Assembly (NCBI GenBank): GCA_963799845.1
Contig: CAWCYI010000004.1
Coordinates: 1,216,001 to 1,280,000 of the forward strand
DNA from: an uncultured Nitrososphaerota archaeon
GTDB lineage: Archaea > Thermoproteota > Nitrososphaeria > Nitrososphaerales > CADDZS01
Direction of reading: 5' to 3'
Length of the DNA stretch: 64,000 nt
Shown here: one piece after another, positions 1 through 64,000 of the stretch
Layout of the letters: each line of letters begins with the position of its first letter
Numbering within the stretch: the stretch's first letter is position 1
Notes under the pieces: generated by a model
What the model saw: the letters and a program-made list of their open reading frames with translations, nothing else
The model's database searches: none
What the model was told of the DNA's origin: nothing
Made by a program: the position numbers and the translations under genes

Positions 1-308
1 CCGCCGAAGACGAAGGCAAATCCCACCACGAAGAAGCTTACCATCGCGTCGTTTGGGGCGCCCGCAATTATCATGCTGAGGAGATCGGTTCCAATGTAGT
101 TCGTGCCAAACGGGTGCGCGAGGCTGGGCGGCAAAAACGCGTTATTAATGCTGATCCCGATCGGGTTATACGGCAGTACGTGCCTCCCGCCGATCGCCTC
201 CACAACCGATGTGACAACGAATATCGCAACGATTCCGAACCCGATTTTCGTCTCGGCGTTGATCGTCAGCATCCGCCTTGCTACCGAGAGGTTTTGCCTT
301 AGAGCCAA
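1..308 (-). CDS. dppC: Peptide/nickel ABC transporter permease (DppC/OppC type), runs off window edge
   Basis: Manual translation from TTG 308: MALRQNLSVARRML...FLPPSLAHPFGTNYIGTDLLSMII, with the PPS..HPFGT DppC motif; directly downstream of dppB. Confidence 0.85.
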   Translation of the reverse strand, partial: MALRQNLSVARRMLTINAETKIGFGIVAIFVVTSVVEAIGGRHVLPYNPIGISINNAFLPPSLAHPFGTNYIGTDLLSMIIAGAPNDAMVSFFVVGFAFVFG

Positions 309-312
309 TTTT

Positions 313-1335
313 TCACCTGTACCTTATCCTCGGGTCCACCACTGCGTAGAGAACGTCCGCGAGCAGGTTTGCGATTATGATCAATAGTGCAAATGTGAGT
401 GTGATTGCGAGAATCGAGGGATAGTCGATCTGGAGCGCCGACTCGACTGCGTAATCTCCGATCCCTGGATACGAAAAAACGTATTCCACGAATATCGTCG
501 AGCCGAGTATGAACGTAAAGAGAAGAGAAATTATCGTGATGACCGTTACTAGAGAGTTCTTGAAAGCGTACCCAAAAAATATCTTATTCTCAGGGATCGC
601 CCTCGCCCTTGCAGCCGTGACAAAGTTTGATTTCATGACGTCAAGAAGCGAAGATCTCAAAATTCTCGTCAGTATTCCGTAAACCGCGAAGGCATTGGCA
701 AGGCTCGGCAACATGGCATGCAAGAAAAGACTGTCAAAAGCAGGCCAGTCACCAGCGATTAGGGCGTCTAATATGGGAATATGGGTGACGGCTGGAGGCA
801 GGATAACTGTCACGTCAACTCCCCCGCTCGTCGGAAGCACGGGTAAAACCAAAGTGAAAAAGAGGATGACCGCCAGCGCAATAAAAAAAGGCGGGGACGC
901 GAACCCTATGATGTATAACGTTCTGCTGATCTTGTCCGGGAGTTTTCCCACAAATCTCGCTGCGAGCAGGCCGCTGACGAGGCCGATAACTACCGTGAAA
1001 ATTAAGGAGAAGAATATCAGCTGCAGGGTGTAGGGAAGAGTCTGCGAAATTGCCGCAATAACAGACTCGCCCTTTGTGGGAGAGTACCCCAGGTTGCCGT
1101 GCAGCACCCCGACCAAGTAGTAGAAGTACTGGACGTAGAGAGGGTCGTCGAAGTGATACTCCTTGATGTAGGCTTTTGCAACGGCTGGATCAATAGACGC
1201 CCCCTTGCCAAACCAAGCTGTTAGAGGGTTGGAAGATATCGAATGTGATAGGACGAATGTGATCAGACTGACCCCTAGGAGAACGAGGAGGGCAGTACCG
1301 AACCTTCTGAGGAGGTATCTCAGGAGTGGGTTCGT
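313..1335 (-). CDS. dppB: Peptide ABC transporter permease (DppB/OppB type)
   Basis: The 313..1116 frame stays open to about 1341 (TNPLLRYLLRRFGTALLVLLGVSLITFVLS...PLYVQYFYYL); EAA-like loop FVTAARARAIPE; ends DPRIRYR; start codon uncertain. Confidence 0.9.
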   Translation of the reverse strand, partial: TNPLLRYLLRRFGTALLVLLGVSLITFVLSHSISSNPLTAWFGKGASIDPAVAKAYIKEYHFDDPLYVQYFYYLVGVLHGNLGYSPTKGESVIAAISQTLPYTLQLIFFSLIFTVVIGLVSGLLAARFVGKLPDKISRTLYIIGFASPPFFIALAVILFFTLVLPVLPTSGGVDVTVILPPAVTHIPILDALIAGDWPAFDSLFLHAMLPSLANAFAVYGILTRILRSSLLDVMKSNFVTAARARAIPENKIFFGYAFKNSLVTVITIISLLFTFILGSTIFVEYVFSYPGIGDYAVESALQIDYPSILAITLTFALLIIIANLLADVLYAVVDPRIRYR

Positions 1336-1341
1336 ATGTTT

Positions 1342-3394
1342 CTAACCTGACGCCGGGATGATTGTGTTCAGCGGGGGCAGGTCAGTGACTCCCTGGAGGT
1401 TCGGCTCGGCAAACAAGCTCGAGATCACACCCTGTTTCCAAACATACGAGTTTGCGATCGCAGGCGCCTGCGAGACAAAGAGCCAGCCGTATGGCGCGTC
1501 ATTGTATATCTGCTGCTGGGCGTTCGTGAGGGCCGCCAAAATGGCGGTCTGGTTGTTGCTGTGATACATCAATTGCACGGCCTGATCCACTATCGAGTTG
1601 TTGTAGATGTCAAAGTTGCCAAATGACGAGAACGTTGTGACGAAAGCAGTCCAGTAGTCGGTCGGAGCTAGATAGTCGGGAGAATAAGCGGTCCAGCTGA
1701 GCTGAAGGGGAGTAATCTGGGCGGCATCCTGGAGGTTGGTTTGGTAGCTTCCGTACGGGGCTGCCTCAACTGACAATGGTTGAACGACGATATTCGTATT
1801 GATGCCGATCTGTTGAAGATTAGCCTGAATCTCCTGCGCGGCTGGAATCTCCCAGTATGTGGATGCGCTGACTATTATAAAGTCCAGAGTCGGGAAGCCA
1901 GCTCCGTTCGGGAATCCTGCCTGAGTCATTTCTGCCTTTGCCAGAGTAATATTCTGCTGGTACAGAGGGAAGTTTCCAGGATCGTAGTAGGCTCCATAGT
2001 TCGGCGATTCGGGGCCCATGTAGCGGACTCCTAACCCATCCGCGCCAACTTGAATTACAGCCGTATAGTTAATCGCGTGGACCATTGCCAGTCTGACTAG
2101 AGTAATATTTGTTGGATAGACTTGGGTGTTGAACTGCAGATACTCTACTCCCGCGGGATAGTTGAGCTTCAGAACTCCGTAAGTGCTCGGATTTGAAATC
2201 GCGCTGAGAAGATCGCTCGAAGTCAGGGACACAATTTGCGCCTTGTTGTCGTTTAGATCTAACAATCTCGTCGATTCGCTAGCCTTGTCGTAAATCACGA
2301 CCGTCTTGTAGTGACCCGGATCAACAAACGGGTTGCCCTGGATTTGAGCAGGCGTCAGGCTATCGCCCCAGTAAGTCGGGTTCTGCGTAAACACTGCAAA
2401 ACTGTTCGGGACCACGTTGGTCATCACGTAGGGTCCTGTTCCGGGAATCTGGTTTTGATAATTGAAATAGGAGTTAAAGTTGGGCGCAGTTCCCGGGCCG
2501 CCATGTTGGAGAATGAACTGGTCGTCCAAGATGAAGCCGGTCCAACCGAGGAGCGAATTGAGGAAGAACGAAAATGGAGCACTAAGATGGTACACTATAG
2601 TGTCCGGGCCGGTCACGTACGCGGGCAAACTAGTATTGCTCATTAACTGAATAGCGGTGGAATTGGGATTTATCAAACCACTCTGGTTCAAAAGATTCAT
2701 CGTAGCTGGACCGAAAGTGACTCCGGTCATGTTGAATATCGGCATGCCCATCCAGAACGTGGAAAAGTTTCCAGATGCGAAATAGTAGATGTAGAAATTC
2801 GCCCACACTTGGTACGCGTTAAGCGGGTCTCCATTCGAGAATGTGGTTCCCTGTCTCAAGTTGAAAGTGTACGTTTGTCCATCGGGTGAGACCGTCCAGT
2901 TTACGGCGAGGGCTGGAAGGAACTGGATTACGTTTTGGTCCTGTTGCGCGGTTGCATTAATTGAAATGAGTGTCTGGAAGGTTGTGGTCTCAGTCCAGTC
3001 CGGATAGGGCTGGAATATGACAACCCCGAGCTCGTTCAAACTGGGTGTCGGCCACGTGAAATCGTCAATTGAAAGCGTGGTATTCGCCGCAGCTGACGAG
3101 CTGCTGGATGACGATGAAGAGCTGGAAGAGGAAGAAGACGAAGAAGATGAACTAGAGCTCAAAATCGAAGACAAAGAGGATGAACTGGTTGCTACGACGG
3201 ACGTAGTGGATGACGAAGGCACGGACGATGAACTGGACGAACTGGAAGAAGACGTCGTGCTTTGAGTTGTCGACGTGCTCTTCGAAGTTGCCAGAACAAC
3301 TCCGGCCGCTGCTACAACTATTATCACAATTACGATTACCGCGACTACGACTCGAGAAATTGCTTTCGAACTATTGACTTTCGTTTGTCTTCAA
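1342..3394 (-). CDS. ABC transporter substrate-binding protein, family 5, with Ser/Thr-rich linker
   Basis: PALAVNWTVSPDGQTYTFNLRQGTTFSNG and GTGPY motifs; frame extends upstream through KAISRVVVAVIVIVII; start uncertain (TTG 3394 with a +1 indel, or ACG 3384). Confidence 0.9.
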
Positions 3395-3523
3395 AAAACG
3401 GAAAGTCATCACGATTTAGTTAAGTCTTTCGACATTTCACATTCGGCCGAAACTAACCCGTCCTCTCATCATTTTTCCTCGAAAAGAATCATAGTTGAAT
3501 GTAAAAGATTCCTCAGCTGCACT

Positions 3524-4279
3524 GATACCGTCAAGATAACGAGGCTGGCACTCTCCCCTTGAACGTCTCATGAGGGCGGATGTGGTTGTACCAGTAGGCA
3601 AACATGTGCAGGAATCTTCCTATTCGCTCTATTCCTTTCTCTTGATTCCGTACAGGGAAGTTGTGGAAGAATCTCTTTGTCCTTTGCTTGAAGGTGCGGT
3701 ACCACCGCTCAATGTAATTCCTGATGCCGAATGTCTTTTGCATGTAGTCTACCTTGATCCATTCGAATGCTGATTTGTACCACGGTGCATGGTCAACAAT
3801 CAGGAGCGGGTTTTCGTTAGTACATGTTTTGAGAGCTTCTCTTGTAACGCCGACAGTACTGACAATGGAAATCGAGCTCATGCACTGCGTGGAAAGTACC
3901 TCGCTTCGTTCGAGATCAAGGCATACCGAGACATATACAATTCTTCCATGTCTCTTGAGCTTCGTTTCATCCAGCAAAATGACCGGTCGTTCCTTCTTTG
4001 ATGTAAGCTCCTTTCCTGCAAAAGCTTTCTCGAATTTGAGCATCCACTGCCTGACAGACTCCTTGCTAACAGAAAACTTTCTTGCTATCACTCTAAGAGA
4101 CAACCCCTCCATGTAGAGTCTCACAGCCTCAGCTTTGATTTCCCTTGAAACCTTATTTCTCACGAAAGATCTTACGGTCGAGTGTGGCTAGGTCGAACTC
4201 GTCCTCCGTCATATTCATCACCAAAATACGATGGAAGGTGGTTCCCTGGCCATATCCGTTTCGTTAAGTGGCCGGTATC
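3524..4279 (-). mobile_element. IS6-family insertion sequence, 756 bp
   Basis: Imperfect 17-bp TIRs GATACCGTCAAGATAAC / GATACCGGCCACTTAAC; exact 8-bp direct repeat GCTGCACT at 3516-3523 and 4280-4287. Confidence 0.9.
3531..4163 (-). CDS. IS6-family DDE transposase
   Basis: N-terminal HTH (GLSLRVIARKFSVSKESVRQW); DDE motifs LLDETK, IVDHAPWY, NYIERWYRTFKQR; true start may be ATG 4212 if one T near 4165 is extra. Confidence 0.9.
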   Translation of the reverse strand: MRNKVSREIKAEAVRLYMEGLSLRVIARKFSVSKESVRQWMLKFEKAFAGKELTSKKERPVILLDETKLKRHGRIVYVSVCLDLERSEVLSTQCMSSISIVSTVGVTREALKTCTNENPLLIVDHAPWYKSAFEWIKVDYMQKTFGIRNYIERWYRTFKQRTKRFFHNFPVRNQEKGIERIGRFLHMFAYWYNHIRPHETFKGRVPASLS

Positions 4280-4328
4280 GCTGCACTGTTTGGAATTCAT
4301 AAATAGAAATCTGGGTGTCTCTCCACTC

Positions 4329-5723
4329 ATGGAGATCCCTGAGTTTGCAGATATCATTGACAAAGTCCCGAATTACTCTTACTATCTCTCATATGAAGAA
4401 CTGGAGGATAACTCACGAGCGCTCGCGCATGAACACCCTTCAATTGTTAAACTGATAGAGGCGGGGCACTCAGGAGACGGGAGGCCGATAAATGCGCTAC
4501 GAATAGGAGGCGGAAGTCACAATGTTCTCCTTTATGGATTCCCCAATCCGGAAGAACCTCTTGGGGGACTCGTCTTGGACTATCTTTCGAACGCACTTGC
4601 TTCCGGCGAGAAATTTCTACAGAAGATGGACTGCACATGGTTTCTAATAAAATGCGTCGATCCGGATGGTGCAAAGCTTACTGAAGGCTATCTGAAGGGT
4701 CCGTTGACGCCGTACAATTTCTCCAAGAATTTTTACAGGACTCCAAACCGCTTAACTGGCGAACTCAATTTTCCTTACAGGTATGGCAATGCCCTAAACC
4801 TCAACACCCCCATGCCCGAGACATCCGCTCTGATGAACATAATAAGTGGGATAAACTTTGACTTCGTTTCCAGTCTCCATGTTATGAAATTCGGCGAGAT
4901 GACCTTTGAAGTTTGCAGGCCGTGCCCTGAAATCTATTCGTCCATCCAAAGGACCGCGAAGGAAAACGGAATACCGCTGAGGAAAAGACTTGGAGACATC
5001 GTCGCACCCGGGATACAGCTTGCTTACTACATGACCCCTGCAGCCAATTACATAAAAATGAAGATGCGAGGCATACAATCCCTTCAGAAAGTAACAGGAG
5101 GATTTTCCTTCGAATTTGCTAGAATGTTGAATCCGAATGTCTTCATGATGATACCAGAGTGCACAACGTGGTTCGATCCGAGGTGTTATGATGATCGACC
5201 CTCTGGATCAAAACTGGCCGAGACTGTAGATTACGTGGGCAGATCTTTCGGCGTCTCAAGAAAACTGATCAGCGACAGCTTCGAGAAAGCAAGGCCCCAT
5301 CTCGACCCGAACTCACCTTTTGTTCAGTTTCTGGATGAAATAGTTGAAGACATCCGTAGTCCAAAGATTGGAGTGATCGATCCGGATCCTTTGATAAGAA
5401 AGGAAGAACTCGATACCGAAACTATGGTCTCTCAAAAGATTTCAACCGAGGGCAGAGCGGATATTTACCGTATGTTCAACATTGGTGCTTTTGTCAAAAT
5501 GATCGACTATCAGATCTTAAAGCACGGGAATAACTCGAGTCTTGCAGCCATCAGGGAAAAGCTGCAGGCGATTCTCGACGATTACAACAGGCAGCTCGAA
5601 ACAACGTATGATGTTCGTCACTATCCTCTCGGGAACCTTGTCACGATGAATTTGAGTTCGTTGCTGATCGCCATAGAGTATGCGAAGAAGACCGCTGTCA
5701 GGCCGGAGCTTTACACGAATTAG
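4329..5723 (+). CDS. M14-family zinc carboxypeptidase-like protein (paralog 1)
   Basis: AGHSGDGRPI, LLYGFPNPEEP, DPDG, SSLH motifs; ATG 4329 chosen because the upstream part of the ORF overlaps the IS6. Confidence 0.8.
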   Translation: MEIPEFADIIDKVPNYSYYLSYEELEDNSRALAHEHPSIVKLIEAGHSGDGRPINALRIGGGSHNVLLYGFPNPEEPLGGLVLDYLSNALASGEKFLQKMDCTWFLIKCVDPDGAKLTEGYLKGPLTPYNFSKNFYRTPNRLTGELNFPYRYGNALNLNTPMPETSALMNIISGINFDFVSSLHVMKFGEMTFEVCRPCPEIYSSIQRTAKENGIPLRKRLGDIVAPGIQLAYYMTPAANYIKMKMRGIQSLQKVTGGFSFEFARMLNPNVFMMIPECTTWFDPRCYDDRPSGSKLAETVDYVGRSFGVSRKLISDSFEKARPHLDPNSPFVQFLDEIVEDIRSPKIGVIDPDPLIRKEELDTETMVSQKISTEGRADIYRMFNIGAFVKMIDYQILKHGNNSSLAAIREKLQAILDDYNRQLETTYDVRHYPLGNLVTMNLSSLLIAIEYAKKTAVRPELYTN

Positions 5724-5745
5724 AAAAGGGAGTTGTCCGAGATCC

Positions 5746-7131
5746 ATGCCATTCGATGAAATTCTTGACGCGATTCCCAAATATGATAGGTACCTATCGG
5801 TGGAAGAGCTCGACGACAGATCTGCAGAGCTAGCCAGAGAGTTTCCGGCCAATGTAAAACTAATGGATCTCGGTGAGACTGTGAATCGAAATCGCATCCG
5901 TGCTCTAAGAATTGGGAGCGGCTCCCATAACGCGTTTCTCTACGGATTTCCGAACCCAGAAGAACCGCTAGGAGGATTGTTGCTTGATTACTTTTCGAAG
6001 GCAATCGCTGAGAATGTTGAATTCTTGGAGTCGATGGATTATACATGGTACATGATCAAGTGTGCCGACCCGGACGGAGCCGAACTGAATAAGGGGTATC
6101 TGAGCGTTCCTTACACGCCGTACAACTTCGCCCTAAACTTTTACCGAACCCCCATAAACCAGACGGGGTCAATGGCTTTCCCCTACCGATATGGGAGCAT
6201 TCTAGATGTTGACAGTCCAACCGCAGAAACTTTGGCCATGATGAAAATAATGGATCAGAATCAGATGGACTTCATGTCCGGGTTGCACGTTCTACGATTT
6301 GGGGGCGTAACGTACCAAGTTTCGGAACCGTGTCCCGAGCTCTACTCTCCACTTCAAATGCTGGCTAGAGAGAGCCATGTTCCTCTGAGAAATCGTTCGG
6401 GTACGATGCTCGCGGAGGGCGTTCAGCTCGGAAGGCATCTAACTCCCGCAGGAAATTACATTCGCGCCAAGCTCGATGGGCGCGGTCCGCTTCCAAAGAT
6501 AGCAGGCGCCAGGATGCTGGAATATGAAAGGCTGATCAATCCGAATTGCTTCGACTTTGTTCCTGAATCATCGACATGGTACGATCCTCGTTGTTACGAT
6601 AATTCTCCGAGCGATACTACATTGAAGGAGGTTATTGCCTACGCAACAATGTCAGAAAAGGAAACGAATGATCTTATTTTGAGAAACTATCAAAGAATCA
6701 GGTCCAACCTCACAGTGAAAACCAAATTCCTTGAAATGGTGGAAGACGCTGTGGATACGATGACTTCAGGATATTACAACATATTTGATCCGCCAATCGA
6801 ATTTTCCGAGAGGTCTCTCAAAGAAAAGGTTACGGTGGCGCAAAAAATCGAGACAGAGGGGCGAGTGGACATTTACTACTCGCCTTGCTACGTAAGCATG
6901 ATGATTCGAGCAATTGACGAACAGATAAAGCTGCAAGGAAGCGACTCTTCTCTTAAGGAGGCCAGGGAGAACCTTTCGCATAGACTTGAAGAGTTGAAGG
7001 ATATTATTGAATCGAAATACGACTGCAGGCACTACCCTTTGAGGAACCTGATAAGAATGAACCTCGGCGCCATACTTTACTCGGCCGTATACTCGTCAAA
7101 GCGAAATGCGCAGTTTCAAATGTGGCATTGA
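5746..7131 (+). CDS. M14-family zinc carboxypeptidase-like protein (paralog 2)
   Basis: FLYGFPNPEEPLGG, ADPDG, SGLH; colinear with the upstream paralog. Confidence 0.8.
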   Translation: MPFDEILDAIPKYDRYLSVEELDDRSAELAREFPANVKLMDLGETVNRNRIRALRIGSGSHNAFLYGFPNPEEPLGGLLLDYFSKAIAENVEFLESMDYTWYMIKCADPDGAELNKGYLSVPYTPYNFALNFYRTPINQTGSMAFPYRYGSILDVDSPTAETLAMMKIMDQNQMDFMSGLHVLRFGGVTYQVSEPCPELYSPLQMLARESHVPLRNRSGTMLAEGVQLGRHLTPAGNYIRAKLDGRGPLPKIAGARMLEYERLINPNCFDFVPESSTWYDPRCYDNSPSDTTLKEVIAYATMSEKETNDLILRNYQRIRSNLTVKTKFLEMVEDAVDTMTSGYYNIFDPPIEFSERSLKEKVTVAQKIETEGRVDIYYSPCYVSMMIRAIDEQIKLQGSDSSLKEARENLSHRLEELKDIIESKYDCRHYPLRNLIRMNLGAILYSAVYSSKRNAQFQMWH

Positions 7132-7154
7132 AGACGGTCAATGACTTCTAGCAG

Positions 7155-8155
7155 CTATTCTTCATATCCGATGTCACACACCGGGTCTCCCGTCGTAACC
7201 GTCTGGTTAATTGGAGTCCCTGCATGGCTTATTGGATACGACATGACGACTCCCTTTCGCGGGGAAATGATTTGTTCCACCTCGTCGCCGAATATGTCCA
7301 AGATTTGAAGGACAGGATCTCCAGATTCCACCGTGTCTCCCGGTTTCTTCAGGGGATAAAGGAGGCCCCCTCGGCTCGCAAAGAGCATTTCCGTGAAGAT
7401 CGGATCTTTCAATTTGACTTGAACTGTTTGTGGCTCGAGGTCTCCTGGAATCATTCCAAGAGCCTTCATCACGTTCAGGACACCTCGTACTCCCGCGGCC
7501 ACTACCTCGTCTTCGGTAAATATAGTTGAGAATGGGAATTCTGGCACGAAAGCTGGTATGCCTTTAGAGATGGCGAATATCGTTGAGCTTTTCGGTCTTC
7601 GTCGCATAGCCTCGGGAGAGAATTTCGTCCTGACAAATCCAAACGCCTTCGCTAGATCGCTCGCTCTTTCAGCAACTTCTGGATTTTCCTCAAATCCTCG
7701 AACTATCGTGAAGGGTATTGAAGGCCCTTCCATGCAATGAAGATTGATGAAACAGTCTGACCCGTCTATGACATTCCATAATTTTTCCGCAAGTCTCTTA
7801 GTTGCGGTACCTGTTAATCGCCTGGAAATGCAGACTCCACATCAATGTTATCCTGGGGAGGAACGTAAACTGCTCTCTGAAATCCGACTGGATTGGCCAC
7901 AGGCACTGCAACTACTGACCCGCGCAGACTGGCCGGGTCTAGACGCTCCCTCATTACCTTGATAATGACCTGAGTGCCAGTCACTTCCCAGCCGTGGCTC
8001 GCGCCAATGAGGACTAGTCTCGGCCCTGCACTCGCTCCTTGAAGCGACATGATCGGCAGTCTAACTGAAGTACCATCCGGAAGTTCCAGAACATCGATGA
8101 AGCGCTTGTCTACTGTATTCTTACTGATCTGCGCACTTGTATTCGACATTGGCAA
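7155..8155 (-). CDS. Succinylglutamate desuccinylase/aspartoacylase family protein (frameshift near 7815)
   Basis: ORFs 7814..8155 (GASHGWE, PVANPVG, FPGD) and 7155..7733 join via TGTATKRLAEKLW...FINLHC if one base is added; C-terminal biotinyl-like hybrid domain. Confidence 0.85.
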
Positions 8156-8334
8156 TTTCGAGATCTATCTCTATCAATAATTAACTCTTGAGGAAGTGTT
8201 TTGCCTCCAAGGAGACCTAGATCAAATTTGAGCAACCAAGGACCAAACCTTCTCCAGCGGAGCTTTTCGCAAACTTTCTTGATTTCTCTTGCGAAAGCTT
8301 TGAAAGCTGGATATTTCCTGAGGCACATTGAATC

Positions 8335-9414
8335 ATGAGCGATATCTATTCTGACCGAATTAGAGCGCTTAGAAAGAAGATCCTAGAGCACGGTTACGAT
8401 CGGTATGTCCTATCGGACGAAATGAATGTCAGATATCTGACCGGAATCCCCGTTCCGCAGTCGCCGTACTTCGTGATCGGAAGCAATGGCAAAGATGTTT
8501 TGCTCGTACCCAGCGACGGTGCAAGGACCTCCAAAGAAAAGTCAGATCAAAGGTACGAAGTTCTCGCGGCGAAGATCGGTCAGCCCACGATTGAACTTCT
8601 CATTAAGACACTAATTAGATTGGTAAAATCTAAGATTGCATTTGACGCACTTTCCGCTAGAGATTATCTGGAACTCATTCAGACATACAAAGAATCTAAA
8701 ATTGTACTCGACCCTGCACTCATCTGGTCGCTGAGGATGATAAAGTCAGACAAGGAAATTGAATCCGCAAGAAAGGCAGCTCGCATCGCCGACTCCGGTC
8801 AAAGAGTGGCTTCTGAAATCGTTAGGGCAGGGATTAGGGAGTACGAAATTGCCTCGGAGGTCGAACATATCATGCGCACTCTGGGATCGGAAGACGAGGG
8901 CCACAGGACGATCGTATCTTCGGGGCCGCGAAGCGCTATGGGTGTATTTAGCGGATATTCGACTGACCGGGTGATAAACGAAGGAGATCTTGTAATCGTC
9001 GACACGGGCGCGACGGTTGATGGTTATCGCAGCGACCTCGGACGACCTTATGTTGCCGGCAGTCCCAGCGAGAAGCAGAGGAAAATTCATGATGTTCTCT
9101 TAAAGGCTTGGGACGCTGCATTCGCAGCTGTCAAGCCGGGAGTCCAAGGGGGAGAGGTCGACTCTGCAGCTCGAAAAGTTCTCGGCAAATACCAAAAATA
9201 CTTTGATCATGAAATCGGGCACGGTTTGGGGCTCTCCTTCGAACCTCCAGCCTTGATCAGAGGTAGCAAGGACATGATACGGGAAAACATGATCGTGACT
9301 GTCGAGCCAGGGTTATACATCGAGGGTGTAGGCGGAATGATCATAGAAGATCCGAACATTGTTCTCAAGGATCACGCGGAAAGATTGACGTCTTCTCCCC
9401 ACGAATGGAGATAG
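8335..9414 (+). CDS. Xaa-Pro peptidase family (M24) protein
   Basis: LRMIKS..EI, DTGA..GYRSD, HEIGHGLG, TVEPG, IED metal-ligand motifs. Confidence 0.92.
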   Translation: MSDIYSDRIRALRKKILEHGYDRYVLSDEMNVRYLTGIPVPQSPYFVIGSNGKDVLLVPSDGARTSKEKSDQRYEVLAAKIGQPTIELLIKTLIRLVKSKIAFDALSARDYLELIQTYKESKIVLDPALIWSLRMIKSDKEIESARKAARIADSGQRVASEIVRAGIREYEIASEVEHIMRTLGSEDEGHRTIVSSGPRSAMGVFSGYSTDRVINEGDLVIVDTGATVDGYRSDLGRPYVAGSPSEKQRKIHDVLLKAWDAAFAAVKPGVQGGEVDSAARKVLGKYQKYFDHEIGHGLGLSFEPPALIRGSKDMIRENMIVTVEPGLYIEGVGGMIIEDPNIVLKDHAERLTSSPHEWR

Positions 9415-9468
9415 TCCTTCAAGAAAGATATACCGATATCACTATCAGGAAAAAGTGAATCTAAAAAA

Positions 9469-10575
9469 TTGACCTGCTCTCCTATCCGAATCGGGATTGT
9501 GGGAGCTGGAAACTGGTCTCGGAAGGCACATCTTCCATCGTATAGAAAAATCGGGGAAGCTCAGGTCGTCGCGATTTGCGATTCCAACAAGGGTCTCGCG
9601 GAAGACGCGGCTTCGGAATTCAGGATCCCGAAAGTCTACACTGATTATCGCGATCTCCTAGAAAAAGAGGACCTCGATGCGATCGACATATGTTCCTCCG
9701 CCAAAAGTCACTATGAGGTCGCTAGTGCGGCAATCCAAAGAAGAAAATCCGTGCTTTGTGAAAAACCTCTGGCCATGAACTTGAAAGAAGCAAGATCTCT
9801 TTGGGATTGCGCAAATAGGGCAAAAGTGAAAACGAAGATGGGTTTTACGTTCAGGTACAGCCCTGCACTGAGAAGAATGAAGGAGCTTATTGATGAGGAT
9901 TTTACCGGCGAGCCTTACCTGGTCAATGGGTTCGAGCAAAATTCACAGTTTATCAAACCGACGACGCCGTTTCGGTGGAACCCGAATGAAAATTCGTCTG
10001 ACATCTTTCCCGGTTCACTCGAAGAGTACGCACCACACCTGATTGATATCGCTCTCTGGTTTCTCGGTGATATGGCTAAAGTGGTCGGAAACATGAAAAA
10101 TTTCGTCTCCCAGCGCTTGATTAGAGATCTGGGAAGGGTAATGCCAATCAACATCGAGGACGCGTCAATATGGCTCGCCGAGTTCAAGAACGGGGCTATG
10201 GGGACTTTGCAATCGAGCTTCGTGGCGGTTGGAAACTATCCCGGAGTCGAGATTCGTGTTTTTGGCTCCAAAGGCGCTATTATCGCGCGATTGGTGGAGG
10301 AGGGAGGAGTCAGCGAGAGCTTGAAAACTGCGACTCAAGACCAGTCAGAATTTAGAGAAATCGAGATACCTTCCCGACTCTACGGCGCGGGAGGGAAAAA
10401 CGAATCTTGGGTCGAACTGTATTTTCACAACTTGGTACAAGCTTTTGTTTCGGATTTACTTGCAGACCAGGAACCCGAAGCTAATTTCTTGGCTGGAGTA
10501 AAAGCGCAAGAAGTCGAGGACGCGGTCTATCTCTCGCATCGTGAAAGAAGATGGATAGATTTGCCGTTGCCCTAA
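9469..10575 (+). CDS. Gfo/Idh/MocA family oxidoreductase
   Basis: IGIVGAG, VLCEKP, GFTFRY, HLID motifs. Confidence 0.93.
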   Translation: MTCSPIRIGIVGAGNWSRKAHLPSYRKIGEAQVVAICDSNKGLAEDAASEFRIPKVYTDYRDLLEKEDLDAIDICSSAKSHYEVASAAIQRRKSVLCEKPLAMNLKEARSLWDCANRAKVKTKMGFTFRYSPALRRMKELIDEDFTGEPYLVNGFEQNSQFIKPTTPFRWNPNENSSDIFPGSLEEYAPHLIDIALWFLGDMAKVVGNMKNFVSQRLIRDLGRVMPINIEDASIWLAEFKNGAMGTLQSSFVAVGNYPGVEIRVFGSKGAIIARLVEEGGVSESLKTATQDQSEFREIEIPSRLYGAGGKNESWVELYFHNLVQAFVSDLLADQEPEANFLAGVKAQEVEDAVYLSHRERRWIDLPLP

Positions 10576-10839
10576 TTCTGTGTTCATCGATTCTGAATAG
10601 AAGTTTCGACCTGATCAGTTCAATCGTTTGGTAATGTAGATGGTTCGAGACTCCCTCTGTCTAACAATCTAATTAGTCAACTTTTCATGTTCCTTCTACC
10701 TTAATTGTTGACTCCCAGGTATACTGGCCAATATCTGAATTCGACGCTGCCTCGTAACTCCAGCGTCCATTTCGGTTGGGTTTCCTGTTTCTTTGTGTGT
10801 ATTCTAATCCGTTAGGGGTAATTCCTAAAGACGTCGGTT

Positions 10840-11130
10840 ATGACCGAATTGGGCATGACCTTGTACATGGTGATCGAGAACTTCAGGAAAGGTGATCCTG
10901 TGCCCGTCTACCGACGTTTCCGAGAGCAAGGACGGTTGACCCCAGAGGGGCTGACATACGTGTCCAGTTGGGTCGATCTCAAACTTGAGCGCTGTTACCA
11001 AGTCATGGAATCGGAAGACCGGGCGCTTCTGGATCAATGGATCGCGAATTGGAGCGACATCATTGACTTTGAGGTGCATCCGGTCATCAGCTCGAAAGAG
11101 GCAGCCGAGAGAGTCTATCTTCGGATGTGA
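10840..11130 (+). CDS. DUF3303-family small protein
   Basis: LYMVIENF..GDPVPVYRRF..GR..PEGL.YV.SWVD....RCYQVME pattern. Confidence 0.75.
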   Translation: MTELGMTLYMVIENFRKGDPVPVYRRFREQGRLTPEGLTYVSSWVDLKLERCYQVMESEDRALLDQWIANWSDIIDFEVHPVISSKEAAERVYLRM

Positions 11131-11154
11131 AGTGGCAGAACCGTCTAATCGATG

Positions 11155-11320
11155 TCATTTTTCATTACCCCAGTCGAACAAGTCCGTAGACATGTAGCGC
11201 TCGCCTGTATCGGCAAGAAGCACAACAATCAGCTTTGCAAAGAATCCTTGCGTGAAGCCACAGAAAGCGTAGCACGAAGCGTCGCCTGAAGAAGCACCCG
11301 CCAAGATTCCTCCTCCATAG
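11155..11320 (-). pseudogene. C-terminal fragment of cysteine synthase (CysK-like)
   Basis: GILAGASSG...IVVLLADTGERYMSTDLF is the CysK C-terminus; the rest of the gene is absent. Confidence 0.75.
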
Positions 11321-11431
11321 TGACTCGTTGGGCAACACTCGAATGCCGCTTCGTCTGTCATGCATGATAAATTTCCTAATCAAATAGGCTCTTATCAGGT
11401 AGCAACCGACAATCTTGTGGTAGAAATCGCT

Positions 11432-12271
11432 TTGAGCGAAGATTTGACATGCCTGCATAAGATCCTGAAAGACAGCACACGGACGAGGATTCTGGAGGTT
11501 CTAGAACAGAAGGCACCGCTGACTTACCGGGAACTGCTTGAGCAATCAGGAATCACCAACACTGGAAGGCTAAACTATCATCTCAAGGTCTTGGGCGATC
11601 TAGTATCGAAGGATGGGCAGACAGGAAAGTACAGCCTAAGCGAGAAGGGAAGACTTGCTATCGATTTTCTAGGCAAGTTTCGGATGGCCTCGATAGGTGC
11701 TTCCCGCCAGCAACAGCAGTTGAAAATACCAAGGACTCCGTTCGAGAGAAGCGGCAAGGTTTTACAAGTTCTGTTGGGATTGGAAATCGTTCTAGTACTC
11801 CTCATCAACTTGTATGCCTACTTCACTCTTCCCTCAGTTATCCCTCTTCATTATGAGTTCAATGGTCAAATTCTTGCATCCGGACCAGACTACATCTTCG
11901 TGCTCTTCGCGGGCGTGTTCAACATCCCTCAGGTCATCTTTCTACTTCTTTCTCGAATGCGGTATTCGCTTGTAGACTCTCCGTTTAGCGCGATCAACTT
12001 TCCGTCATTTCAATTGCACCTTCCGAAGATCAACTACGAGAGAAGAGGCTACTGGGTTAACAAGTACTTCTCGCCGATTCTAGCTCTTGGGACGGTGGTT
12101 GGATTGATGATGATCGTCCTTAGTTTAGGAATTTATGAAAGCACGCTTTCCTCCCAATTTCTCCCGCCGGTGTACGTTATTGGAACGGTAGCTGTTGTCG
12201 CAGCGGCCGTCATTGCGCTGGTCGTCTACATGCGCAGTTATTTGAAAGGACTCGCAACAGACTCGGGTTGA
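11432..12271 (+). CDS. ArsR-like winged-helix regulator fused to DUF1648-type membrane domain
   Basis: LKDSTRTRIL, NTGRLNYHLKVLGDL, YSLSEKG; LPSVIPLHY motif plus about 4 TM segments; TTG 11432 taken as the likely start. Confidence 0.8.
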   Translation: MSEDLTCLHKILKDSTRTRILEVLEQKAPLTYRELLEQSGITNTGRLNYHLKVLGDLVSKDGQTGKYSLSEKGRLAIDFLGKFRMASIGASRQQQQLKIPRTPFERSGKVLQVLLGLEIVLVLLINLYAYFTLPSVIPLHYEFNGQILASGPDYIFVLFAGVFNIPQVIFLLLSRMRYSLVDSPFSAINFPSFQLHLPKINYERRGYWVNKYFSPILALGTVVGLMMIVLSLGIYESTLSSQFLPPVYVIGTVAVVAAAVIALVVYMRSYLKGLATDSG

Positions 12272-12313
12272 AGATTATCGGTTCTACTATAGCAATAATA
12301 GCAAAGCTAGGGT

Positions 12314-13219
12314 GTGAAAAAGCCTTTGCTGCCTACAACGACTTCATCTCAAAGTAGCCAAGTTGGGAATAACCAACATTACTGGCTGTTTTTCTTGTTC
12401 CTGATTATAGGTACCGCGATCATCGCCGTAGAACTGTTGTCTCAAAGTAACGGAGCTGCGGGCATAGTAAGTGAGACGATAGTTGTCGGCGTACTTCTCG
12501 CCTCATCGATCTCCATGAAAAGGAGTTTGCGCTTTGAGAGATACTGGTCCGCATTCTTCGCGTTTTTTGTCTCCGCAACTGTAGTTCTGTTAAGAACGCT
12601 TGCTTTAACTGGCGTGGCTTCGTACTATGGCGGATCAACATCGTCTTTTTCCGCTCAAGCTTTGATTGCGATAAGCGTCTTCCTTGTTACCGTTCTGCCC
12701 ATAATAATATTGACAAAAGCTTCAGGGGCGAGTTTAGCGTCTATCTTTCTCAAAAAGGGCGACCTTCAATTGGGTCTTGGTGTAGGCGTTCCTACACTAG
12801 TCATGCTATTCTTTGGAATCCTTATTGGATTCCAGCTTCTTTATGGCAACTCACACGGCATTCAATTTTCTACGCTACTCTCTGCCAGCCCCTTGGTATT
12901 GATTGCAGCGGCCCTAAACGCATCCAACGAAGAATTGTGGTTTCGGGGTCTCTTTTTGAAAAAATTCGAGCCATTTTTCGGCATGAAGATGTCCAACCTG
13001 TTGCAAGCTCCGGTATTCATGCTCGCCCACGTGGAGATGCAGTACTCCCAGTTCGGAGATAGTTTTCTAATTTTATTTCTAGTACTCGTTTTCATCGCGG
13101 GGCTGGGATTTGGATATTTTATGCAGAAATCAGAGAGCATAATCGGCCCAACTCTTGCTCACATAGGAGCTGATGTTGGAATCTATCTTCCGTTATTGTT
13201 GAGCCTGCTTCCTGTGTGA
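12314..13219 (+). CDS. CPBP (CAAX/Abi) intramembrane glutamic endopeptidase
   Basis: NEELWFRG, FMLAH, AHIGAD motifs; multi-TM. Confidence 0.9.
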   Translation: MKKPLLPTTTSSQSSQVGNNQHYWLFFLFLIIGTAIIAVELLSQSNGAAGIVSETIVVGVLLASSISMKRSLRFERYWSAFFAFFVSATVVLLRTLALTGVASYYGGSTSSFSAQALIAISVFLVTVLPIIILTKASGASLASIFLKKGDLQLGLGVGVPTLVMLFFGILIGFQLLYGNSHGIQFSTLLSASPLVLIAAALNASNEELWFRGLFLKKFEPFFGMKMSNLLQAPVFMLAHVEMQYSQFGDSFLILFLVLVFIAGLGFGYFMQKSESIIGPTLAHIGADVGIYLPLLLSLLPV

Positions 13220-13227
13220 CCATCCCA

Positions 13228-13930
13228 TTAAACTTCCGCGGGTTTCATTCGCAGATAAGGTCCCACAGCCTGGAGCACCTTGTTCTCGGCCTTGCGCAAA
13301 TGATCAACAAAGCTGGTTCGCGGGACTCCCATCAGTCCTGCGATCTCCCCGGCTGTCGCGGTTCTTGGCAATCTGTAATACCCATTGTCCAGAGCCGTCA
13401 TCAGAGGCTCTTGTCTGCTTCTGGGTCAGACCGCCGAAGAGAGAGGCAGTGGAAAGGAGGAAGGTATCTCTTACAGATTCGTCCGAGATCGATCGTCTTG
13501 AGATAATTTCCACCTTGCAGTACTCGTCAAGGTCCTTGAAGAGATTTTTCAGGTCTCGCTCTGAGAATGCGATGACTCGGTACCACTCCCACCCTTCAGA
13601 GTATACTGCGGGTTGAATCTCAAGGCAGTTTCTTTTTTCAATTGCGGGAAGTGTTGGAGGTGGAATTTTGTCGCAGGCGCAGTGCATCAAGACTACCTGA
13701 AGACTTGACTTTGCGAAAGATCTGCGGATGATCTTCGCTCCCAAGGATTTCGTCAGATTATGGATGTCAAGCGTGACCTTCGAATCGTACTGCAAGTCCC
13801 TATGGCCGATTTCGAGGACATCCTTGCTCCAGTTGCACCAGTGCGATATGATAACGGATGGGTGTGCTTTGGAAAATTCGTTGTACGGACAATCGTGCTG
13901 GAGCTTGAATGCAACCTCGTAATGCGTCAT
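13228..13930 (-). CDS. Bacterio-opsin activator-type HTH_10 regulator (frameshift near 13407)
   Basis: N-terminal HDCPY; removing one base gives LTQKQTRALMTALDNGYYRLPRTATAGEIAGLMGVPRTSFVDHLRKAENKVL with TAA at 13228. Confidence 0.88.
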
Positions 13931-14159
13931 GGATTAGTTGGATTAATCTGCGGATAAATTGCTATAGCCGTAATTTGACGGCTGCTTCATAAAAACGAGA
14001 CCAGTGAAAACAAGTGGGACTCCCTGGCCAGAATTTTTTGTATATGTTCCCCATAGACGCGTTCTATTTCTTTTCAGGCTATTTGGGACTGATCTGGACC
14101 GGAAGAAACCGGAATCTCATAGATATTACCCCGTCGTTCTGAAATCAGTCTGAAAAATC

Positions 14160-14477
14160 TTACGCCAAGGCAGTTTCAAGTTCCTTGTCGTATTCCATCC
14201 TTGAGATCACGAGACATTTGTGCCGAATTGTGTGGATGGGGCAGAGGAAAGAACCGCACGCACAATAAAATGACGCTATTTCCTTTGAAGAAAGTTCTTC
14301 GGCGAGACACACGAGGCAATAAATCGTTTTCCCGATAACTTTTATCGACTGTCTAACTTTCTTTGAAGGCTCGGCATAATCGAGCTGCTCATCGTTCCTT
14401 TCCGTGTCGTTTCCCTTTTCGTTCTTATTGCCGTCTATCGAGTAAAAAGAAATTATGAGTTTTAGAGACGTATTCAA
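14160..14477 (-). CDS. Small protein with AN1/B-box-like zinc finger
   Basis: CLVC-x14-CAC-x4-C-x2-H-x3-H-x-C; start uncertain. Confidence 0.55.
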   Translation of the reverse strand: MNTSLKLIISFYSIDGNKNEKGNDTERNDEQLDYAEPSKKVRQSIKVIGKTIYCLVCLAEELSSKEIASFYCACGSFLCPIHTIRHKCLVISRMEYDKELETALA

Positions 14478-14669
14478 GTTAGGATATTAGAGCACCTTTA
14501 TTGAAAGCTGGAGCTCGGCTTCATTGCTTGAATCATTAACACTCGTCACTGGTTCGGTTCATCTAGCAACAATTATTTGGAATTCTTAGCTCAAGTAATT
14601 CAACAATCACAATAATTCCATCGAAATACGTATTAACAAGCCTCACGTTTCCAGCAATCACGAATCTAA

Positions 14670-15002
14670 ATGACAACATACTTCGGAATATGGAAATTCA
14701 ACACAACCATTCAGCCGCCACAAGATCCAAGGGTTCTACTACAACAGAACTTGACCTTTCAAGCGATGTTGAAGCATGACCTTGAGTCGGGGGACATTAA
14801 AGAGGTGCATACTTTTCTTGAAGGAAATTCCGGCTACTTCATTTCCGGCGATATCACTGAAGAGCAGCTTCACAAGGATCTGCTACAGTGGTCACCGTAC
14901 ATCACCTTCGAACTTCACAGGACAGTACCGGGCCTCAAATCTGTTGAAGCACTCGTCGCCGTTGCTAGAGAACGCGTTGCACTGATGACAGTACCAGCAT
15001 AA
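14670..15002 (+). CDS. Hypothetical small alpha/beta protein (DUF3303/muconolactone isomerase-like)
   Basis: Clean ATG ORF; SGDIKEVHTFLEGNSGYFIS...WSPYITFE pattern; family assignment tentative. Confidence 0.6.
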   Translation: MTTYFGIWKFNTTIQPPQDPRVLLQQNLTFQAMLKHDLESGDIKEVHTFLEGNSGYFISGDITEEQLHKDLLQWSPYITFELHRTVPGLKSVEALVAVARERVALMTVPA

Positions 15003-15143
15003 GATCCGACAATAGAAGTGGTCGTCGTGCACCACTTCTTCACTTTCTTTTTGATTTTCCTCAGGGATTGTTTCGATTAGCTTCTTTGAAACGCAAGACC
15101 GGGGCATAGAGATTCTTTTTCAGAATGCTTCGATTCGAAGAGC

Positions 15144-16397
15144 GTGGACGAAATATCTATTTTCTCGAAGCGTCGTAAATGGTCAACGGCCGTTCTCCTT
15201 TTGGGAGGCGCGCTAGTGACGTTTACTAGTGTTATTGTCGCAGCGACGTTACCCCTAATTGGTTCTGCGTTCAAGGTAAACAATTCTGAGCTTGGACTCG
15301 TTCTCGCCACATACGTAGCTGGAATTGGGTTATTCCAGATTCTAGCGGGATTCGGTGCCCTAAGATTGGGGGCACGTCAGATATACTTAATCGGACTTTT
15401 GATAATAGGAGCCGCAAGTATTCTTTCGGTTCTTTCTACCAGCGTTTTTGAGCTTGCTTTGCTTCGCTTTATTGCAGGTTCAGGAGCGGCCTTCTCCAGC
15501 GGGACTGCCTACAGCCTTCTCTCAGTATACTATCCTGAGGGTCAGAGAGGAAAATCGTTTGGACTTTTCTTTGGGATCACAAACGGATTAGGAGGACTAA
15601 TCGGCCTTCCGGCCAGTGCGGTTTTGGGCCTAGCTTACGGCTGGGCCTCACCGTTCGAGATAATAGGCACAATCATTCTTGCGACAGTCGGGCTAAGTTT
15701 CATCATTCTACCAGTTGACAAAGGAGCTAGCGAGAATCTCAATCAGCTATCAATGATTTGGTCGAGAGGTGGACTGATTCTACGCTCACGATCAATATGG
15801 GGCCTATCACTGGGACTCGCGGGCCTTGCCGTGGTAGGAGTTGCAGGCATCGACTATCTTCCCCAATACTTCAGCCAGTCCCATCCTCTCTGGGGTATAA
15901 ACACGGCCGCAGAAATAGCCGCACTGGGGATTGGATTCACGATTCCGGGCGGCATCTTGGGTGGATGGATTGGAGACAAGGGAATCGATCGGAGAATTGT
16001 TCTGATGGTCTTCAGTACGATCTTGGGATTGGGCATAATTGTCTTACCTCACCTGACACTGATATTCTTCTGGGGATTGTATGCAGTAGCGGGAATCGCA
16101 GTTGGTATTACGAACGCTGTCATGTTTTTGATCCCCTCGTATCTGAAAGAAAGTAGTGGAGAGGGCGTCACTTTGGGAATCGGTGTAATTAATACAGTTC
16201 AGTTACTAATTACGAGCGTGTTCCTTAGCATTTTTGGATTCCTCTCTGTGACAAAAGGGTACACTCTTGCCTGGACGCTGATAGGGGTGATGGCAATTGT
16301 CCTTCTTCCACTTCTTCTTTTTGTATCATCCGATGGAGCCAAACGATCTAGCAACTTACAAACGGGACAAGTGGAGTCAGGAATCTCGCCTGTCTAG
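15144..16397 (+). CDS. MFS transporter
   Basis: About 12 TM segments; LRFIAGSG, YYPEGQRGKSFG, GGWIGDK. Confidence 0.92.
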   Translation: MDEISIFSKRRKWSTAVLLLGGALVTFTSVIVAATLPLIGSAFKVNNSELGLVLATYVAGIGLFQILAGFGALRLGARQIYLIGLLIIGAASILSVLSTSVFELALLRFIAGSGAAFSSGTAYSLLSVYYPEGQRGKSFGLFFGITNGLGGLIGLPASAVLGLAYGWASPFEIIGTIILATVGLSFIILPVDKGASENLNQLSMIWSRGGLILRSRSIWGLSLGLAGLAVVGVAGIDYLPQYFSQSHPLWGINTAAEIAALGIGFTIPGGILGGWIGDKGIDRRIVLMVFSTILGLGIIVLPHLTLIFFWGLYAVAGIAVGITNAVMFLIPSYLKESSGEGVTLGIGVINTVQLLITSVFLSIFGFLSVTKGYTLAWTLIGVMAIVLLPLLLFVSSDGAKRSSNLQTGQVESGISPV

Positions 16398-16425
16398 ATG
16401 GCTGAGACTAAATTTTCGCCAATCT

Positions 16426-16776
16426 TCATAGAAGTTGGACGTGAACTATCTTTCCGTCTGCTATTCGGTATATTGCCGCTGAATGGAGTTCCGAGGGGAC
16501 TCCTTCCACATTCACTCCGGTTATCTGTTCTTCGTCGATAACGTGCTGCCCTACTACAATTCTGGTCTTTATCTCAACGTTTAGATTGGGACTTTGATCG
16601 AACAATTTACCATAGAACGGGCGCATGCCATCATGCCCTTTCATCATCTGGTTTCCAATTCCATTCAAGATCAGGACGTCCGGGACATAATAGCTCAGAA
16701 ATTTCTCAAGATCGCGATTGTTGAACGCATCCACTTGTGCTTGGACAAGTGCTTCCGGAGATTCGTTAGACGCCAT
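16426..16776 (-). CDS. SnoaL/NTF2-like protein
   Basis: PEALVQAQVDAFNNRDLEKF...VIDEE...AIYRIADGKI; ATG 16776. Confidence 0.85.
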   Translation of the reverse strand: MASNESPEALVQAQVDAFNNRDLEKFLSYYVPDVLILNGIGNQMMKGHDGMRPFYGKLFDQSPNLNVEIKTRIVVGQHVIDEEQITGVNVEGVPSELHSAAIYRIADGKIVHVQLL

Positions 16777-16954
16777 CGAGTTCGATGTGTCTTGATTTAC
16801 AATTGTATAAGAACGATCATCGTCTGGAGAAGCTAATGCTATTAACAGAATCAGACTGATACATGACAGCAAAGTTGCACATCTAAGAGCACTTTTAGAG
16901 CATTATGCAGAGGTGAATCTTGCCAACCAATCTTGCCAACCAATACCTCTGTTT

Positions 16955-17347
16955 TTACTGTTGTGAGATAAAATGGAGAGCCAAGTTGTGGCCTTCGTAA
17001 GCAATCGGTACGAGTATCATCGCGGTTCGCACTTGACCGCCAGATTTCGTCTTCCATGTTACTGAATTCGAAGATCCGACGTACTTCGTCATCGCGTTTT
17101 GATACGCGCTTACGAGAGTCTTCTGGCTTTCCTTCGAAACGAACGCGTCTGGAAAGTTCTTTTCCACACCAGCCCATTCAGCGGGAGAGGAATATCCTAG
17201 AAGTGAGGCAAATTTTTCATTGCAGACCTTATGCAGGTCGTCCAGGTAGATGTAGACCGATTGGTTGGAGTTCTCGAATACTGCACTTAGCTGATCGCGA
17301 ATCCCCTTGACGACTTGCTTCAAATGTTTCTCTGAGTTGCTACTCAT
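16955..17347 (-). CDS. Stand-alone PAS-domain protein
   Basis: VFENSNQSVYIY, CNEKFASLLGYS, KTKSGG motifs. Confidence 0.75.
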   Translation of the reverse strand: MSSNSEKHLKQVVKGIRDQLSAVFENSNQSVYIYLDDLHKVCNEKFASLLGYSSPAEWAGVEKNFPDAFVSKESQKTLVSAYQNAMTKYVGSSNSVTWKTKSGGQVRTAMILVPIAYEGHNLALHFISQQ

Positions 17348-17504
17348 GACTTTACTTCGGGTACGGCGAAATTAACAACTTGTTATAACCCTTCCTGCCT
17401 TTTGATTGCCCTGATCCTAAGATAGACTTCTTGCGAAAAATTGGTTTCAGATAAGCTTTTTCTGAATCCCCAGCGGGCATGAAAATCTTAGATTAGCCTC
17501 TCCC

Positions 17505-17693
17505 CTCCAGCAAGAGACAGCTGGAGTTGTGTTCATGGATCCCCGCAGCCTTCGAATCTCTTGTGCCTTGTGCATGTTCCCCAGCATGGCTGCACAGTCA
17601 TCGTCACAATTGACGATGATCGAAACGACCGGCCCGCTTGTCCATAATGGACGTACGGGAGATTGTCGGTCTGGGATCCATGACGCAAACAAC
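17505..17693 (+). ncRNA. Putative bridge/seek RNA of the IS110 element
   Basis: 5' hairpin CTCCAGC/GCTGGAG; 11-bp closing stem TCATGGATCCC/GGGATCCATGA; two internal loops matching target and donor; 9-bp hairpin TCATCGTCA/TGACGATGA; transcript ends approximate. Confidence 0.8.
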
Positions 17694-17725
17694 CAGTCAA
17701 ACAATAGGAGTATGAATCGAAACCA

Positions 17726-18955
17726 ATGACGAGAGTCGGAATAGACGCACATAAGAAGAGCTGCACCACGCAGGTCTTCGCGGACGGAGAAGAGTCACCC
17801 ATACAATCCTTCGTCTTCAAGACGAGCAGGGCAGGAGTCTCTGAGATGCTAGCAAAGATTCCGGACAAATCTGTATTTGTCATCGAATCTAGCACAACTG
17901 GAAAGGCGGTCACGAGAATGATTTCTTCTTTCGCATCAAACCAGCACGTGATTCACATGGTTGCGCCACCAGAGAAGAAAGCATCTGTGAAAACCGATAA
18001 GAGAGACTGCGAGCGTATCGTCAAGGAGGATGCACTGGGCTACTTGAGAAGGTGCTACGTTCCCTCACAGTACATAGAAGACATGCGCTTTCTTGTGACC
18101 CAACAGATAGAGATTGGCGCAAAGATATCGAGAGTAAAGAACCAGATCCAAGCTCTACTGGAGAGAAACATGGTCCAGAGCGAGTTCTCAGAATTCTCTG
18201 ACGTGTTCAGTAACGGAGGTCTTCAAAAGCTCGGAGAGATAGAGCTTCCAAAGCAAGACAGGCTGGCTCTCGCATTGCATCTTTCGGAGCTCAAGTTCTA
18301 TGCAACCCAGCATACGGAGGTTGAGACCGAGATTGCAAAGATGGCAGCCTCAGACGAAGACTGCCAGCTTCTGTTCAGTCACCCTGGCATCAATGCTTTC
18401 ACCGCAGTAGCCATCAAGGCAAGAATAGGAGACGCTTCAAGGTTCCCCACAAAGAAACATCTCTGCTCGTATGCCGGAGTCGTTCCAGGTGCTGACAACA
18501 GTGGAGAGCGTGAGTCCCACCACGAACACGTAAAGCACGGCGACGTCATATTGAAGTACGCTCTAACATGCGCAGTGAGTGGAGCCGTGAAAGCCAAGAC
18601 GGATTCTGCTGTCAAAAGAGTCTACCTGAAGCACATCAAGAGGGGGAAAGCTCCTCAGGAGGCTCAGGTTGATGCTGCAAGGAAACTCGCCTGCATTGTC
18701 TGGAAGATGCTTACATTCAAGCAGAGGTACGTCGAGGAGGACAAGTATCTGACAGCGAAGAAGATGAGGCAAACATCCTTCAATGCTCAAAGAGTCATCA
18801 AAGACGCGATACTACCAGAGAGCGTTACAGAGCTAGCCAAAAGCCTTTCATCGGACGTTAGCGTACTGGAGCAGTACTCAACGAATCTTGATCGTATGCT
18901 TGGTCGTCACAATCGGAGAAAAAAGGAAAATAGCAGGCAGACAGGAGTGACTTGA
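17726..18955 (+). CDS. IS110-family recombinase/transposase (DEDD RuvC-like plus Tnp domain)
   Basis: VGIDAHK, VIESS, KTDKRD, HPGI, SYAGVVP..DNSG (catalytic Ser), ARKL; SD-like AGGAG upstream. Confidence 0.95.
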   Translation: MTRVGIDAHKKSCTTQVFADGEESPIQSFVFKTSRAGVSEMLAKIPDKSVFVIESSTTGKAVTRMISSFASNQHVIHMVAPPEKKASVKTDKRDCERIVKEDALGYLRRCYVPSQYIEDMRFLVTQQIEIGAKISRVKNQIQALLERNMVQSEFSEFSDVFSNGGLQKLGEIELPKQDRLALALHLSELKFYATQHTEVETEIAKMAASDEDCQLLFSHPGINAFTAVAIKARIGDASRFPTKKHLCSYAGVVPGADNSGERESHHEHVKHGDVILKYALTCAVSGAVKAKTDSAVKRVYLKHIKRGKAPQEAQVDAARKLACIVWKMLTFKQRYVEEDKYLTAKKMRQTSFNAQRVIKDAILPESVTELAKSLSSDVSVLEQYSTNLDRMLGRHNRRKKENSRQTGVT

Positions 18956-19035
18956 TGATGTTTAATATTCCTTCTTCAATAGAAGATTTTCACGGGAGAA
19001 ACTCGGACTCTGGGTAGCGAGATAGAATGCTTTGG

Positions 19036-20059
19036 CTAAAAGACAGTTGAAGAGAAAAGCTCCAGGGATTTGTATTTCGGATAATCTAAAAACATGAGCT
19101 CGAAGCGCTGACACCCCAATTCGACGTACTTCTTTAGTTTCTCTCTGACTTCGTCGGGCGTCCCGATGATAGTCTTCTCTATGTCAAACACATAATCGGG
19201 CGAAGGGAGCTGGACAATCGATGATCCGAGAGCGCCTACAACATCCATCACTCTCTTTTTCTTTTCCCTTAATTCGTCATGGTTTTTGGCAATGAGCACA
19301 TGGGCATGAATGCTCCTCTTGATGCTGTCCGGCGTTCTCCCTTGCTTCTTGAGCTCTTGATTGAGAAATTCTGCCCTCTCCCTGTATTGCTCGTACGTAG
19401 GTTCCGCGCCGATGTCCCATTCGTCGGCAAGCTCTGCAGCTACGCGCAGGGTTCTCTTGCCCCATCCACCTACCATTAACGGAACCTTTTTGGAGGGCAC
19501 GGGGTTGTTGACAACATTGTCAACGCCGTAATATTTTCCTCTGTAGCTGAACTTTCGACCACTCATCATTCCACGTATTATCTCGATACCCTCCCTCATC
19601 ATATCGACCCTGACGGATGCAGGTCGAAAGTCGTATCCAAAGGCTTTGTACCTCGAGCTCGTACCATCCCGCGCCGTAACCAAGGATGAACCTGTTGTCT
19701 GACATCAACGCTAGGGACGAAGCCATCTTGGCTACCAGTGCTGGATTTCTGTAATTGTTGCAACAGACGTAAGTGCCGAGGTGAACTCTTGACGTTACTT
19801 GGGACAGGGCGCTGAGCGTCGTCCATACCTCAAATGTCATTCCGTTTTTGCCTAGCATGAAGTGATCAGGCGACCAGAGCGAATTGTAACCCAGTGATTC
19901 TGCCTCCCTCGCAAAACTCACTACACTGCCCCAATTGACTTCAGAGTTAAGCGGCAAATCATAGAGTCCCCAATATTCTTCGGCATTTGGCGTTCCAGTC
20001 GCATCCCCAGCGTAGGAGGGTACCACTACGCCGAACTCCGCTTCAACCCTTGTCATCAT
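19036..20059 (-). CDS. LLM-class flavin/F420-dependent oxidoreductase (frameshift near 19652)
   Basis: AESLGYNSLWSPDH, YRNPALVAK, GYGAGWYELE then YKAFGYDF in the next frame; one extra G. Confidence 0.9.
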
Positions 20060-20155
20060 CCGAATATTCTTGTTTGGCCAAGTAAAAATGATTTGTTTTT
20101 ACGAGGGCATCAATCTTATCTGTAATTTGAAAAAATTGTTTTCAGTGACATATCT

Positions 20156-21143
20156 TTGAGACTGGTTCAGTTTTATGATCGGGATGATAATCGAAGAGTG
20201 GGTGCGAGCGAAGACGACCATTCGCTGCGACTTTTGAAAAATACAAAGAGCATTTACGAGCTTGCGATGGAATCCATCAGCTTGGGAGTGGACTTGAAAA
20301 CCCGAGTGAGAAGTTTGCTCAGCGACGAGACAGTCGACTATGATCAAATTGCCCGAGAGAATCGACTTCTAGTACCGCTGGATCATCCCGATCCTGCTCA
20401 CTGCCTTGTTAGCGGAACTGGACTAGATCACCTGGGAAGTGCAATTGCAAGAAATGCAATGCATGCGGACATGGGGGAGCTCACAGACTCGATGAAGATG
20501 TTCAACATCGGTCTGGAAAGTGGCAAGCCGCAGAAAGGAGAGGTCGGTGCTCAGCCAGAGTGGTTTTACAAGGGTGACGGAAGTTGCGTAGTTCCTCCGG
20601 GGCACGACTTTCAGATTCCTGCGTTTTCTGAAGATGCGGGAGAAGAAGCTGAACTGGTTGGATTGTATGTCGTCTCGGAAGGAGGCGTTGTGTTCAGGGT
20701 CGGCTACGCCTTGGGAAACGAACTGTCCGATCATGTACTCGAGAAAAAGAATTATCTTTACCTTGCTCACTCCAAATTACGCCAATGCTGCGTGGGTCCT
20801 GAGCTGTTCATTGACACTCTTCCGGACAGCGTTACGGGCACTGTCCGTGTGATGCGGGGCGGCGAAACTCTTTGGTCCAGCGAGTTTAAGACTGGGGAAG
20901 CGAACATGACGCACAGCCTAGCCAACCTCGAGTACCACCACTTCAAGTACGAAAGATTTAGGCGGCCTGGTGATGTGCATCTACATTTTTTCGGAGCATC
21001 AGTCCTCAGTTTTTCAGCGGGCGTGATTGCAAGAGCGGGGGATGTTTTCGAGAATCTCGGCCTCTGGATTCGGCCGGCCACTTTGTAACCGGCTCGTGAT
21101 CCAACAAAAAGATGAGAGGGGCGCTACAGTTAGTCCTCTTTGA
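20156..21143 (+). CDS. AraD1/GguC-like FAH-superfamily protein (frameshift near 21052)
   Basis: MRLVQF, DHPDPAH, GTGL.HLGSA, QPEWFYKGDG, NYLYLAHSKLR, EYHHFKY, RRPGDVH; corrected tail ISASGFGRPLCN..., TGA at 21143. Confidence 0.88.
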
Positions 21144-21428
21144 CAATTGGACAATCGCGGGTGTTGGAAGAAAGGACGGCTGCCATAATCCACTTCCAGA
21201 GTCGCACCTGCACCGTCTCTGGGAATTCGACAAAATCATCAGGTGACCAATTGCCGAGACCGATGACTAAAAGATCATGTGGAGCCCGTGAACGTGCAAT
21301 TACTCAAGTCTAGAATCGCACGTGAAAAGCTTTCTACCCTAAACCCATAGCGGGTAATCGCAAAAAATTTAGCCTAATCCAGGTACTCCCTACATAAGTC
21401 CATGGAAGGCAAACTTTGAAAGAGGAAA

Positions 21429-22205
21429 TCAAAGGCTCAGCGAGCCAACGTCCTCTAGCGGGGAAATCGTGTAGGAGTGCGAGATTTTCCTTCGGAGAAC
21501 CGGATCGCCTACCTCAAACGTGAAATCTGTCGGAAATGTCAGTCCTTTGATTATCGACTGCCCCCTGTAAACGTTCGGGGGAACGCCCGATAATAGCTCC
21601 GAAGATCCGCCGAAAAGAACGGTCCCGTCGTTTTTCAACCATGGATTGGTTCGGAGGTGATACTCCAAATCAAAGAGATCTGAGAGCGTAAAGTCCTGAT
21701 ATGGAATCTTCGAGCCATTCACAGTTATGAAACTCTTCAAGTTCAACTGGTCCCAGTGGTCTCTTACGTCTTGATAACGCCACGCCGTGCCCGCGACAAC
21801 AGCGGGACACATCTGCTTTGTCTTCGCAGAATCAAACACCATCCCAAGTGATTGATTTGACAAGTATTGCAGGGAACGGTCGTTGTGGTCGCTTCCTACC
21901 GACACGAAGATCTCCCCTCCGTCGAATATGGCTACGTATTCGACTTCGCCGGAGGTTTGTGGTCCCTGAACTTCGATGACCTCTTCGTTAGTCAAAAGGT
22001 AGCGGCTTTTCCTGCAAATATTCGGGTTTCCATGAACGGAGTAGCCTTCTGAGCGGAGAGCTTCTAGGCTCGCACGAGTACCCTCGATGTCCCGGCTGGT
22101 ATTGCGTCCGAGAAAGAGTTTCTTCACGTTAACCGAACGAGTAGGAGGAGCAGCTCCGTCCCTCTCCAGTACGTCAAAGTCGAGTATATTTTCCATCAGG
22201 TGCAA
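21429..22205 (-). CDS. DUF2848-family protein
   Basis: TSGEVE, VGSDHNDR, KQMC, W...DVRDHWD motifs. Confidence 0.8.
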   Translation of the reverse strand: MHLMENILDFDVLERDGAAPPTRSVNVKKLFLGRNTSRDIEGTRASLEALRSEGYSVHGNPNICRKSRYLLTNEEVIEVQGPQTSGEVEYVAIFDGGEIFVSVGSDHNDRSLQYLSNQSLGMVFDSAKTKQMCPAVVAGTAWRYQDVRDHWDQLNLKSFITVNGSKIPYQDFTLSDLFDLEYHLRTNPWLKNDGTVLFGGSSELLSGVPPNVYRGQSIIKGLTFPTDFTFEVGDPVLRRKISHSYTISPLEDVGSLSL

Positions 22206-22309
22206 CTAGAAACAAATCCCGAACGTCTGGGCTGAACGTTAAAGTCTTTTCGTGGAGAAAGAAATATTTTCGCTGGAAATCTCGGTTTCGCAACTATCGG
22301 TCCTTTAGA

Positions 22310-23311
22310 ATGAAATATAGGGTGCTCTTTTCAGATATCACTTTCAAGGCGGCTAATCTGGAGGAAGAGTCCAGTTACAGAGAACTTGCTTCGATCGCCG
22401 ATATCACGTACAAAATACCTTCAACCGAAGATGAGATGTGCGAACTGGTAAAGAATGTCGAGGCTATAATCGTGGGCGACTTTCCGGTCACACCCAGAGT
22501 TTTCGATTCTGCGACCAGGTTGAAACTTGTAGCCAAGTGCGGAGTGGGGTACGATAACATCCACGTTGACTATGCGACAAAGCGGAAGGTTCTAGTAACA
22601 AACGTGCCGTCGGTCCTGTCCGGACCTGTGGTCGAGCATACAATGCTTCTTATGCTTGCGGTGGCGAAAAAGCTGGTGTCGGCAGATTCGTCAGTGAGGA
22701 CGAACAGCTGGGACTCGTTTCACTCGCAAGAGCCCGGATTCGAATTGTCGGGGAAAACACTTGGCGTGATCGGATTCGGTGCTATAGGCTCCCGCCTCGC
22801 AGAAGTCGCGCGCAGTGCATTCAACATGAATATCCTGGCTTACGATCCAGTTGTCTCTCCCGAGAGAATCCGAAAGTCCTCGGCAAAACCTGTAACCCTG
22901 GATCAACTACTCGCGAGTGCTGACATTGTTTCTGTACATGTTCCTCTGAGCCCTGCGACGAGATGCCTCGTGGGAGAGAAGGAATTTAGGCGGATGAAGC
23001 CATCGTCCGTTCTGATCAACACATCAAGAGGACGGGTACTTGACGAGAGGGCCCTAGAAAAGGCATTGACCTTGGGTTGGATAGCAGCGGCGGGAATAGA
23101 TGTTTTCGAGAATGAACCACCCGACCCAAAGAGCCCGCTCCTCAAACTATCGAATATCACCATGACCCCTCACAGCGCCGCTTTCACTGCTGAGGCGACG
23201 AAGGTTCTGTGGCTGGCTTGCATTGCGGCGGTGATTGCCGTGCTCAAGAGTGAGCGTCCACGCCCACCCGCGAATATATTGAATCCGGATGTTGCTGGCA
23301 TTAGCAAGTGA
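22310..23311 (+). CDS. D-isomer-specific 2-hydroxyacid dehydrogenase (SerA/glyoxylate reductase-like)
   Basis: GVGYDN, GVIGFGAIG, INTSRG, DVFENEP, TPHSA. Confidence 0.93.
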   Translation: MKYRVLFSDITFKAANLEEESSYRELASIADITYKIPSTEDEMCELVKNVEAIIVGDFPVTPRVFDSATRLKLVAKCGVGYDNIHVDYATKRKVLVTNVPSVLSGPVVEHTMLLMLAVAKKLVSADSSVRTNSWDSFHSQEPGFELSGKTLGVIGFGAIGSRLAEVARSAFNMNILAYDPVVSPERIRKSSAKPVTLDQLLASADIVSVHVPLSPATRCLVGEKEFRRMKPSSVLINTSRGRVLDERALEKALTLGWIAAAGIDVFENEPPDPKSPLLKLSNITMTPHSAAFTAEATKVLWLACIAAVIAVLKSERPRPPANILNPDVAGISK

Positions 23312-23335
23312 AGACCAAAACCTCGACGTCAGATA

Positions 23336-24301
23336 TCAAAACCAGTTTTTCTTGTCCATTACGTTAAGCAGCTCCTCACCTCGGCTGAATCTCTTGCAGT
23401 TTTCCAGAAGAATCCTAGTCCGTCGTTCCGGAACATGCAGCGAGTCCTGGTTTGCAGCCACATGAGGAGTAATCATGACGTCCGGATTGGACCAGAGTGG
23501 ACTAGTGGGTGGTAGCGGCTCTTCCTCGAACACGTCCAGACCCGCGCCCGCAATCTTCTTTGTCTCCAGAGCTTTCGCCAGATCATCTAAAACGATGCAG
23601 GCTCCCCGACCAACGTTGATAAGGTAACAAGTTTCTTTCATCAAATTCAATCTTTTTGAGTTAATCATCCTCCGCGTCTGCGGCGTCTCGGGAGTAGTTA
23701 TTATCACAACATCTCCGGCCGGAAGCAAAGTCTCCAGTGAGTCGGTGGAGTAGAGCGCGTCAAAGTATGCGGGTTTCTCGGCTACTCTGGGATCTATTCC
23801 AATCACCTTCATTCCAAAGGCTTTGCACAGGCGTCCAGTCTCAGCTCCGATCCCTCCGACCCCAATAATTAGAGCGGTCGAGTCGGGGAGGTACACCTTG
23901 AACGGTAACTGGGTCCATTCGGTTTTAGACTGCTGAGGGATGTACCTGTGCAGATTGCGCGAATATGCCAGAAGAAAAGACATTGCGTGGGCTGCAACAT
24001 GTTCATTGAATATTCCCCTGAAGTTCGTAACCACCACGTCGCTTTGCACGAGCTCGTCATACCAGAATGACTGAGCCGGACCCGCCGCATAGCACTGTAT
24101 CCACTTTAGTTTATTTGCACGCCGAAACAACTCCGGAGGTACATTACCATAGGCGCAATTGACTTCATCTATGTAATCGCCCACCTCAGCTGGACTTTCG
24201 AAGATTCTCACTTCGGCGCCAGGTACCGCCTCACGAATTCTGTCCTCCCATTCCACTATGATATCTGGAGGCAGGATGGCCATTTTCAAGTGCATTACCA
24301 C
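23336..24301 (-). CDS. D-2-hydroxyacid dehydrogenase
   Basis: GVGGIG, NVGRG, LDVFEEEPLP, ITPHVA. Confidence 0.93.
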   Translation of the reverse strand: MVMHLKMAILPPDIIVEWEDRIREAVPGAEVRIFESPAEVGDYIDEVNCAYGNVPPELFRRANKLKWIQCYAAGPAQSFWYDELVQSDVVVTNFRGIFNEHVAAHAMSFLLAYSRNLHRYIPQQSKTEWTQLPFKVYLPDSTALIIGVGGIGAETGRLCKAFGMKVIGIDPRVAEKPAYFDALYSTDSLETLLPAGDVVIITTPETPQTRRMINSKRLNLMKETCYLINVGRGACIVLDDLAKALETKKIAGAGLDVFEEEPLPPTSPLWSNPDVMITPHVAANQDSLHVPERRTRILLENCKRFSRGEELLNVMDKKNWF

Positions 24302-24557
24302 CTTACCGGGGAATTTGGCAATAGATAGTTATTGGTTCGGGAAGGATTTCCGAAGAAGAATAATTCAAACACGTATCGAATTTTCTACTACCTTGCTGAG
24401 CCAGACTTTCATTAGCCAAAAACAAAAATCTGGTGCATGAGATATCGAACGGTACGTAAGAGTAGGGGTAACGAAATGATCATAATCAACGTTTCACAAT
24501 CAGACATGGGAGTCTGTCACTCCAGACGAGTTTGGCTATTAGCTAGCGAAAGCGTGC

Positions 24558-25091
24558 GTGTCGCCTGACCTTAGCAAAATGAATGGAAATTCAAGAGTTC
24601 AAGAGATGGACCTTCGAACTGCCACGGAAAACGTATCTGTGAGCGCACGTGTGCGCACGAAAAAAAGGAAGAGGACTGTTGAAAGAAGCGTAATCGCAAG
24701 ACTGCCTGCGAGGTGTGCGGCTGAGGTTCCGATACTTCTCCTCCTTTCAGGTTCACCCCACGGCGAAATGACAACCAAATCAGTGTTGTACGAACTTAGG
24801 AACGGCAAATGGTTCAGCGAGCTGAGGACGGAGGATAAAGAAGTAGTCTACGAAAAATCTCGAAAAAACGCGCTGGACACCATACTAAAATTTTTGAAAA
24901 AATCACTCGTTCTCAAAAAACAAGTGTTTCCGGTCGGAGAGGCGAGCGAGGTTGGCGTCTGGAAGATCACAGAGTCCGGCATTGATAGAGCTCGCAAGGA
25001 AGGCGCCAGCTGGCGAGCAACTTACAGCGAGCACCATACCATTGAAATAGATTTTGAGGATTTTCCAGACACTGATGCTAATGGGCAATAA
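24558..25091 (+). CDS. Hypothetical protein with Mrr N-terminal-like winged helix
   Basis: EVPILLLL...ELRTED...GVWKITESG resembles Mrr_N; no nuclease domain. Confidence 0.55.
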   Translation: MSPDLSKMNGNSRVQEMDLRTATENVSVSARVRTKKRKRTVERSVIARLPARCAAEVPILLLLSGSPHGEMTTKSVLYELRNGKWFSELRTEDKEVVYEKSRKNALDTILKFLKKSLVLKKQVFPVGEASEVGVWKITESGIDRARKEGASWRATYSEHHTIEIDFEDFPDTDANGQ

Positions 25092-25180
25092 AGTTTGACG
25101 AGAATGGATTCCTGCGTCTATGGTCATTCCCCGATGACAGAACTCGCAGTATTTGCATGCGCTACAAGAAAGTTGATTGA

Positions 25181-25561
25181 TTGAAATCAGGTGGAAGTTA
25201 TTTCGTGACACCACAACCGACATTTACATTCCCCGTTAGTTTTAGGCAGGTCGACAAGCCAATTTTTGATGCTCTTGTTTCCATAGCGCAGAAAGAGGGT
25301 TGTAATGTCACGACTGTATTTCGTACCGCTCTGACAGAATTTGTAGAGTCAAAAACACGTTCGGATAGTGCTGGTCGAAGGTTGGACGAGTTCTTGGACA
25401 AGTCAGCAATGTCCGCGCCAGTCTACCACGAGATGCTGACACCCGCAGAATTAAGGAGCTGGACGGAGGCTGATTTACTTCATGCGGCCAAACTTGTGCG
25501 AGGGAGAAAGGACGAACTCGATCATGAGTTGAGGCGCCGCGGGTATGTTTTCCGGTGGTGA
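25181..25561 (+). CDS. Ribbon-helix-helix/CopG-like DNA-binding protein
   Basis: VSFRQVDKPIFDALVSIAQKEGCNVTTVFRTALTEFV. Confidence 0.6.
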   Translation: MKSGGSYFVTPQPTFTFPVSFRQVDKPIFDALVSIAQKEGCNVTTVFRTALTEFVESKTRSDSAGRRLDEFLDKSAMSAPVYHEMLTPAELRSWTEADLLHAAKLVRGRKDELDHELRRRGYVFRW

Positions 25562-25735
25562 CTAGGCGCAAATCCTGTTCCCGGGTAGTATTCTAGTCGT
25601 TTTGTCTTTCCAAGCGACTCGGAGTAGAATCAAATTTTCTACCTAGATGCTGAGCCAGACATTCCTTTGTTCATGGAAGATCATTTCAGGAAAAATAGAA
25701 ATAATGTTGCTTTCGTTTGCCGATCTGATTACAGC

Positions 25736-26488
25736 TTGGAACGATATATCGACGTCCGCGGATTGAAAACGTACGTTGAAACGCTTGGTTCTGGCGAGCC
25801 GATTCTACTCCTACACGGTGGTTTGATTACCAAGGAGACTCTTTCCAATCAAGCCGATGAACTATCCAAGAATTACAGGATAATACTTCCCGAGAGACGA
25901 GGACATGGAAGGACAGCCGATCTTGATGGGGATATCACTTACGAAAACATGGCTGACGATACAGTCGCTCTGATGGAAAATCTAGGAATTCAAAGGGCTG
26001 TTCTTTGTGGCCACAGCGACGGAGCCAACGTTGCAATGTTGATAGCGATCAAACGTCCCGAACTTGTCAAAAGCATAATTCCGATCAGCGGCAATTTCAA
26101 TAATGATGACATGACCGAGGAGGATAGAGCAGCGCTTAGATCTCGGACTGTTGAAGATTTTCGAACCTCGAAACTCTTCCAGAAATGGATTGAATCATAT
26201 TATAGCGTGGTTCCAAACGCTCCCGAAAAGTTCCCCAAACTCTGCGAAAAAATAAAGAAACTCTGGACATCGGACTGGAATTGGGATGTAACAAAGATCA
26301 GTTGCCCTACATTGGTAATGTCTGGAGATAGAGATGTAATTCCGCTGTCGCATACTCTTGAAATGTTTCACAACATCAAAGATGCAAAATTATGTATTGT
26401 CCCTGGCACTACTCATGCTCTTATAGAAGAAAAGCCAAAAATGGTCAATGCTGCGATAATTGATTTTCTAAACTCAAATCGAAACTAG
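25736..26488 (+). CDS. Alpha/beta hydrolase
   Basis: LLLHGG, RGHGRT, GHSDG nucleophile elbow, GDRD, GTTH. Confidence 0.92.
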   Translation: MERYIDVRGLKTYVETLGSGEPILLLHGGLITKETLSNQADELSKNYRIILPERRGHGRTADLDGDITYENMADDTVALMENLGIQRAVLCGHSDGANVAMLIAIKRPELVKSIIPISGNFNNDDMTEEDRAALRSRTVEDFRTSKLFQKWIESYYSVVPNAPEKFPKLCEKIKKLWTSDWNWDVTKISCPTLVMSGDRDVIPLSHTLEMFHNIKDAKLCIVPGTTHALIEEKPKMVNAAIIDFLNSNRN

Positions 26489-26637
26489 AAAATCATCTCT
26501 GATCCAGTCTTAGGAACTCCCGCCTCTGTAATAGTCACGATGCAATCCGATAAAATATCAGTTCAATTTCTATCCTTCCAAACGAAGCAAAATCATAATA
26601 GTACACACTTCAGTTTCGGGATCAAGTCGCGCTCTTT

Positions 26638-28375
26638 TTGGAAGAACCTGCCTTTTCTGCCGAGCAAGAAGCCATTAGTCTAGTGCGCGAACTCCGCAAG
26701 ATTGAACTTTCAAATTATCGAGTTGTTGGCGGAATCGTAAGATATGAACAGTCCGCAAGAAATTCGATGAAGGATACAAAGCAGAGAATTGTTTCCAGTC
26801 TAAGCTCGCAACCCTTCGGATGTGATAATTATCTCATCTGGGCACCTCCCGGAAGTGGAAAGAGCTTTTCATCCAAGAAATTGCGAGATCGATGGGCGAT
26901 CATATTCTCTATCGTCGGCTTAACTTAGCTCAGTTGAGTGAACAAGATTTCCGCAGAGCTTTATCTGAATTAGAAAAACTCGACAAACCTCGCTTATGCT
27001 TCATTGACGAAGTTGATTCGAAACCATCAGAATCCTGGCCGTATGAAGCTCTCCTTCCTTCGCTTGAGCCTCCTGCTAATAAGAAAACGGTAAGATTCGC
27101 GGACTGAAAGTCATCTCTCGTACTTCGGTTTTGAGATACAAACAAACGAGCAAGAGTCTATCAGAAATCGCGAAAGAACTGAACGTCGGTGCAGTACTGG
27201 AAGGGAGCGTCAGAAAGGCAGCTGACGACTTACGAATTACCGCGCAGTGAATTGATGTAGAAAATGACGAACATCTGTGGTCTCAAGATTACGATAGGAA
27301 ATTCGAGAATGTGTTTGCACTACAAAAGGAGATAGCCCTAAAGGTCGCCGATTCTCTTCAGATTACAATTCCGACGAAGGAAAGCAAGGAGTTGGGAAAG
27401 AAACCAACACAGAGCCTGCAAGCTTTCACTCTATATCTAAAGGGTCGTTCTTACCGGCACCGGTGGACTCTCGATTCCTTCAAAAGGACAATAGATTATT
27501 GCGAGCAGGCTATCCAAATGGATCCGAATTATGCGCAAACCTACGCGGAGATCGCTAGATCTTACGCTCAAATTGGGGCTATGGAGCTGCTTCCGTCGGA
27601 GGAAGTTTTTCCGAAGGCAGAGAGGTTTGCGGAGAAGGCTATTCAATTGGATCCTTCTGTTCCGGAATCTCATCTCGCGCTCGGCCTCGTTTTGTTTTGG
27701 GACAAATGGGATTTCGGAGGTGGGGAAATCGAAATGAGACGCGCCCTTGATCTCAATCCCAATCTGGTTGATGGTCATTTAGACCTCGCGATGCTTCTCG
27801 CTTTAATGAGAAGATTTGATGAAGCTGTTTTGGAGTGCAACCGCGCTCTGGAACTAGATCCACTGTCAGACTGGACGTGCGTTTGGGCAGCTGACGTGAT
27901 GGCGTGTTCTCGCCGGATTGACGAATGTATGGATTTGTCAAGAAATGCGATTGATCTTGATCCGAATTCAGCTTGGGCGCATGCCCTTTTAGGCTTTGGA
28001 TACGTTGAGAAGGGAATGTTTGAGAAAGGAATCTCAGAAACTAAGATAGCCACAGAAATGTCTGGCGGGATTGACGTCGTCCAAAAGAAAGATCTCGTCT
28101 ACGCCTATGGCAAAGCCGGAAGAATTGACGAAGTAAGAAAGGTTCTCACCGACTTGTTGAGTATGAAGGAACAAGGGTACAGGGCAGAACCGGCAATTGC
28201 CCTTGCTTACTTGTATCTAGGTGAAAGGGTCAAGGCAATGGAGTGGCTTGAGAGAGCTTACGAGCAACGTTCAGGTTATGTTGTCGGGATTAATGGGGAT
28301 CCTGTGTTCGAAGACTTCCGCTCCGATCCCAGATTTCAGGCTTTACTGAAGAAGATTGGTTTTCCCGACACGTAG
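26638..28375 (+). pseudogene. Decayed paralog of the AAA-TolB-like-TPR gene at 30378-32747
   Basis: Colinear with the 30.4 kb copy; 1-bp loss near 26870, about 630-bp deletion at 27091, TGA at 27248; TPR half (27311-28375) still open. Confidence 0.88.
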
Positions 28376-28395
28376 AATGATTGGGATTTAGGCAC

Positions 28396-28665
28396 TCATG
28401 ACTTTAGTTCAATTTCCAAGTTGAAGAGTTCTGTTGAACCGACGTTTTCCACCTCGTGAGTAGCTCCCTCGGAATAGACTGCTTTTCCCTTTACGAGTTC
28501 CACTATTCGGGCAGAGCCATCCGGAAAAGTAATCTTGGCCTTTGCTGGATTCATCGGATATGCGACATACGCAGGATGAGTGTGCTTGGGCAGCTTGCCA
28601 CCCGGAGGGATTGTCACCTCCATAACTTTCACTCGCTCGTTTTCGATAAGTACTTTCTGACCCAT
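28396..28665 (-). CDS. Cupin-domain protein
   Basis: KVLIENERVKV, PPG, HTHP, THEVENVG; TTAATATA box at 28699-28692. Confidence 0.88.
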   Translation of the reverse strand: MGQKVLIENERVKVMEVTIPPGGKLPKHTHPAYVAYPMNPAKAKITFPDGSARIVELVKGKAVYSEGATHEVENVGSTELFNLEIELKS

Positions 28666-28971
28666 AATTTAGCAGCAGAGTCGCTTACACGTATATTAAG
28701 AAATCAAGGGGTTCTCGGAGGATGTCAAGCTATCCCGCAAGCCGTGAGACTACTTCATTCATGGCTTCCCACCAATATCGTTGGATAGTTTAGACAATCC
28801 GTAACAAATTTGGAGATTGGCACATTATCACGGAATAAAGATACAAACTTCGACAATTTTCACCCCTGATTCATTCGATAGCCTTCTGAGACTATTCAAG
28901 AGGAAATGGAAGAAATCAGGACTGTTTCTGCTGCTACCTCGTCGATTGTCTGATACCGATCACGTTTCAGT

Positions 28972-29211
28972 CTAGGCCCTTGTGGACTCGACTTCATGAA
29001 CCCACTGGCAATCTATTCCAGCTTGCTTGTGATGTTTTACAACTGCCTCTTTGTCGGGCGCATCCAAAACGCAATACACTTTGTCCTCTTCCTTGTTGTA
29101 GAGAATGTCGTGATGAGTTACACCGAACTTGTCCTTCGGAGCACTTTGCAGCTGCTTCAACTGCTCTGGTGTAAGTCGACCCATTCCGTGCGTATCAATG
29201 AACTTTGGCAT
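28972..29211 (-). CDS. DUF4242 (SCO4226-like nickel-binding) protein
   Basis: MPKFIDTH...KVYCVLDAPDKEAVVKHH...VHEV; ATG 29211. Confidence 0.85.
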   Translation of the reverse strand: MPKFIDTHGMGRLTPEQLKQLQSAPKDKFGVTHHDILYNKEEDKVYCVLDAPDKEAVVKHHKQAGIDCQWVHEVESTRA

Positions 29212-29322
29212 GAATCTGGTAATGGAAGGGATCGATTTAAGCTTTGGATCTTTTACTTCGGAATGGCAGTATCCATAAAAATACCCCAAATAGTCTTTCC
29301 GAATCCTAAGGGCTTTATGTAA

Positions 29323-30240
29323 TTGAAAATTGTAGTGATGGGTAGCGGGGGTCTCGGTGGATACTTCGGCTTCCTTCTTGCGCGTGCTGGCAATGATGTT
29401 CATTTCGTAGCTCGTGGAGACAAGCTCGATGCGATTCGCAAGAATGGACTTCGTTTGATCACTAGCGAAGAAGATTCTACTATTCAGGTAAAGGCAATCG
29501 AGAATCCCAAAGATGCTGGAACCGCTGAACTCGTATTATTCTGCGTGAAGACTTATGACACAGCCAGCGCTGCAAAATCGATTCTACCCATCTTGGGACG
29601 CGATAGTTCCGTTCTGACTCTTCAAAACGGCATTGGGAATTTTGATCAGATCTCGGATGTTGTGGATAGTGAACGAGTTCTACCGGGAATTGCTCTTATC
29701 GGAAGTGAGGTTCAAGCTCCCGGCGTTATACATGTAACCACTCAGATAAGAAAGGTTGTATTCGGTGAAGTTAACGGACAAAAGACTACAAGGGCTGAAA
29801 GAATTAATGAAGCGTCCAGATCAGCGGGTATTGACTCGGAAATCACGACCGATATTTCCAAACTTCTCTGGCAAAAGATGATATGGTTTTGTGGTTTCGC
29901 CGGAATGACCTCTATCATTCGGTTACCCGTAGGAAAGCTCATGTCTTATCCCGAAACTCGGGAAATGTTCAAACAGATTATGGAGGAGGTCGATGAAGTG
30001 GCAAAAGCCAAAGGGATTGATGTTGGACGCGATTACATTCAGAGTCGAATTGATTTCGCAGATCATATAGAAAAGAATGTAACACCTTCGATGATGCGTG
30101 ATCTCTTGGCTGGGCGAAAGCTCGAACTCGATGCTCTAAACGGGACTGTCGTAAGGATGGGAAAGGAACACGGAATTGCAACACCGATGAACTGGGCAGT
30201 TTACACTGCACTGAAACCATATGTTAATGGCCCTGCGTAA
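29323..30240 (+). CDS. panE: 2-dehydropantoate 2-reductase (ApbA/PanE family)
   Basis: GSGGLGG, VKTYD, LQNG, LWQK, SMMRD, ELDALNG. Confidence 0.9.
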   Translation: MKIVVMGSGGLGGYFGFLLARAGNDVHFVARGDKLDAIRKNGLRLITSEEDSTIQVKAIENPKDAGTAELVLFCVKTYDTASAAKSILPILGRDSSVLTLQNGIGNFDQISDVVDSERVLPGIALIGSEVQAPGVIHVTTQIRKVVFGEVNGQKTTRAERINEASRSAGIDSEITTDISKLLWQKMIWFCGFAGMTSIIRLPVGKLMSYPETREMFKQIMEEVDEVAKAKGIDVGRDYIQSRIDFADHIEKNVTPSMMRDLLAGRKLELDALNGTVVRMGKEHGIATPMNWAVYTALKPYVNGPA

Positions 30241-30422
30241 CTTTTGACGACGGAGAAAATAGAGGATCGAACTTACCGGTAGATGTTTAGTTAGAATCAC
30301 GTTCAATTTCTGTTCTTCCAGACGAAGCAAAATCATAATAGCTCTCGCTCTACTTTCGGCATCAAGTCGCGCTCCTTTTGGAAGAACCACCACTTTCTGC
30401 TTAGCAAGAAACTATCCGTCTA

Positions 30423-32747
30423 GTGCGCGAACTACACAAGATCGAACTTTCAAATTATCGAGTTGTTGGCGGAATCGTAAGGTACGAACAGTCCGCAAGA
30501 AATTCGATGAAGGATACAAAGCAACGAATAGTTTCGAGCCTTAGCTCGCAACCTTTCGGATGCGATAATTATCTGATATGGGCACCACCTGGTAGCGGCA
30601 AGAGCTTCTTCGTCCAAGAAATTGCGAGATCGATGGGCAATCTGGTGCAATATAGAGAAATCAACTTGGCTCAAATGAACGAACAAGATTTTCGAAGGGT
30701 GTTATCTGAAATAGAAAAACTGGACAAACCCCGATTGTGCTTCATTGACGAGGTAGATTCGAAACCAACAGAATTGTGGCCGTATGAAGCTCTCCTTCCT
30801 TCACTGGAACCACCTGCTAGTAGAAAGACTGTCAGAACTTGTTTCATTCTGGCAGGTAGCTCAGGCGATTCCCTTTCCGGGATGAAAGCAGGGATAAGCA
30901 AACGCCCAAAGGGAATAGATCTGTTAAGTAGGATTCCGCCGGGCAACGAGTTTGTAATTGAAGGTCTCGGTTTGGGAGATAGGCTGCTTGTAGTATCCAC
31001 TCAATTTTTGAGTGCAGCCAAGGAATATGGTCGTAATATCGATGAAGTTGAAAAGCTAGTTCTTTACTATGTCGCTCTAAATCCTAAACTAAAAAGTGCA
31101 AGACAAATTCGTCAGCTAGCCATCCGCTGCATTGAACGTATGCCCGCAGGCGAGGAGCGGATTAAATTCGATTATCTTTTTGATGCGGGAAATCCGGAAA
31201 ACAAAGAGTTTTGGAACAAATCAGGACAGCTGAGAAACGAATTCGTGAACACGTTTGTAAGATTAGAGGACGATCAAGTCGCAATCAAACCCTCAATTGC
31301 GAAACCAGAAATTATCTCAATCAACAAAGAATCTGTTACTAAAGAAACAGCCATTGGAAGAAACCGAATCGCCGTTCTCCCATTCGCCAATATCAGTCCG
31401 GATCCCAAAGATGAATACTTCGCGGATGGAATGACTGAGGAACTAATATCGACGCTATCTAAGATTCGAGGGTTCAAAGTTATCTCTAGGACTTCTGTTC
31501 TAAGGTACAAACAATCCAACAAAAGCCTCTCGGAAATTGCAAAGGAACTGAATGTCGGAGTTATACTGGAAGGGAGTGTCAGGAAGGCAGCCGACGACCT
31601 GCGGATTACCGCACAGCTAATCGATGTGGAAAACGACGAGCATCTGTGGTCTCAGGATTATAACAGAAAATTCGAGAACGTGTTTTCACTGCAAGCAGAG
31701 ATCGCCCAAAAGGTCGCTGATTCTCTTCAAATCATCATTCTCGCGAAGGAAAGCAGAGAATTAGGAAAGAATCCCACCCAGAACTTGGAAGCTTACACTC
31801 TTTACTTGAAGGGCCGCTCTTACATGCACCGAACAACTCTTGATTCATACAAAAGAGCAATAGATTACTGCGAGCAGGCTATTCAAAAGGATCCGAATTA
31901 CGCTCGAGCTTACGCTGCGATTGCCAGATCTTACACCCATATTGGTTATTTCGAATTTCTTCCGTCGAATGAACCCTTCCTCAAGGCAGAGAGATTTGCT
32001 GAAAAGGCAATCCAACTGGATCCTTCCGTTCCTGAATCCCATCTAGCGCTCGGCCAGTTTCTCCTCTATCATAAATGGGATTTTCGAGGCGCAGAAATCG
32101 AATACAGACGAGCCCTCGAACTTAGTCCCAGCCTGGTGGATGCTCATTTAGATCTCGCACATCTGCTCATGTGGAGTAGGAGATTTGACGAAGCCGTTTT
32201 GGAAACCAAGCGCGCTTTGGAATTGGATCCGCTGTCGGCTTCTACCTGCACATGGGCAGGCACTTGGCTTTATTTTTCTCGCCAGTATGACGAAGCTATA
32301 GAACTGTTCAAAAATGCTATCGAACTGGATCCGAACGCAGCTTTAGCCCATGAGAATCTGGGCTGTGTATACGTCATGAAGGGAATGATTGAGAAAGGAA
32401 TTTCTGAAATCAAAATAGCGATAGAAATGTCTGGTGGGATTGATGTGACACAAAAGAACGATCTTGCCTACGCCTATGCCAAAGCTGGGAAAATCGATGA
32501 AGTGAAGAACATTCTTACCGACTTGCTTAGGATGAGGGAACAAGGTTACAGGGAGGAAGCAGCGATTGCTGGAGTTTACGCGACTTTAGGTGAAAATGAC
32601 AAAGCGCTCGAGTGGCTGCAGAGGGCTTACGATCAACATCTTAGTTATATTCTCATTATCAACACCGATCCTACTTTCGAAGCCCTTCGTCCAGATCCCA
32701 GGTTTCAGGCTTTGTTGAAGAGAATTGGATTTCCCGATGCGGACTGA
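30423..32747 (+). CDS. AAA-type ATPase + TolB-like domain + TPR repeat protein
   Basis: Walker A APPGSGKS, Walker B CFIDEVD; IAVLPFANISPDPKDEYFADGMTEELI; multiple TPRs; ends DPRFQALLKRIG. Confidence 0.9.
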   Translation: MRELHKIELSNYRVVGGIVRYEQSARNSMKDTKQRIVSSLSSQPFGCDNYLIWAPPGSGKSFFVQEIARSMGNLVQYREINLAQMNEQDFRRVLSEIEKLDKPRLCFIDEVDSKPTELWPYEALLPSLEPPASRKTVRTCFILAGSSGDSLSGMKAGISKRPKGIDLLSRIPPGNEFVIEGLGLGDRLLVVSTQFLSAAKEYGRNIDEVEKLVLYYVALNPKLKSARQIRQLAIRCIERMPAGEERIKFDYLFDAGNPENKEFWNKSGQLRNEFVNTFVRLEDDQVAIKPSIAKPEIISINKESVTKETAIGRNRIAVLPFANISPDPKDEYFADGMTEELISTLSKIRGFKVISRTSVLRYKQSNKSLSEIAKELNVGVILEGSVRKAADDLRITAQLIDVENDEHLWSQDYNRKFENVFSLQAEIAQKVADSLQIIILAKESRELGKNPTQNLEAYTLYLKGRSYMHRTTLDSYKRAIDYCEQAIQKDPNYARAYAAIARSYTHIGYFEFLPSNEPFLKAERFAEKAIQLDPSVPESHLALGQFLLYHKWDFRGAEIEYRRALELSPSLVDAHLDLAHLLMWSRRFDEAVLETKRALELDPLSASTCTWAGTWLYFSRQYDEAIELFKNAIELDPNAALAHENLGCVYVMKGMIEKGISEIKIAIEMSGGIDVTQKNDLAYAYAKAGKIDEVKNILTDLLRMREQGYREEAAIAGVYATLGENDKALEWLQRAYDQHLSYILIINTDPTFEALRPDPRFQALLKRIGFPDAD

Positions 32748-32777
32748 TTGGTTATCTGCTTTTTCCCAGTTAATTTT

Positions 32778-32840
32778 TTCTACTCGCTTTTGCTCTCCAG
32801 AGCAACTCGCAGTATAATCGAACAATATCACTAGTATCTG
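32778..32840. repeat. 63-bp dispersed repeat, copy 1
   Basis: 58/63 identical to 37116-37178 by manual comparison. Confidence 0.9.
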
Positions 32841-32906
32841 CGCAAGCAAAGATCATGTAATATAGAAGTCACCCGAGAATTTTTATCCCGCTAGCACTAG
32901 AAACTG

Positions 32907-33255
32907 GTGGCAGAACAGGGCACAAAATCGCGGATGGCACAAACAAAAGATCTCAAACTTCCCGAAGGAGGAGAGAAAACAGCTTATCGATTTCCCGATT
33001 GGCTACTTTTTCTAATCTCGGCGCTTGCAATTTTGTTTTCGCCATTCGGAATCGGGGTGATTGTTGTAGGGTTTCCTTTTGCGCAAAAACTTTCTATTTT
33101 CTGAGGCGCTTGAGGCAATTCTCTTCATCGTGGGAGTTATTCCGTTTTTTACTCTTCTGAGCAGAGGAAAGTACGCTCTTGCCATTCTCCTAGTGATTTT
33201 CGCAATTATTGACATAGGACTTCTCTTTTGGCTCTTCATTTCCATACTGCCGTAG
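32907..33255 (+). CDS. Small membrane protein (frameshift near 33085)
   Basis: Removing one A from CAAAAAC continues the frame NFLFSEALEAILFIVG...ISILP*, three hydrophobic segments. Confidence 0.6.
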
Positions 33256-33360
33256 AGTTACCAAAGCCAACTACCCATCGATTATTGACAGCGAGAAGAT
33301 CCGGGCTTCGCCTTCGCAAATTAGACAGACCTACCTATGCAAAGTATCTGAAGTCTTCAG

Positions 33361-33385
33361 TAATTTGAAACGGAATTTCTTACTG
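33361..33385. repeat. Short dispersed motif, possible IS-end remnant
   Basis: TAATTTGAAACGGAATTTC also at 36466-36484; GAATTTCTTACTG also at 37003-37015. Confidence 0.7.
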
Positions 33386-33489
33386 ACAGCCAGTGATCCG
33401 CGAACCCGGATAAACTTTCATCCCTGAACGGTTCTTATCCCTGACCGTTTAATAGCAAGCAGTTTGAGAATTACCACGATATCTCTGAA

Positions 33490-33747
33490 ATGAATGTCAA
33501 CTATCTTGGTGGAATTACTGCCGTCTTTGCTGGACTATTAATGGTCGCTTCATCAATTGCTTTGAATTATCTTCAAAATTGCTCGATTTCTAATCCCTGC
33601 CCAGTCGGTAGCTCTGTGATAATGGACTTGAATTACGTGGCGGGGTCGGTCATATTTTCTCTCGGATTATGGCAGATCGGGCATGAGCATAATCGTAGAA
33701 AATCATCGGAAATCGAACAACCGACAAAAAATGAGATTAGTCGTTAG
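33490..33747 (+). CDS. Small two-TM membrane protein
   Basis: Two hydrophobic helices flanking a Cys-pair loop (CSISNPC). Confidence 0.6.
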   Translation: MNVNYLGGITAVFAGLLMVASSIALNYLQNCSISNPCPVGSSVIMDLNYVAGSVIFSLGLWQIGHEHNRRKSSEIEQPTKNEISR

Positions 33748-34053
33748 AACTGACGAAACAAACCTTATCTGAATCCTACTCCCCTGATCATGAGCTGTTC
33801 TTAACACGAACATGAATTTGGCGTATGAGCTACTATCTTAACAAAACCAAATTTTTGGTTCTTTCAAGTCTTCGTCAGCTAGACGGTTTTTCGCCAAAGT
33901 CCACGCAAAAATCACGCTGTCAAAGACCGTCAGCTGACCTAAGTGAATCAACTAATGTATCACTGCGTTATATGAGGTAGCGTTAATTCGGATATCTCTA
34001 AAGCCCACAGAGTTTGCTACTACAGCGGTTATTCTGTAGTTGCAAGCAGACTC

Positions 34054-35044
34054 CTAACTTGCGTCTGTAGTCTGCCAAGCAGCGCCGGGATAACCGAAGT
34101 ATGTGAATTGCAGACTAGAGTCAAGGCCATAAAGCCCGGTGGGTAGGGGGAGAATAAATGGAGTCGGCAATGACTCGCCATCTGTCAAGTCCACAATGCG
34201 CGAAGGAGTATTAGTGCAGCTACCACTGTCTGCTACGTACAAATGCGGACTACCCGACGGATTGCGGTTGCTGACAGCTGATGCTGTCTAGCTGATCGCC
34301 GAATGAGGCAATTAACGAAAGACTATTCGCCGTCCCCTTCCAGACTTTGCCCGCGCAGCTAGACTCAATTATGTAGAACGTCGACCCATGGAGGAACAAT
34401 CCGGTAGGACTGTAACCCTTTAGAGCTGAGCTGGATGGCAGGTTAGAGCAGGACTGATAGCCGCTAGAAGACGTGCACTCTACGAAATTCGCAGTTATCG
34501 AGTCAACGTAGTACAGGTTTAATGACATATCCAATGCGGCTCCCATGGGAGAGCAGAGAGTAGCGCTCGGGCAGAAACTAGAGGGGAGGGTAATGAAAGC
34601 ACTCTTCCTGCCACAACCGGACGTAGTTGCATCCTTGCAAATCCACAGCCCCCGCAATAGTTCGCTCATAAGCGCAATTACTAACCCAGAAGTCTTCGTC
34701 CTAACCTCTCCCATCCCATAATAGCCTTCGCCAGCTCCACCTAAAGGAGCCCTAGCAACAGTCTTCGGAACTCCGCCCCCACAGAAGAGAATACTCCCCG
34801 TATCCCAGTCCTCTACGAATGCACCGCCTGGTGCAGGAAGTATTTCGCCTGCTGTGTCGGTATTTGAGATAGGGGCACAGATGGGGCGCACTCCGCTTGC
34901 GTTTGCCAGCGTAAGTGAAATACTACTTGTCGAAGTGGAAGCTGCAGTTGATACAGATAGCGATGTCGAGCCCAAAAGAAATACAATCAACAGTCCCGAT
35001 GCAAGTCCAACTTTTGAATACGAATGCATTGTCATGAGAATCAC
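34054..35044 (-). CDS. Secreted Cys-rich beta-propeller-like protein (frameshift near 34278)
   Basis: Signal peptide; PMGAALD..LNLYYVD, PTGLF, LYVAD, LPTGLYGLDSSL repeats; ORFs 34250..35044 and 34054..34242 join on removing one base. Confidence 0.7.
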
Positions 35045-35077
35045 TTAATGGAATCGAACGGTTGCTTTTCCTTTCCG

Positions 35078-36235
35078 CTATGACGATATTACTGAAACGA
35101 TCCCGCTCACTTTTGTTAAGGGCGAGCCGACCTGACTCACGTACACATTCGAGCTAGCCAGACTGTAAGTCATTCCCTCCGGCGAAAAGGTACCCGAGCT
35201 CACCGTACTTAGAACAGCATTTGCTGAATTTAACACAAAGGCCGAAAATGAGTGCGTAGTCGAAGAATAGTTTGCGACATACAAGTCCTTATTTGATGTG
35301 TCGTAGGCTAGGACATTTGGCAGAGGGCCCACAGCTCCAGTGAAATCCTGAGAAATGGTGGCGACGATTTTGTTGTTTGTACCGATTGCGTAAAGATTTG
35401 GCGAACCCACAACGTACACTTCACTGTTTGCAGGATCGTAGAGCATAGATGATTGTGACCCGATTCCGTTGATAGTCGCGACTTGTTTGTTTGTAGCTCC
35501 GTCAACGACGTACAGATCATTCGCTTCAACGTATATGTTATGGTTTGCATTGTTGTATACCAAATCTTGGAGGGCGTTCGTGGAACTTGCTGGCGGTAGG
35601 AAATTTATCGTCGAGAGTACAGCGTTCGTAGACGTGCTGATAACTGAGACATTAGTCTCGCAAGCGACATACACATCCTTGTTGGAAGAGTCGTAGACTA
35701 ACGGCCCAGGTGAAAAAGCGGCACTCACGGTATCGACGACCTTGTTAGTCGCTCCGTCGATTATGGAGACCAGATTTGATCCGTAGCTCGTTACATAGAC
35801 ATCTTTGTCGGAGGGTGCATAGACCAGAAACCTTGAGCCTCCGAATCCACACACAGCTAGATTCGCGACAACTTTGATACCATTTAACACGGCGACTCCG
35901 CTATCTGTGGTCACATAGATTTCCTTGTTCGAAGGATCGTATATCAACGCCCTAGGGGACTGACCAACAAGAACTTTGGCAATCACCTTGTTTGTGATAC
36001 TGTCAATAACGAAGAGTTTTCCTCCCCCGCCGTCAATGGCAAGATAGACGTTCTTATTTGAAGGATTGTAGACCATCAGACCTGGATCGATTCCCACTGA
36101 AAGTTGGGTGACGACGTTGATGTTTGTCGATGCCGCAAAGGAAGTTGTTGCAAGACCGGGTATAGCCAAGAGTGCAAGCAGTGACAAAAATACAATAATT
36201 CTAGAATGGACTATTGAGAAAAGGAAGCGTATCAC
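35078..36235 (-). CDS. YncE/YVTN beta-propeller secreted protein
   Basis: Repeated YDPSNKEIYV / VSIIDGATNKVV units; signal peptide. Confidence 0.9.
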   Translation of the reverse strand: MIRFLFSIVHSRIIVFLSLLALLAIPGLATTSFAASTNINVVTQLSVGIDPGLMVYNPSNKNVYLAIDGGGGKLFVIDSITNKVIAKVLVGQSPRALIYDPSNKEIYVTTDSGVAVLNGIKVVANLAVCGFGGSRFLVYAPSDKDVYVTSYGSNLVSIIDGATNKVVDTVSAAFSPGPLVYDSSNKDVYVACETNVSVISTSTNAVLSTINFLPPASSTNALQDLVYNNANHNIYVEANDLYVVDGATNKQVATINGIGSQSSMLYDPANSEVYVVGSPNLYAIGTNNKIVATISQDFTGAVGPLPNVLAYDTSNKDLYVANYSSTTHSFSAFVLNSANAVLSTVSSGTFSPEGMTYSLASSNVYVSQVGSPLTKVSGIVSVISS

Positions 36236-36487
36236 AGGGTGTAGTATCTATTATGGGTACTATTTGAGTCAGTAATATCGATTATCGATAGAGAAATCTT
36301 TCCCTTCTTGTAAGTCACTTAGAGAGTTATACTCCATTTCCAGCCTAGGAGTAAAAGTGGGGCCAACTATATCCGCGGTAAATTGGTGGGGGGGATTTAG
36401 TTGGCAGAGTCGAAATTGCCGCATGATACTGTTACAGGTAGAAGCAAATATGTCTAGTCTTTCGATAATTTGAAACGGAATTTCCTT

Positions 36488-36625
36488 GCTACTTATCACA
36501 ATTTCATCCAAGAACATGAAGGGCTAGAATGCAAAACTCCGGCTGAAGCTTCGGGAATCAAAGTAGAAGGTCAAAACAAGTGGATTGCTTTGATTCAAAA
36601 CGCGAGAAAGGCAAAAGATCTCTAG
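36488..36625 (+). pseudogene. C-terminal remnant of a DDE (IS6-like) transposase/integrase
   Basis: Manual translation ATYHNFIQEHEGLECKTPAEASGIKVEGQNKWIALIQNARKAKDL*. Confidence 0.75.
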
Positions 36626-36684
36626 GGCTCTGATAGCTGGAAATGAACAAGGTGTAAATCTCGGATGCCCTGAAGAAAACAGCT

Positions 36685-36966
36685 ATGCCTCAAGAAAGGC
36701 TACACCCTGATTATTCTATGGCAACTGCTCTGATATTTTTTGGTGCGGTTATCCTTGGTTTTTTGCTTTTAATAGCTACAATCGGAGGAGTAAACGATTG
36801 TGGAAACTCTTGTCAAGGAGTTCTTGTGGATCTTTTTTCGAACGCGTTTGGCAACTATTATGACGCAGGATTATTGGTTCTATCCTTGATTCTTTTAACT
36901 GGAGGATTAATTTTAGCAATTCGAACACATCGATCACTCCATAAGAAACCTTTGCAGAAAACGTGA
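36685..36966 (+). CDS. Small two-TM membrane protein
   Basis: Two hydrophobic helices flanking CGNSC loop; basic C-terminus. Confidence 0.65.
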   Translation: MPQERLHPDYSMATALIFFGAVILGFLLLIATIGGVNDCGNSCQGVLVDLFSNAFGNYYDAGLLVLSLILLTGGLILAIRTHRSLHKKPLQKT

Positions 36967-37115
36967 AGGAAACCTTAGCCGTGTTAGCCTAGTTAACAGT
37001 CAGAATTTCTTACTGGCGTCTTTAACTAAGTTACCGGAACCAAAATTAGCTTTCTTTAATTGTCATAACGTGAGTAACAATTCCGATTAGACACAGATAT
37101 TCTTTCCGAACAGCA

Positions 37116-37178
37116 TTCTACTCGCTTTATCTCTCCAGAGCAACTCGCTGTAGAATCGAACATTATCACTAGTATCTG
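37116..37178. repeat. 63-bp dispersed repeat, copy 2
   Basis: Matches 32778-32840. Confidence 0.9.
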
Positions 37179-37431
37179 AGCCTGAACTTCATTGTTTCGT
37201 GTCCAACGTACTACTTTGGTTTGGGTTTTGAGCTTACGAACAAATTCGAGAGAATATTCGCATCTATTATGGCACAGAAATTTTGGTTACGCTAAATTAA
37301 CCCAATCTTCTGGAAAATCGAGTTTCTCTTTCTAAAGACCGACAACGCTTTCTCTCAATTCGGGTTTGGATTTGTGAGAGAGCTCATCATGTTGTCTCTC
37401 TCCCAGCACGATGGCACTCCAGAATAACCCT

Positions 37432-37884
37432 CTAATCAATGATTGGCGGACAACTAGGGCGATCTTCAACCGTCGGAGCGACGCAGTAGGTGGAATTGTT
37501 GGTTATTACTACGCTATACCATTGGCAGGGCAAGTCATTCGAACAGTCCTCGATCTGACCGACAAAGGCTGTCACCTTGCCATTAGACCATTCCTCGATG
37601 GAGGGAGGAGGATTCGTTGATGCAACGCAGTCAATGCCCAGACCTGCATCTGGACAGATATCATTGAAATGCTCCGTCGTATTGCCGACGTAGTGCCACG
37701 CACTTCCGAATTGGATCTGATTGGAGTTGGTTACCAGCTTTTGAGTGGTGATAGACAAGTGCGTTTGATTTACAGACGAAGAATTTGATAACGCTAGATA
37801 GGTGAAGAACACCATTAGGAGAACCCCGATAACCGAGAGAGATAACAGCAATCTGAAAGAGCTGATTGCAACTCCCACGTTCAA
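37432..37884 (-). CDS. Membrane-anchored exported hypothetical protein
   Basis: N-terminal TM then Cys-containing soluble domain; the track's ATG (37923) lies within the IS630 TIR, so the native start is likely TTG 37884. Confidence 0.6.
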   Translation of the reverse strand: MNVGVAISSFRLLLSLSVIGVLLMVFFTYLALSNSSSVNQTHLSITTQKLVTNSNQIQFGSAWHYVGNTTEHFNDICPDAGLGIDCVASTNPPPSIEEWSNGKVTAFVGQIEDCSNDLPCQWYSVVITNNSTYCVAPTVEDRPSCPPIID

Positions 37885-37910
37885 ACTTTCTCCTGCTGAT
37901 AGCTTTGCTA

Positions 37911-39034
37911 ACCTGGCCGACATAAATTATTAGACTGAAAGGGCCACAGACCTAGACATTCTCATTTTTGGCCAACTTCCCTTCCTATCTCAGGTTGTAT
38001 GTCTCGATTACAGGCACCGAAGGAGATTGTTGAAGAGGCTTATAGAGAGGAGAGGGACGCAAACGTAAGCAAGAGGATATTCCTCGTTCTGAAGGTCAAG
38101 TACGAGGGTGTCCCGGCGTCGCACGTAGCAAGGGAAGTTCACCGGCACAAATCATGGACGACACCGTGGCTTAGACGTTTCGAGAAAGATGGGCTAGAAG
38201 GACTCAAGACGATGGAAAGGAGCGGGAGACCTCCGAAGCTCGATCACAACAAGTTCATTGCGGTGAAGAGGAAGGTCGTGAAGAACGAATGCGGCTGGAC
38301 CGTGAAGGAGGTCAGGGAGATGATCCGCAAGGAAGCAGACGTGGCATACACTGAGAGACACATCTACAGGTTGATGCAGAAGTGGGGAGTGAGAGCAATT
38401 GTCCCTGACAAGAGGTTACTTCACAAGGCTTCCCTCGAAGAGAGGCTCGAATTTAAAAAAGGACCGCAAGACTCCTCAGGAATATCCCGGAAGGCTTCAC
38501 CGTAGCATCCGAAGACGAATCAATCTTCGTCCAGAACATAGAAACCAAAAGGGTGTGGGCGGTCAAAGGGATTCGACCGATTCGGATTGTGTCAGGCTCG
38601 CACGGCAACACCGTGGTGTTTGGAGCGATCAGCCTGGACGGGACACAAATCTTCAGGCAGTACGAGAAATTCAATGGCGAGACATTCCTCGACTACCTGA
38701 AGAAGGTGCACAGGAAGTTTGGATCACTCTATCTCTTCCTTGACAAAGCAAGGCAACACCACAAAACCAGGATCGTAACTGATTATTTGGGTAAGAACAG
38801 GAAGACTCTCAGAGTCAGATGGATCCCGACAGCTTCGCCAGAGTTCAACATGATGGAGGAGTGTTGGCGCGAGGGTGAGAAGGATCTCTCAAGGCTTCCA
38901 ACCTTTCCGACGTCATTGAAAGAACTGAAATCAATCCTGGCAGAATACTATCGAACGCGAAGGTTTTGCTCGCATCTTGACATGAAGAAATTCCTTCTGA
39001 CCAACAGGTGTCTATGAACTTATGTCGGCCAGGT
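37911..39034 (+). mobile_element. IS630-family insertion sequence
   Basis: Perfect 15-bp TIRs ACCTGGCCGACATAA (37911-25, 39020-34) flanked by TA on both sides. Confidence 0.95.
37999..39017 (+). CDS. IS630 transposase, OrfA/OrfB joined by -1 frameshift
   Basis: HTH OrfA (WLRRFEKDGLEGL..RSGRPPKL); TTTAAAAAAGG at 38452-62; -1 frame has EDES, FLDKA, SPEFNMMEECW. Confidence 0.92.
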
Positions 39035-39378
39035 TAAATCAGCCCGTTTGAAGCAGCTTCAATCATCATTGGGTCTGGGATTTAGTAAGTCCCATCGCTC
39101 TTGACAATGAAACCAGAGTCGTGATCTTCGAAGTCACCCTCGCGATACATGGAATATCTATAATCAACGACCTAGTGTACTCTAATAACTTACCAAATTC
39201 GCTATCCAGCCATATTCTTACTCAGAAATCAGGTTAGGTTTTTCAGCATTTAATGGCTACGTGATTGAGCCATTAGAGAGAGAAGGACTATGGATATCCT
39301 CGAACGTGCACCTTTTCATGTGGATGACAGTCGGACTAAACTGATCGTTAGTGCTAAATTGCAGATTTGAGAATATGG

Positions 39379-40023
39379 TCAAGACCGCTCATACAGCTTG
39401 ACTACTAGCGGCTTTACTTTTCCTGCGTTAGTCTCGGCTTTGTCGCTTGGACAAGCTGAGATAGCGACTAAGCAATCCATTTCTGCAGCCATATCAATAT
39501 AATCAGATTTCGTTGCGATTGGCGGCTTGATTATCATGTTATTACCTTCAATCGCCACATTCATGAACACATTGAAAACGTCTGGGATATCATCCGGAGA
39601 AATATCGTATGGAGCTAAGACTTCATCCAGATTGGTTTGACAGCTTCTATGTGGAGGGACGGCGATCTTATCTCTCAATCCATATATCATTCGGCTGCAT
39701 CTTGCTCCGCTCCAAGCCAAGTGAACTTTCGTTGTGTCAGCGATCACACTAAAAAGAACATTCTCTCTCGATGGCTGAGAATAGAACTTTGTCAGATGCT
39801 TTAGGTCTCCTACTCCTTCTATTTGATTCAGGACAAGGCTCTGGCTAGCATTGAAGCGCTCCTTGTGATCATTAGCATTAAAAATCGCCACGTCACCGAC
39901 CTGATAACCTTCAACTTGACCAATTCGCATTACCTGATCTTTCCTTACAATGAATGCTTTTGCGAATCCCCCCGGAATCATTATTTCGCTAAATTGATCT
40001 TTCGGCAAGCCTTTCACAATCAC
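39379..40023 (-). CDS. Urea carboxylase-associated (DUF1989) family protein
   Basis: EGYQVGD, ARCS, HRSCQTNL, FNVFMNV, AEMDCLVAISACP. Confidence 0.88.
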   Translation of the reverse strand: MIVKGLPKDQFSEIMIPGGFAKAFIVRKDQVMRIGQVEGYQVGDVAIFNANDHKERFNASQSLVLNQIEGVGDLKHLTKFYSQPSRENVLFSVIADTTKVHLAWSGARCSRMIYGLRDKIAVPPHRSCQTNLDEVLAPYDISPDDIPDVFNVFMNVAIEGNNMIIKPPIATKSDYIDMAAEMDCLVAISACPSDKAETNAGKVKPLVVKLYERS

Positions 40024-40379
40024 TACAGCGACAAGAACCTGGCTATAAGTAATTAACTTATTTACTTCTACAACTTATGATCTCTTGCGTCACGTCTGGA
40101 ATCACATAGATGGCCAAAGTAGTTTCATCAGTTGAATTGATGAGCATGGGAATTGAAAGGCGGAACTTTTACAGGTTTCTTTCTGTCGCAAGAAAAAAGC
40201 GCTGACATAAATTCTCGGAAATGTCTGCCGACGCTTCCAACGAAGCCTTCGATTAGTTTTTTGAAGGCTTTGATTTCCTAAAAAGAATTGAAACTTAGGC
40301 TAGTCAAGTTTGCAGAGTTGTCAGATGAATAATAAGATTGGCCGCTAACTTCTTCACCGAGTATGTATTTGATAGTATT

Positions 40380-41321
40380 TCAGAACTCGAAATTACCGTT
40401 CCGAACTAGGGCTCTTTCGTCAACAAGAAGTGAAGAGTTCCTGAGTGTAATATCGAGATGTATGGCAGAAGTTATTATGCCGTGGAATTGTTGATTGTCC
40501 CCTAGCCCTATATGGATCGAGCCACGAACACGCTCATCCTCTGAATTTCCTACGTTTAGAGCAAGTGGATTCATCCCTAGCCCTACCTCACCAATCTTAT
40601 TCCCATTTCGAAAATGAGTCACAAGTTCATTCAAAATTTCGGCAGATTCGCCTCCCTTAATTGTGTCTATGTTTCCATTACTAATATCTATCAGGGTTTT
40701 GGATCTTAAAAATCCAAAACCTAACAGCGTACCATTTGCAACGATCTTTCCATTGAGACTCGACTCTTCTGGAGCGATCGCAACTACTCCAGGTGGGAAA
40801 TAGTCAAGACTACCGGGTCGTGTCGCATCTGACGCTCCCAACACAGCTTTCCTTCCAATACATCTTCCCTCAAGGTAAGTTCCATCTTTCGAAGTAACGG
40901 TGATAGTATCAGCGCCTTCCAGTAATCTAGCTACTTTTTGCATTTCCCGGCCCAGTTCTCGAAAATCCAGGCCTGCATTACGAGCTAACGTCTCCGGTCG
41001 GATTCCCGACATGATCAACACCCGAGTACCTTGACTAATCGCATCTGCCCAAACCCTCTTAGGAAGTGATTTATTTTCACAAGAGATTATTGCATCGTAC
41101 TTATCTGGGGAGAAAACCTCAGAAACGTTGTAGTTGTCAAGCGACTTTGAATGAACTAGGATTTGGCTTCTAGCTCCCAACCGATTTGTTGCTTCCTGCA
41201 AATCATTCACTAATTGAAGATTCTGAAGATTGTCGGTTGAAATTAAGACTCTCTCTTTGGATGAAAGTCTCAAAGACTTTCTGAGAATTATCCTTGCTTC
41301 TCTCACCACATTTCCTGACAT
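40380..41321 (-). CDS. M29/leucyl aminopeptidase-like metalloprotein
   Basis: TSKDGTYL, IGEVGLGMNP, EDERVRGSIHIGLGDN, IHLD. Confidence 0.85.
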   Translation of the reverse strand: MSGNVVREARIILRKSLRLSSKERVLISTDNLQNLQLVNDLQEATNRLGARSQILVHSKSLDNYNVSEVFSPDKYDAIISCENKSLPKRVWADAISQGTRVLIMSGIRPETLARNAGLDFRELGREMQKVARLLEGADTITVTSKDGTYLEGRCIGRKAVLGASDATRPGSLDYFPPGVVAIAPEESSLNGKIVANGTLLGFGFLRSKTLIDISNGNIDTIKGGESAEILNELVTHFRNGNKIGEVGLGMNPLALNVGNSEDERVRGSIHIGLGDNQQFHGIITSAIHLDITLRNSSLLVDERALVRNGNFEF

Positions 41322-41580
41322 ATTTCTGTGGCCTCGATATTAATTAGAATACACAGAGAAAATAATTCGAGATTCGATCAGAGCTTATCGTTTGATAACA
41401 TAAAACTAGTACTAAAACTCTTATCGAAGTCTTGAATAGATCACCGAATCGTGCCTAACAATTTTCAAGCTGATCGAATATACGATTTGGGACAAGATAT
41501 ATTTCTCGGTATGCCAATTACCGAGCCAAACAGGCCAGGTTTCTTGTTTGCGGTTTCAACGATCGAGAAAACATATTTGC

Positions 41581-42592
41581 TTACAGGTTTAGTCTGTCCA
41601 TCACTAATTAGACATTCTCTGGCGCCGTTAGTCCTGATCAAGTTAACAGAAGAGTGTGTCAAGATGTTGTCAAACCATTCTCCTTCAGTATTTCCCAATC
41701 CAAAGTGCATCCCTCCTGATACTTTCTCGCAGTTCGACGTATTCGAGTCAAATCTTGCCCAGTCGTTAAACCCTATGGAGAATTCAGTCATAGCATTCAT
41801 TTCAAGCAGAGATTGCACTCGAGCTTCTCTTCTGGCATAATCAAGCATGATATCTAGGAACGTTCGATCTCCCGAGATCGATCGTGGCTTTCCATTCTCG
41901 AACGTGATTTTGAGAGGCTTGGGGGGAATTCCGAGCCCCGTTATTGCTCCATCGATCACAAGAGTTCCATTCAAAGAATTAGGAACGGGATTCCTTCCTC
42001 CTTCTCCCTCCGGAATCTGAATCACACCCGTATCTAGATTGTTCTGAAACTTGTAGCTGGGGCTGCGGTAGGTAGGACTACTTGATTGATCTAGCAAGAA
42101 CGTTACGTCAGTGCCAATGTCAGATTTCACTTCCACCTTTTCAACGTCTTTCAGCTTGTCTACTAGCCTTCTTCCTTTACTCTCCACCATCTCGTAATCT
42201 GCGAGAACACCTCCAATTTCGAAATAATCGAGTCGGGGTTCGTGCATTGTCAGGTACTTGCATTTTGACTTCTTTGCGACATTCCAAATATCGCCGTACA
42301 CTAAATGACTATCCTCGGGCATCCTTTCTATTATGTATAGGAATATGTCCGAATGTCTTATGCACTGTTCGAGGAATTTAGAAACTTTAGTAAATGGCCT
42401 AAGCCTCTTAGGAATGCACTGAACGTTTATGTCTTCGAGCCCCAGGTCGATCGAAGCAGAAACGAAATATTTTGCAACATCCAAGTACGCCTCGTCAGTC
42501 AATATTAATAACGATTCATCTTTTGTCGCATTCGCTGCCTCAGAAATGATCTTCCTAGCGCCCATGAGTCTAAGGTTCTCGAGAAGTGTCAC
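41581..42592 (-). CDS. M29/leucyl aminopeptidase-like metalloprotein (probable frameshift near 41598)
   Basis: SDIGTD, IPEGE, EFSIGFN, EKVSGGMHFGLG; removing one A ends the protein ISDGRLNL* at 41581. Confidence 0.8.
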
Positions 42593-43196
42593 TGCAGAAC
42601 ACGAGTTACCAGACCCTGCGCATATTTACCGATTTCTGTAACATCGAAATTTTGGATGATGTCAAGAAGAAGTAGAATTCATCAGTCAAGGACAAGCAGA
42701 TCTTAAGGCGACAACACAAACACAAACGAAATTCGCTTCAGACTTCCGTCACGGACAGATCTCAAAGCAGTTCTGTCAAATTGAAAGTTATTATAAGAAC
42801 AGAAAACGAGTCGCCGCCCTTTTTTTACTCGCAGGCCATTGTTATACTGAAAAATATTTTCCATCTCTGCAATTGTACAAAGAACCTTAAACTAAGATCG
42901 TACCGAGCTGGAACAGAAGCACAGTTTGGTTTAGAAGGCAACCGTTTTCTTAATTACGGAGTGGAAGTTGTCGTGTAGCTCCGAAACACGTCTGATAGAT
43001 GGTCAATGAACAGAATCTATCGCGATTTCTCTTCAGAAGCTCCGATCGCTCGAACTGCACTTAGAAAAGATACTCATGATGACAGTATTGTCGGAGTAGG
43101 CTCTGTCGAGATAAAGGGGACTTTTTTGTAACGAGTCTTGATGATACAAATCTCAACGAATACCGAAAATAAGATAAGGGCACGGAGAATTTTCTC

Positions 43197-44412
43197 TTGG
43201 GAGAAGAGAGTGACGCGACAGTGAGATTTGCAAAGAGGATGTCTACCCAGCCTGCACAAGCGTTTTCAAATTATGAAAAAGCTATAGAATTGGAGCGTAG
43301 TGGTGTTGATATCATCAAAATGGGTGTCGGGAGTCCTTCCTTCGATACCCCCGCTAACATAAAGGAAGCAACCAAGCGTGCCCTAGATCTCGGATTTGTT
43401 CACTACGATGAAATGGCCGGTCTGAAAGAATTCAGATATGCATTGGAAGAGAAGCTTGCCAAGGTTAATGGCATCAAGGCCGATCCTGATACACAGATTC
43501 TTGTGACGTCAGGCCTTACCCTGGGAGCTTATGCCGCAATCATGGCACTAATCGACGAAGGAGATGAACTGGTCAACTTTGATCCTGGTTATACAACACA
43601 TGACAAGAGAGTTGCTTTCGCGGGTGGAAAAGTTGCTTATGCATCCCTCAAGAAAAGTGAACACTATCTCCTCAACAAGCATGAGTTAGAAAAAGCCATC
43701 AATCCAAGGACTCGAGCCATCCTATGGGTTGATCCACACAATCCGTTGGGCCGCGTTTTCAGTCGAAGCGAGATTGAAATAGTCGCAGAGGTCGCAAAGG
43801 AGCACGACCTGGTAGTTCTTTCGGACGAAACCTATGAGTACTTTACTTACGATGGAAGGAAACATATCAGTATAGCTAGCCTCCCTGGGATGGCTGAGAG
43901 AACAGTCAGTCTTTTCACCTTTACAAAGGCATATGCAATGGATGGATGGCGTCTAGGCTACGCGACTGGTCCTGAAGTAATAATCAACGAAATGAAAAAA
44001 GTAACGACCGCGGCACATACTCACGTGAACACGTTTATTCAGAAGGGAGACTGTAGAAGCGGTCAAGGGTGATCAGAGGGCAGTTCAGGAGATGGTTTTA
44101 GAAGACAACAGACGAAGAGAATTGTCCGTCAAAAGACTCAATGAAATGGATGGTGTCTCATGCCATATTCCAGAAGGATCAATTTACGCTTTTCCAGATT
44201 TTGGTAATTATGGAATAAATTCTGATAAGCTAGAAGAATTTTTTCTCGATAGGGCCCACGTAACTGCTTTATCTGGGCTGGAATTCGGAAAACAAGGGGC
44301 AGGGCACATTAGAATTTGTTTTGGCGCGGTTTCCTACAATAGACTAAACGAAGGACTAGACAGAATCCAAAAAGTTCTTCCTGAATTAGCTAGCGTTGCC
44401 CTTCCAGTTTAG
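43197..44412 (+). CDS. PLP-dependent aminotransferase class I/II (frameshift near 44050)
   Basis: PHNPLG, SDETY, FTKAYAMDGWRLGY; second part PEGSIYAF, GHIRI. Confidence 0.92.
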
Positions 44413-44741
44413 GCAATTTAAAATCATGGCCGTCGCTTAGCCAAACTTGCCTCGTGAGACTGGTGATTCAACCGCTTTTTCTCCGGAAGAGAAATATGGA
44501 TGAAGCTTGGACTAACCTCAACTTATTGTTGAAGATTACTCAATCACAGACAGTGAGGATGAGGTCGAATGGTTTGTTACAGCCTCTTTTCGAATCTTCA
44601 ACTTGGGACTTATATTTTCAAAGATCTTACGAAACTGTTTATTCCTAGGGACAGAGGTCTAGACAAGGTATAATATTTACCAGCTTACCCACCAGTAGAG
44701 TTCCCAAAATAACCTTGGCAAGATTTTTCTAACTGATCCGC

Positions 44742-45215
44742 ATGAACACGCATATGTCACTTGAAGCTAGAATTCAAGTCCTTGAGGATATTGAAAGCAT
44801 AAAGAAACTGAAGTATTCTTACGCTTACAGAATGGATGAAAGAGATTGGGACGGGGTAATCGACCTATTTGCCATCAAAGGCCAAGCAGATTGGGGAGTT
44901 TACGGCTTTTGCGCTACCCGGAAAGATCTCGAATCTTATTTTCGCGAAACACAGCCAAAATTCTTTTCCTTTCACATTCACATGCTACACAATCCGATAA
45001 TAAATATCCAAGGGAATGGGGCAACTGGCCTATGGTACCTGACAGAACCCGCGACATCTAAAGGCACAGCTCTTTGGATTTCAGGAAAATATGAAGACGA
45101 GTATATCAGAGAAGAAAAAGAATGGAAAATCGCGAAAACCAAGTTAAGATGCTTTTATTTAACCCCCTTCGATCAGGGATGGGAAAAAGAGAAAGTATTT
45201 TCTGAAGTCAAGTAA
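44742..45215 (+). CDS. SnoaL-like/NTF2 protein (BaiE/LinA-like)
   Basis: LEDIESIKKLKYSY...D, HMLHNPII, GKYEDEY....WKI. Confidence 0.88.
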   Translation: MNTHMSLEARIQVLEDIESIKKLKYSYAYRMDERDWDGVIDLFAIKGQADWGVYGFCATRKDLESYFRETQPKFFSFHIHMLHNPIINIQGNGATGLWYLTEPATSKGTALWISGKYEDEYIREEKEWKIAKTKLRCFYLTPFDQGWEKEKVFSEVK

Positions 45216-45535
45216 AATATGATTACTGCCTTATATCGAAGGAGAAACTACTTCATTGATTCCCACATTTCTGATTTATCTTGGAGAATAGTTTGATGTG
45301 AAAACTAGGTTCCTTAGCTACAGGAATGTTTCGTTAAATCAGAATTTAGTTTGGGCATTTTCGATATATCTGTCGTTACATTAGATGAACTTTAGTCTAG
45401 GAAATTTTGACGTTGGCTGCGATTAGAGTTGCCTCCGCACCGAGCATTCATGGTTAGCATATAGCTATTCGAAAGTGTCCGGTTGCTCTTATTATGATTG
45501 AGTTAGTGCAGTGAAGATCCACTCTTAGTACTAAG

Positions 45536-45543
45536 TATAAATA
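45536..45543 (+). promoter_or_regulatory. Archaeal TATA box
   Basis: TATAAATA starts 31 nt upstream of ATG 45567, consistent with a leaderless transcript. Confidence 0.55.
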
Positions 45544-45566
45544 GGCCGCCTTTGTCCTCGAACATT

Positions 45567-47865
45567 ATGTTGCCAAGAGGATCAACCGTTAATGCAAGAG
45601 AAGGAGTGAGTAGATCGTTAATCATAGTAGTTGTTGTCATTGTGATAGTGATATTCGCTGTAGGCGCCTACATAGCTACTACTTCCTCAACCTCTTCTGT
45701 TACCACTACAAGTTCATCCTCCTCTTCACTTCAGCTCGTCCTCCTCTGCAACTAGCTCGTCTTCCTCTTCATTGTCAACGTCTAGCTTGGCCTCGCAAAG
45801 TTCCTCATCGGTCCAAGTCTCATCTTCTTCGGTTGTCAGTAGTTCGACGACTAGCAGTTCTACCGCGACCACCACCGCTACTTCCAGCACTGTTCAGGTT
45901 CCATCCTCTCTGACTTATGAGACCATATACACTCCTGAATACCTAGATCCGGGAATCACCTATCATCCGTATGATTTCAATATCATGCAGAACATTTACG
46001 AACCACTGCTTTGGTACAACGGAGCCAATGGTACCTCTACAATTCCTTGGCTAGCCCAGAATTATACTATATCCCCTAATGGAACCGAGGCCTTCTTCAC
46101 CCTGAGAAGCGGAATAACATTCCAAGATGGTGAGCCGCTCAACTCAACGGCAGTCTACTTCTCGCTAAACAGATTGCTGATAAATGATGGTAGCACGCCA
46201 AGCACACACGGGACAGAAGCTGCGTGGATATTGCAACAAGTAGAAAACTTTAGCTTGAGCACGGCTTTCACCGGACCTCATGCCTACAACCAAGCGTGGT
46301 TGAATAAGGTTCTGGCCGAAAATGTCGTGCAAATAACCGGACCCTTGACTTTTACCATTCATGTAGAGAGTCCTGATGCATCTCTCCCATTCCTCTTGGC
46401 AGGACAATGGGCTGAAATTGTTGCGCCAGATTTCGTGATGCAGCACGACTTGGCTCTTTGGAATCAATCGAGCATGGGCTATACGCTTCCATACCCCTCA
46501 ATCGGAGGGGGTAATGAAACTGCTCTTGTAAACGAGTACTTTGCCGATCAGGTTGCAACTTGCAATTCAGGCGCGACTCCGACGGGATGTGGGACCACTT
46601 ACCTAGATGGATCTTACAATGGTGCCTCTGCGGGAACCGGTCCGTATAGTGTAGTTAGTGTGGGCAAATCCTCAAATGATATCGTTTTGAGCGCGAATTC
46701 TAATTATTGGGGAGGGGCCTATCAATACATGAGAGGGGCTAAAGTAACTCCACAGATAAAAACTATCGACATCAAGTATATCGCTCAGATTTCAACTCGC
46801 GAAGTGGATCTGCAGAACGCTGCACACTCAGGACAAGCAATGGCGATAGATCTTCCGAATGATAATTTGTATGACGTTGCCGATAGGAACGCCTGGCTTA
46901 CAAATGGATCACTGGAATCTATAATCCCTGGAGTCACAATCTCTGGTCCTTATACCAACTACAATGTGTTCGAAACTCCATTCGGAATGAATGTAACTAA
47001 CCCCCTCACTGGCACCTTCTACAAGTTCCAACCTTTCGCAGACTTGCGAATTAGATTGGCTTTCGCTGATTCGGTCAATATGACTGACATCAATGAACAG
47101 GAAAACAACAACATGGGAGTCGTGGCTAATAGCCCGTTTGGGCCAGGGTTCCCACCGGCTGGAACATACAATTCATCAATCACCACAAGGTATGCCTTCA
47201 ACCTGACGGCCGTGCAGGATTTCCTTCTCAGCGCTATGGAGCAACCGTTAACTCACTTCAACTTCGAAAATGGGACTAGCGCACCCGCTGGACTATTCAA
47301 CAATACATTTGGGTGCCCGACTCTGGGCTCTTCTGGAACATGCTCCAGTCCCGTTGCACAGACCATACCTCTCTATTACAACGCAGGCGACACGGTCAGC
47401 GAGGCAATTCTCACTGAAATGGCTTCTGCAATTAACAATGTCAGCTCCACATACAACATGGGATTAACCGCTACGGTTGTTCCGATTCCTGAGGGACAGC
47501 TCACGACATATGCTATAAGTGGCGAGGTGTTCACGTGGCCGTCAACAATTACTAACGACTATCCTTGGGTAATGGACTTTCTCGGTCCGTTTTACGCCCC
47601 CTACGATATTCTTCCAGGCCCACAGGGCTGGAACCTACAAGTAATGGGAACACTGTTCTCCCAAGCTTCCACCGCCAACTCAGTCAGGAACGTAACCGGG
47701 CTTGTCAAGGTAACAAATATGATGAATGCAATAGCAAACCAGCAAGTGATGTACTTCTGGGAGTACTACCCCAGAGTCTTTCAAGTGATGACTTCTAATG
47801 TTCAAGGATATTACTACAATCCAGCCCTGGTTGGTACAATAGAATATTTCGCGACTCTGTACTAA
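45567..47865 (+). CDS. ABC transporter substrate-binding protein, family 5 (frameshift near 45730)
   Basis: REGVSR + TM anchor, Ser-rich linker, YLDPG, NIYEPLLWY, PWLAQNY, GTGPY. Confidence 0.9.
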
Positions 47866-48558
47866 CACAAATGTAGACAGGACTACGAAGGTTTAAGATC
47901 GAATCCATCATGGGCAGATCAAATGATCAGACCATGACCGGGTCTATGCTTCTATCTCATGGATCCCTCCTTCGGTCGCCACTTCCACGCTAGGTGAGCT
48001 GTTTGGCTTTTTCACTCGCCGGTTTCTCAGATCGTTTCTTGAATAGCATCTTTCCATTTGATCACAGCTTTTGGATTCTGGAAAGACCGGGATTGGAACA
48101 GTTTGTGAAGACGATCGTCCTCGGTCAGCAACATATAGTTAGAGCAGGCTGCCGTCCAATAGATCTGTCTATCAAAATAATCTCGCAGATCTGCTCTAGT
48201 TAGCAGTGCGTCTGAGAGCTCTTCCAGATGCTAGAGAATCAACCATAGATTCCCTGTTCCTTTTGCATCTGCTCGCTAAGCTTCTCGGCGTTAGCGTTTC
48301 CAGTGGAGGCCTTGTTAGCAGTTGTTCGATTAAACAGCTCAGAAGGCCAGTTCGGCATGTATTGTGTCCAGAGTGAGCGAAATATCGTACACTTTCAATT
48401 TTCTTAACGCTGCGATGGCTTCACTTGCAGTCGACATTACGGTCTTGCCTGAAATGACGTAAACCAAAAAGTATTTTGGCTCTTATTAGGCACACATATA
48501 TCAAAAGTTACCCTGAGATGACCTTTTCAGAACTCAGGGCCAAATAGTTACAGTTACT

Positions 48559-49572
48559 TCAGCTTCTGAGCGGAGGAAGAATATCCCGTCCGATCGTCCT
48601 GATCGCTTCTGAAATATCCGGCCCGAGAGGACCGCCCAGAGAAACTTGAGTTACTCCCGCCTTTTCCATCTGAGCAATCCTCTCCACGCACTCCGAGATG
48701 CTTCCAGTTATCCCGAGTCGGAGCATATCATCAGTCACTAGTTCGCTCGCCAAATCGTATCTCCCCCGATCAATCTCCTTCCTGATTCCTGCGAAATCTT
48801 GCACTTTCAGACCCGCTGCACCCATTTCTTCATCCTTCAAAAATGGAGCAAAATACGCGATGACCGGCTTCATCAGTTCCGTCGCTTTCTTCGGATCTTC
48901 CTTTGAAACTGAAATCCAGACAAATCCTGCAATATCCACATCTTTCTGGTCTCTCGAAGCCCTCTTACAGCCCTCGTGTATCGCTTTCACAACATAAGGA
49001 GCTGATTCAGGTGGCGCCATCATAGGAGTGGCTCCATCTCCGATCTCACCACACAAATTAAGGAAATCTTTCCCGTGAGCCGAAATGTAAATCGGTGGAT
49101 TTTCTCTAAACGGCTTGAATCTCAGGTACGCCTGATCAGTCCAGTGAAATTCCTTTCCATTGAATGGCTCAGCTTTTTCCTGGCCGTAAGACCGAAAACA
49201 ATCACGGATGAGCTGGACTGCTTCCCTTGTCCTCGTTACAGGATCTCTTGCGTCGATACCTACCCATCGGAGCATTTCAGTAGTGTGGTGCCCCAGACTA
49301 AGAACTGCTCGACCCTTCGAAAGCTCGTCCAGAGTTGCAAATAGAGTTGCTATTTCATCTGGCGCGACACTGTAGGGACTCGTGTAAATCGGCAATTTGA
49401 TCTTCTGGGTATGGCTCGCCGCGGCACAAACGATCGGCCACGAGCTACGCAAAAATGTGTCGTGCGAAAACCAGCAAAAATCAAATCCGCATTCTTCCGA
49501 AAGGATTCCCCAAGCAAGCTGTTCGTTCGCATCATGCCATCCAAGGAATCTAGAACCGAATTTCATTACCAC
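48559..49572 (-). CDS. LLM-class (Mer-like, probably F420-dependent) oxidoreductase
   Basis: GFDFCWFSH, FATLDELSKGRA, PPIYI, GEIGDG, GGPLGPD. Confidence 0.88.
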   Translation of the reverse strand: MVMKFGSRFLGWHDANEQLAWGILSEECGFDFCWFSHDTFLRSSWPIVCAAASHTQKIKLPIYTSPYSVAPDEIATLFATLDELSKGRAVLSLGHHTTEMLRWVGIDARDPVTRTREAVQLIRDCFRSYGQEKAEPFNGKEFHWTDQAYLRFKPFRENPPIYISAHGKDFLNLCGEIGDGATPMMAPPESAPYVVKAIHEGCKRASRDQKDVDIAGFVWISVSKEDPKKATELMKPVIAYFAPFLKDEEMGAAGLKVQDFAGIRKEIDRGRYDLASELVTDDMLRLGITGSISECVERIAQMEKAGVTQVSLGGPLGPDISEAIRTIGRDILPPLRS

Positions 49573-49611
49573 TTTTCAGTGAATCACCGATGCGGAGAGT
49601 GCGTCCTTGAA

Positions 49612-51711
49612 CTAACCCTTGGTGAACTGGTAGAAGTACGGCCCAGGAAAAGCTGCATTGAAGACAAACCCACTGATCCAGCTTCTGAACATCTGTCCGG
49701 TCTCTCCAAAGACAGACGGGTAAAATAGGAACGCGTACCCAACATCTTGGTTGAGCAGTAGAGTTGCTTCACTGATCAGATTCTGCCTCAGCGTCGAGTT
49801 CGTCTCTGCAGCCTGTTGGTTGACCAGATTGAGGTACTGCGTATTGTTGTAGCTGTCAAATAGTCCGATGTCAAGTGCGCTGCTGAAGCTCGCGAGGTAA
49901 TCAGTTGCATCAGCGTAGTCAAGGCTGAACGAGATCGCTTCTACCGGCGTGTATCCGCCGACGATTCCCGACACATACTCCGATTCCGTCTGAGGGGTAA
50001 CTACGATCGTGATGCCGAGCCCCATGTTGTTGATGTTAGTTGCGAGTTCGGTCGATACCGCCTCACCGGTGCTATCGCCTATCGCATACACTATCTGGAT
50101 CGTCTGCGGATTCGAAGAGTTGAACCCGAGCGCCTTTGCAGCGATTGTGAGATTCCCTTGCGAATCTGTCAGGTTGTAGTTATAGTAAAGCGGAATGGAC
50201 GCGTTGTACCCGTTCATTCCATAAGGCACTACCCCGTTCGCAAGACGCCCTAACCCACTGGCGGCGTTGTATAATATGTCGGAAGCATTTATCGCATCAG
50301 CAAATGCGAGCCTGAAATTCTTGTTCCGGAATGGTTGGAATGACGCGACAGTCCCGTCGGGATTTAAGATCTTGTAATTCCAGGCGATGTAATACATGTT
50401 GAGCTCCGTGTTCGGCCCGTAAATCGACACTCCCGGCGTCGTTGGTACAACTTGCTGCGAAGTCTGCCAGGCGGTCTTGTTCATGAATGCGAAAATGTCA
50501 CTCGTCGCAATATCCGAGATATCAGCGGCGCCGGACTTTAGGTCTAGTACTCTCGCAGAATCACTCTGTACAAAGTTGATGTCGACCTCTGATACCTTTG
50601 CAATTCCCTGTCCGCTCGGAGAACCCCAGTAGTTCTGGTTGGCTACCAGCACAACGTCTCCTGTAGTCTGGTCCCAGCTCTGTAACTGAAACGGACCAGT
50701 TCCGGACATATGATCGTTCAGGAAGGGGTCCTGAGATCCTGCGGTGACTCCCGTGATGTACCCGTGACCATTTGTAGGCTGTGTCCAGTGGGATATTGTG
50801 TACGACGGCGAAACGATTTCAGCGACAGACAGAGGAAGTAGATAGGGAAAAGAGGCGTCCGCGTACCCGAGATGGAAAATGACTTGATATGGATTTGATC
50901 CCACCACGACGCCGTTTGAGCTTATGAATGCATTTACCTGGCTCTGGTTGTAAGTCGGTGAGCCCTTTCCGTACGTCGCACTGTAATCATAAGATCCGTT
51001 GATAATTCCGGGAGCTTGTGTGCCGACGAGCAGTCCGAGAGTCGAAGAAGACGAATCTGTGAGAACCGCCCTGTTGATGCTAAATACGACCGCTGACGCA
51101 TTAAACGGAGTACCGTCTTGGAATTTAATACCCTGCCTCAAGTTGAAAGTGTAGGTTAATCCGTCCGACGAAACGATGTAGTTCTGGGCCAGCCAAGGAT
51201 AGACTATCTTGGTAGAGTTGCCCTCGTATTGCAGAAGGTTCTCGTAGACATTGAACTGGACCGTCTGCGACCCAGAGTCAGAATAGTATGCCGGATCGAG
51301 CGAAGAAAGCAGGTTCGAGGTCTCGTAAACAATCTTCCCAGGATTCTGGACGGCGATTGAAGTACTACTAGATGTTTGACTCGTACTCAGTTGGCTTGTA
51401 GTAGATTCGCTGGATGTCAGAGAAGAGGATGAAGTCGAAACTTGGCTCGAGCTGGTCAATAAGGATGATGTTGAGGACAATGGAGACGACGATGAAGATG
51501 ATGTCGTAGACGAACTCGTAGTAATTTGCGAGCTTGAGGAGGTTGATTTTGTACCGCCAAGGGTAAGTGCCGCATAGCCTCCAATCCCTGCCACAATGAT
51601 AATAATTAGGACAATTGCAACTAGAATGCTTCTTCCTATCGCTTTTCGATCGAATTTAGAGGTCGATCGAGGGTCAAAATACCACATGCCCGAAGGGTTT
51701 GTATGGCTCAC
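49612..51711 (-). CDS. ABC transporter substrate-binding protein, family 5
   Basis: RKAIGR + TM, Ser/Thr linker, SLDPA, NVYENL, FNLRQGIKFQDG, GTGPF. Confidence 0.93.
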   Translation of the reverse strand: MSHTNPSGMWYFDPRSTSKFDRKAIGRSILVAIVLIIIIVAGIGGYAALTLGGTKSTSSSSQITTSSSTTSSSSSSPLSSTSSLLTSSSQVSTSSSSLTSSESTTSQLSTSQTSSSTSIAVQNPGKIVYETSNLLSSLDPAYYSDSGSQTVQFNVYENLLQYEGNSTKIVYPWLAQNYIVSSDGLTYTFNLRQGIKFQDGTPFNASAVVFSINRAVLTDSSSSTLGLLVGTQAPGIINGSYDYSATYGKGSPTYNQSQVNAFISSNGVVVGSNPYQVIFHLGYADASFPYLLPLSVAEIVSPSYTISHWTQPTNGHGYITGVTAGSQDPFLNDHMSGTGPFQLQSWDQTTGDVVLVANQNYWGSPSGQGIAKVSEVDINFVQSDSARVLDLKSGAADISDIATSDIFAFMNKTAWQTSQQVVPTTPGVSIYGPNTELNMYYIAWNYKILNPDGTVASFQPFRNKNFRLAFADAINASDILYNAASGLGRLANGVVPYGMNGYNASIPLYYNYNLTDSQGNLTIAAKALGFNSSNPQTIQIVYAIGDSTGEAVSTELATNINNMGLGITIVVTPQTESEYVSGIVGGYTPVEAISFSLDYADATDYLASFSSALDIGLFDSYNNTQYLNLVNQQAAETNSTLRQNLISEATLLLNQDVGYAFLFYPSVFGETGQMFRSWISGFVFNAAFPGPYFYQFTKG

Positions 51712-51740
51712 TTAAAAGTTTCTTTATTTCTCATTATATT

Positions 51741-52976
51741 CTAACTTCCGTTAGATCCGCATAGGTCGAGTCCGGTTAGGGCATAAATCTTCGTAACAGC
51801 TATCAGGTCATCGGCAGATACGAACTCGTTGGGCACGTGACAAGTATTGAGTGATCCCGCCCCGAACGTGACTCCCTGTACCCCCTTTTCCAAGTAATAG
51901 TATAGATCACCAGCGCCGACGATTCCCCCTCCGTAAGATGACCGGACTCTAGCTTTTGATGCAGCTTTCCTTATGGCTCTGACCAGTTGGCTATCAGAAT
52001 CGATTTCCTGTGCCTTCTGAGAAGATAAGATCTCTACCTCAGCAAATTCGAAATCAGGATTTTGTTTTTTGCATTCAGCGAGCAATTTCTCAACCAGTTT
52101 CACCAAGTCATTCGGAACAGTACCGGGTGAAATCGATACTCGGAAGATCAATTCGGCGACCTGAGGAGTCAAGCCAAAGTCAGAATCCGACCCGCCAGAG
52201 AACCATACTAGTCTTGCTTTGGAGAATTCTCTCTCTGATCTAATTTTCGACCAGAAGGAAACTGCACTCTCCAACGCGTTGACCCCAACCGGTGGATGAC
52301 CGGTCCGTCCGAGAAACTTTAGTTTCAGCGTGACTGATCCCGTGAAGATACCCCAGATGCTACCGATTCCGCTTGCCTCGGCATTTATGGCAAACTCGGG
52401 TCTGCCGAAGCCCATTTTTTCCAGCCCTCCGTGGCGAACCATGAATTCCATGCCGGCCCATGTCACATCTTTCGGTGCTTCATCATCAACAGTCCCGATC
52501 AGGAGAATTGGCTTCTGCAGTTCTGCTCCAGAATCCATCAAAGCCTTTGCCGCAAACAGCTGAGCGGCGAGTGAACACTTTGCATCGCATGCACCGCGCC
52601 CCCAGATCTTTCCATTAACTATTTTTCCGGAAAATGGGGGGTTTTTCCACTCGCTCAGGTCTCCAGCAGGAACGACGTCCATGTGCGTTCCAATCGATAG
52701 GCCGATATTTTTTCGAGACTTGCCCAACAAGGCTACGAAGTTGTTCCGTGGATAGGCGAGACCTCTCGCTTTGAGTGATTTCCTATCCGCAGAGATTTTG
52801 AAATAGTCAACGCCGATTTTTCTGTATTGATCTTCGAGGTAATCGACTATTCCTTGACAATCGTTCTTCGGATTTTCAGAGTTTATCTGGATCAGCTCAG
52901 AACAAGTCCGAGCTAGTTCTCTAGCATTCGAATCTATTGACGAGATGATTTTTTTCTCTTCAGATAGGACACTCAA
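51741..52976 (-). CDS. M20 family (ArgE/DapE-like) metallohydrolase
   Basis: HMDVVP, GRGACDAK, DDE, NAE, CHVPNE. Confidence 0.9.
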   Translation of the reverse strand: MSVLSEEKKIISSIDSNARELARTCSELIQINSENPKNDCQGIVDYLEDQYRKIGVDYFKISADRKSLKARGLAYPRNNFVALLGKSRKNIGLSIGTHMDVVPAGDLSEWKNPPFSGKIVNGKIWGRGACDAKCSLAAQLFAAKALMDSGAELQKPILLIGTVDDEAPKDVTWAGMEFMVRHGGLEKMGFGRPEFAINAEASGIGSIWGIFTGSVTLKLKFLGRTGHPPVGVNALESAVSFWSKIRSEREFSKARLVWFSGGSDSDFGLTPQVAELIFRVSISPGTVPNDLVKLVEKLLAECKKQNPDFEFAEVEILSSQKAQEIDSDSQLVRAIRKAASKARVRSSYGGGIVGAGDLYYYLEKGVQGVTFGAGSLNTCHVPNEFVSADDLIAVTKIYALTGLDLCGSNGS

Positions 52977-54936
52977 CTGCTTTCTCTCCGGTCTTGATAT
53001 ACGAACTGAACCACCAAAGCATCAGCTGCAGTCTCTCTACTCTGTGATGGGGCTTCCCTCCCCTCGATAGTCCATGACTTTCACCGGGGAAAACAGCGAA
53101 TACGACCTCCTTGCTCTGTCGCTTCAAGAAAGCATAGAGCTGCTCCGCCTGTTCCAGCCGACAGCGAAAGTCCTCTTCAGAGTGCATGATGAGAAGCGGC
53201 GTCGTGATTTCTTTCGTGTATGAAATTGGGGATTTCGCGAGATAGTGCTCGGGCCTGTCCCACGGGAAAGAGCCCTGTACGTCTTCCTCGATTAGTCGAT
53301 AGTCGTCGCTCGTTCCGTAGAAGCTGAACAAGTTCACGACGGATCGATCTGTGACCGCTGCCGCGAACAGCTTGCAGTGGCTGATCGCCCAGTTTGTAAG
53401 ATACCCACCGTACGAACCGCCGGTCACTCCGATTCTCCTCTCGTCGATCCACCCGCTTTCCACGATATGCCCTACCATATCGATAATGTCGGAATAGTCC
53501 TTTTCCATGTAGTGACCTGTCAGTACCTTCATGAAATCTTCACCGTACCCGACCGTACCCCGAAAGTTGCACGCCGCAACCGAGTAACCAAGGGCAGCCA
53601 AGCACTGGAACTCGAACATAAACCGGTATCCCTCGGTCCCGCCTCCACCATGAATTTGGACAATACACGACGGCTTTTCTCCATTTTGTTTTCCCAAAGC
53701 CGGCATGAAAAAGCCGTGCACTTCATGACCATCCCTTGCCCTAAAAGTGAACTCGCGTAATTCACTGAACTCGATCTCGGAGATGAGGTTTGCGTTGAGA
53801 GTCGAAACCTGTTGAGGATTAGAATTCGGATGTTGGAGATACAGTTCGACCGGATGAGTAGGATCCATCCTGGTAAATGCTATCGTTCCATTGTTGGAGA
53901 GGCTGAAGCCAGTTACTACCTGTCGTCCCGAAGTGACCTCTCTTACTTCGAGAGAACCTGTATCGGCCGCGAAGATATTGCATCTGCCCCGATCAGTTGC
54001 CGTGAAATAGATTGTCTTGGAACCGCTGTCCCACACGGGTTCAAGGGTGGAACTGTTCATCATCGAGTCTGAGTAAACGCTATTCCTTGACGGCCTGTCA
54101 AGTTCGTTTGAGACGCAGAACGTTTTTTGGTTCTTGATATCGTTAACCCACACCTGAACTGGAGTATTGAACTTGAATCTGTAGTCGTCACCGATGAACG
54201 CTATGTAATTCCCATCCGGGGAATATGAGAGGCTCGACATCGATCCCTTGTTCTTTGTGAGTTTCGAGATTCCTCCACCTCCGGAGGACACGGTGTAAAT
54301 GTCCAAATTATTCTGAAAATCAGCATCCTTCTCGATGTTAGATACAAAAGCGACAGTCTTCCCATCCGGAGACAAATCGAAGGCTACAACGTCAAACTCA
54401 CCCTGAGTGACCTGCCTAATTGCTCCATCTTCCAATGTCAACTCGAATACGTGTGTCCTCCTGTCATGCAAGTATCCCTCGCCATCGAACCGGTAATTCA
54501 TGCGGTTGATCAGACGAACGTCGGTCTTCGGCGTCCCGACTCGTAGCGGATCGGAATCGGAAAGAAACAACACGGATTTTTCATCGTGCGACCATCTTGG
54601 ACTCGAGATCTTCCTTTTCTCCAACCTAAGTATCTGGCGCCTGTCCAGTCCTGCTTGATTTGAAATCCAAAGTTCCTGAGAACCGTCTGTGTTTGATGAA
54701 AGATAGAAGAAGCGATCGCCGTTTTTTGAGAAGACCGGATTTGAAACGCGATCTCCAGTCGAGATAAGTGGAATCGCACGACCATCGGCATATTTCCAAA
54801 TTGAACTTGAGTAATCGTTTGGACCCTTTGCTCGAGTTACAGTGAAGAGAATTTGCGTTCCGTCCTGAGAGATCGTCGGATCGTGGACGAAATTGAAATT
54901 GTAAATGTCTTCTGGAGTTGCTTTGCGCATTGTCAC
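52960..54936 (-). CDS. S9 family (acylaminoacyl/prolyl oligo) peptidase
   Basis: Beta-propeller N-domain; GGSYGG, EEDFRC, GESH catalytic triad. Confidence 0.95.
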   Translation of the reverse strand: MTMRKATPEDIYNFNFVHDPTISQDGTQILFTVTRAKGPNDYSSSIWKYADGRAIPLISTGDRVSNPVFSKNGDRFFYLSSNTDGSQELWISNQAGLDRRQILRLEKRKISSPRWSHDEKSVLFLSDSDPLRVGTPKTDVRLINRMNYRFDGEGYLHDRRTHVFELTLEDGAIRQVTQGEFDVVAFDLSPDGKTVAFVSNIEKDADFQNNLDIYTVSSGGGGISKLTKNKGSMSSLSYSPDGNYIAFIGDDYRFKFNTPVQVWVNDIKNQKTFCVSNELDRPSRNSVYSDSMMNSSTLEPVWDSGSKTIYFTATDRGRCNIFAADTGSLEVREVTSGRQVVTGFSLSNNGTIAFTRMDPTHPVELYLQHPNSNPQQVSTLNANLISEIEFSELREFTFRARDGHEVHGFFMPALGKQNGEKPSCIVQIHGGGGTEGYRFMFEFQCLAALGYSVAACNFRGTVGYGEDFMKVLTGHYMEKDYSDIIDMVGHIVESGWIDERRIGVTGGSYGGYLTNWAISHCKLFAAAVTDRSVVNLFSFYGTSDDYRLIEEDVQGSFPWDRPEHYLAKSPISYTKEITTPLLIMHSEEDFRCRLEQAEQLYAFLKRQSKEVVFAVFPGESHGLSRGGKPHHRVERLQLMLWWFSSYIKTGEKAVECPI

Positions 54937-54961
54937 AACCTCTCAACCACCGAAAATATAC

Positions 54962-55900
54962 TCATCGACGCAATCGAGGATCTAAAATGTCTCTCAGCCC
55001 GTCACCGACGAGATTGAACGCAAGTGTCGCGATTATTATCGCCAGTCCGGGGAAAATGATCAGCCAGGGTGCCGTGAACACATTCTGAATCCCCTCCGCC
55101 ACCAAATTTCCGAGCTCGGGCAAGTTTTGTTTTGGCGAGAATCCTAGAAACATCAAGCTCGAAAAGATGAGGATCACTCCTCCGAGGTCCAGCGTAGCCT
55201 GTACCAGAATCGGGTACATTGAGTTGGGAATGATGTGCCTGAACAAAATGCGCGGAGTGCTAGCGCCCATCGCTCTCAACGATTCGACATAGTTTTTCTC
55301 CTTCTCTGAAAGTATCTGACCACGAACTAGCCTCACGTAGAGCGGCCACCACACGATTAGCACCGCGAAAGTTAGAGTCGGAATACTCGGCCCGACAACA
55401 GCTGCAATAACAAGCGCGAGAAGTAGCGTCGGGAAACCAAAAAAGATGTCAGTGATCCTGAGAATAATTTCGTCTATTACCGAACCTCCGTACGAGGAAA
55501 GTGCGCCAAGAACTATACCTATCGCGACGGAGCCCAAGACTACGGTAAAAGCGATCTGAAGATCGAGCGGGAGCGCGAGCACTATCATGGAAAGCACTCC
55601 TCGCCCGAAATAGTCCGTTCCAAGCCAGTAAAACTGGTTGCTACTGCAAAGAGATGAGTTAGGACCCCAATTTATCCAGTGGTTTCCCCAACAAAGCTGG
55701 GTGGCGTACGAGACTTTGTTAGCAAGTGCCGGGTTCACAATGAAATGGGAAAGAAGCGCGATTACTATAATTCCGATGCTCAATATCGAACCCACCAGAA
55801 CTAGCGGATTTCGGACCAGCAGTCTGAGGGCAAACTTCAGATCGTCCAGTCGTCGATAGTTTCGCGGCTTCTTGCTCTTTTCTTCGACTAGTTTGCTCAA
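54962..55900 (-). CDS. dppC: Peptide ABC transporter permease (DppC type)
   Basis: WLGTDYFGR, YVESLRAMGA, RHIIPN, GDGLRDILDPR. Confidence 0.92.
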   Translation of the reverse strand: MSKLVEEKSKKPRNYRRLDDLKFALRLLVRNPLVLVGSILSIGIIVIALLSHFIVNPALANKVSYATQLCWGNHWINWGPNSSLCSSNQFYWLGTDYFGRGVLSMIVLALPLDLQIAFTVVLGSVAIGIVLGALSSYGGSVIDEIILRITDIFFGFPTLLLALVIAAVVGPSIPTLTFAVLIVWWPLYVRLVRGQILSEKEKNYVESLRAMGASTPRILFRHIIPNSMYPILVQATLDLGGVILIFSSLMFLGFSPKQNLPELGNLVAEGIQNVFTAPWLIIFPGLAIIIATLAFNLVGDGLRDILDPRLRR

Positions 55901-56938
55901 CTTAATCGTATCCTTGGGTCAATAACCCCGTAGAGCAGATCGACTGCGAGGTTCGCGATCACGATGATCGCCGCAGACACTATCGTGTAGAGCATGAGAA
56001 AGTTGGTATCATTGGCAAAGGTCGCCTGAAGCGCGGCAGAACCGACTCCCGGCCAGCTGAAAACATATTCTACGACGACAACGCCTCCCAGAAGTGATGC
56101 AAATAGAACTCCAGTCACGGTTATCACAGGAATTAGAGCATTCCTCAGTGCATGCCGGTAGGTTACTACTCTTTCTGTAAGTCCCTTAGACCTCGCAAGT
56201 ACTATGTAGTCCTGCTTCAGGACTTCGAGCATGCTTGATCTCACGATCCTCGTCAGGTATCCCAGGCTGGCGAAAGCCAGCGTGATCGCGGGTAAAATCA
56301 GATGAGTAAGTGAACTTACAAAGTACCGATCCGTTCCCTTCGATGATTGCATCCAGAATAGGTAATCCCGTTATCGGATGTACGGAGTTGATGAAACTCT
56401 GGCTTACGTAACCGGAGCTCGGGAGCGTGGGTAGCCCCCACAGCTTGAAGTAATATGAAAATAATAGCTGAAACAGGAAACCGAGCCAGAATACCGGCAT
56501 CGAGTATCCCGAGAGTGCGAAGAGCCTCGAGATGTGATCCGGAAGTTTGTTATTTCTTGTGGCTGAGAGGATTCCCAGGGGGAGTGCCACCACGATCGTT
56601 ATGATTATCGAAGCGATTGCAAGTTCTACTGTCAGGGGGAATCTGTCCTTGAAGACCGTAATCGTCGCCTGATTTCCCGCCCACTTCGAAATTCCCCAGT
56701 TGCCGGATGCGGCGTCTCTGACCCAGTAAAAGTACTGCTCGTACAGCGGCAGGTTGAAGCCGTGAATTTGCTTGATGTAATTAATCTCCGCAGTGCTCAT
56801 GGAGAGAGTTACGTACTGTCCCCAGGGAGGAAATTTCGAAGGATAGCCACGTGATAGATAGAAGACAATGAGGCTGATACCAAAAAGTACCAGTATCATG
56901 AGTAAAAGTCTTCTAATCACGAACTTTGCGAAATTCAA
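55897..56938 (-). CDS. dppB: Peptide ABC transporter permease (DppB type; frameshift near 56327)
   Basis: MNFAKFVIRR, PLYEQY, HLILPA, DYIVLARSKGL, DPRI; two ORFs join on removing one G. Confidence 0.9.
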
Positions 56939-57106
56939 AACTGATACGTCGCGCGATGAGAATTATCAAGTTGTTATTTAATTGTCCTCCGATCCTGCGC
57001 CAACTACTGAAATGATTTCTGAAAATATTTTCATGATTTGCAAGTCAATCAAGAAAGCATGGCGTGGTAACAACACATTTTAGGAGACCGGCGGGGCTTT
57101 TGTTTC

Positions 57107-59164
57107 ATGTTTTCAAGAAAATCTAAAATCAAACAGGCGATCGGTAGGACAGCGCTTGTTGGTATAGTCGTTATAATTATCATCATAATAGCAGTAGGCG
57201 GTTATGCGGCTCTTTCTATCGGAAAGACCAGCAGTTCAACAACTACTTCCACTACGTCTTCGGTGAGCACGACCACGAGTTCCACTACATCGATTGGTTC
57301 GACTACCACAACTTCCAGCACACTGAGCACCAGTCAAAGTTCCACATCAAGCACGACTTCGTCTCCTTCAACTACCTCTTCAACAACCTCGACCACGGTA
57401 GCAACCTCTAGTTCACAGTCCGTCCAAAATCCCGGAGTTATTGTATACGAAACTTCAAACCAGCCGTCGTCATTAGATCCCGCCCTCTGGTCTGACGCCG
57501 GATCTGCGACGATTCAGTTCAATGTGTATGAGACTCTCTTCCAGTATGTTGGCAACGTAAGTTCGCAGGTCGAACCGTGGCTTGCTTCGAATTACACCGT
57601 TTCACCTGATGGTTTGACTTACACGGTTAATCTGAGACAGGGCATAACATTCCAAGACGGTTCGCAGTTTAACGCGAGCGCAGTTGTATTCAGTTTTAAC
57701 AGAGTCGTCCTGATGGATTCGTCATCGTCAAACGTCTGGATCCTCGTCGGGTCTCAAGCCCCCGGTTTGATTAATGGTTCATTCAACTACAGTCATAATT
57801 TTGGGTCGGGAGCAGCGACATACAACCAAAGCCAAGTTAACGCCTACCTCGCCTCGGACGGAGTGCAGGTTGGAGCTAATCCTTACCAAGTGATATTTCA
57901 TCTAGGATATGCTGATGCTTCATTTCCATACATACTTGCCCTAACTGCCGCTAGTATAGTGTCACCGAGTTTCGTCATCTCTCACTGGAGTGCTCCGACA
58001 GATGGACATGGATACATCACCGGAGTCAACGCAGGCGACACCGACCCGTACATGAACAATCACACATCAGGGACGGGTCCCTATGAAGTCAAGAGCTGGG
58101 ATCCCACGACTGGCGACGTCGTTTTAACATCTTATTCTCAGTACTGGGGCTCTCCATCGAATACAGGAGTCGCAAAGGTTCCCGAAATCGACCTGAACTT
58201 TATCCAGAGTGATTCCGCGAGAGTGCTCGATCTAAAGTCCGGCGCCGCTGACATTGCAGATATTCCCACCAGCGACAACTTTGCCTTCTTTGACAAGACC
58301 ACATGGTTGACAAATCACCAGATTCAGATAACCGCCCCCGGCGTTTCCGTTATCGGGCCCTTCCCGCAGCTAAACATCGAATACATCGGGATGAACTTTG
58401 CAATCCACGATCCCAACGGCTCGCTGTCTTCTTTCCAGCCGTTCGCGAACAAGAACTTTAGACTCGCGATGGCCGACGCAATCAACATCACTGATATACT
58501 GCAGAATGCCGCGTCGGGATTTGGAATAACAGCTGACAGCGCTGTCCCGCCCGGCCTTGGAGGATACAACTCCTCCGTTCCCGTAGACTATAACTTCAAT
58601 CTGACGGACGCGCAGGGAAACCTCACAATCGCTTCAAATGCACTCGGCTTCAATTCGAGCAACCCACAAACGCTCACAATGGTATACGCGATCGGCGACA
58701 GCACCGGACAGGCCGTATCCACGGAACTAGCGACTAACATCAATAACATGGCACTGGGCATTACGATAAACGTCTCGCCACAGCCGATTAGCCAGTTCCT
58801 GGGTGGGGTCGTCGCGAGAACGATACCAATGTTCGTTCTTCAATACTTGGCGGACTATCCAGAGACGACCGACTTTCTGTCCGCCTTTGGAAGTGCAACT
58901 TCTAATGTAGGATTCTTCGTGGGTTACAACGACACGCACGTAACCTCGCTAATCAACCAGCAAGCGAGCGGAGGCAACGCAACTCTAAGGGCACAGCTCA
59001 TAAATCAGGCCGAAATAGCGATGAACCAGGACGTTCCGTATATCTGGCTATACTATCCTTCAATATTCGGGGAGACTGGACAGATGTTCAGAAGCTGGAT
59101 CAGCGGATTCCAGTTCAACGCTGCGTATTCGGGGCCGTACTTCTACGAGCTGTCCAAGGGATAA
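57107..59164 (+). CDS. ABC transporter substrate-binding protein, family 5 (close paralog of 49612-51711)
   Basis: KQAIGR + TM, Thr/Ser linker, long identical blocks such as FGETGQMFRSWISGF. Confidence 0.93.
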   Translation: MFSRKSKIKQAIGRTALVGIVVIIIIIIAVGGYAALSIGKTSSSTTTSTTSSVSTTTSSTTSIGSTTTTSSTLSTSQSSTSSTTSSPSTTSSTTSTTVATSSSQSVQNPGVIVYETSNQPSSLDPALWSDAGSATIQFNVYETLFQYVGNVSSQVEPWLASNYTVSPDGLTYTVNLRQGITFQDGSQFNASAVVFSFNRVVLMDSSSSNVWILVGSQAPGLINGSFNYSHNFGSGAATYNQSQVNAYLASDGVQVGANPYQVIFHLGYADASFPYILALTAASIVSPSFVISHWSAPTDGHGYITGVNAGDTDPYMNNHTSGTGPYEVKSWDPTTGDVVLTSYSQYWGSPSNTGVAKVPEIDLNFIQSDSARVLDLKSGAADIADIPTSDNFAFFDKTTWLTNHQIQITAPGVSVIGPFPQLNIEYIGMNFAIHDPNGSLSSFQPFANKNFRLAMADAINITDILQNAASGFGITADSAVPPGLGGYNSSVPVDYNFNLTDAQGNLTIASNALGFNSSNPQTLTMVYAIGDSTGQAVSTELATNINNMALGITINVSPQPISQFLGGVVARTIPMFVLQYLADYPETTDFLSAFGSATSNVGFFVGYNDTHVTSLINQQASGGNATLRAQLINQAEIAMNQDVPYIWLYYPSIFGETGQMFRSWISGFQFNAAYSGPYFYELSKG

Positions 59165-59178
59165 ACCATCAGAGATAC

Positions 59179-59201
59179 ATGCCTTGCGGCCTGCAAGGCA
59201 T
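59179..59201. terminator. Hairpin between convergent genes
   Basis: ATGCCTTGC...GCAAGGCAT followed by T-rich sequence. Confidence 0.5.
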
Positions 59202-59234
59202 TCGATTTTTTACAGATAATTATTTTTCGAGTTT

Positions 59235-60065
59235 TCAGCTATAGCTATGAAGCTTACTCAGCTTGTGATTAGAATCCAGAGGGAACACTCTTTCGTCATC
59301 GCATCCGAAGAATCTAACGTTTTCAAATCCTGATTCTCTTAGGAGGCTCTCTACCTCGGAGGGAAAGAAAGTCCTTAGCAGGACGGTGTCCTCGTCGGTG
59401 GAAATCTTTCCGTCGTAGTCGAAAATGTAAGTAGATTTCCAAGAATATTTTGGGTTCTCCATAAGCTCAAGGTGACACTCGTGAAAGCGATTAACGAAAG
59501 CTCTTGTGATTCCTCTGTCAGGAGCCGAGAACTTGAATTGCTGGTTTGAAAACCCGTTGTAGAATGGATCTTGCAAGACAATCTTCGCGTGAATAAAGTC
59601 AGCGAATATTAGACCGCCTTTTTGCAGCGACCGAACGGCGCATTGGAAAGTTTGTCTTAGGACAGTGTTATCCAGAAAGTAACACGTGACAAGCGGGCCC
59701 AGAAGAACGGCACCGAGTTTTTCTGACGACTGGAAATTTCTCGCATCCCCGACTTGGATTCGGTCTTCGCCGAGCTTCGTCTTGCCCAAGGTGACCATCT
59801 CAGGGCAGATCTCCAACGCGTGGACGTCGTAGCCGAAATCTCTCTCAAGCAGCCACGACTGGCGACCGGATCCTGAGCCCAGCTCCAAGACTGAGTTCCC
59901 TAGTGTTCGATGCTTGATTTCATGGTCAAGAAGTTCGTTTTGAGATTTCATGCGTCTGATAAAGTCAGGATAAATCAGATCGTATATCCAGCCGTATTTC
60001 GTCATCAGTTTGTGGCGCGAATTCTTGGCTATCTCGTCCTCGATGACAGTTGACGTTATCTGCAA
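59235..60065 (-). CDS. Class I SAM-dependent methyltransferase
   Basis: VLELGSGSG, GDAR, LQKGGLIF; possible extra T near 59251 (corrected tail LIAIAE...). Confidence 0.9.
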   Translation of the reverse strand: MQITSTVIEDEIAKNSRHKLMTKYGWIYDLIYPDFIRRMKSQNELLDHEIKHRTLGNSVLELGSGSGRQSWLLERDFGYDVHALEICPEMVTLGKTKLGEDRIQVGDARNFQSSEKLGAVLLGPLVTCYFLDNTVLRQTFQCAVRSLQKGGLIFADFIHAKIVLQDPFYNGFSNQQFKFSAPDRGITRAFVNRFHECHLELMENPKYSWKSTYIFDYDGKISTDEDTVLLRTFFPSEVESLLRESGFENVRFFGCDDERVFPLDSNHKLSKLHSYS

Positions 60066-60084
60066 TTTTCTTTCTCCGAAGAAC

Positions 60085-60540
60085 TCAACGCGTAAATCTC
60101 AACGGAACGTGCCACTGCCCTGATTCTATCTGTTCTTCGTAAAGTTCGATCCTCTTGCACATGTAGATCAGGTCTGATTCTTGGGGTGCGATCATTCGAC
60201 AAACATCTAGCCTACCCAAGAATAAAACGGCGGTCGGGACATCGGAAAGAAAAGGAAAACCCTGCTTGAATGGATTTTTGTCCGCAGTTTTTGACTCCCA
60301 CTCCTCCTTTGAACCAACCTTGAATTTCAATAGCTTAACTCTTGATTCCTTGGAGTATTCTTCAAAACGCCGGATGTGGGTTGAAGCTACGACGCAGTCG
60401 GGGCACCAAGAGTACAGCCCTCCTTCCGGAGAACCCTCGAAAACTGCCAAGTGCCAAGTTTTCGGAGCATATGAAGAAAGTGAATTTTGGAATTCCCGGT
60501 ACAGGTCCTGCGCAGTAAGTTTCTTTTTCTCTTCCTGCAT
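60085..60540 (-). CDS. Thioredoxin-fold protein, TRP14/TXNDC17 (DUF953)-like
   Basis: FEGS..GG..SWCPDC, VGSKEEW, NPFK, VPT; ATG 60540. Confidence 0.8.
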   Translation of the reverse strand: MQEEKKKLTAQDLYREFQNSLSSYAPKTWHLAVFEGSPEGGLYSWCPDCVVASTHIRRFEEYSKESRVKLLKFKVGSKEEWESKTADKNPFKQGFPFLSDVPTAVLFLGRLDVCRMIAPQESDLIYMCKRIELYEEQIESGQWHVPLRFTR

Positions 60541-60604
60541 TGATCCAAGATAACCTGTAACATGTAATAAGGCAGTTGTTTTTATCCTAAGAAATTGCGG
60601 CACC

Positions 60605-61754
60605 ATGAACAAAACGACGATAGATCGGCTGAAGACTGAGCTGGATTCAAGGTTTAGGCGGTTAGTGGAATGGTTGAATGAAAACGGCCTCGATTACGCA
60701 GTGATCCTGAAAGAGGAGATCGAGGTACAGAGCGGGAATTATCTGTATTATGGCGGAGCCCTCATGTCGGGAGAGTACGGCGCCATTGTCGTTGATTCTT
60801 CTGGAGAACGCTCAGCGATAGTTCACGAATATTCGTTCGAGAGGGTGAGAAATTCATGGCTCTATTCCGGAGTGTTTGAGATCAGGCAGTCAATCGAAGA
60901 GCTGATAGCAACTCTGCGCAAACTCGTGAAAGATTCCAATACAGCAATTGACAGCAGCGCGACACAGAATGCGACGAATCTGCTTAGATCAAGCGGGATC
61001 AATATGTCTGACAAGAATCTCAGGGAGTTTGTTTTTTCTCAACGCGCGACAAAAAGCGAGTTTGAGGTTCACGAGATGGAAACAGCGATCGGGATCGCCA
61101 AGAGAGCTCTTGATAGGACGGTTCACAGTTTCAAATCAGGCATTACCACAGAAGATATCTCCCGTTCGCTGAATAAGAATATCCTGGACGAAGGCGGCAT
61201 AGGAACCTCGTTTGAGACCGACGTGAGGATCATACGGGGTTTGAGCGAAGCTCAAACGAGAAAACTTGCCAAAGGCGATCTTGTTCTATTCGATTTTGGA
61301 GCCAAACTTTCCTCAATGTATTTGTCTGACGTCGGTCGGACGATTCCATTTTTGCCAGATAGAGACCACAAGATTAGAGACTTCATGAATGATGTCTATT
61401 CAATCAAGCGAGCCGGATTTAAGAAGATACGTAAGTGGACACACTGGAAATCAAGTCCGTGCAGAAATCGATCAAGTAATTCATGAACATGGCTATGATT
61501 CGACTCACAGGCCGGGGCATCAAATTGGTCTGAATGTACATGAGCCGTTCGGGCCGGCGCTCGCGTATGGAGCAGAGAACTCGGGACAGCTTCGGGAGGG
61601 AAACGTTGTGACCTGGGAACCAGGGATTGGGCTTGCCAAGAATAAAGAGAAGTTGAACAAGAATCGGTATGGTATGGCTCACATGGAAGACATGGTACTC
61701 GTTGGCACTCCTTCGAAGATGCTCGGGAATTTAAAACTCGAATTCTCGGAGTGA
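60605..61754 (+). CDS. M24 family peptidase (frameshift near 61432)
   Basis: DFGA....YLSDVGRT; HRPGHQIGLNVHE, TWEPG, HMED in the next frame. Confidence 0.9.
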
Positions 61755-61775
61755 AGCCAGAGGTAATCACTGGTC

Positions 61776-62814
61776 TCATCGTTTCGAAGATTTCTTGTTG
61801 CCGAGCCCAAGCTTTCTCAGAAACTTTTCGTAATCGGCAGGACTCATCAGAAACCGTTGGCCGCTGAAATGCTCCAAGGTTTCCGAATCGGTCACCCCGA
61901 TTCGTCTCAGCTTCCTCCACCATGGCCCTGTACGATTCAATCGCGCTGTCTCCAAACTCTCCTTGCGCAACCTTCCCGGAAGCTCGCTTCAACATGTTTA
62001 GGGACAACAGGACGTCGAGGTATATCGAGACAGGGTCGCTTTTCTTGAAGTATGGCACGCCGACAAGGAGATGGCCCTCCTCGCCCGGAGCAATCCGCAT
62101 GAAGGAATTATGCATGAATTCTACCTTGAGTTTGTCCAGGATCTCGTCCGTCTTTTTGCCCAGTAACGTACTTACCGAGGGAACCTTCTCAAATCCGTGA
62201 AAGTAATCCGTGAAGGAATAGAGGGAAATCGGAGCCTTGCGATTTATTCGGACGGGAAACTTTGTTTGAGTCTTTGACTTTGATACGCGGCCGAGTTCCA
62301 TTTCCTTCAAGAATTTTCTGAAAACCCTCGGCGAGGCGGGGCCAAGCTTGAGATACTCTACTATCTCATCTTTGGGCATTCCTATCCTTTCCGCTTCCCT
62401 AACGGTATACCTGTACGCTGGGACTTCAATGGGGCTCGAATAATACAGTGAAAAGTCTCCCAAGAACTTCTGGTGCTCTTTCTCAAAGTGGATCCTGTCC
62501 TCGTGCCACTGCTTGATGTGGAACAGCTCATGGACAACGTCAAGGTACAGCGTCCGTAAGTCGCTGTGCCGAAGATGGTATGTCCCGACGTTGATGTTTC
62601 CGTCTTCGTCCCTGATCCCCATGTACATGAACTTAAGAGAGATGAAAGAAACATTCAGATTCCCTAGGACTGCATCCGTCTCCTCGCCGAAGACGCTCCT
62701 TACCGCCTGAACTTTCTCGAAACCCTTGAAGTAGTCCGTGAATGGAAAGAGGTCTGGAGGAGGCGTCTCACGATTTATTTCGATCGGAAGTTCCGAGCGC
62801 CTAAGTTGAGACAT
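61776..62814 (-). CDS. Hypothetical two-repeat protein with HExxH zincin motif (frameshift near 61910)
   Basis: Two copies of INR...L..FTDYF.GFEKV..V; VHELFH in repeat 1 only. Confidence 0.75.
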
Positions 62815-62918
62815 AGTCAGAATTTGGTCTCAGGGGAGATAATCTTTACTTGTACCGATATCAATGAAATGATTGGGGCGAACTCTAAAACATGAAGGTA
62901 GCGAATTTCCATTGTGAT

Positions 62919-64000
62919 CTAGGGACGAATCGTGACCTTCATGCTCTCTTCACTTAGTGCCATATCCATCGCGTGATTGATCTCATCCAATGGGAAAGTA
63001 CGGGTCACGATTTCATCGAACGGGATGTCTGACATGAATTTCTTCAAAACTCTCAGAGCCATCACGTACGACCTGTTCGTTTGGCCAGGAACTCCCACAA
63101 CTGTAGTGTACCTGCCTGAGATGAGCTTCTGGACGTTTATCGTGGAACTGCGCCCGAGGTCGGTGTAAATCCCTGCTATCGCATAAGTGCCGAAAGGTTT
63201 GACATACGAAAGACCTTCCTCCACGACCTCCGGATAACCCGCGCACTCGCAAACAATGTCCGCGCCCTTTCCACCAAGAATGTCCAGCACTGCGCTTATT
63301 CTTTCTCCCTGCGTAGTCTCATCCACGTTCAATACTTCGTCGACGCCAAACTTCTGCTTCAGGTAATCAGTCCTGTATTTGGGTTTCCCGACTACGATTA
63401 TCCTGTTTGCCCCGATGATCTTTGCCGTAATGATGTGAGCGAGCGCAAGTGGTCCGCTCCCTTGGATTACCACGTCGCCAGCAAGGGGACCCCCTTCTCC
63501 GTATATCTGCGGGGAACGTAGTACCCTCTGGAAAGTTGTGATGCCCACGGCGAGAACTTCTGCGAAGACAGCAACTCTGTCTGGAACTTCATCCGGCACC
63601 GTTGCAAGTTTCACGTTGGGCAGGAGATACATGTACTCGGAAAAGCCCCCGAAAAGATGCGGCGGGTTCTTGGATGAGATTCCCCATCCGTAGGTCGCTC
63701 CCTTTTCGCATACCGGCCAGCCCGGGAAATTTCTGCACGCCCAGCACTCTTCGCACCTGAGATCGACTATCGGGACGACCCTCGACCCTTCTTCAATTGT
63801 CTCCGAAGGATCGAGCGCCATGGTTCTCTTGGCTCCCTCGCCGAGATTCTCGATCGTTCCGACGATCTCGTGTCCCGGGATTATCGGAAAATTTGTCGGG
63901 AGTCCCAGGTAGTGGGACTTTGATTCATTCTTGTAGATGTGCTTGTCTGTACCGCAAATTCCGCACTGGGAAATCTGGAGTAACGCAGTATTTTCGTCTG
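62919..64000 (-). CDS. Zinc-binding (MDR) alcohol dehydrogenase, start outside window
   Basis: GICGTDKH and PGHE upstream of the track start; C..C..C...C structural Zn site; GSGPL. Confidence 0.92.
   Translation of the reverse strand, partial: DENTALLQISQCGICGTDKHIYKNESKSHYLGLPTNFPIIPGHEIVGTIENLGEGAKRTMALDPSETIEEGSRVVPIVDLRCEECWACRNFPGWPVCEKGATYGWGISSKNPPHLFGGFSEYMYLLPNVKLATVPDEVPDRVAVFAEVLAVGITTFQRVLRSPQIYGEGGPLAGDVVIQGSGPLALAHIITAKIIGANRIIVVGKPKYRTDYLKQKFGVDEVLNVDETTQGERISAVLDILGGKGADIVCECAGYPEVVEEGLSYVKPFGTYAIAGIYTDLGRSSTINVQKLISGRYTTVVGVPGQTNRSYVMALRVLKKFMSDIPFDEIVTRTFPLDEINHAMDMALSEESMKVTIRP

Follow-up and report, generated by a model that had tools for sequence, protein, structure and literature searches.

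An insertion sequence of 1527 bp occupies positions 17472-18998, on the forward strand, of the window (the whole stretch of 64,000 nucleotides that was analysed), with the dinucleotide AG bounding it on each side. The gene for a recombinase is preceded by a long non-coding end of 254 nt and followed by a downstream end of 43 nt. The component parts of the element and its flanks, in order along the sequence, are as follows.

17462-17471, + strand: left target flank CTGAATCCCC, whose last 5 nt, TCCCC, together with the core AG make up the sequence of the loop-1 3' guide
17472-17473, + strand: left copy of the core dinucleotide, AG here and CT on the opposite strand; all 34 aligned elements have AG at this junction
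17472-17479, + strand: left terminal extension AGCGGGCA, a donor half-site and the predicted partner of the loop-2 5' guide
17480-17494, + strand: left arm TGAAAATCTTAGATT of a subterminal inverted repeat, 15 nt, 87% complementary to 18978-18992
17533-17683, + strand: structured core of the predicted bridge or seek RNA, with an outer stem pairing 17533-17544 with 17672-17683; 126 bits with covariance model R1
17545-17593, + strand: target-binding loop (loop 1), closed by GCAGCC (17545-50) with GGCTGC (17588-93)
17551-61, 17562-76 and 17577-87, + strand: interior of loop 1, respectively the 5' strand with guide CGAATCTCT (17553-61), the inner hairpin, and the 3' strand with guide TCCCCAG (17578-84)
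17597-17620, + strand: extra hairpin between the loops, shared by the window element only with L019 and L023, its closest relatives
17626-17668, + strand: donor-binding loop (loop 2), closed by CGAC with GTCG, with an inner hairpin at 17639-53
17632-38 and 17655-61, + strand: loop-2 guides, GCCCGCT (5') and ACGGGAG (3')
17726-18955, + strand: recombinase gene of the IS110 family, encoding 409 aa with a DEDD RuvC-like and a Tnp domain; the sole long open frame of the element
18978-18992, + strand: right arm AATAGAAGATTTTCA of the subterminal inverted repeat, pairing with the left arm at 17480-17494
18993-18998, + strand: right terminal extension CGGG and right core AG; ACGGGAG (18992-98) is the sequence of the loop-2 3' guide
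18999-19008, + strand: right target flank AAACTCGGAC, in which, for the window copy, 5 of 7 positions are complementary to the loop-1 5' guide

The recombinase matches Pfam families PF01548 (DEDD_Tnp_IS110; residues 4-147, 36.2 bits against a cut-off of 29) and PF02371 (Transposase_20; residues 213-291, 60.2 bits against 21.3), as well as the NCBIfam equivalog NF033542, 'IS110 family RNA-guided transposase', at 174 bits (cut-off 140). Searched against the PDB as a single sequence, the recombinase has no match. A profile of 35 homologues does reach the structures of the IS621 and ISCro4 transposases, at E = 4e-8 and through the C-terminal domain only, so that the protein is remote from that of IS621. 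The acidic residues D7, E54, D91 and D94 are kept in 34, 34, 33 and 35 of the 35 homologues, respectively, while S259, aligning with the serine of the IS621 YESG stretch, is occupied by Ser in 28 of them and by Thr in 7. We take these positions to be the catalytic-type residues of DEDD/Ser recombinases. With a full 409-residue frame, scores above the Pfam and NF033542 cut-offs and these residues retained, the recombinase is intact, as the original prediction had supposed. An archaeal host had also been proposed; this is upheld by the named relatives of the recombinase, which come from Nitrososphaerota, Nitrososphaerales or Thaumarchaeota archaea, and by the SSU rRNA fragment of the assembly, which scores best (776 bits) with the archaeal model.

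The genome (4.6 Mb in 9 contigs) contains four copies of the element. Two have the same sequence, from which the window copy departs at 4 positions; the fourth has 2 substitutions plus a 1-nt insertion, and the insertion causes a frame shift near residue 383, close to the C-terminus. Full-length open frames are therefore present in three of the four copies, among which, taking all four together, at most 7 of 1527 positions differ. The element appears to have been recently active. Every copy runs from AG to AG, in agreement with the span and junctions first assigned to the element, and similarity beyond these dinucleotides is limited to about 8-10 nt per side. The junctions read as follows.

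Copy 1: GAATCCCC-AG on the left, AG-AAACTCGGAC on the right
Copy 2: GAATCCCC-AG on the left, AG-ACACTCGGAC on the right
Copy 3: GAATCCCC-AG on the left, AG-CGATTCGGAC on the right
Copy 4: GAATTCCC-AG on the left, AG-AGATTTGCAC on the right

The left flank is thus GAATCCCC in three copies and GAATTCCC in the fourth. On the right, the four copies have the consensus AG-AGATTCG, to which the loop-1 5' guide CGAATCTCT is exactly complementary; for this guide, a match of 7 out of 9 to the right flank of the window copy had originally been noted. Each occupied site carries 1-2 mismatches, the right-side guide matching at 5-6 of 7 positions, and none of the four is perfect. A search of the genome with the ideal 17-mer target gave no match at 0 or 1 mismatch, 3 matches at up to 2 and 35 at up to 3; insertion evidently proceeds at imperfect sites, given the 1-2 mismatches of the occupied ones. 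The sites of the window element are intergenic or repeat-associated. A tRNA 3' end was considered as the target (GAATCCCCAGAGGCCCG occurs three times in the genome) and rejected, since ARAGORN finds no tRNA at those sites or in the window. The insertions display the traits of the IS110 superfamily, being site-specific and lacking terminal inverted repeats, with the shared core alone present at both junctions.

Just inside the ends lie the arms of the subterminal inverted repeat, of which 10 nt pair perfectly. Between the left end and its perfect arm lie 8 nt, and between the other perfect arm and the right end 4 nt and the core, giving terminal extensions of 8 and 4 nt, or of 7 and 3 nt if one mismatched pair is allowed to join the arms. 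The ends are conserved among homologues as AGCGGGyrTGAAAATCT on the left and GATTTTCAyGGG-AG on the right, and TGAAAATCT and GATTTTCA are kept within the left-arm and right-arm regions, respectively. A TATA-like sequence in the right end, TTTAATATT at 18962-70, was considered as a promoter for the RNA; it is not conserved in either L019 or L023.

The original prediction placed four guide motifs in two parallel loops within the long non-coding end, the first loop closed by GCAGCC and GGCTGC. Each motif was located where it had been placed, as was the closing stem. The loop-1 3' guide TCCCCAG is identical to 17467-73, spanning the left flank and core; the loop-2 5' guide GCCCGCT is the reverse complement of AGCGGGC at the left end (17472-78); and the loop-2 3' guide ACGGGAG is identical to the right end. 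The pattern is the same in both loops: the 5' guides complement the top strand of the core and right half, and the 3' guides repeat the sequence of the left half and core. When the 236-nt interior of the left end was shuffled 200,000 times by mononucleotide, the exact 7-mers each arose in 1.4-1.9% of cases, while the three of them jointly, and likewise all four motifs jointly, arose in none of the 200,000.

The two-loop arrangement is borne out by folding. The 254-nt left end folds to -91.3 kcal/mol, compared to -70.7 +/- 4.4 kcal/mol for shuffled sequences (z = -4.64), none of 200 shuffles being equally stable. Comparison of 34 sequences with RNAalifold yields an outer stem, the loop-1 closing stem, a loop-1 hairpin of 4-5 bp, the loop-2 closing stem and a matching loop-2 hairpin. 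On this structure 97.5% of cells are paired, and 20 of 34 pairs have compensatory changes, affecting both sides. In 500 shuffles not one of five structure measures was equalled, and slid controls are 29-40% paired. RNAalifold additionally predicts a CCC/GGG helix inside loop 2, which barely varies and does so on one side only; since these pairs in the donor loop hardly vary, they may represent an alternative, closed form of the loop, and the covariance model R1 was built without them. Folding and comparison with RNA models had been suggested as a check on the prediction. The stable fold answers the first part favourably; on the second, no curated family was matched, Rfam 15 giving only a chance match (bxd_5, E = 2.5) on 17300-19200 in E-value mode and none across the whole window at gathering scores.

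Guides that specify a target should change with it, and covariation of guides and flanks across homologues was assessed accordingly. A protein search yielded 161 relatives at E <= 1e-30, and an alignment of 35 was used to scan metagenome contigs, giving 54 loci. The set comprised 44 loci plus the window, these including L019, the sole relative found in a search of genome contigs; of these 45, the 38 with upstream sequence of 200 nt or more were aligned. L060, with an unrelated upstream region, was left out and L030-L032, duplicates of a single insertion, were merged, leaving 34 non-redundant elements, in 28 of which the right end could be identified. The 3' guide matches its own left flank at a mean of 4.09 of 7 positions, compared to 1.99 for the flanks of other elements (34 elements). 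For the 5' guide, compared with the reverse complement of the right flank, the figures are 5.79 of 7 positions with its own flank and 2.42 with those of others (28 elements). Own-flank matching as good as this was reached in 0 of 100,000 permutations on the left side and on the right alike, a strongly positive outcome for the covariation that had been named as a check, and control pairings with the wrong side or wrong strand gave 1.2-1.9 of 7. Covariation is weaker on the left flank than on the right. The same holds for elements outside the training alignment: right-flank fits are 6, 7, 5 and 5 of 7 for L043, L027, L081 and L082 (23 of 28 positions in total), and left-flank fits are 4, 3, 2, 4 and 5 of 7 for L081, L083, L082, L084 and L091 (18 of 35).

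The loop-1 strands are hypervariable, at 1.6-1.7 bits compared to 0.1-0.8 bits for the scaffold. The contrast can be seen even among the window element, L019 and L023, whose proteins are 82-85% identical: 126 of 145 scaffold columns are identical in the three but 4 of 15 target-guide columns. L019, the closest relative (82% identity), has the ends and loop 2 of the window element, while its loop 1 reads CTTATGT...TTCGTTAG and its flanks TTTCGTT-AG and AG-ACATAAGG, so that its guides fit its own, different flanks. Donor guides similarly follow changed ends. In L041 and L044 ATGGGAG is found both in the guide and at the right end, and in L073 the loop-2 guide GCCTGCT stands opposite a left end AGCAGGC. 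The guides thus seem to have been naturally reprogrammed among close relatives and, judged by this comparison of sequences, the system is probably programmable.

Taken together, the domain architecture, the four site-specific copies, the fold with its compensatory changes and the covariation of guides with both flanks and ends, all computed here, make it very probable that 17472-18998 is an intact IS110-superfamily insertion sequence of a soil archaeon of the Nitrososphaerota, the 5' end of which encodes a bispecific guide RNA directing the recombinase. In the mechanism we envisage, the 5' non-coding end would be transcribed into a guide RNA (a bridge RNA or seekRNA) with two parallel internal loops. 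The donor guides would jointly read the junction CACGGG-AG-CGGGCA of an excised circle. The 409-residue DEDD/Ser recombinase, bound to this RNA, would then catalyse exchange of strands at the common AG/CT dinucleotide, and insertion of the circle would leave AG at both ends with no further duplication. The prediction that the guides meet at one AG/CT core is consistent with the invariance of AG at the left junction (34/34) and with its presence at both junctions of all copies. The core dinucleotide of IS621 is CT.

A conserved structure by itself would fit equally well with a mere cis-regulatory leader of the recombinase mRNA, the matches to flanks and ends then being by-products of, for example, repeated protein-binding sites. 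The position of the structure is also suited to such a role: the ribosome-binding region and start codon follow directly, and no T-run terminator intervenes. A leader, however, explains neither the hypervariability of two short loop segments, set in a scaffold that varies so little, nor why these segments should track the element's own flanks on the correct side and strand while control pairings stay at background, and we regard it as highly improbable. Somewhat less remote, though still improbable, is that the element is a decayed relic whose guides record past insertions and which is now immobile in this genome. The frame shift in copy 4 is in keeping with decay, as are the lack of a perfect target in the genome and of circle or empty-site joints in the contigs examined. 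Against this, three of the four copies keep full-length frames and the copies have scarcely diverged, the catalytic-type residues are intact, and mismatches are a feature of the occupied sites themselves. An intact, RNA-guided element remains our preferred reading.

Traces of expression and of circles were sought in 4 of the 8 sequencing runs holding part of the stretch (2 DNA and 2 RNA), at the level of contigs. A peat metatranscriptome contains a 169-nt contig, of depth 3.4, identical to 17534-17702. The library may contain DNA, and the contig resolves neither ends nor strand, so that it is a hint only of RNA expression. The second RNA run has a 198-nt contig inside the recombinase gene; both contigs are of low depth and come from one study. 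The contigs of the two DNA runs include no circle or empty-site joint, their loose ends being the flanks of other copies, which is no evidence for absence of such joints.

The original prediction had named both the IS621 bridge RNA and the IS1111 seekRNA as guides of this kind. The element agrees with the IS110 group in its guide RNA, which lies upstream, and departs from IS621 in its termini and guide order, which resemble those of IS1111. Like IS621 and the IS110 group, the element has a DEDD plus Tnp recombinase with a long left non-coding end upstream, and an RNA in which a target-binding loop is followed by a donor-binding loop (PMC11208160). As in IS621, a longer 5' guide (here 9 nt) and a shorter 3' guide (here 7 nt) overlap on the core dinucleotide and, when read on the strand with the CT core, the RNA-DNA geometry equals that of IS621, although the orientation of the junction relative to the genes differs (PMC11208160). 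Relative to the direction of the gene, the guide order is reversed with respect to IS621 and the IS110 group (PMC11208160, PMC11187229). The guide order described for the IS110-type ISEc21 is likewise opposite to that of the IS1111 family, in which the complement of the top strand precedes that of the bottom strand (PMC11187229). Subterminal repeats in the IS110 group are described as being of only 2-3 bp, or none, in contrast to the 15-nt arms seen here, 87% complementary with 10 perfect pairs.

In the published account of the IS1111 family, subterminal inverted repeats measure 11-13 bp, the extensions are 7 and 3 bp, and the non-coding region is downstream of the gene, apart from rare exceptions such as ISMtsp17, where it is upstream (PMC11187229). 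The present element resembles the IS1111 elements ISEc11, ISKpn4 and ISPa11 in having subterminal inverted repeats with short, asymmetric extensions, and it shares with IS1111 in general the placing of the top-strand complement first and the lack of target duplication past one shared short sequence (PMC11187229). Its extensions of 8 and 4 nt (7 and 3 with the mismatched pair) come near the reported 7 and 3 without fully agreeing with them (PMC11187229). Unlike nearly all IS1111 members covered by that account, it has its long non-coding region upstream rather than downstream, and in this it is like the exception ISMtsp17 (PMC11187229). Since the guides present the top-strand complement first and the subterminal repeat extends over 15 nt, termini and guide polarity are IS1111-like. 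On sequence grounds, the element thus resembles IS1111 in its termini and guide order and IS110 in its upstream guide RNA. Because IS1111-like termini and guide order are combined with an upstream RNA, the circular form looks to be of IS1111 type, with its junction on the opposite side of the guide RNA gene. It is conceivable, though we would put it no higher than a tentative suggestion, that the Nitrososphaerota clade represents a circularly permuted IS1111-type element, in which the junction, once downstream of the guide RNA gene, now lies upstream of it. If so, it would be a living intermediate, in which IS110 and IS1111 layouts interconvert through reprogramming of the donor loop, and a naturally retargeted RNA-guided recombinase native to relatives of the ammonia-oxidising archaea, for which, to our knowledge, genetic tools are lacking. 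Since traits of both layouts are mixed in it, the element offers a test case for the relation between them.

Bridge and seek RNA recombinases have been characterised in bacterial elements. Bridge RNAs are predicted for 85.7% of IS110 and 93.0% of IS1111 entries in ISfinder (PMC11208160), 32,190 have been modelled in a 2026 preprint (bioRxiv 10.64898/2026.10.21.760802), and large surveys have already mined them over bacterial and archaeal genomes (PMC11208160; bioRxiv 10.64898/2026.10.21.760802). Vaysset et al. (bioRxiv 10.1101/2024.06.21.599552) counted 662 archaeal IS110 recombinases and inferred several transfers into archaea; the population they describe includes the general type found here, and their account, as far as it is available to us, treats the proteins and not guide RNAs or targets. 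Our literature search found no description of an archaeal bridge RNA together with its targets, though the supplements of the surveys may list such layouts. The class of RNA-guided recombinase is thus already known, and the element is a clear new, and unusually legible, archaeal example of it. Its value is that sequence from an archaeal lineage discloses the whole logic, from the target and donor loops and the core to natural retargeting among close relatives, with several independent insertion sites in support. It provides a concrete candidate for genetic tools in Nitrososphaerota and, for the proposed link between IS110 recombinases and the archaeal Nop5 and C/D-box system (bioRxiv 10.1101/2024.06.21.599552), a set of predicted archaeal guide RNAs.

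Applied to this genome, model R1 recovers the four copies and no others. Beside the other IS110 genes there, which are paralogues (L009, L010, L012 and L014), R1-type RNA is absent. Matches to the model occur in 8 of 150 further genomes of the class; seven belong to a family represented by 17 genomes and one to a family represented by 9, and the most heavily sampled family has none among 80. When 401 genomes of the phylum were searched with the protein, a single distant match, at 32% identity, resulted. One sub-clade of homologues (L046-L055) is positioned within coding sequence, at the end of the rve integrase-core domain of another element. These relatives, and not the window element, are comparable to ISEc21, which targets a conserved stretch of another transposase gene (PMC11187229).

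A search of plasmids returned 751 records, every one of less than 60% identity and bearing just the generic name 'IS110 family transposase', which assigns the protein to no subgroup. Among plasmids, the nearest relative comes from Nitrobacter hamburgensis and is 27.7% identical to the recombinase; its gene is preceded by about 270 nt and followed by about 110 nt. A 7-nt inverted repeat lies near the ends of this relative, and possible guide matches occur in the IS110 order.

The target of the element seems, by comparison of flanking sequences, to be situated where a different repeat ends or begins, since the left flank of copy 2, one of the four copies of the element in the genome, recurs on the same contig and the 100 nt upstream of the two occurrences are diverged paralogues.

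Contig C6, 961167-961290: left flank of copy 2, with recurrence at about 1746400 (- strand)

The recurring stretch is the ~27 nt immediately left of copy 2 (ctggtacctaattaggtgcGAATCCCC-AG), which at its second occurrence is followed by AGGCCCGC. The motif GAATCCCCAGAGGCCCG has three occurrences in the genome; ARAGORN calls no tRNA at these sites.

One sub-clade among the homologues (L046, L048, L051, L053, L054 and L055) has its insertion site within the coding sequence of another transposase gene. The insertion point is at the extreme end of the rve integrase-core domain: left flanks (e.g. L048:692-991) match Pfam rve over profile positions 7-102 of 102. The flanking sequence reads ...GTCAACCAyCCCC-AG-ACCAAyGG. 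In five of the six loci the right junction is AA, not AG, and in the same five the core of the 5' guide is TT.

The genome carrying the window has several further IS110-family genes (L009-L014 and L016-L018), with 25-40% identity to the window recombinase, some of them present as two identical copies (L010 = L011; L012 = L013). Because the covariance model of the element's two-loop guide RNA, R1, finds no RNA of this type with the genome's other IS110-family genes (L009, L010, L012 and L014 among them), guide RNAs of other types probably accompany these genes. The nearest plasmid-borne bacterial relative, with 27.7% identity, is that of Nitrobacter hamburgensis (L092; NC_007959.1 88994-91837). 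This element is present in several copies on the plasmid. Its gene is flanked by ~270 nt upstream and ~110 nt downstream, and the arms of a short inverted repeat, ATGAGAT / ATCTCAT, are found close to the ends of the element.

In the window, the right side of the element is directly adjoined by a split gene.

Window 19039-20059 (- strand): luciferase-like monooxygenase gene, split into two overlapping frames, by profile match

The frame at 19523-20059 covers profile positions 3-112 and that at 19039-19683 positions 111-313. The split is a frameshift, and the gene is either a pseudogene or wrongly assembled at this point.

Window position 17532 falls immediately 5' of the guide RNA's outer stem. 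The base here is T in the window copy, against G in the three remaining copies and in contigs from two soil runs. In the recombinase itself, residue 259 of the window protein aligns with the YESG serine of IS621; in this alignment column 7 of 35 homologues have threonine.
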